Virus record (IMG/VR): IMGVR_UViG_3300005259_000049
Location: 1 to 24,047 of that record
Length of the DNA stretch: 24,047 nucleotides
Reading direction: 5' to 3' (one strand)
From: a virus
Taxonomy: Duplodnaviria > Caudoviricetes
Within the stretch, counting starts at the first letter, position 1. Each line of letters opens with the position of its first letter. Below are positions 1 to 24,047 of this stretch, one piece after another. Below the pieces are notes generated by a model. The model saw nothing but the letters and a program-made list of their open reading frames with translations. It did not search any database and had not been told where the DNA came from. The translations under genes were made by a program, and so were the position numbers.

Positions 1-23
1 ACCAGGGACCAACGGATTATGAG
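1..23 (-). other. att core: 3' fragment of a CAT-anticodon tRNA (Ile2/Met), truncated by the window edge
   Basis: Minus strand reads CTCATAA-TCCGT-TGGTC-CCTGG-T, i.e. anticodon loop, 3' anticodon stem, variable loop and start of the T arm. The upstream ATCCG cannot pair with TCCGT, so the 5' tRNA half is absent, as expected for attP or the displaced-fragment end of a prophage. Confidence 0.75.
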
Positions 24-148
24 CGGATCAAACGCGAATTACCGAACTGTCAGCAAAGTGCATATTATATCACATCTTTATATAATGCAAGTACTTTTAT
101 TGTGTATGCGTGTTTTTTAATGTATTGAGTATTTTTTCTCGCCACCCC

Positions 149-184
149 TTTTACTGACAGTTTTACTGACACTTTTACTGACAG
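149..184 (+). repeat. 3x 12-bp tandem repeat TTTTACTGACAS, likely integrase arm-type sites
   Basis: TTTTACTGACAG TTTTACTGACAC TTTTACTGACAG, with an inverted degenerate copy (CTTTGCTGACAG) at 47-58, all next to the tRNA-derived core. Confidence 0.75.
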
Positions 185-636
185 TTTGGGCCGAATTTTT
201 CACTCGATAGCTTAGTTAGTTTCTCCTTATAGTAGTCGATAAGGTCTTGAAGTTCCGCACACGAAAGGTCCTTCCCGCCCCCTGTCGCGATACTGTAGTA
301 GTGGTCGAGCCCCTTTAGGCCATAGCGCCCAATCATCTCTATCGTGTACAGGATCAAGGCCCCATGCTGATACTTGTTGCACCGAATACACTGTCCATTG
401 ATATTCCATTCGGAGAAGCGTACCGCAGGGTATGTCCCGGCGGGGAAGAAATGCCCGGCGGTCGAGTCTTTGAAAGGAAGCCTTTCACCACAAGTCACGC
501 ACTTCACCCACCATTGGCCATCCTCAAAGTACGCATCCCGAATGCGGATATACTTATGGAGGATTATTCTTAATTTCCGCTTGAGCGCCGCTTTAGTCTC
601 GGGCTTCTTTTTTGTTGCAGTTCTAGGCTCAGCCAT
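175..636 (-). CDS. ninG: NinG/Rap-family recombination endonuclease
   Basis: YIRIRD, CVTCG, AGHF, RFSEWNINGQCIRCN match the NinG HNH-like Zn motifs. Confidence 0.85.
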   Translation of the reverse strand: MAEPRTATKKKPETKAALKRKLRIILHKYIRIRDAYFEDGQWWVKCVTCGERLPFKDSTAGHFFPAGTYPAVRFSEWNINGQCIRCNKYQHGALILYTIEMIGRYGLKGLDHYYSIATGGGKDLSCAELQDLIDYYKEKLTKLSSEKFGPNCQ

Positions 637-1492
637 GTGCGCTTATTACCTTTGACCTATCCGAGACCTTCCTTTTAATCATGTCCATTAGGCTATCTGG
701 ATTGATATGAATGAACTGCCTCTCATACTCCTTCTTATGTGCTTCGATTCTCTCCCTATTCCCGAAATCGCTTAAGGCGAACCCGCACTCGAAACAGGCT
801 GTTGCAGTTCCGAGAGGGATAATCGCGTCACATACCGGGCAGTGAGAAGCTTTCGGCTTTTCTGCGACGACTAGTGCTTTCCGGTCAGGCTTTACATGCT
901 CCCGCCACCGTTGGCTTGGACCTAAGAAGGTTGCGGGCATAAGGGTATACTGCATTTCTTCACCCTCTCTAGCCTTAGCGTAATTTCTGGCAGAAGCCAT
1001 CATGTCAGCAGTCGAGCATCCATTTTTCACGTTGATCATATATTGCTCATATGCTTTGACTTTCCCCTCTCTCCGGGGATACGCAGCCCAAAACTCTTCA
1101 AAGTCTTTAGGGTATTCTTTCTCACCTCCCCGCTTCACAGAAGCGATAATTCGCTCTTGCGGTTTCTGTCTCCTCATCGGCATTGCGGCCAGGGAATTCC
1201 CGATTCGCTTATTTGACTCCTCGCACCAAAAACTTTCGCCATCCTCCTGGAAAAGGTCTGCCTCCACCGCCGAGGCGATGAAGGCTTTAACCTTATCCGG
1301 GGTTGAAAAACACTGATGTGCTATCCCTTTGAGCTGGGAGTAGGAAAGGCGATGGTCAGGTGCATCCCCTAGCAATTCAAAAAGGAGCCACATGAAGCCG
1401 TAATACTCAGGGCCGCCATCGAGAAGCAGCCCCTGGAATTCAAGCGAGGTTCGATCATTGAGGTAATGCGCTATGAATATGCCGCTTCCCAT
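629..1492 (-). CDS. Phage replication initiator-like protein (DUF4373-like N-terminus, C-terminal zinc ribbon)
   Basis: N-terminal YGFMWLLFELL helical motif, FEEFWAAYPRREGK motif typical of phage replication proteins, and CPVC...CFEC; RBS AAGGAGG upstream. Confidence 0.7.
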   Translation of the reverse strand: MGSGIFIAHYLNDRTSLEFQGLLLDGGPEYYGFMWLLFELLGDAPDHRLSYSQLKGIAHQCFSTPDKVKAFIASAVEADLFQEDGESFWCEESNKRIGNSLAAMPMRRQKPQERIIASVKRGGEKEYPKDFEEFWAAYPRREGKVKAYEQYMINVKNGCSTADMMASARNYAKAREGEEMQYTLMPATFLGPSQRWREHVKPDRKALVVAEKPKASHCPVCDAIIPLGTATACFECGFALSDFGNRERIEAHKKEYERQFIHINPDSLMDMIKRKVSDRSKVISAHG

Positions 1493-1511
1493 CGTTTCAT
1501 CCTCCTTACGG

Positions 1512-2003
1512 TCAGCTCACCTTCAGGTATTCATTCGGAACCAGGGCGGCACCGGGAATTTCGCCGCCGCCTGAGAGGACTTCGAATATCCTTCCCTTGT
1601 CAGGACTCAAGACTTCCTTTCTTACGATGTAATCGCCGGGAATGATCGCTTCATTGGAGATAAGGACTGAGGGCTTTGAATTGACCCGCATGAGCTTGAA
1701 GATTCCCGCCTGGCAGACTTTCGTCTCGGTCATCTGCATATTCCGGCGAAGGTACTCCTTAAGCCATTCGACTTTCTTCTCCTTCGCTTTTCTCGCCTTG
1801 TAAAGCCGTTCCTCCTCCTGCTTAAAGGTCGTTACTTCCCCTTCCGTCATCTTTACGATCTTCATAACGCCCTCGGCCTTATCCTCGAAGCGGGTTTTCA
1901 CTTCCTCCAAAAGCTGCACCATCGCCTCGGCGTCGTCAGCGGTTTCAATGTCCATATCGAGAACGGCCTGGAAGTCGTTTGTGATTTCATAGAGCTTCGC
2001 CAT
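1512..2003 (-). CDS. Siphovirus Gp157-family protein
   Basis: MAKLYEI start, coiled coil EEERL..RK..EKK..WLKEYL, and IPGAAL at the C-terminus; sits beside SSB and Sak4. Confidence 0.85.
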   Translation of the reverse strand: MAKLYEITNDFQAVLDMDIETADDAEAMVQLLEEVKTRFEDKAEGVMKIVKMTEGEVTTFKQEEERLYKARKAKEKKVEWLKEYLRRNMQMTETKVCQAGIFKLMRVNSKPSVLISNEAIIPGDYIVRKEVLSPDKGRIFEVLSGGGEIPGAALVPNEYLKVS

Positions 2004-2190
2004 TGTTTTCCTCCTTCAGGTCTACCTTGCATGATTCAAAGAATTCCGTGACGTCCTCAGGAGTCAGTACGACCCGGCTTCCTATCTTGTGATGCGGGAG
2101 TTCTCCTCTCCGCTTGATTCTATTGATCGTCGATACCGATACTCCGGCTTTCTTAGCGAGTTCCTTAATGCTTATGAGCTTCGTTTCCAT
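1987..2190 (-). CDS. Excisionase-like helix-turn-helix protein
   Basis: ISIKELAKKAGVSVSTINR..RGELPHHKIGSRV, an HTH_17/Xis pattern. Confidence 0.8.
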   Translation of the reverse strand: METKLISIKELAKKAGVSVSTINRIKRRGELPHHKIGSRVVLTPEDVTEFFESCKVDLKEENNGEAL

Positions 2191-2221
2191 ACGATGTCTT
2201 GGTGTCCTCCTTAATTAGAAG

Positions 2222-2249
2222 AAAAAAGCGCTCCCCAGAAGGAAAGCGC
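2222..2249 (-). terminator. Intrinsic terminator after ssb
   Basis: Minus strand GCGCTTTCC-TTCT-GGGGAGCGC hairpin (with G-U pairs) followed by TTTTTT. Confidence 0.65.
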
Positions 2250-2268
2250 CCCGCATGTCCTCGCTTTC

Positions 2269-2772
2269 TTAAAATGGAATGTCGTCATCGAAGTCATCCG
2301 AAAGCGGTTTCTGGCTGGCAGGGTTAGGCGTCACTCCAAAGCCGCTCTGCGCCCTCGCTTCCCGAGAGCCAAATACCGCTGCGACCTGAGCTTCCACCGC
2401 GCTCCGATAGCCGGGTGGTACCGAATCAGCCCCGTGAGCATCGCCATCTTCCTGCTTTTTCGAATCCAGAAGGCTCACATCAGCAACATCGAGCTTAATG
2501 CGGGTTTTCTTCTGCCCATCGGTCCCTATCCACGATTCCTGCTTCAGTGTGCCATGGAAGCCGACTTTACAGCCCTTCTTCAAATACATGGAGAGCTTAG
2601 GCCCCCGGTCTCCCCAAAGCTGGCAATCCATGAAAAGTGCAGGATCTTCCTTATTCCAGGACGGATTCGAGGCAACCGTGAACTGCGTAACCGCCTTCCC
2701 AGTGGGTGTCGTTTTCACCTCCGCGTCCCTCGTGAGCCGTCCGATACCGATGAAAAGGCTCATATCTGCCAT
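2269..2772 (-). CDS. ssb: Single-stranded DNA-binding protein
   Basis: OB-fold motif IGRLTRDAE and acidic tail DDFDDDIPF. Confidence 0.95.
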   Translation of the reverse strand: MADMSLFIGIGRLTRDAEVKTTPTGKAVTQFTVASNPSWNKEDPALFMDCQLWGDRGPKLSMYLKKGCKVGFHGTLKQESWIGTDGQKKTRIKLDVADVSLLDSKKQEDGDAHGADSVPPGYRSAVEAQVAAVFGSREARAQSGFGVTPNPASQKPLSDDFDDDIPF

Positions 2773-3680
2773 TATGCCACCTCTTGTGTAGCTTCTTCGA
2801 CTACAGATGTATTCCCTGGTATAGCATTAAGGATTTTCATGTAGAGCCTGGAAAACCACTCAGGCGCATGATCCTTGCGAATCTCGGCTTCCGCGAAGTC
2901 TTTAATGTTCTTCTCAAGCACATCGCTGTACTTCTCAAGGGTCGCTTTAATCTCGATCACTTCAGGCATCGCCTCAAGCTTCTTCTGCAACATGATCTTT
3001 TCATCGACCCCGGTATTGAGCCAGGCTACAAGCTCTTTGCCGAACTCCACGCCGGGCTTCGTCAACAGCTTGTCCTGGAACATCCCTGTGCGGTCCTTAA
3101 TGACGTTGGCGATATGCTCGGTCGAAAGCTCAAGGAGCATATCGAACTCGTACTCGATGCCCTTCCCTTGTTCAGGGGCCAGGCCGACACGTACGGGCCG
3201 GGATTTTCCGCGGTCATCCTGGGTAGTCTGCCACTCGGTTTTGCTGCGCATCGTGGCCATGATGTGGCAGGGGCAGGAGAGAATCGCGTTCACCAAGGCT
3301 CGCTGTTTCGGCGTTCCTTCCGACCAGGCCGACCAGGTATTCCCCCGGTACTTGGCGTTTGCAAGCTTCTCAACCTCCTCTAAAAGGTCCTGCCATGCGT
3401 GGGTAAGGGAATCGATGATGAGAACGGAGTACCCGGCTTCGCCTGCTTCCTGGATGAACTGCACGTACTCTTCTATCGATTTCTTCTCCAAATCCACGAC
3501 ATCGAACTCAAACTTATCGGCGTACTTCGATGCCGAGCCTCGCTCCGAGTCGATGACGGCTACCTTCCCGCCAATGCCTTTGGCGATCGAAAGCGCCGAG
3601 TAGGTCTTTCCTGCCCCGGAGGGACCGAAAAGCGCACAGCGAAGCTTTGACTTGGACTTTACCGCTTTTTGAAAACCCAT
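2772..3680 (-). CDS. AAA_24 / Sak4-like phage recombination ATPase
   Basis: Walker A GPSGAGKT, IDSE, Walker B LIIDSLTH, EYEFD; adjacent to ssb and Gp157. Confidence 0.85.
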   Translation of the reverse strand: MGFQKAVKSKSKLRCALFGPSGAGKTYSALSIAKGIGGKVAVIDSERGSASKYADKFEFDVVDLEKKSIEEYVQFIQEAGEAGYSVLIIDSLTHAWQDLLEEVEKLANAKYRGNTWSAWSEGTPKQRALVNAILSCPCHIMATMRSKTEWQTTQDDRGKSRPVRVGLAPEQGKGIEYEFDMLLELSTEHIANVIKDRTGMFQDKLLTKPGVEFGKELVAWLNTGVDEKIMLQKKLEAMPEVIEIKATLEKYSDVLEKNIKDFAEAEIRKDHAPEWFSRLYMKILNAIPGNTSVVEEATQEVA

Positions 3681-3696
3681 CTATGCCTCCTTATGC

Positions 3697-3954
3697 TTAT
3701 GCCGCAACATCGAGCTTGCGGTATCGTTTTGCGAGTGCCGAATCATCCATCGTGATCCATTCACGTACCGTTTCCGGCCGCCATGCTCTGCGACCGTTCA
3801 AGATTCCGTCCTCCTTTCCCCCATTGGGCTGTTTCCAGGCATCCCGAGGCCTGGCGATCGAGTTATACTTGACCCCTTTCAGGCGGCAAGCTTCCGGCAG
3901 ATAGATCCACGCATCCGGCCATTCATTGGCCTTTACTCCTTCATTTTTCTTCAT
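3697..3954 (-). CDS. Small putative DNA-binding protein
   Basis: 85 aa with an HTH/winged-like pattern (LPEACRLKGVKYNSI...RRAWRPETVREW), in the operon. Confidence 0.55.
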   Translation of the reverse strand: MKKNEGVKANEWPDAWIYLPEACRLKGVKYNSIARPRDAWKQPNGGKEDGILNGRRAWRPETVREWITMDDSALAKRYRKLDVAA

Positions 3955-4120
3955 AAGGAATTACCTTCAAGTTTCCATTCTCAAGATAAAGCGCCACTTC
4001 TACACCTTCCTCCTTTTCAATTGCTCTCATGAAGACTTCTGGTACCCTAAGGGTATATTTTGGCTTTCCGTTCACGCGCGAGCACACGATTTTTGCGTCC
4101 ATCAGCCACATGCTATTCAC
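3941..4120 (-). CDS. AbrB/MazE-like small regulator (Cro position)
   Basis: GTG start at 4120 behind AGGAG; YTLRVPEVFMRAI...EVALYLENGNLKVIP resembles a swapped-hairpin domain. Confidence 0.55.
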   Translation of the reverse strand: MNSMWLMDAKIVCSRVNGKPKYTLRVPEVFMRAIEKEEGVEVALYLENGNLKVIPYEEK

Positions 4121-4397
4121 GTATGTATCTCCTCGACACACGTTTGTATAGTAAACATGAAGCAATGACAAGTGATTTTTAACAAATCTCAATCTTGGGT
4201 AAAGAGTCAAGCGCAAATCTATATCATTTATTTAACAGTATTATACTTATGCAACGTGATACATTATTATTCTTTCGTGTTACTAAAAGAATCTTTTAGC
4301 TACTAATAGTGTATTTTGTAACACGTTTGTATTGACATAAAGCTACATCTGTATGTATTGTATTTCTGCATCATTAAATGTATCTAAGGGGTATATA
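4121..4397. promoter_or_regulatory. Divergent promoter/operator region (lysis-lysogeny switch-like)
   Basis: AT-rich gap between divergent regulators; ACACGTTTGTAT at 4138-4149 and 4321-4332, TTGACA at 4332-4337, palindrome TACATCTGTA at 4344-4353. Confidence 0.55.
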
Positions 4398-4760
4398 ATG
4401 GTAAAAGATGAAGAGCTAAACCCATACCTAAAGAACCTCGAAGTAGCACTTGAGCGTATCGGTAGAACGAAGAAATGGCTTTCTCTAGAGTGTGGCTTAT
4501 CTCCCGCAGCAGTCGGAAACATGTTCTTGAGAAATCAATACCCTTCAGTTAACACAGCGGCGACCATTTCGACCGTCTTAGGATACCCTATCGAACAAAT
4601 GCTGAAAGGTGATGTGAAACACTACCAGCCCGCTGGAAAGTCAAAACGAGAGCTAATGACTAATAAAATCGTCGGGATGTGCCAGGAACTTGATGAGAAT
4701 GAGCTTGAAACTCTGCAAAGTATTATGAGGAATATAATAGACTTTAAGCATTCAGCTTGA
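4398..4760 (+). CDS. XRE-family HTH repressor (CI-like, no peptidase domain)
   Basis: TKKWLSLECGLSPAAVGNM...PSVNTAATISTVLGYPIEQML; ATG at 4398 after AAGGGG; divergent from the early operon. Confidence 0.8.
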   Translation: MVKDEELNPYLKNLEVALERIGRTKKWLSLECGLSPAAVGNMFLRNQYPSVNTAATISTVLGYPIEQMLKGDVKHYQPAGKSKRELMTNKIVGMCQELDENELETLQSIMRNIIDFKHSA

Positions 4761-4962
4761 ACTGATTATCAAAAACTATACTTATGTCATTTTTAAAATC
4801 TTGCGACCTGCATTTTAGTTCCCAGAGTACTATTACGTACTACTATGTATATATTTTTACTTATTAAGTTTTATTCTTTCCTAGTGCTTTATAGTAGTAT
4901 TGGGTATAATATCTTCGTGTTTTAGTATCATTTGTTGGCATAGGAGGATGACAGCAAGTAAA

Positions 4963-5379
4963 ATGCCAGATAAGTTATGCAAAGAAAAGCGAAGCTGGAA
5001 TATGAGTCAAATTCGCTCAAAGAACACCAAGCCAGAGTTATTGGTCAGGTCTCTTTTGCATAAAGCTGGATATAGATTTCGTATTCATGTTAAGGATCTA
5101 GCAGGAAAACCAGATATTGTTTTGCCTAAGTATAATAAAGCAATTTTTGTAAATGGTTGCTTTTGGCATAGACATGAAGGATGTAAAGATGCATCTATTC
5201 CAAAGACAAACATTGACTATTGGGAAGCAAAGATACAGAAGAATATTTCAAGAGATCGTAGTAATGCTTTACTACTTACTAATTTAGGTTGGGATGTTGT
5301 AATAATTTGGGAATGCGAGCTTAATAGGCCTGATGACCAAATCTTATCTTTTTTGATAAATAGGATATTTCCATCATGA
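4963..5379 (+). CDS. vsr: Very short patch repair endonuclease
   Basis: RSWNMSQIRSKNTKPE, GKPDIV, FVNGCFWHRH, IIWECE. The start could alternatively be 4948. Confidence 0.95.
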   Translation: MPDKLCKEKRSWNMSQIRSKNTKPELLVRSLLHKAGYRFRIHVKDLAGKPDIVLPKYNKAIFVNGCFWHRHEGCKDASIPKTNIDYWEAKIQKNISRDRSNALLLTNLGWDVVIIWECELNRPDDQILSFLINRIFPS

Positions 5380-6482
5380 GTAATGATATTTCTATATTTT
5401 CATTTTTTTCAGGTTCAGGATTTTTAGATCTTGGCTTTGAAAAAGCAGATTTTAAAATTTGTTTTGTAAATGAATTAAAATCATCATTTCTTGATGCTTA
5501 TAAGTACTCAAGAAAAGTATTAGGAATACATCCACCAAAGTATGGATATTCAGGAGAAAGCGTAGAGAATTATCTATCTGGGGAAGATGCCATTTATCTT
5601 AAATCTTGCATGCTAAAAGAGAAAGAGGATCATAATATCGTAGGATTCATAGGCGGACCGCCTTGCCCAGATTTTTCGGTTGGAGGTAAAAATCGCGGAC
5701 GACATGGTGATAATGGTAAACTCTCTGGTATTTATATCGACTTAATATGTAATAATCATCCTGACTTTTTTGTTTTCGAGAATGTTAAAGGTCTATGGAG
5801 GACTAAGCGGCATCGAGAATTTTTTGAAGAATTGAAGGCGCGCTTGTCGGATCATGGATATATTATGTCAGAAAAGCTAGTTAATTCAATTGAATATGGA
5901 GTTCCCCAAGACCGCGATAGAATAATATTATTTGGTGTGCAAAAATCATCTCTTCAGCAAGGTTCGCCTATTGAAAGCTTTAATTGGAACTTAAAGAAGA
6001 GATATAATAAAGAGGATGTTTTTAACCTTCCTTGGCCTAATAGCAATCCTCTTAATCAGAATATTAAATTATCTTCTTCTCTTCCCAAAGAACTTACTGT
6101 AGACTACTGGTTCAAAAAAAACGATGTAGAAAATCATCCAAATTCAAAAGACCAATTTAAGCCGCGAGCTGGTCTAGAAAAATTTTTACGGATAGAAGAA
6201 GGCGACGATTCAAAAAAATCATTTAAGAGGCTTCATAGGAATCGCTATTCTCCAACTGTATGTTATGGTAACAATGAAGTACATCTACACCCAACCTTGC
6301 CCAGGAGGATAAGTGTTGCTGAAGCTCTTGCTTTACAAAGCCTTCCTTCAAATTTTGAACTACCATCGAGTATGACACTCTCAGATAAATTTAAAACTGT
6401 TGGGAATGGAGTCCCCTTTTTGTTAGCAAAAGGTCTCGCAGAAACAATTAAATATTTTATTGAAAAAAGCATGGAGGTATAA
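5376..6482 (+). CDS. DNA (cytosine-5) methyltransferase of a type II R-M system
   Basis: Motif I FSGSGFLDLG, IV GGPPCPDFS, VI ENVKG, VIII QDRDRI, X GNGVP. Confidence 0.95.
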   Translation: MSNDISIFSFFSGSGFLDLGFEKADFKICFVNELKSSFLDAYKYSRKVLGIHPPKYGYSGESVENYLSGEDAIYLKSCMLKEKEDHNIVGFIGGPPCPDFSVGGKNRGRHGDNGKLSGIYIDLICNNHPDFFVFENVKGLWRTKRHREFFEELKARLSDHGYIMSEKLVNSIEYGVPQDRDRIILFGVQKSSLQQGSPIESFNWNLKKRYNKEDVFNLPWPNSNPLNQNIKLSSSLPKELTVDYWFKKNDVENHPNSKDQFKPRAGLEKFLRIEEGDDSKKSFKRLHRNRYSPTVCYGNNEVHLHPTLPRRISVAEALALQSLPSNFELPSSMTLSDKFKTVGNGVPFLLAKGLAETIKYFIEKSMEV

Positions 6483-6483
6483 G

Positions 6484-7563
6484 ATGACTAGAGTTACAGC
6501 AGCAAATATTGCTTATTGGATTTCACAGCTTGATAAAAATACGATTTATAACTATATAAATCAAAATAATCGTGGTAGTATAAAAATCATTAGAGTTGAT
6601 CTTCCAGAAGGCCCAATAATTATCCGGCGTTGGAATTCATCAAAACAAATGACATTTAGTGATGTTCATGATGAGACAATTTCATCAAATATGTTATGGA
6701 GAGTTGCTAATGCTATCCAAGATGATGTACCAATTAACATGGATAGAATTCTAGGTGCAAGCTATAATACCAGATCAGTATTAGAAAGCTTATTAGCATA
6801 TACCCCGCTATTTCATATTACTCACCCCGGCAGGATAGAGATAATCAATTCTTCGTCAGAAATAAAGCAAGGCCACAAACATATCATATTTCTTCCCGAG
6901 AACCCTCACATTCAAGGCCAATTGAGCACTATTGAAACTGGCAAAGTAATATCAGAAATTCCTTCTCAACAAGCAATTTATGAATCTTTAGTCGTCCCTG
7001 ATGACTTTGGATCGCATAAAGAAACCTTAAACATAGAACAATCAAGAAGACATGCTCAGATCCAAATTGCGCTAGTATTAATTGGGATGCAGCTTGGATA
7101 TAGAACATGGATTGCACAAAATGATAGAGGGATAGAATATAACCATAAAAAAATTAGTGAGTTAGAATGTGTTGTTCCCTCATTAAGTCGCGAAAACCTA
7201 CTTTTAGGTTTTCAAGATGCAGCTAAAGCAGCCCAACTCATAGATTGTATATGGTTTAAAAATGGAAGACTAATGCCCGCAGTAATGGAGGTTGAATATA
7301 CAACAGGTATCACAAGTGGATTAACACGAATGAAAAATTTTCAAGATAAATTACCACCTTTCCCCACTAGATATGTTATTGTCGCTCCTGACGAAGATAG
7401 AGATAAGTTTATTCGTGAAGCCTCTAAAAGCCAATTTCTTGAACTAAAGAGTAGTTTCTTTGCCTTTTCTGCAGTTGAAGAATTATACTCACTTTGCCAA
7501 AGAAGGAAAATTTCGGGAGTAACAGAAAGCTTTCTTGATTGCTTTATGGAAAAAATTGCTTAA
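6484..7563 (+). CDS. Putative type II restriction endonuclease, PD-(D/E)xK-like C-terminal domain
   Basis: Directly follows the MTase, RBS GGAGG; HAQIQ..L, IDCIW..., MEVEYTTGITSGLTRM catalytic-like motifs. Confidence 0.75.
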   Translation: MTRVTAANIAYWISQLDKNTIYNYINQNNRGSIKIIRVDLPEGPIIIRRWNSSKQMTFSDVHDETISSNMLWRVANAIQDDVPINMDRILGASYNTRSVLESLLAYTPLFHITHPGRIEIINSSSEIKQGHKHIIFLPENPHIQGQLSTIETGKVISEIPSQQAIYESLVVPDDFGSHKETLNIEQSRRHAQIQIALVLIGMQLGYRTWIAQNDRGIEYNHKKISELECVVPSLSRENLLLGFQDAAKAAQLIDCIWFKNGRLMPAVMEVEYTTGITSGLTRMKNFQDKLPPFPTRYVIVAPDEDRDKFIREASKSQFLELKSSFFAFSAVEELYSLCQRRKISGVTESFLDCFMEKIA

Positions 7564-7578
7564 TGATATATTAGAATA

Positions 7579-8700
7579 CTATTTATCATTAAGATACTTA
7601 TCAACAATATTACTCCTATACTCTAAGAATTGTTGAATATGTGTATCTGTACCCACACAATCACCCCAATGAAAATTGTCAATACTCCATTTGCTATCAG
7701 TATTCTGAGGTACCTTTATATATTGAGGGAGAATATTACATGACTTTGAATATAATTCTTCAGCTTTTCTAAATAGCAAATTTCGTAGGTTTAAGTTGAA
7801 ATCTGTCGGCTTAAGCAAGCTATTAGGAATATATATTGTATTAGCAGGACTTGTAAAAAGTCCATAAATTGGTTTTGAATATTGCTCTCCATTACAAAAC
7901 TCTAATTCAGCTTCCATTCGATTATTAGATTTTTTGTGATCAATAAGATGTGCTAATGAATAATTTTTAGGCCCAAACTTGCCAAAAGGCTTCCCTCTAA
8001 AGATAAAAGACCAAATATGTTTAGGAAAATCATTTCCATCGATTTTTATAGCATCTTTAATATCATTAACATCGAGACTAATATGGTTTGTATACGATGA
8101 AATCTCTTTGCTCCCTGCATACCGACGAATTCCAGGGAAACAGCACGGAGATTTATCCCAAAGATATAATGCCGGATCAACATTTCTAAGCATCAAGATA
8201 TTTGACCATTCAGAAAAATGTTTACTATTATCTTCCACAATCAGTTTTACAATATCTGGAGATATAAAACGAATATACTTCGTTGCGACCTGCGCCAATT
8301 GGTAAATTTCTTCATCACTCGGCAATTCCCATTCAGGCCATGTTTCTCTTTTTAATGTTTTTCTGTTCTTAACGTTCAACACCGAAATACCTATTGTACT
8401 GTTTTTATCATCTTTATTTTCTCGAAAATCTATGTACTGAATGACTGCGTGTCTAAAAGTAGCCGTGCCTGATCTGATATCACCTTGTATGGGAATGTTA
8501 TGTTTTTGAGGTCTTGAATTTCTTTCATCATCTATGGAATAGCTCAATTTATACAGTAATCCTGAACAATGATCTTTATTAAAATGCTCATCTAGATCAC
8601 CTTCAAATTTCTCAATTCGAGAACAATTAGCTTTTCGAGAGTCGCTTGTATGTTTACTATATCTTTTTAGGAGCCATTGATAAAAATCAACTTCTTGCAT
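7579..8700 (-). CDS. Hypothetical protein, possible HNH-like nuclease (defence candidate)
   Basis: 373-aa AT-rich ORF convergent with the R-M operon; LAHLIDH...SPANTIYIP resembles a degenerate HNH core. Confidence 0.5.
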   Translation of the reverse strand: MQEVDFYQWLLKRYSKHTSDSRKANCSRIEKFEGDLDEHFNKDHCSGLLYKLSYSIDDERNSRPQKHNIPIQGDIRSGTATFRHAVIQYIDFRENKDDKNSTIGISVLNVKNRKTLKRETWPEWELPSDEEIYQLAQVATKYIRFISPDIVKLIVEDNSKHFSEWSNILMLRNVDPALYLWDKSPCCFPGIRRYAGSKEISSYTNHISLDVNDIKDAIKIDGNDFPKHIWSFIFRGKPFGKFGPKNYSLAHLIDHKKSNNRMEAELEFCNGEQYSKPIYGLFTSPANTIYIPNSLLKPTDFNLNLRNLLFRKAEELYSKSCNILPQYIKVPQNTDSKWSIDNFHWGDCVGTDTHIQQFLEYRSNIVDKYLNDK

Positions 8701-8771
8701 ATTAACCTCGATGTCTCGATAAGCCTTTATTACTTTAACATGCCTGGGTCAAACTCGCTAGTAAAAGTGTT

Positions 8772-9572
8772 TTATGGTGTATCAATTCCTATATTATTAG
8801 CGTAATCTAATATAGATATTACCCTATCTATCGCATGGGATAGTGTAAATGCAACATGTGCTTTCCCTTTATACTCTTTGATATACGCCTTCGTATGCTC
8901 TAAATGCCCAGTGAAACCCACAGTTTTGCAGAGTACTGAGCTAGTCAGCTCTGCTACAACTTCGCTGAAGGCGTAATCTTCGCTTTTTCCTGGTACCTCG
9001 TTATCAATAGCATGCCCTAGCTCATGGAACCATGTTGTCACATCATCGGTCCCTAATAATATTTCCTTAGAATCCGGCTTGAAGAATCCATAGGCATCTA
9101 CGGTTAGCCCAGGGCATACCTTCACCCCCAAGTGGTCAGCAACCGCCTTCAATGGCAGCTTATCGATCTCGAATCTCTTCCCTTCAAGCCCTTCATATGG
9201 CAATGCCTCTCCTTCCGTCTGGTCAGATGCGAACACCGGGCAGCACCGAAAGCCCACAAGCTTTGATTCCGCCTCTTCACTTTCCTCCTCAGGCGGATTC
9301 TTTGCCATGACAGGAACGAGGATAAACGCCGACCTCGCACCCTTCTTCACCCTCCGGCCCACCTTGTTCCACTGATCAAACCCCCGGCAATCAAGGTTCA
9401 TGGTCCTGGAAAGTACTGCCATCTTATTGAGAGACGACCATTTCATCGCCGGAACCTCAATGTTCATCGATTTATAAAACATGTTCTTCTCTACAAATTG
9501 AGCTAAGCCGTCGCCTTCGATGTACTTCACTACACTATCCAGGGTGAGCCTGGCATTTTCAGTGAGTCCCAT
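8772..9572 (-). CDS. ardC: ArdC-like antirestriction protein (ssDNA-binding domain plus zincin-like domain)
   Basis: GFDQWNKVGRRVKKG, VFASDQTEG, HELGH (HExxH), EVVAEL. Confidence 0.8.
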   Translation of the reverse strand: MGLTENARLTLDSVVKYIEGDGLAQFVEKNMFYKSMNIEVPAMKWSSLNKMAVLSRTMNLDCRGFDQWNKVGRRVKKGARSAFILVPVMAKNPPEEESEEAESKLVGFRCCPVFASDQTEGEALPYEGLEGKRFEIDKLPLKAVADHLGVKVCPGLTVDAYGFFKPDSKEILLGTDDVTTWFHELGHAIDNEVPGKSEDYAFSEVVAELTSSVLCKTVGFTGHLEHTKAYIKEYKGKAHVAFTLSHAIDRVISILDYANNIGIDTP

Positions 9573-9610
9573 AGTATGTCTCCTTGAAGTTTTCTGATGT
9601 CAGAAGATAG

Positions 9611-9644
9611 AAAAGCCCGGTATGCCGCATGACATATCGGGCTT
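9611..9644 (-). terminator. Hairpin / probable terminator upstream of ardC
   Basis: AAGCCCG-TATG...CATA-CGGGCTT inverted repeat with TTTT on the minus-strand 3' side. Confidence 0.45.
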
Positions 9645-9794
9645 ATGCATCCCCTTGTAAGGAAAGAAGCTATTTGTTGACGATAGACATTATCAGCGTT
9701 AGTCTTATAAGGCCCGCTGATTCCTGAGGCGATTCCCCAGGCTCGAAGGAGTGAAAGGCTATCGACGTTGCTCCTGTCGGCGGGCACTTCATCA

Positions 9795-9920
9795 TCAATA
9801 CCCAAACATTCTTAGTCCGAGCGTCCCCAAAGAAACCCCGACTCCAACCGTAAGCCCCAGGTAGAGTCCCATCCAGAAACGGTTATCTTTGCTTGCCCAG
9901 GTTAATCTCTTGCCAAGCAC
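9795..9920 (-). CDS. Small single-pass membrane peptide (41 aa)
   Basis: GTG at 9920 lies 6 nt after AAGGAGG; hydrophobic Gly-rich stretch FWMGLYLGLTVGVGVSLGTLGL. Confidence 0.45.
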   Translation of the reverse strand: MLGKRLTWASKDNRFWMGLYLGLTVGVGVSLGTLGLRMFGY

Positions 9921-10086
9921 CAAATTCCTCCTTATCGCAATTGAAAGATTCATCCGAAGCCTCACAAAGCGCCACGAACGGTCCGGGCATGCGAAATGCA
10001 CAATCCTGACAGAGATTGAGCGTTTTACGTTTCACCCATTGAAACTCATGCCCAATCACCCTAAAAACACGCCTGTAGTTGCTCAT
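9883..10086 (-). CDS. Small Cys-rich hypothetical protein
   Basis: RBS AGGAGAGG; CQDC...C...C; first gene after a leftward TTGACA at 10136-10141. Confidence 0.55.
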   Translation of the reverse strand: MSNYRRVFRVIGHEFQWVKRKTLNLCQDCAFRMPGPFVALCEASDESFNCDKEEFGAWQEINLGKQR

Positions 10087-10163
10087 CACCTCTCCTGTAT
10101 AATACCGATGTATTGTTAGTACACTACATTTGTATTGTCAACAGGAAAAAGAGAGCTGGTACG

Positions 10164-10439
10164 TTATTTACAGGGAACCCACTGTATCTTAGGCGGCCTA
10201 TACAGGTCATCGGCATCATCGAAGGGAGTGCCGAAGGGCTTCTCAGGATCGGTGGTATAGGTTGCTTGTTTCACTGCAAAGAGCTTCTTGGCTGTTACTT
10301 TGACGATCTTCATATTCGGCTCCCACTTCTTTGAAGCCTCACAGCCGAGCCATTTAGCAATCCCGGCATTTGGAGCAATTATCGGGTAAATGCCTGTCCC
10401 GCCACCCTTATAGTAGACTTCCACTTCGTACTTCATCAT
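10164..10439 (-). CDS. Hypothetical protein
   Basis: 91 aa; ATGA overlap with the upstream gene. Confidence 0.65.
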   Translation of the reverse strand: MMKYEVEVYYKGGGTGIYPIIAPNAGIAKWLGCEASKKWEPNMKIVKVTAKKLFAVKQATYTTDPEKPFGTPFDDADDLYRPPKIQWVPCK

Positions 10440-10762
10440 AGACCAGCGCCCTCCCTCTTTAGCTCAACATGCTCAGCAACGATCCTGACTGATGACCGTT
10501 CAAAGCCGGATGCATCGATTGATTTTGTTTCCCGCAATCTGCCAACGACTCGTATCCCTCTCCCCTCTTTAACGATAAAAGCGATTTGCTCTCCCAATCG
10601 CCCTCCGGCCTCAACCTCGAAAGTTGACTCTTCTTTCATGCCATCATGCTTATAGCGGCAGGATATAATCGAAAACTCGCAAAGCTTGCCATCGGGAGCC
10701 GTGACGGTCCTCGGCTTCAATGCACATTTGCCTTCCAGAAGTATGCTATTCAGGCAATTCAC
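10436..10762 (-). CDS. Short SSB-like OB-fold protein lacking the acidic tail
   Basis: MNCLNSILLEG...GRGIRVVGRLRE...VRIVAEHVE, recalled as the pattern of the short spirochete SSB paralog. Confidence 0.8.
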   Translation of the reverse strand: MNCLNSILLEGKCALKPRTVTAPDGKLCEFSIISCRYKHDGMKEESTFEVEAGGRLGEQIAFIVKEGRGIRVVGRLRETKSIDASGFERSSVRIVAEHVELKREGAGL

Positions 10763-10950
10763 GCTTCTTCCTCCTCGTTTCGGTGTTCATTGAACTGGTG
10801 GACGATTATCACTCTTGATTCTTTCCCTATCTGGCTATTTGGATCTGTATTTGACTTTTTATTTATTGTCTTTTCTTCTTCTCTCTTCTTATCTCTAATC
10901 TCTTGAGCCTTCCTCAAGAATCCACTCCGAAATGCAATGACAGTACTCAT
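10759..10950 (-). CDS. Hypothetical protein
   Basis: 63 aa with 4-bp start/stop overlaps on both sides. Confidence 0.55.
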   Translation of the reverse strand: MSTVIAFRSGFLRKAQEIRDKKREEEKTINKKSNTDPNSQIGKESRVIIVHQFNEHRNEEEEA

Positions 10951-11495
10951 GCCGCGGCCTCCTCAGTTTCAAGCTTTCTCATTTCGGCAACGTACTTTTC
11001 ACATTCCTGGTACGTCCCCGATGCTTCGACATCCCCCTCCTCATTGAATACGTTGTAGGTGTCACCTTCCAGGTAGGCTTTCCAGGCCTGGAACTCTTGT
11101 TCGAGATAGCCTTTCAAGAGCTCTGCCCGATCCCTGTTGATCCTTTTCCAGCCCATGAGCTTCACGACGCTTTCAGGCTTTATGTAGATGAAGCCAAGCT
11201 TGCCGCAATCCCACTGACGATCGGGCCAGTTGCCATAGCCGCCCAAGGATACGGTGATGCCGGAGTGGTCATACATATAGATTTCCTTGAACAACCCCCA
11301 CTTCATCGCCCAAAGAAGATCCTTTCGGTAATCCTCGATATAGCCTGTAAGCCTGTCAGGATTCGAAAAGTTCTCATCGCCCAGGCAGTACCGCCTATGG
11401 CCTGTCACGATAGTCGTTAGGTTGTCACATTCTCGCCTTCCTAGAGGGTCCTGATCCTGGATGATTCTGTAGGTTTTGATACCTTCATTGCCCAT
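10947..11495 (-). CDS. Conserved phage/ICE hypothetical protein
   Basis: YMYDHSGITVS...WDCGKLGFIY...YLEGDTY motif, recalled from mobile-element proteins; start uncertain (11495/11498). Confidence 0.7.
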   Translation of the reverse strand: MGNEGIKTYRIIQDQDPLGRRECDNLTTIVTGHRRYCLGDENFSNPDRLTGYIEDYRKDLLWAMKWGLFKEIYMYDHSGITVSLGGYGNWPDRQWDCGKLGFIYIKPESVVKLMGWKRINRDRAELLKGYLEQEFQAWKAYLEGDTYNVFNEEGDVEASGTYQECEKYVAEMRKLETEEAAA

Positions 11496-11506
11496 CACGG
11501 CATCCT

Positions 11507-11731
11507 TCATGAATGGAAACTGTAGTGCGGTGTGCAATGCTCGTCGAAGATTGCACCCATGACGAATGGGCTTCGCGCCTCGCCCCGCCAGAATACGAGC
11601 GTGTAGTTGTTTTCACCCCATCCATCCTTGCTGATTGTTACCTTCTCGGCATTGATCTGCTGCCCATACCGATGCGCTTTTAGGAGAACGGCATCGGGGA
11701 TGTCCTTTAGTTCTTGCGAATCGACAATCAT
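11507..11731 (-). CDS. Hypothetical protein
   Basis: 74 aa, RBS AAGGGAG, in the operon. Confidence 0.6.
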   Translation of the reverse strand: MIVDSQELKDIPDAVLLKAHRYGQQINAEKVTISKDGWGENNYTLVFWRGEARSPFVMGAIFDEHCTPHYSFHS

Positions 11732-11796
11732 TATTACTCCCTTGTAGTCATTTTATATACTTCTGTATTCCTAATGATATAAAAACAGTACGCCCT

Positions 11797-12270
11797 TCAA
11801 CTTCCAAAGGAAGCGGCGATCTTTCCATGCTCCACAAAGCTGTAGGAGCCGTACTTCCCGATGATGAGGTGATCCAGAATCGGGATTCCCATGACTTCCC
11901 CGGCATCCTTTAGCCGCTTCGTGATCTCGATATCTTCCATGGAAGGCTCCACCGAGCCTGATGGATGGTTATGAGCAATAATGAGCGCCACCGCATTGTC
12001 CTTGATTGCCGCCCGGTATACTTCCCTCGGATGAATCAGGGTCTTGTTCACCAGGCCTTTCGTCACCGTATGCGTCCTGATCGGCTTATGGGCTCCATCG
12101 AGGCTTATCACGATGAAATGCTCCTGGGTTCGCTTGGCGAATGTTGCCAGGAGCTTCACGACATCCTTAGGTTGCTTAACCTGAACCTCCAAGACGATCC
12201 TTGAGATTGCCCCGCCGTAGTTGCCCTTCTCGATCATCGAAAGGACTTCTGACTTCTCCGACTCGTTCAA
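11797..12270 (-). CDS. radC: RadC-like JAB-domain protein
   Basis: QEHF, IHPREV, AHNHPSG..EPS..D, LDHLIIG; probable TTG start at 12270 overlapping the upstream TGA. Confidence 0.92.
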   Translation of the reverse strand: MNESEKSEVLSMIEKGNYGGAISRIVLEVQVKQPKDVVKLLATFAKRTQEHFIVISLDGAHKPIRTHTVTKGLVNKTLIHPREVYRAAIKDNAVALIIAHNHPSGSVEPSMEDIEITKRLKDAGEVMGIPILDHLIIGKYGSYSFVEHGKIAASFGS

Positions 12271-12434
12271 TTCTCCACCTCCCATACATCTAACGCTCTT
12301 TTGAGCGCCTTTAGCTTCAAAGCAGACCCAAGAAATTCTCTTGTACCTCCTGGCGTAACGCCATAGACCTGTTGCCCTTCGACCAGCATCATGAAGATGC
12401 CAAGGCCGAACCTGTAGTACATGCCGACTACCAT
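12267..12434 (-). CDS. Small hypothetical protein (55 aa, absent from ORF track)
   Basis: ATG at 12434 after AGGAGG; MVVGMYYRFGLGIFMMLVEGQQ...DVWEVEN; stop overlaps the radC start (TTGA). Confidence 0.6.
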   Translation of the reverse strand: MVVGMYYRFGLGIFMMLVEGQQVYGVTPGGTREFLGSALKLKALKRALDVWEVEN

Positions 12435-12639
12435 TGGTGAGACCTCCTATATTCTTTCGAGCTGCATGATTTGCTTATTGAATCAATAGAGTATTTATTA
12501 CTATTTTGCCAATCTATTTATTTTGCAATATATACATTTACAAGTGTAACATTTAGTAATATTCTAAAAATTTGGATATGGCTAAGGATCTTTGAATTTT
12601 ACAGATTCAATTAAATATTATCAAAAACAGGAGATGATT

Positions 12640-13377
12640 ATGAAGAAACTATTAATTGCTTTCACAATTATCTTAGCTTGTATGATTTTATTCGATTGTT
12701 CAATGCCAAGCGACGAAGATCTGGATTCTTTTCAACTTGATTATTCCGATTATGACCTAATTTTGAATTCATCGGCCTTAGCATATATAACCGATAACAA
12801 TGCTATTAATTGGTATACCAACAATAATGCTATCATAAGAATTTCAGCAACAAATGACCCAAAAATTGTAAAAATTACAGGTATGACACTTGGTACAGCA
12901 ACTTTAAGCTGCAATTACAAGTACAATAACGAAACTTACGAACGGACACGTACAATCCATGTAGTTAATCCTAACTATCCAACTACACCAATATTCGGTA
13001 ATTATGACGCATGGACCTATGTAAATTCACCAGGCTGGATAAAAGTAGAAAATGCAAGATTTACAATTTCTAGTACATCATTAGTGATGGCAGGGACGAC
13101 ACTCTTTCCGAATTCAAACAATATCTACAAAGATCAAAAGCTTTTTGCGCTAAATGGACAAATTTGGATGACATACAAATTGAATAATACTTTACAGAAA
13201 ACTTATCTTTTTGACTATTATTTTGAAGACAACACTCGATATGGAACAAAAGTACTTTGGATAAAAAATGATTCCACAAGTGACTATACAATATATTGGA
13301 AACCTTCAGCTGAAACCGCAGCATCTTCCTTAATAATTCCATACATTTTAGTAGGGAATACTCCTACGAATCCTTAG
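12640..13377 (+). CDS. Putative lipoprotein with Ig-like (Big_2-like) domain
   Basis: MKKLLIAFTIILACMILFDC signal; WYTNN..I....ITGMTLGTATLS Ig-like pattern; AT-rich. Confidence 0.6.
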   Translation: MKKLLIAFTIILACMILFDCSMPSDEDLDSFQLDYSDYDLILNSSALAYITDNNAINWYTNNNAIIRISATNDPKIVKITGMTLGTATLSCNYKYNNETYERTRTIHVVNPNYPTTPIFGNYDAWTYVNSPGWIKVENARFTISSTSLVMAGTTLFPNSNNIYKDQKLFALNGQIWMTYKLNNTLQKTYLFDYYFEDNTRYGTKVLWIKNDSTSDYTIYWKPSAETAASSLIIPYILVGNTPTNP

Positions 13378-13428
13378 CAGATATTTTTAAAGTCAAAGCT
13401 ATAAATGTTTTATTTAGGGGAGCATGAT

Positions 13429-14766
13429 ATGAAAAATAACCGCTCTTCGTTATCGCTTTTTATTTTTACCTTACTTTTGTTCGCTACTCTATTTGAGTTT
13501 TCTTGTTCCTTTTCACCAAAAATAGTTGACAATCCTATCATATCGCCTTCGCCTAACGCTGTCGGAGATTATGGCCCTATAGAAATTACAATATCATGCC
13601 CAACAGAGAATGCACAAATTAGGTACACAATCAATGGGAGCTATCCAAATAAAGATAGTGGTATTATCTATACAGGTCCATTTACAATAACGAAACTTAG
13701 TTCAATATCTGCTATCGCATTTACAAATGATGCAGTATCAAATGTGGTAACAAATTTGTACACTATCTGTAAAAAAATAAACCCACCAAATTTTAATATC
13801 CAAGAAGGTACTTATACCGGTTCACAAAGCATAGAGTTATCTAATGATGCTGGTGCCTTGGTTTCAATAAAATACACTCTTGATGGCACCACTCCCTCAC
13901 ATAAGCATGGCTTGACCTATAATGGTCCAATTAGTATTGAAAACACAACAACTATAAAAGCAATAGCACTATTTAACTACGGCCTACTTAACCCTCTTCC
14001 TAATGATGAAGGATATGGCGGAAATTCTGACCTAAGTAGCGCAAAATATACTGTAGAGAATAGCCTAAATTCACCAGAATTTAGCCTTGAATCAGGGGTG
14101 TACAATAACCAACAAACAGTATCGATAACATGTACCGATCCTGGGGTTACTATCAGGTATACAATCGATGGCTCTGATCCAACCACTACGGCTGGCATCG
14201 TTTACTCAAATCCAATTGCTATTACCTACTCTCATCCATTAAAAGCGATAGCATATATAGGTTCTAAAGCTTCTCAAATTAGTTGTACTGCTTATTGGAT
14301 TACTGGATCTTCAGGAGGACTAATATTTTATGGTAAAAGTTCACCTACTGACGGTTGGCAATTTATGGAAGCACATTTGTATGAAGGTACAGAGAATCCT
14401 CCCTGGGGAACAACAGCAATCCTTATCGGAACAGAAAGCGGGATAGGTACAGGTAAAAATAATACAGATAAAATTTCCTCTTATTTTAATGGGATAAGTA
14501 CAGCGGCTTCGTTATGCAAAGCTGCTAACGCATTTGGCTATGATGATTGGTTTTTACCATCAATCGATGAGTTGAGAGCATTTTTTATAAACGTTTGCGA
14601 ATATGACGAAGAAGATAAATTCAAAGGAGCTTTTTGGAGCTCTACTGAATATGGTGAGACGCATGCTTACATACTTTTACCAGCTGAGCCAAAAGAAGGA
14701 CCAAACTGGGTTACTTTTAAATCTTTGAGTACAGATTATAAAATACTACTTGCAAGAGAATACTGA
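13429..14766 (+). CDS. Putative lipoprotein: 3 Fn3-associated/chitobiase-like repeats plus DUF1566-like C-terminal domain
   Basis: Lipobox-like FSC; three I(R/K)YT(I/L)(N/D)G(S/T)xP repeats; GYDDWFLPSIDEL and FWSSTE motifs. Confidence 0.75.
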   Translation: MKNNRSSLSLFIFTLLLFATLFEFSCSFSPKIVDNPIISPSPNAVGDYGPIEITISCPTENAQIRYTINGSYPNKDSGIIYTGPFTITKLSSISAIAFTNDAVSNVVTNLYTICKKINPPNFNIQEGTYTGSQSIELSNDAGALVSIKYTLDGTTPSHKHGLTYNGPISIENTTTIKAIALFNYGLLNPLPNDEGYGGNSDLSSAKYTVENSLNSPEFSLESGVYNNQQTVSITCTDPGVTIRYTIDGSDPTTTAGIVYSNPIAITYSHPLKAIAYIGSKASQISCTAYWITGSSGGLIFYGKSSPTDGWQFMEAHLYEGTENPPWGTTAILIGTESGIGTGKNNTDKISSYFNGISTAASLCKAANAFGYDDWFLPSIDELRAFFINVCEYDEEDKFKGAFWSSTEYGETHAYILLPAEPKEGPNWVTFKSLSTDYKILLAREY

Positions 14767-14807
14767 TTATTCTCTGTTTGGTTTTAGTTTAATTAAATCA
14801 GTATTTA

Positions 14808-14828
14808 TATTAGGCTTGTCGCCTAATA
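14808..14828 (+). terminator. Hairpin after the lipoprotein operon
   Basis: TATTAGGC-TTGTC-GCCTAATA perfect 8-bp stem; weak U-tract. Confidence 0.35.
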
Positions 14829-14958
14829 CTCTTAAGCAATTGGGGCTAACGCCGGATCACAATAATGTGTTCCGGCGCTATAGATCCTATAAGCGAAACA
14901 GAGCTATTTTAGCTTACAATTAGCATTCTGCAAGTATAAATGTTAAAAAAAGGGATTA

Positions 14959-15005
14959 TGCTACAGCCCCGGAATTGAACCGGGCGACAACCCTATGCTG
15001 TAGCA
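14959..15005 (-). ncRNA. Minimal tRNA-like element (acceptor-like stem plus T arm, no anticodon arm)
   Basis: TGCTACAGC-ATAGGGTTGTCG-CCCGG-TTCAATT-CCGGG-GCTGTAGCA: 9-bp stem and a canonical 5-bp/7-nt T arm. Confidence 0.6.
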
Positions 15006-15636
15006 CGGACTACTCCCATTTGTATGATAGGCTAGCCCATTGAAGCTGTTTGTGGCCTAACGACTGGCCCATTCGACCCACTATGGCTCTTTGGTACTCC
15101 CCTCTTCGTATGGTGTCCCAGGCTAGAAGCATCCTGCATCCTCTAGGCATGGACTGACCCTACAATTCGCCTTCGCGCAAGGTGAATCGACGCTTAAGCG
15201 CCTGACCCATTCCGACTACATAGCGCCACAAAGTGGCTGCCCCGTCGGCTCAGATCGCCCACTACCCCTAGCAACCGCTCAGATGCTTCCAGCCTGTTCT
15301 ACCATACAAAGCTCTCAACGCTCATCGCGCATATCAAGGACGCTAACCTATTGCGGGTATAAAGAGGCTTACCCTATTGCATAGTGACAACACTACAACA
15401 GTATCCCTATAGAGCAAGATCCATGCTTTTGATGCGAGACTACGGGCTTGCCGATGGCGCGCCAGTCTACGCGAAAGCATGAGCCATGCCAATTTTATGG
15501 GAATTGTAGCTATGCAAACCGAAGGCCTATGAATACATAGTGCTTTCTATATATCGATTACCCGTAAAATTGCCCTATTGAGTGAAAGAAAAAATCGAGA
15601 CTAGGACACTTCCAGCGTCCCGGTGGGCAAAGCCCA

Positions 15637-16020
15637 CTACGCCCTATAATTCAAGACTTTCTGAGCTTCCTTGTGCAGCGTGTTTTTTGCCGTTGCCGAT
15701 GCTTTCAATACGTCGTCAAGCGTTGAGTGTTCCGTGATATGCCTATAGCAGGTCAAGAAAGGTCCTTTCACTATCTTTCCAGCTTTCCTGTCGAGTACAT
15801 AGCTTTTCACGACGTTGAAGGCTTCTATATCACTTCCCGCGGATTTTATGAGATTCACGGCTTTCCTAGTGCTCGCTTTCCTGCTTCCATACCGTGCCAC
15901 GCTTTGCGCTACCGCTTCCGGCTTCCCTGCCTGTATGCTTGCCATGAGAGCGGGAAGCATTGCTTTCATAGTATCCGCGACGATTGAAGAAATAAGTTTT
16001 TCCATTGCGATATTGTCCAT
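15637..16020 (-). CDS. Orphan basic protein (127 aa)
   Basis: RBS AAGGGG; Lys/Arg/Ala-rich; no recognisable motif. Confidence 0.65.
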   Translation of the reverse strand: MDNIAMEKLISSIVADTMKAMLPALMASIQAGKPEAVAQSVARYGSRKASTRKAVNLIKSAGSDIEAFNVVKSYVLDRKAGKIVKGPFLTCYRHITEHSTLDDVLKASATAKNTLHKEAQKVLNYRA

Positions 16021-16289
16021 ATATATGCCCCTTGTGTTGATTTTTAGGGCAATTATATAGGCAATCGAGATATTCCCTTCCCTTGTGGTGGCGGGTCAAG
16101 CTTTCAAGGTTCGGCAAGCATGGCGCGGGCTTTCTATAAAGCCCCTCAATTGAACGCATTTCACTGCGCGGGAAAGATAGGACACTTCCCTTTCTACAGT
16201 CGCCCTTGCGTACTAGACTGCAAGACTATCCGCTACTTGTCACGGCTTTACGTGACGGCTTGTAAAAGAACGGTATCGAAAATACTTTG

Positions 16290-16590
16290 TATCGTTTTTC
16301 GATAGTCTTATCATCTAGGACATTCTCGATTATGTCAATATATTTTTTCGAATTTATCGATAATTTATTTTATCGTTTTTCGATTAGAATAAATAAGAAT
16401 GGTATAAAGCATGCTATGCAATGAAATGGCATATAAGTATTGAAAATATTCTCATGTGAGTATTTAGGCTGAAAAATCAAGATACAAGCCCCCCAGGGGG
16501 GACATGGGGATTCGCGCGTGGAAGAATAACACCTGGAATTATCTACAATATAAAATAGTGTTGACTTATTATCGAAAAACGATATATTAT
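16290..16590. promoter_or_regulatory. Divergent sigma70-like promoters with three TATCG-N5-CGAT(A/T) operators
   Basis: Operators at 16290-16304, 16371-16385 and 16570-16584; rightward TTGACT (16561) N18 TATTAT (16585); leftward TTGACA (16338-16333). Confidence 0.65.
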
Positions 16591-16609
16591 ACAAACTATT
16601 GGAGGAATC

Positions 16610-16864
16610 ATGGCTAGTAGAACATCTACAGGAAAAGTATATGTTGGGATAAAAGTACCTGATAAGAATTACGAATTTCTCCAAGAGATTATAGATAAAG
16701 AAGGCGGCAGTATGGCTGGCTATATCAACGAAGCAATACAGAAATGGCTTCTAGATAAAGGCTTCGATGCAGAAATCGCCATTGACCATAGAACAGGGAA
16801 GTGGGTCAGGATTAAGGAACCAGATACTAATAAGGAAGATAAGGAAGATAAGGGAGACAAGTAG
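16610..16864 (+). CDS. Ribbon-helix-helix (CopG/Arc-like) regulator
   Basis: VYVGIKVP strand, then helices DKNYEFLQEIIDKEG and SMAGYINEAIQKWL; RBS GGAGG. Confidence 0.65.
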   Translation: MASRTSTGKVYVGIKVPDKNYEFLQEIIDKEGGSMAGYINEAIQKWLLDKGFDAEIAIDHRTGKWVRIKEPDTNKEDKEDKGDK

Positions 16865-16867
16865 AGA

Positions 16868-17401
16868 ATGTCAGCAACACCGGAAGCCAGTAAAGGCAAT
16901 TTTGATGAACGTGCAGCAGCTTTCGTCGTTGAGATAACCGATCCAGATTCCCCTAACTTCGGTAATGCCTTAGGTTCAGCCGTATCTGCTATGGATGTCA
17001 CTTATGAGACTGCTCACAAGCAATCCTACAAGCTAATGCGTCAGGATCGTATCAGGAATGAGATAGAACGCATCCTTGAAGAGCGTGGAATGGGGAAGGA
17101 ACACAGGTCATCAGTCCTCATTGAGCTTATCACCCAGAAGATGACTAGAAAGACCGAACGTTACAATGCAGAAGGCGAACTGGTAGAAGTGGTTAAATCA
17201 GGACCAACCTTCTCGGATATTATAAAGGCCGTTGATTTACTTAACCGCATGGATGGCACCTACACCGATCAGAAGAAGGTTTCTGACCAAGAGCGTGATG
17301 TCCATCGCGCCCTCATTAAGGAAGTTATGAGAGAAGCAAGAGACCACGCCAGGGGAAAGAAAATTAAAGAAATAGATGACATTAACACCGAAATCAAATA
17401 A
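16868..17401 (+). CDS. terS: Terminase small subunit
   Basis: FGNALGSAVSA...TAHKQSYKLMRQDRIRNEI resembles the Terminase_2 HTH; C-terminal KAVDLLNRMDG. Confidence 0.65.
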   Translation: MSATPEASKGNFDERAAAFVVEITDPDSPNFGNALGSAVSAMDVTYETAHKQSYKLMRQDRIRNEIERILEERGMGKEHRSSVLIELITQKMTRKTERYNAEGELVEVVKSGPTFSDIIKAVDLLNRMDGTYTDQKKVSDQERDVHRALIKEVMREARDHARGKKIKEIDDINTEIK

Positions 17402-17456
17402 GCCAGATTAAATAAAATAGATTAATGCATACGTCTATCCGAGAAATTTCCCACAA

Positions 17457-18587
17457 TTATTGCACAATCTTGCGAATTTTATGGTTATAGGTATCTGCAA
17501 CAAAAATATCACCTGATGAATTAATGGCAATGCCACCTGGCCAATAAAATGAAGCTGTGTTGCGGGGGCCGTCATCAGAGCCTTGAGTCCCAGTACCTGC
17601 AATTGTAGATACAATCCCATCAGGTGTTATTTTTCTTATCTTATTATTGTACATATCTACAATATAAACATTACCGAAAATATCAATTTTTATCCCTAGG
17701 GGATTATAAAAGGACGCAGTAGCACTGGGACCGTCTATTGAACCCTGAGTTCCTGAACCGGCAAGAGTCGTTACAATACCCAATGAAGATATTTTGCGGA
17801 TCTTCTGATTGCCTGTATCTGTCACATATAAAGTATTATTTACATCAATTGCTATCCCAAATGGTGAGTAGAATGTTGCTGCTGTGCCAGTCCCGTCTGT
17901 TGAGCCAGCAACCCCAGAACCTGCAAAAGTTGTCACTACTTTTTCAGGTGTGATCTTCCGAATACAATTATTGCTTGAGTCTGCTACAAAGATATTGCCT
18001 ATGCTATCAACAGCAATACCCAAAGGATTATGGAAGGATGCGGATGCTCCAGTTCCATCAGTAAATCCTGCGCTCCCTGAACCAGCAATGGTGGTAACAA
18101 TTCCTGTTGGAGTAATTTTTCGAATTTTATTAGTATGAGAATCAACAACATACAGATTCTTTGAGGTATCAATAGCAATACCTAATGGATATCCAAAAGA
18201 AGCTGCTAAGCCTGTGCCATCGACTGAATTAAAACTCCCAGAACCGGCTATTGTCGTTACAATTCCAGTGGACGAAATCTTTCTGATTCGTGAATTACCA
18301 TTATCAACAACATATAAATCGCCAGTAGAATCTACAACAATGTCGGCAGGATAACTGAATGAGGCTGCAGAACCTGTACCATTTGCATATCCTGATGTCC
18401 CTGAGCCAGCAAATGTGTAGACTCCCGAAGGTGCAATTGTTGTGCTCGTGGTCGTAGTGCTCGTGGTCGTAGTGCTCGTGGTCGTAGTGCTCGTGGTAGT
18501 TGTTGCATCGGGACCAGGAATATTTTGGCAACTTGTAATTAACAACGCTGATAGAATAATGATGACAATTCTACTAAGCTTTTTCAT
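17457..18587 (-). CDS. NHL-repeat beta-propeller lipoprotein (moron)
   Basis: Lipobox LITSC, Thr-rich linker, six ASF..P.GIA(V/I)D..GN.YV.D..N.KIRKI repeats. Confidence 0.88.
   Translation of the reverse strand: MKKLSRIVIIILSALLITSCQNIPGPDATTTTSTTTTSTTTTSTTTTSTTIAPSGVYTFAGSGTSGYANGTGSAASFSYPADIVVDSTGDLYVVDNGNSRIRKISSTGIVTTIAGSGSFNSVDGTGLAASFGYPLGIAIDTSKNLYVVDSHTNKIRKITPTGIVTTIAGSGSAGFTDGTGASASFHNPLGIAVDSIGNIFVADSSNNCIRKITPEKVVTTFAGSGVAGSTDGTGTAATFYSPFGIAIDVNNTLYVTDTGNQKIRKISSLGIVTTLAGSGTQGSIDGPSATASFYNPLGIKIDIFGNVYIVDMYNNKIRKITPDGIVSTIAGTGTQGSDDGPRNTASFYWPGGIAINSSGDIFVADTYNHKIRKIVQ
18442..18497 (+). repeat. 15-bp tandem repeat GTGCTCGTGGTCGTA x3.7 encoding the TTTST linker
   Basis: Three perfect copies plus a partial fourth. 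Confidence 0.9.
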
Positions 18588-19215
18588 ATTTAAATCCTTT
18601 TACTACAATATCTAGTATTATTACATATTATTGAAAATACACAAGGTAATATTTATCCTCGATAGAAGGTTTTCTTTTGAAAGATATGAAGGAACCTGAC
18701 AGCGTAGAGTTAAAATCTTTTTAGGCCCACTAAGCTATAAAAAGCATAGTATCTAGCAATAAAAACTAATATCGTTATTAAGAACCTCCGTCATCAATCC
18801 TTTCGTGATATCTCCTGACATCTCCTTCCTTTTATTGACATATTGCTTTAATAAGTGTATTGACACACTTTTTATTTTACTCTCTTAATATAAGTGTTAT
18901 TACACCTTTGTATTTAATAGCACTACAAAAGAGATAAGATGATCACTTTCCTCCGTCTCCAGAGGGCTTCGCTAGCGCTCAGCACGACTACGGAAAGTCA
19001 GGCTTAAAATACTCATAGATAAGCAATATAGACAGAAACATCTCACCACCAAGGGGAAGGTGTCTAGCTTGAGAAAGACTACCTCCTGGTCTTTCTGAAT
19101 GGACTCCAAAAGTATGTTGACCAATAGAGTAAAACGAATTATATAGAAACATACACTAGTGGTGTATATACACTACAATAGAGTTTTATCTAGCTATTCC
19201 TCCTTTGGGAGACGA

Positions 19216-20778
19216 ATGAACTTTGTAAAAACTCACGCTGAAAAGCGGAAGTATAAAGAGTACCTTGAAAAGACAGGGAAGGAGGAGTTAGCGGCCGAGC
19301 TGTACCTTCAATGGAAGGCGCTCACCGATTTGTACTTCTTAGGTGCCGTCATTCTTGGGATGGACAAGATCGAAGATGGGGGGCGTCCCCGCCTAGATCC
19401 AATCCTTCATGGATGGCTTTCGGGCATCATGGAAAGGAATGATGACACCCTTATCTTGATCCCGCGTGGACACATGAAGTCAGCCTGGACCAAGGTAAAG
19501 ATCGTCCAGCTCATCTTGCAGAATCCGAATATACGCATCGGGCTATTCTCACGCACTTCAAGCCTCGTTGAGTCGCAATTAGGCGAAATCAAGCAACTCT
19601 TTTGTACTCCAGAGCTGATGCGTCTATTCCCCGACCGTATTCCTGAGCCCGGAAAGCGTTTCGCCAACTGGAAGCGCAGCATCGCGAACGAGCTCACGGT
19701 TTTCAGATCCCCTGAGTGGGGCCGCGTCCCGCAGGAAAACCAGATAGAAGCCTGGGGCGTTGGCGCCACGATCGTCGGCCGGCACTACGACGTGATCATT
19801 ATGGACGACATCATCAACGAGCAGTCGTGCTCCAGCCCTGAGCAGATCAGGAAGGTTCGTGACTGGTATTCCTATATCCAGTCCATCAAGGACCCGGAAG
19901 GTTTCGAGCTGATGATAGGCACCCGCTACCATTTCTCGGACATCTACGGAACGGTCATCAAGGAAGGCTGGTACAAGGATCGCGTCTACATTCGCCGGGC
20001 GGTGGAAGATGGGAAGCCCATCTATCGCTTCTTCACGCTCTCGATGCTCGCGAAGATCAAGCAACGCCAGGGAGCCTACGAATACTCATGCCAGTACGAT
20101 AACAACCCGGTACCGAGGGATGACCAGATATTTCCTCCCCCGCAGCCAACGTATGCAGTCCTTGCTCCGGGCGCTTACAGCTACTACATGACGGTGGACC
20201 CTGCCGCGACGGCAGAAATCTACTCCGATGACACTGGCGTGATCATCGGCGCGGTCAACTCGGAAGGATTCTTGTATGTCGTCGAGGCGAAGAAGATCCA
20301 CTTGAAGCCCGACAAGATGGTGGATGAGCTAATTAGGCTCATTGTCCAGTACAAGCCTAAGGTCGTCGGCATTGAGTTGGGGCTTCAGGCAGGGATTCAA
20401 TACCTCCTCGACATCAAGAAGCGAGAGTACGAAGAGATCACCGGGAAACCTTTAAGGTTCAAGCTGAAAGAGATCGACGCCCCGCGATCGATGTCTAAGG
20501 AAGACAAGATCAACCGGGTACTAGGCGGTGTCGTCCGGGCTGGCAGGGTGTTCATCCATGAATCCTTAACCGACTTACTCCTCCAAATGGAATTCTTCCC
20601 TAAAGGGGAGCATGACGATCTCGTGGATGCGCTCACGATGATGGTCCAGATCATATCGGAATTCATCTCAGGGAATTCCGGGGATGCGCTTAGGCAGGCT
20701 GCGTATAAGCCTGATTCATTATTTGGGATGTTCAAGAAACGGCTTCGTTCGTCATGGGAGGCGAAATTTGTTGCGTAG
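19216..20778 (+). CDS. terL: Terminase large subunit
   Basis: Walker A-like PRGHMKS, Walker B VIIMDD, GTRYH, nuclease motifs TVDPA and HDDLVDA; ATG at 19216 after GGGAG. Confidence 0.93.
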   Translation: MNFVKTHAEKRKYKEYLEKTGKEELAAELYLQWKALTDLYFLGAVILGMDKIEDGGRPRLDPILHGWLSGIMERNDDTLILIPRGHMKSAWTKVKIVQLILQNPNIRIGLFSRTSSLVESQLGEIKQLFCTPELMRLFPDRIPEPGKRFANWKRSIANELTVFRSPEWGRVPQENQIEAWGVGATIVGRHYDVIIMDDIINEQSCSSPEQIRKVRDWYSYIQSIKDPEGFELMIGTRYHFSDIYGTVIKEGWYKDRVYIRRAVEDGKPIYRFFTLSMLAKIKQRQGAYEYSCQYDNNPVPRDDQIFPPPQPTYAVLAPGAYSYYMTVDPAATAEIYSDDTGVIIGAVNSEGFLYVVEAKKIHLKPDKMVDELIRLIVQYKPKVVGIELGLQAGIQYLLDIKKREYEEITGKPLRFKLKEIDAPRSMSKEDKINRVLGGVVRAGRVFIHESLTDLLLQMEFFPKGEHDDLVDALTMMVQIISEFISGNSGDALRQAAYKPDSLFGMFKKRLRSSWEAKFVA

Positions 20779-20953
20779 CGGTGGGCAGGTAGCTCAGGCC
20801 TCATTCTCGAACCTCCCCGAGAATTACCTGGAACGCCTCATTGCGATGGAGGAACGCATAAAGAAAGCGCCCAAGTACGCCTCAGGAACGAGGAGAACCG
20901 ACGGAACCGCCATGCAGGATTTTCGCACTGGAGCCTACGGAGTGCAGCGGTGA
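20768..20953 (+). CDS. Small hypothetical protein
   Basis: TTG at 20768 after GGGAGG; stop overlaps the next GTG. Confidence 0.55.
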   Translation: MLRSGGQVAQASFSNLPENYLERLIAMEERIKKAPKYASGTRRTDGTAMQDFRTGAYGVQR

Positions 20954-21198
20954 TCACCTACGACTTTAAGTGCGATTCGTGCACTTTTGTACAAACGCAC
21001 TTCGAGGAGCCTGAGAAAGTTAGCGATACTGAACATTTTTGTCCTCACTGCAAGGGGAAAATGCGCCGTCTCTTCGCATCGCCTTCAATCAGGGTTGCGT
21101 TCAGGGCAGGGCATGACCCCTATACCGGGCAGAATTTCGATAGCCAGCGACAGCGGGAAAACTACATGGCCGAGAACGGCATCATGAAGGGGAACTAA
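20950..21198 (+). CDS. FmdB-like zinc-ribbon protein
   Basis: YDFKCDSC...CPHCKGKMRRLFASP. Confidence 0.8.
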   Translation: MITYDFKCDSCTFVQTHFEEPEKVSDTEHFCPHCKGKMRRLFASPSIRVAFRAGHDPYTGQNFDSQRQRENYMAENGIMKGN

Positions 21199-21214
21199 TC
21201 TGACATTTTCTGAA

Positions 21215-23056
21215 TTGAAAGATGCCGTCGATGCCGCCTATGGAAGCCCCGAGCATGAGGAGCGCCGTAAGAAGTGGCAGCGCTTCATTAAGGAATTCAC
21301 CGGGAAGTGGTGGAATGAAGCCGAACTCACCCCTGAGGATTCGCGCGTATTCTGCAACTTCATCTTCTCGACCATCCAGACCACCGCCCCGCTTCTCACC
21401 GACAATAGGCCAATTTGGACGGTCCTTCCCCGACGCTATTTCTTTCAGCGTGTCGCTGACCTTTATAACGATGCTCTCAAGTTCGTTTGGGAAATGACCA
21501 GGATGGATGAAAAGCTCCTCGATGCCGTGTATGACTCTCTCCTCCACGGCACGGCGCTCTTCAAAGTCTACTTCGATCCTGATGCCTCGAATGGGCTTGG
21601 CGATATCGCTATCGATGTCATTGATCCCTTCGATTTCGTCATTGCTCCCGGCTATGACGACCCCTGGAATGCTTCATGGTGCGGGATGCGAAAGCTAATG
21701 CCCGTCGAGGATGTGAAGCGCCTCTATCCGAGCGCAGAAAAGCAGCTCACCCCTGAGGAATATGCGACCGAGCATGACCAGAAGCAGGATCGCCTCGCTG
21801 AACACGATCTCATCGGTGACTACATCCTCGTCTATGAAATCTGGCTTAGGGACAATACGACCGAGGAGGCGATAGAAGAGCAGTATGCCGGGAAGGACGC
21901 TGACGGCCATGAGGTCATGGATTCTAAGAAGGTCAGGAAAGCGAAATACCCCAATGGCCGAATCCTCACCTTCACGGGCGGCAATGCAATCCTCCTCGAT
22001 GACCGCCCTTCACCTTTCAAACATGGAAGGCCGCCTTACGTCGCCCTCCATGACTACAAGGTTCCTCACCAGTTCTGGGGCATCGGGGAACCCGATCAGA
22101 TTGAAAACCTAAACCGGGAATTCAATGTCCGCTTGCAGCAGATCGTGGAGCATGCCCGGAAATATACGAAGCGGAACATCGTCGTCGATGAGTCGGCTGG
22201 CATCACGACCGAGCAGGTGAAGGAAGCGATTCAGAAGGGCGATCAGGTTCTACTGTCGAAGGCGGGCTTCGCAAAAGATGTCGTCGCCACCCTCGATGTT
22301 CCCGACCTTCCCCCGGTGATCACGCAGATAATGTCCACACTTCCTCAGCTCATTGAGGAGGTTTCGGGCGTCACCGATGTCACGAAAGGCGTCACAGGCA
22401 AGCGCCAGCGCCAGACTGCCACCGAGATGTCGATGCTCCTTGAGTCCTCTTATACCCGCACCAGGCAGCGAGTACGAAACCTGGAATCATCAATTAAGCG
22501 GCTCGCCACTCTCATCGTGGAACTCATGATGCAGTTCTACACTGAGCCGCGGAACTTCTATATCCGCAAGGATGACGAGGTTCAGTACGGCGTTATCTCG
22601 AATCAAAGCAGTTTCCTAAAGGAAGCGATGAAGCCGCAAGAGAATGCCGGCCTCATGGATGATGACCTTTCGGAAGAGGAGAAAGAGGACATCGAGGACT
22701 ATGAAAAGCTCATCGATGCCATAGCGGAGACGGATGAAGTCTATTTCGACTTCAATATCGAGATTCAGACCAATTCGACGCTGCCTTTAGACCGCCAGTC
22801 CTTAGCAAACCTCATGCTCCGGCTTGCCGAAATGAAGATCGTCGATGCCCAGGCTGTCCTTGAAACGTTGCGCGTTCCCGGAACCGATAAGATCCTCGCC
22901 CGCCTCGCTGAGCAACGGCAGAAGGAAGAGGAGATGGCGAAGGCTGAAAATCAAGGCGGCGGCAATCCGCAGGAAGCTCAAGACAAGGCGATGGTGCAGA
23001 GCCTTTTAAATGACCTAAGCGATCAGCAAGTGAAGGAGGAAGCGGGTGCCTATTAG
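21215..23056 (+). CDS. Portal protein (P22-like / podovirus-type)
   Basis: 613 aa downstream of terL; IDPFDFVIAP, FWGIG, IEEVSGV..V..G, TATE...L motifs. The start may be CTG at 21200. Confidence 0.85.
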   Translation: MKDAVDAAYGSPEHEERRKKWQRFIKEFTGKWWNEAELTPEDSRVFCNFIFSTIQTTAPLLTDNRPIWTVLPRRYFFQRVADLYNDALKFVWEMTRMDEKLLDAVYDSLLHGTALFKVYFDPDASNGLGDIAIDVIDPFDFVIAPGYDDPWNASWCGMRKLMPVEDVKRLYPSAEKQLTPEEYATEHDQKQDRLAEHDLIGDYILVYEIWLRDNTTEEAIEEQYAGKDADGHEVMDSKKVRKAKYPNGRILTFTGGNAILLDDRPSPFKHGRPPYVALHDYKVPHQFWGIGEPDQIENLNREFNVRLQQIVEHARKYTKRNIVVDESAGITTEQVKEAIQKGDQVLLSKAGFAKDVVATLDVPDLPPVITQIMSTLPQLIEEVSGVTDVTKGVTGKRQRQTATEMSMLLESSYTRTRQRVRNLESSIKRLATLIVELMMQFYTEPRNFYIRKDDEVQYGVISNQSSFLKEAMKPQENAGLMDDDLSEEEKEDIEDYEKLIDAIAETDEVYFDFNIEIQTNSTLPLDRQSLANLMLRLAEMKIVDAQAVLETLRVPGTDKILARLAEQRQKEEEMAKAENQGGGNPQEAQDKAMVQSLLNDLSDQQVKEEAGAY

Positions 23057-23414
23057 CCCAATGCCTGACATGGCGGCCCCTATGCAAAAAGACGTGGGAC
23101 AAACGATTGACGAAAGTCTCTCGGTTATGAATCCCCAGGATGCCTTTCTCATGGCTGAGAAGGGGATGCTCAGGAAGGACATGACCATCAGGGAACTGTT
23201 TTCAAGTCTCGGTGTCGATGTCGAAGGTCCTGTCGTGCAGCTTGCCGATATGGTCCAGCGGGAAACACAGAAGGCAAATCCCTTGAACAAGATGAAGGCG
23301 GTCGCTGGCGCTGGCCAGATTACCGATCCTGTACTAGCAAAAATGGGAGGCGGCGACGCTGCCCCTCAAGCGGGCGGTTCGCTCGAAGATTTAATCGGAA
23401 TGGGAGGCATGTAA
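23046..23414 (+). CDS. Hypothetical head-module protein
   Basis: GTG after AAGGAGG; lies between portal and scaffold. Confidence 0.65.
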   Translation: MPISPMPDMAAPMQKDVGQTIDESLSVMNPQDAFLMAEKGMLRKDMTIRELFSSLGVDVEGPVVQLADMVQRETQKANPLNKMKAVAGAGQITDPVLAKMGGGDAAPQAGGSLEDLIGMGGM

Positions 23415-23418
23415 GCAT

Positions 23419-24047
23419 ATGACCGTTCGTACCTATTTCAGCCCCGATGGCGCAGAAGGCGGGAGTCCCGGCGTTTCCGCCGACACGGCTCCAATCTCAT
23501 CCGCTCCCGGACAAGTTGAAAGCACCCCTGCCCCGGCAGGACAAGTCGATACAGGTACTTTTCTCGACCTCGAAGATGAGAAGGGCGCAAAGAAGTCGTA
23601 TCGGACCAAAGATGACTTTCTAAAAGAATGGAAGAACATGGGCATGATGCGCTCGGACTATACCCGGAAGACCGCGGAGATCGCGAAACTTCGGGAAGAA
23701 CATGAGCGCCAGAAAGCCGATTGGGATTCCAAACGGAAAGAAGAATCCTCCAAGTTCGATAAGTACAACCAATTCCTGCGCGATAACCCGGACATCTACC
23801 GACAGCTTCAGGAGGCCGTGAAGAACGGCCCCTCCACGCGAGGCGTTCTCGACGGCGCACGTCAGTACGCAGATGAGAAGTACGCCGCGCTGGAAAAGAA
23901 GCTTGAGGATATGGAAGGCTGGAAGAAGGGACGCGAGCAGGAAGAGGCGAAGCGAAAACTCTTCGATTCCTTTAAGGCTAAGTACGAGGATTTCGATGAG
24001 CCCTCCATCGAGGATGCCTTAAAGGTGCTCTCGGAAGGCGACTCGGA
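23419..24047 (+). CDS. Probable capsid scaffolding protein (3'-truncated, absent from ORF track)
   Basis: Open frame from ATG 23419 to the window end: MTVRTYFSPDGAEGG..., low-complexity N-terminus, DYTRKT motif, charged coiled coil. Confidence 0.7.
   Translation, partial: MTVRTYFSPDGAEGGSPGVSADTAPISSAPGQVESTPAPAGQVDTGTFLDLEDEKGAKKSYRTKDDFLKEWKNMGMMRSDYTRKTAEIAKLREEHERQKADWDSKRKEESSKFDKYNQFLRDNPDIYRQLQEAVKNGPSTRGVLDGARQYADEKYAALEKKLEDMEGWKKGREQEEAKRKLFDSFKAKYEDFDEPSIEDALKVLSEGDS

Follow-up and report, generated by a model that had tools for sequence, protein, structure and literature searches.

A candidate large structured RNA that encloses a small basic ORF in temperate phages

The prophage locus and its relatives

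The window (the whole 24,047-nt stretch analysed here) is a virus record classed as a provirus, and its terminase and portal genes place the element described below in a prophage, the location known for GOLLD RNAs. The phage is temperate and tailed: the left side of the window encodes NinG, Gp157, SSB and an AAA protein, the right side TerS, TerL and a P22-like portal. The sole evidence for a host is a Spirochaetota/Spirochaetales label on two members of the protein clusters of a 127-aa ORF that lies within the element. The element sits between a divergent 84-aa gene with terS and a leftward early block encoding RadC/JAB, SSB-like and ArdC-like anti-restriction proteins (Table 1); terS is upstream in all 14 loci read and radC downstream in six of them, the remainder ending earlier or holding longer cargo. 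Slots of AT-rich cargo, different in each locus, flank the element at 12592-14766 (plus strand) and 17457-18587 (minus strand), and in the window contain two lipoprotein-like genes (one with Fn3-associated and Lcl C-terminal domains) and an NHL-repeat gene.

Several other features of the window merit record. A low-GC island at 4900-8700, with Vsr, a C5 DNA methylase and two unassigned ORFs, is probably a restriction-modification module. On the minus strand at 10157-10085, ahead of the block that ends in the ArdC-like gene, a long imperfect hairpin encloses a promoter-like TTGACA together with the ribosome site that follows. Its z is -3.4 when folded as DNA and -4.5 when folded as RNA, G001, G002 and G003 contain similar sequence, and the arrangement recalls single-strand (Frpo-type) promoters. 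Just 3' of the conserved terL promoter at 18860, an element of ~54 nt (18945-18998, plus strand) with complementary ends and an inner GCTTCGC hairpin is nearly invariant in 7/7 loci and may be a late antitermination, packaging or small-RNA signal. Folding z-scores are also low inside the portal gene (21501-21750, -4.3, plus strand; 22001-22250, -3.4, minus strand).

Table 1. Features of the element and its immediate neighbourhood (window coordinates)
Feature	Position	Strand	Evidence
Divergent 84-aa gene	16610..16864	+	Allele goes with operator allele in the 14 of 20 loci where recovered; PHROG matches weak only
Predicted sigma70-type promoter: TTGACA, 17 nt, GATGAT	16310..16338	-	TTGAC box in 20/20 loci
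Operator-like imperfect palindrome (14 nt) at predicted start site	16290..16303	-	Three exact copies
First conserved hairpin, 6-nt loop	16239..16256	-	97% of cells paired, 2 compensatory pairs
5' multibranch domain: basal helix with invariant AUA bulge, at least two interior architectures	16088..16236	-	Consensus helices 2-6, alignment
ORF-closing helix, 5' strand; also predicted to hide ribosome site and AUG	16045..16073	-	Pairing counts
127-aa basic orphan ORF, SD-like GGGG at ~16031-16028	15637..16020	-	dN/dS, pI
36-nt double-hairpin insert straight after ORF stop codon, TAG-flanked	15601..15636	-	In 10/18 loci
ORF-closing helix, 3' strand	15549..15577	-	25 pairs, 98.9% of cells paired, 6 compensatory pairs
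Hairpin, A bulged on 5' strand 5 bp below loop	15521..15547	-	5 compensatory pairs, motif scan
Long branched domain, conserved UGUCA bulge, 3-nt AUC loop	15376..15518	-	Consensus helices 12-18
Hairpin; loop 15367-15361 predicted to pair with 15107-15101 (pseudoknot)	15355..15374	-	Stem pair UA9/CG7
Most conserved segment and long 3' arm with two bulged-A hairpins (15241-15222, 15208-15184)	15101..15346	-	Alignment, covariation, motif scan
Conserved 3' junction and terminal hairpin (15040-15005)	15005..15100	-	Alignment, covariation
tRNA-half module: 8-bp acceptor-like helix stacked on T-arm (5 bp, 7-nt UUCRANU loop), 12-nt linker	14960..15004	-	Covariation, pairing counts
Downstream early block: small ORF, RadC/JAB, SSB-like, ArdC-like anti-restriction zincin	8772..12448	-	Conservation from ribosome site near 12448

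Relatives were collected with the 127-aa protein as query, which yielded 28 loci (11 viral and 17 metagenome), and the flanking RNA sequence is present in all 28 of these protein-fetched loci. Removal of exact duplicates left 21 loci including the window, of which 18 were aligned, L026, L032 and L039 being dropped as near-copies. A scan of viral contigs with an RNA motif returned 13 matches, the same 11 ORF-bearing contigs and two chance matches, and RNA and ORF are therefore seen only together. The protein search found 19 relatives plus one more distant at 46%, to which a profile search added none; a look for the locus of the distant one gave no result. No sequencing run was listed as containing the RNA, and three runs from the same study yielded nothing, neither outcome bearing on expression. 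No GTDB genome matched by RNA motif or by protein profile; among 50,697 phage and 72,556 plasmid records, a blastn search with the 3' part gave nothing better than E 7-8, and a scan of viral contigs with a 15-nt motif returned, among the matches listed, mostly unrelated coding sequence. The family formed by RNA and ORF is small and narrow in distribution. The literature searched, in which coverage of subscription papers was thin and the 224-motif supplement of PMC5737381 lay outside the scope, held no prior description of the RNA by title or abstract.

A conserved predicted promoter precedes the element, its leftward -35 box at 16338 as originally predicted. The segment 16304-16273, a candidate 5'-most hairpin of the RNA, is better read as operators. 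Identical copies of the palindrome at the predicted start site stand upstream of the -35 box (16371-16384) and inside the divergent promoter (16571-16584), three exact copies against 0.02 expected, and the far copy has a matching allele in 15/18 loci. Operator alleles track the allele of the 84-aa gene and not the RNA tree: the element of L004 is 91% identical to that of the window, yet its operator and small protein differ. From its sequence pattern, we take the 84-aa product to be a likely ribbon-helix-helix-type repressor, and it may be autoregulated and control the RNA as well. Operator and gene together (16290-16864) make up an exchangeable cassette, in which five or more protein alleles occur; an ORF of the 84-aa type was not recovered by script in 6/20 loci, five of which have one further operator type in common. 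Upstream of the promoter, a run of six C followed by six G (16503-16488) occurs also in L014 and L037.

Architecture and conservation of the candidate RNA

On the minus strand, promoter and operator are followed in 5' to 3' order by a hairpin, the 5' multibranch domain, the ORF-closing helix, a bulged-A hairpin, a long branched domain, the pseudoknot hairpin, the long arm, a junction, a further hairpin and the tRNA half. The consensus fold was computed without the ORF, with low-probability helices pruned and one hairpin and one pseudoknot added by hand, giving 258 pairs in which 94% of alignment cells are paired across the 18 loci. Compensatory change occurs in 76 of these pairs, a number that 0/500 shuffles reached and that compares with 12-21 in slid controls, while on the tree 49 compensatory events contrast with 2.7 +/- 1.8 in matched random columns and 68 same-branch double changes with 26 +/- 5, all of these controls being optimistic because the structure was derived from the same alignment used for scoring. 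Repeated compensatory events (at least two independent) are found in just three pairs.

Sequence conservation, which does not depend on how the fold was derived, points in the same direction. The non-coding 3' part is conserved above the fourfold sites of the ORF in 17/17 comparisons with the window, its identity being 76-86% in 15 of the 17 other loci, 95% in L004 and 64% in L038, against 36-69% at fourfold sites in all loci but L004. The original prediction had remarked that irregular pairs are mostly G-U on the minus strand; across the alignment, G-U cells outnumber A-C cells on this strand by 369 to 56, which fixes it as the RNA strand. Comparison with shuffled sequence, a check proposed at the outset, gives a mixed answer, since the 696-nt 3' part has a folding z of -4.2 on the minus strand but -4.5 on the plus strand, and 250-nt windows inside the element (minus strand) reach only -2.1 to +0.9. 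Folding energy is thus weak alone, and the case rests on conservation and covariation. The alignment also contains RNA-type motifs that we take to be a T-loop, GAAA loops and an AGUA/GAA internal loop.

The architecture first proposed is confirmed in part. Its core claim, ~900 nt of structured RNA looping out an orphan basic ORF, is borne out by conservation and covariation, and the nested pairing around the ORF holds for the inner part of the ORF-closing helix, where 16054-16045 with 15577-15568 is paired in 180/180 cells and 16068-16059 with 15563-15554 in 179/180. The outer pairings fall away: GGGAA with UUCCC has all five pairs in 1/18 loci and GCCAUGCU with GGCAUGGC all eight in 2/18, their strands pairing locally instead. 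Outside that helix the element is built of domains in series, its 5' and 3' ends not being joined by any covarying helix in the 18-locus consensus. The proposed 16-bp helix persists as a bulged long arm (15296-15276 with 15138-15119), its ungapped version being complete in just 1/18. A long hairpin domain (15422-15490) is upheld, as are the hairpins at 16256-16239 and 16144-16127, the second in 12/18 loci; those placed at 15604-15638 belong to an insert outside the core RNA, and the U7 tract at 14951-14945 has no hairpin-plus-U terminator counterpart in 13 other loci compared by eye.

The predicted pseudoknot spans 260 nt, with 102/105 cells paired and changes that are one-sided only, and a reading of the alignment by eye suggests that L010 keeps it through a register shift. 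Three further long-range (tertiary) pairings are conserved without compensatory change and are regarded as candidates. Long unpaired segments are nearly invariant, and the order of domains is fixed in all loci. L038 (1114-1600), the most divergent copy, has an RNA that ends after the second hairpin of the 3' arm and so lacks roughly the final 250 nt, including the pseudoknot partner and the tRNA half. Taken together, the conserved and covarying minus-strand structure, with ~930 non-coding bases around the 127-aa ORF, appears largely real. The element is very probably a genuine RNA gene and is likely transcribed as one large RNA; the single conserved promoter suggests that RNA and ORF are co-expressed.

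The enclosed ORF, the inserts and the 3' end

The 127-aa protein is under purifying selection (dN/dS 0.11-0.26 against 17 loci) and has a pI of 9.4-10.2. In its structure model (pLDDT 75), a helix at the N-terminus is followed by a low-confidence linker and then by a small helical domain. The protein matched nothing in Pfam or Atlas, and the model nothing in Foldseek at E<=0.001, the best VIA Z being 3.7.

The 5' strand of the closing helix can pair with the SD-like sequence and AUG instead of its distant partner, forming an SD-hiding hairpin in 18/18 loci. Among 20 start regions of the window that were folded, this one is the most stable (z -3.6), and matched changes in L012/L014 and L037 are consistent with the hairpin. 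Predicted energies are -13 to -18 kcal/mol for this local hairpin and -33 to -43 kcal/mol for the long-range helix as a duplex, about twice as strong. Because the stronger partner strand lies 422-511 nt downstream, the ORF is predicted to be silent in the nascent RNA and freed once the 3' strand has been made. The minimum-energy fold of the full window RNA, computed from this single sequence, keeps the SD hairpin and has no ORF-closing helix, so the outcome would depend on kinetics or partners. On balance, such a translation gate is somewhat favoured, in which synthesis of the downstream helix strand would unmask the ribosome site.

The chances that the protein binds RNA appear even; its basic pI fits DNA binding equally well. 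An RNP of RNA and 127-aa protein, as first suggested, is plausible. Candidate binding sites would be the bulged-A hairpins, of which 12 loci hold 30, against one with another bulged base and three on the reverse strand, for a motif defined after seeing the data and in loci related to each other. Nine of the 27 bulged-A matches in three prophage records fall in the RNA.

Nine sites in the RNA, all in loops or junctions, carry patchy inserts of 30-42 nt that consist of two adjacent hairpins. On the tree, the insert in the window requires seven or more gains or losses and another insert five or more, counts that phage recombination could inflate, and the same insert piece occurs at two sites of one RNA. 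Among viral contigs, the commonest type occurs in nine stretches, all of this RNA family, and it is confined to the RNA in five prophage records. GCGAAGC mini-hairpins on both strands of the inserts belong to these and not to the core. Short, patchy, two-hairpin elements inside structured RNA genes are described from fungal mitochondria (PMC10085805), and SRM are inverted repeats of 20-50 nt (PMC11893778); the inserts resemble both the mitochondrial elements and REP/SRM-type repeats, with the difference that the commonest type is found only inside this RNA among viral contigs. No mobilizing nuclease was identified for them. They are most likely DNA parasites tolerated in loops. In many cases, though, the second hairpin of an insert shares the bulged-A shape of three core hairpins, so the inserts may also act as extra binding sites.

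The tRNA half at the 3' end has a canonical-looking T-loop with neither anticodon arm nor CCA, and neither ARAGORN nor the Rfam tRNA model matched it. It is present in 11 of the 14 loci that run through its place and absent from three. Both acceptor strands are present and covary, which rules out a remnant of a tRNA attachment site. An acceptor-like helix stacked on a T-arm is also the plan of tRNA-like ends such as those of tmRNA (TLD), mascRNA and Y RNA, and such minihelices are RNase P substrates. Unlike these, the module has a 12-nt linker in place of the D and anticodon arms, has no CCA and is optional; neither a cloverleaf nor a TLD with tag ORF and CCA was found.

No conserved terminator was seen at the RNA 3' end in the loci compared. 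In 8/8 loci the downstream operon is conserved from its ribosome site onward (three have ~30 nt more in common) and lacks a conserved promoter, whereas the terL operon has a conserved TTGACA box in 7/7. Between RNA and downstream operon lie 0.27-2.5 kb of cargo in seven loci and ~3.5 kb in G002. The simplest reading of the missing terminator and of conservation that starts at the ribosome site is a longer transcript cut at the tRNA half, though the same facts support antitermination. Ahead of radC, an unlisted ORF of ~55 codons with a strong ribosome site (12434-12285, minus strand) is conserved in 8/8 loci and holds a bulged-A hairpin at 12364, possibly by chance.

Relation to known RNAs and possible functions

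Scans of the whole Rfam library with the window (E<=1) and with L024 and the insert-free L004 3' part (E<=10) gave chance matches only, in keeping with the novelty first proposed. The model of the conserved GOLLD 3' domain (RF02032) matched 0/5 records at E<=10, in a test whose controls scored below the cut-off only, with no true positive among them; the ROOL model (RF03087) matched 0/5 records, no control scoring either, and the whole-Rfam scans were likewise without a match. GOLLD and ROOL are large, ornate and prophage-encoded (PMC5737381; PMC12286853), GOLLD having a variable 5' domain, a conserved 3' domain and cargo (tRNAs) in the linker (PMC12286853); the available text of both papers gives neither a known function nor a phage-encoded partner. 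The present RNA likewise is a large, ornate prophage RNA with a variable 5' region, a conserved 3' region and linker cargo. Unlike in GOLLD, the cargo consists of a protein ORF whose translation is predicted to be gated; no tRNA genes were found in the window or in 11 stretches scanned. By the tests run, the element is not GOLLD, a group II or permuted group II RNA, a retron, DGR or other RT-linked RNA, a tRNA or a tmRNA. RNase P RNA was also rejected, as the GAAAGUCC run is not conserved, and Avd/DGR, as there is no RT. In kind the element looks most like GOLLD and ROOL, and in position like put and nut/N.

The reading preferred here is a stand-alone early RNA-protein particle with a gated ORF, a chain of steps that as a whole is held tentatively and falls somewhat short of an even chance. 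Transcription would start at the upstream promoter under the divergent small repressor; the nascent hairpin over SD and AUG would yield to the long-range helix, allowing the ORF to be translated; the basic protein may bind the repeated bulged-A hairpins; and tRNA-processing nucleases may cut at the tRNA half and free the RNA from a longer early transcript. To judge from the neighbourhood, the particle could then be a multivalent scaffold or decoy acting alongside RadC, SSB and anti-restriction genes. A more elaborate version, in which a giant phage RNA is both message and particle, is doubtful: the complete fold would license translation, the tRNA mimic would free the RNA, and the bulged-A hairpins would bind the protein and grow in number through uptake of double hairpins.

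Among the alternatives, the least unlikely is a cis-acting antitermination leader with an N-like partner, whereby RNA and protein would ride RNA polymerase through the cargo into the RadC block and gated translation would provide positive feedback. The RNA lies directly behind a repressor-flanked promoter, as putL does (PMC9378689), and, like put and nut/N, ahead of early genes without a conserved promoter of their own, if promoter activity is as predicted. HK022 put RNA, however, is ~70 nt with two stem-loops and needs no phage protein (PMC9378689), the RNA here being more than tenfold larger. The AT-rich cargo also has promoter-like sites of its own (e.g. 12624-12596), and no second RNA copy stands at another promoter in three prophages. 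Lambda N is a small, basic protein, as is the product of the first ORF here, but the 127-aa protein has no sequence or family match to N and matches no antiterminator family.

Rather less probable is a chain of independent leader modules, an ORF translational switch with separate small RNAs or processing sites and no single fold or particle. The element may be such a chain, since no covarying helix joins its ends and the three tertiary candidates show no compensatory changes, and an interchangeable 5' domain, an optional tRNA half and the truncated L038 fit as well; the 260-nt reach of the pseudoknot, the fixed domain order and the near-invariance of long unpaired segments speak against it.

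Self-processing would recast the element as a ribozyme, a class that the original prediction allowed, which excises or circularizes the looped-out ORF, and this is improbable. Circularly permuted group II RNAs are of similar size (~900 nt), and, as in introns of groups I and II, an internal segment is held between RNA domains; in the available text of PMC8637638, however, these RNAs have no ORFs within and form circles of 15-86 nt. An AAGCCG run near the 5' end and the AGUA/GAA loop are suggestive, but the AGC is changed in L033, and a script for the group II D5 hairpin (AGC triad, 5 bp, 2-nt bulge) found it in 0/15 loci. The Intron_gpII model (RF00029) matched 0/5 records while its controls scored, RT (PF00078) is absent from the same number of prophage records, three of them complete, and no position of a GUGYG/GGGCG 5' splice site before D1 is common to 11 loci, the GGGCG after the ORF being both coding and variable. 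Unlike group II and permuted group II RNAs, the element thus has no D5/D6, splice-site motifs, RT or interrupted gene, and its genomic position is fixed. For group I introns, whole-library Rfam scans gave no match and the P3-P7 core was judged absent from the alignment by eye.

Very improbably, the structure acts as single-stranded DNA, an entry or packaging signal beside terS: the element adjoins terS in every locus with flank read, the inserts carry mini-hairpins on both strands and a second promoter-enclosing hairpin exists at 10157-10085, but these mini-hairpins lie outside the core, and an RNA is what one would expect from the T-loop, the GAAA loops, the hairpin over the SD and a conserved promoter immediately upstream.

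The locus holds an uncatalogued large structured element whose enclosed ORF is probably gated. Beyond what was originally predicted, the comparison adds a putative ribosome-site switch, the tRNA-half module, polymorphic inserts, operators and a downstream early operon without a conserved promoter. Few bacterial RNAs are this large and complex. This one brings a candidate partner inside it, a predicted switch, a putative processing mark and a defined promoter flanked by operators, so that an in vitro transcript and a single small protein could serve to test each step proposed for the early RNA-protein particle. Were the RNA instead an antiterminator, put would be dwarfed by it. The nine insertion sites show at which points the fold accepts cargo, and they record the entry of small hairpin elements into a structured RNA gene.

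What the first reader, a model, noticed from the sequence alone, without database searches (positions are those of the whole stretch)
14945..15005. Minimal tRNA-elbow mimic at the 3' end of the RNA
Seen: a 9-bp acceptor-like stem stacked on a canonical T arm (CCCGG-UUCAAUU-CCGGG). A 12-nt linker containing GG (AUAGGGUUGUCG) replaces the D and anticodon arms. There is no encoded CCA, and UAAUCCC-U7 follows. Known: D-loop GG to T-loop contacts form the elbow recognised by RNase P, RNase Z and tRNA-modifying enzymes, and tmRNA and YrlA use anticodon-less mimics. Inference: a processing signal that matures the large RNA, a 3' stabiliser, or a decoy for tRNA-targeting defences.
Basis: partly seen in the sequence, partly recalled or inferred. 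Interest (0 to 1): 0.75.

Follow-up and report, generated by a model that had tools for sequence, protein, structure and literature searches.

The report
Anticodon-less mini-tRNA ending a phage RNA
A 47-base stretch of a likely spirochaete-infecting phage, kept by most related phages, is predicted to fold like the top half of a tRNA and likely tells the host's tRNA-trimming enzymes where to cut a predicted large structured RNA away from a slot of swappable genes, some of them defence-like.

Summary
On the minus strand, 15005-14959 forms an acceptor-like stem stacked on a canonical T arm, joined by a 12-nt GG linker, with no anticodon arm and no CCA. It is not chance (0 of 300 shuffles). Of 14 distinct complete 3' ends, 11 keep it: 91% identity against 51% at neighbouring four-fold codon sites, tRNA-like T-loop variation, mostly pair-preserving changes. 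Three ends lack it (at least two losses), and the U7 tail is private to this window, so it is neither a terminator nor essential. It closes a conserved, unannotated, roughly 1.3-kb structured leader (no Rfam match) that holds an orphan 127-aa ORF. Conservation stops right after it, at a hypervariable cargo slot (0.3-3.5 kb, some defence-like genes) in front of a conserved radC operon. Best reading (0.55): an RNase P/RNase Z cutting signal like t-elements or mascRNA, with predicted cuts at U15005/G15004 and after A14959. It fails the tests for tRNA, tmRNA, YrlA and att site. No expression or cleavage data were obtainable. New variant of a known kind; similar mini-tRNAs recur in unrelated phages.

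The parts
14959..15005 (-). Anticodon-less mini-tRNA (47 nt): acceptor-like stem, 12-nt linker, T arm
   Evidence: present in 11 of 14 distinct complete 3' ends
14997..15005 (-). 5' strand of the acceptor-like stem; preferred register (inferred): U15005 = N-1, G15004 = +1 of an 8-bp acceptor
   Evidence: U invariant in 11 of 11, purine next in 11 of 11
14985..14996 (-). 12-nt linker, 3 nt + GG (14993-14992) + 7 nt; predicted stand-in for the D loop
   Evidence: AUAGG invariant, length invariant; a real tmRNA shows 4 nt + GG + 7 nt
14968..14984 (-). T arm: 5-bp stem, 7-nt loop UUCRAKU closed by G-C
   Evidence: 100% of cells paired, four of five pairs vary without breaking
14959..14967 (-). 3' strand of the acceptor-like stem; A14959 is the predicted discriminator, last conserved base
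   Evidence: pairwise identity falls from 0.82-1.0 to about 0.3 right after it; no CCA in 11 of 11
14945..14958 (-). UAAUCCC-U7 tail, not conserved; belongs to this window's cargo slot
15006..15040 (-). Hairpin abutting the mini-tRNA; predicted 3' end of the large RNA after cutting
   Evidence: variable sequence, kept pairing; also present in L007 and L009, which lack the mini-tRNA
15054..15547 (-). 3' structured domain of the large RNA, nested long-range helices, sites of optional two-hairpin inserts in relatives
   Evidence: (z -4.54 for 14920-15640, 20 shuffles)
15549..15577 (-). 3' arm of a 29-nt inverted repeat that encloses the ORF
15601..15640 (-). Optional two-hairpin insert right after the ORF stop; look-alikes sit at other sites in relatives
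15637..16020 (-). Orphan 127-aa helical protein gene inside the long helix
   Evidence: no Pfam or PHROG; 19 homologs; 2 clusters at 50%; no fold match
16045..16073 (-). 5' arm of the 29-nt inverted repeat
16075..16290 (-). Conserved 5' structured domain
16310..16338 (-). Sigma-70-like promoter (TTGACA, 17 nt, GATGAT), predicted start of the transcript; palindromic operator-like words at 16290, 16371, 16570
   Evidence: (TTGAC invariant in 9 of 9)
12449..14958 (.). Hypervariable cargo slot; here two lipoprotein-like genes on the plus strand (12592-13377, 13405-14766)
11797..12448 (-). Conserved right border: ribosome-binding site, 55-aa ORF (12434-12267), radC (12285-11797), start of an early operon

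Best explanation
The element is a conserved tRNA top-half mimic that likely acts as a cutting signal for host RNase P and RNase Z, separating a predicted 1.3-kb structured phage RNA from the variable genes that follow it. Shown: the fold potential, its conservation, its position at the exact border between the conserved leader and the cargo slot, and its absence from some relatives. Inferred: (1) one transcript starts near 16305 and reads through the leader; (2) the linker GG docks on the T loop to make an elbow; (3) RNase P cuts between U15005 and G15004, leaving the large RNA ending in the 15040-15006 hairpin; (4) RNase Z then cuts after A14959, giving the downstream cargo/radC message a new 5' end and releasing a 46-nt RNA with an 8-bp acceptor and 5-bp T stem; (5) where the element is lost, the hairpin alone would set the 3' end by exonuclease trimming.
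For: Kept in 11 of 14 distinct complete 3' ends, all reachable through protein-based searches blind to the element. Identity 0.91 against 0.51 at four-fold sites of the neighbouring ORF, higher in 45 of 45 pairs of 10 loci. 98.7% of cells paired; 9 of 11 variant pair types keep pairing, 7 G-U types against 0 A-C, which points to the minus strand as RNA. The T loop varies only at the purine and the following variable position, as in tRNA (the tRNA consensus is recalled). What is conserved is elbow and stem geometry, not aminoacylation identity: no G3-U70, first pair G-C, G-U or A-U, no CCA. Conservation starts at an invariant U and ends at an A (10 of 11), the expected N-1 and discriminator of an 8-bp acceptor; bacterial RNase P prefers U at N-1 (PMC4919922, passages) and needs the acceptor-T stack with a T loop but not a D loop (PMC4919913, section 4.3). 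RNase P/Z cutting at 3' tRNA-like elements is the established route for MALAT1 and MEN-beta, and RNase P also processes OLE RNA and phage-induced RNAs (PMC4919922, passages). An unrelated phage locus carries three similar mini-tRNAs within 2.9 kb, two of them read in full between small genes (L074).
Against: No transcript, end-mapping or cleavage data. The element is absent from 3 of 14 ends in both main clades, so it is not essential. Covariation proper is weak: both two-sided changes come from one sequence (L011) and 44 of 500 column shuffles reach the observed values. The stack is 13-14 bp, not the usual 12, N-1 can pair with the discriminator, and there is no RCCA to pair with RNase P RNA, which normally helps cleavage. 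In wider context the predicted pairing is often outcompeted: acceptor probability under 0.35 in 5 of 11, T stem under 0.5 in 6 of 11; alone, the topology is the best fold in 7 of 11 and within 0.6-2.4 kcal/mol in 4. In this window the cargo genes face the other way, so a new 5' end would not serve them.
Confidence: 0.55

Rival explanations
1. The element stays attached and works uncut, as a compact 3' cap or as an elbow-shaped protein-binding domain of the large RNA (for example for stability or for a regulatory role of the leader on the radC operon).
For: The conserved ninth pair and the non-standard stack length could hinder cleavage; the stem abuts the upstream hairpin and could stack on it; no conserved promoter precedes the radC operon, only a ribosome-binding site.
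Against: A plain hairpin would cap the end without an invariant T loop and GG; such a hairpin is already there and persists in 2 of 3 ends without the element.
Confidence: 0.17
2. The released small RNA is the product that matters: a decoy that titrates an elbow-binding host protein (SmpB, a tRNA-directed defence enzyme, or a modifying enzyme).
For: A TLD-only RNA exists in mycobacteriophage DS6A and a similar molecule inhibits tmRNA, perhaps by titrating SmpB (PMC4131195, passages); linker spacing resembles a tmRNA D loop.
Against: No G3-U70 and no helix where tmRNA continues; single copy per genome; the defence tRNases in the passages read cut the anticodon loop, which this RNA lacks (PMC13434031). 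This rival still needs the same processing.
Confidence: 0.12
3. It is a tRNA remnant or att-like anchor: DNA that marks where cargo cassettes are exchanged, with no RNA function.
For: Conservation ends exactly at the acceptor 3' end and cargo differs between loci; loss of the element coincides with different cargo.
Against: No second copy or displaced half: one match per carrying genome, longest shared word with cargo 6-8 nt in 9 of 9 carriers whose element end was located; the integrase lies about 29 kb away in G001; changes keep base pairs through G-U on one strand; identity far above neutral sites.
Confidence: 0.08
4. It is an intrinsic terminator of the large RNA.
For: U7 lies 7 nt after the stem in this window.
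Against: Not called by the terminator scan; U run not adjacent to the stem; at most 5 U in the other 10 carriers; invariant T loop and linker are unexplained.
Confidence: 0.03

Closest known systems
mascRNA / menRNA of MALAT1 and MEN-beta (PMC4919922, passages)
   Same: tRNA-like element at the 3' end of a large RNA, no encoded role in decoding, predicted RNase P then RNase Z cutting
   Different: Bacterial phage rather than mammal; no D stem or anticodon remnant at all; optional among relatives; followed by a cargo slot; cutting untested
t-elements of plant mitochondria and Haloferax (PMC1920247, abstract start and one passage; PMC6546412, passages)
   Same: tRNA-like punctuation read by RNase P and RNase Z to set ends of neighbouring RNAs
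   Different: Here in a phage early leader; 8-9 bp acceptor and fixed 12-nt GG linker; ends not mapped
tRNA-like domain of tmRNA, TLD-only tmRNA of phage DS6A (PMC4131195, passages)
   Same: Acceptor stem, stemless GG loop, T arm, no anticodon arm
   Different: No G3-U70, no helix or coding part between GG loop and T arm, no CCA, no Rfam or ARAGORN tmRNA call
GOLLD RNA with embedded tRNA or pseudo-tRNA (PMC6582537, passages)
   Same: Large structured prophage RNA carrying a tRNA-like piece
   Different: No Rfam match for this RNA; no tRNA genes in three related complete records; contains an ORF; tRNA-like piece is terminal and anticodon-less
YrlA RNA (features recalled)
   Same: tRNA-mimicking module with GG and T loop, no anticodon
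   Different: No Ro60/TROVE gene in 4 of 4 records; no Rfam match

Membership tests
Canonical tRNA gene | Cloverleaf with D stem and anticodon arm | tested here: not met
   12-nt linker only; ARAGORN 0; Rfam 0; RF00005 0 of 3 related records
Canonical tRNA gene | 5-bp T stem and 7-nt T loop of tRNA consensus | tested here: met
   11 of 11 carriers; consensus itself recalled
RNase P/Z processing element (t-element, mascRNA type) | Acceptor stem stacked on T arm | tested here: met
   stack 13-14 bp rather than 12
RNase P/Z processing element (t-element, mascRNA type) | Lies at the border of a larger transcript unit | tested here: inconclusive
   Border shown by conservation; the transcript itself not observed
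RNase P/Z processing element (t-element, mascRNA type) | RNA ends coincide with the element; cut by RNase P and RNase Z | not testable with these tools
   needs RNA end mapping or in vitro cleavage
tmRNA / TLD-only tmRNA | G3-U70 alanine identity pair (recalled) | tested here: not met
   A-U (7-bp register) or U-A (8-bp register) at that pair in 11 of 11
tmRNA / TLD-only tmRNA | Stemless loop with GG after the acceptor strand | tested here: met
   3 nt + GG + 7 nt against 4 + GG + 7 in the tmRNA of G004
tmRNA / TLD-only tmRNA | Helix or tag-coding part between GG loop and T arm; model match | tested here: not met
YrlA | Ro60 gene alongside (recalled) | tested here: not met
   TROVE 0 of 4 records, 3 of them rated complete; host genome not searched
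YrlA | Ro60-binding module | not tested
   only the blanket Rfam scans bear on it
GOLLD / ROOL / other Rfam large RNAs (for the upstream RNA) | Match to the family covariance model | tested here: not met
   window and four homologs, E up to 1
Integration (att) site | Duplicated core at the far end of the insert; next to the integrase | tested here: not met
Intrinsic terminator | U tract directly after the hairpin, conserved | tested here: not met

The most novel reading that the evidence does not exclude
A phage counterpart of the MALAT1/mascRNA arrangement: a minimal tRNA mimic lets host RNase P and RNase Z release an undescribed 1.3-kb ornate, ORF-containing RNA, and the same cut serves as a universal adapter that gives any defence cassette dropped into the adjacent hotspot, and the anti-restriction-type operon behind it, a processed message uncoupled from the RNA.
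Probability: 0.25. Interest if true: 0.75.

Novelty: new variant of a known kind. Interest (0 to 1): 0.5.

Why it matters
tRNA-like cutting signals are established in organelles, archaea and mammals, but natural anticodon-less minimal versions in bacterial viruses are invisible to ARAGORN and Rfam and were not found described in eight literature searches (the library lacks most subscription papers), apart from the DS6A TLD-only tmRNA and GOLLD-embedded pseudo-tRNA. A 47-nt natural substrate with exact predicted cut sites and natural deletion variants is easy to test, and it points to an unannotated large structured RNA and to a prophage defence-cargo hotspot. The surprise is tempered because earlier notes of this scan report such mini-tRNAs in many phages.

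Tried and rejected
No RNA holder listed; laying three same-study runs gave no cover: no evidence on expression either way. BLAST against annotated phages and plasmids: no match. Exact 26-nt pattern in viral contigs: 0. Two core-RNA patterns brought only the same family plus unrelated coding matches. The loose mini-tRNA pattern gave 27 stretches, 7 of this family, the rest other elements or chance. Model R1 found no copy in the complete records of L007 and L012 nor in G004 (150 of 1119 candidates scored). The distant homolog P0140 brought no locus. The 127-aa protein has no family, Atlas or fold match (model pLDDT 75); the wide structural search was not run. Group I, group II, RNase P RNA and boxA look-alike motifs were considered by eye from recalled consensus and dropped because they vary among homologs. 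A tRNA-His-like charging identity was dropped: the pair is G-C in 8, G-U in 2, A-U in 1. A pairing of the linker GGG with the tail is possible only in this window. An ssDNA-hairpin reading of the region was considered because some inserts have GNA triloops, but no such hairpin with a 4-bp stem is in the window and wobble changes favour one strand. Promoter scan of the first 300 nt of 14 slots: 1 strict hit; too crude to decide whether cargo depends on read-through. No spirochaete host genome could be reached, so the parent tRNA was not identified.

Full report
Observation. The window is a phage fragment: terminase 19159-20778, portal 21215-23056, small terminase 16868-17401, radC 12285-11797. 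On the minus strand, 15005-14997 pairs with 14967-14959, a 12-nt linker (14996-14985) leads to a 5-bp T stem with a 7-nt loop (14984-14968), there is no CCA, and UAAUCCC-U7 follows. This is the predicted best fold (z -2.86, 3 of 200 shuffles). A scanner for a T arm with a stacked stem found one such element in the window and, in 300 dinucleotide shuffles of the window, none with 9 bp and two with 7 bp. ARAGORN and Rfam do not call it.

Relatives. Searches with the neighbouring 127-aa ORF, which are blind to the element, gave 10 viral, 16 metagenome and 1 genome locus. Four of the 26 viral and metagenome loci and the genome locus end before the 3' region. The rest, with the window, collapse to 15 distinct 3' sequences: 11 with the mini-tRNA, 3 without (L007, L009, L012), 1 cut off (L037). 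The host is likely a spirochaete: a member of the ORF's cluster is labelled uncultured Spirochaetota and a member of the cluster 92% identical to the terminase is labelled Spirochaetales. Against this, the one genome hit is titled Clostridiaceae, on an 8-kb contig that may be mis-binned.

Selection on the element. In the 11 carriers the linker length, AUAGG, the closing G-C and the T-loop bases U, U, C, A, U are invariant; the loop varies only at the purine and the next-but-one position. 98.7% of cells pair; 9 further pair types occur; two pairs change on both sides, both in L011, and 44 of 500 column shuffles reach these values, so covariation alone is not significant. Of 11 variant pair types 9 keep pairing (binomial p 1e-4 if a random change keeps a pair one time in four, 0.03 if one in two; both nulls are my assumptions and types are not independent events), with 7 G-U and 0 A-C types. 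Mean identity is 0.91 against 0.51 at four-fold sites of the ORF, higher in 45 of 45 pairs of 10 loci (L045 dropped, ORF start not matched). Identity drops to about 0.3 right after 14959. The U7 tail is private to the window. Against a robust fold: in 240-nt context the acceptor probability is under 0.35 in 5 of 11 and the T stem under 0.5 in 6 of 11; alone, the topology is best in 7 of 11 and within 2.4 kcal/mol in the other 4; tertiary contacts are not modelled. On a tree of 14 rows (L045 left out) the ends without the element fall in both strongly supported clades, L012 sister to the carrier L011, so it was lost at least twice or exchanged by recombination.

Upstream. Conservation runs from a promoter-like site at 16338-16310 through a 5' domain, a 29-nt inverted repeat that encloses the ORF, and a 3' domain to the mini-tRNA, about 1.3 kb. 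The stretch 14920-15640 folds better than shuffles (z -4.54, 20 shuffles). A consensus fold of 14 rows shows nested helices with two-sided changes, for example 4 of 11 pairs at 15209-15183, 4 of 5 at 15248-15212 and 3 of 5 at 15296-15119, without phylogenetic control. Optional two-hairpin inserts of about 30-44 nt occur at several sites. No Rfam family matches the window or four homologs. The ORF is an orphan. A hairpin at 15040-15006 abuts the mini-tRNA and is also present in L007 and L009. What the large RNA does is open; a regulatory leader of the early operon is one possibility, since only a ribosome-binding site is conserved before the 55-aa ORF and radC.

Downstream. Between the element and that ribosome-binding site lies a slot of 279-3536 nt in 11 loci with both ends, 25-40% G+C; among 14 slots only L041 and L047 share long sequence. 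Of 12 cargo proteins scanned, 5 hit PADLOC models (PDC-M04A and B, OLD/ATPase-Toprim, GmrSD-like, a weak type II restriction enzyme hit) and 6 hit Pfam; the window's own cargo is two lipoprotein-like genes on the opposite strand. No second copy or displaced half of the element was found, and the integrase is about 29 kb away in G001, so it is not the prophage att site.

Mechanism. What is conserved is what RNase P and RNase Z read: the acceptor-T stack and T loop (PMC4919913, passages and section 4.3). Aminoacylation identity is not conserved and there is no CCA. Conservation begins at an invariant U (15005) followed by a purine and ends at an A (14959, 10 of 11). Read as N-1, +1 and discriminator, this gives an 8-bp acceptor with a 5-bp T stem, the geometry recalled for bacterial tRNA-His and tRNA-Sec; bacterial RNase P prefers U at N-1, while the missing RCCA removes a helpful contact (PMC4919922, passages). 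I therefore infer cutting at U15005/G15004 and after A14959, which would leave the large RNA ending in its hairpin and give the downstream message a new 5' end, as RNase P and Z do at mascRNA and t-elements. None of these steps was observed. Confidence 0.55; uncut structural domain 0.17; released decoy 0.12 (precedent: DS6A TLD-only RNA, PMC4131195, passages); att anchor or remnant 0.08; terminator 0.03.

Comparison and novelty. It works like a t-element or mascRNA; it is not a tRNA, tmRNA, YrlA, GOLLD member, att site or terminator by the features tested. Eight literature searches gave no description of such an element closing a large phage RNA; the single paper holding the words anticodon-less, tRNA and phage uses them for a nuclease product (PMC13434031, passages). 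No supplements were consulted. Verdict: real, selected, unannotated; new variant of a known kind; interest 0.5, raised by the undescribed large RNA and the cargo hotspot, lowered by dispensability, recurrence of the class and lack of expression data.

Noticed in passing
window 16290-15006 (-): Undescribed ~1.3-kb structured leader with an orphan ORF looped out by a 29-nt helix; no Rfam match; deserves its own study.
   Followed up: partly
window 15640-15601 (-); L005, L006, L009, L010, L012, L041, L047, L049: Optional two-hairpin inserts of about 30-44 nt at seven or more sites of the large RNA, several flanked by short direct repeats; in three complete records the commonest type occurs only in this region. 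Tiny mobile units or modular domains.
   Followed up: partly
window 12449-14958; L003, L006, L007, L011, L045: Prophage cargo hotspot holding known and candidate defence genes and several unannotated genes that are candidates for new ones.
   Followed up: partly
window 17457-18587 (-); L036, L051: A second variable slot follows the small terminase gene (NHL-repeat lipoprotein here, other genes in relatives).
   Followed up: no
window 16290, 16371, 16570; ORF 16610-16864: Palindromic operator-like words over two divergent promoters, next to a small ORF that looks by eye like a ribbon-helix-helix regulator (no family hit supports this).
   Followed up: no
L074 (T stems at 1029, 1513, 2471, minus strand): Three copies of a different anticodon-less mini-tRNA in 2.9 kb of an unrelated high-GC phage, not called by ARAGORN.
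   Followed up: partly
L068, L073, L076, L077, L079, L083, L087-L091, L093, L094 at the pattern match: A family of tRNA-like elements with a T arm, short acceptor and extra hairpins, not called by ARAGORN.
   Followed up: no
L115 1500-1830: The tmRNA gene of G004 appears broken at its T loop, as after an island integration.
   Followed up: no
window 4900-7563 (+): Vsr-like nuclease, cytosine methylase and a likely restriction nuclease gene form another low-GC cassette in this phage.
   Followed up: no
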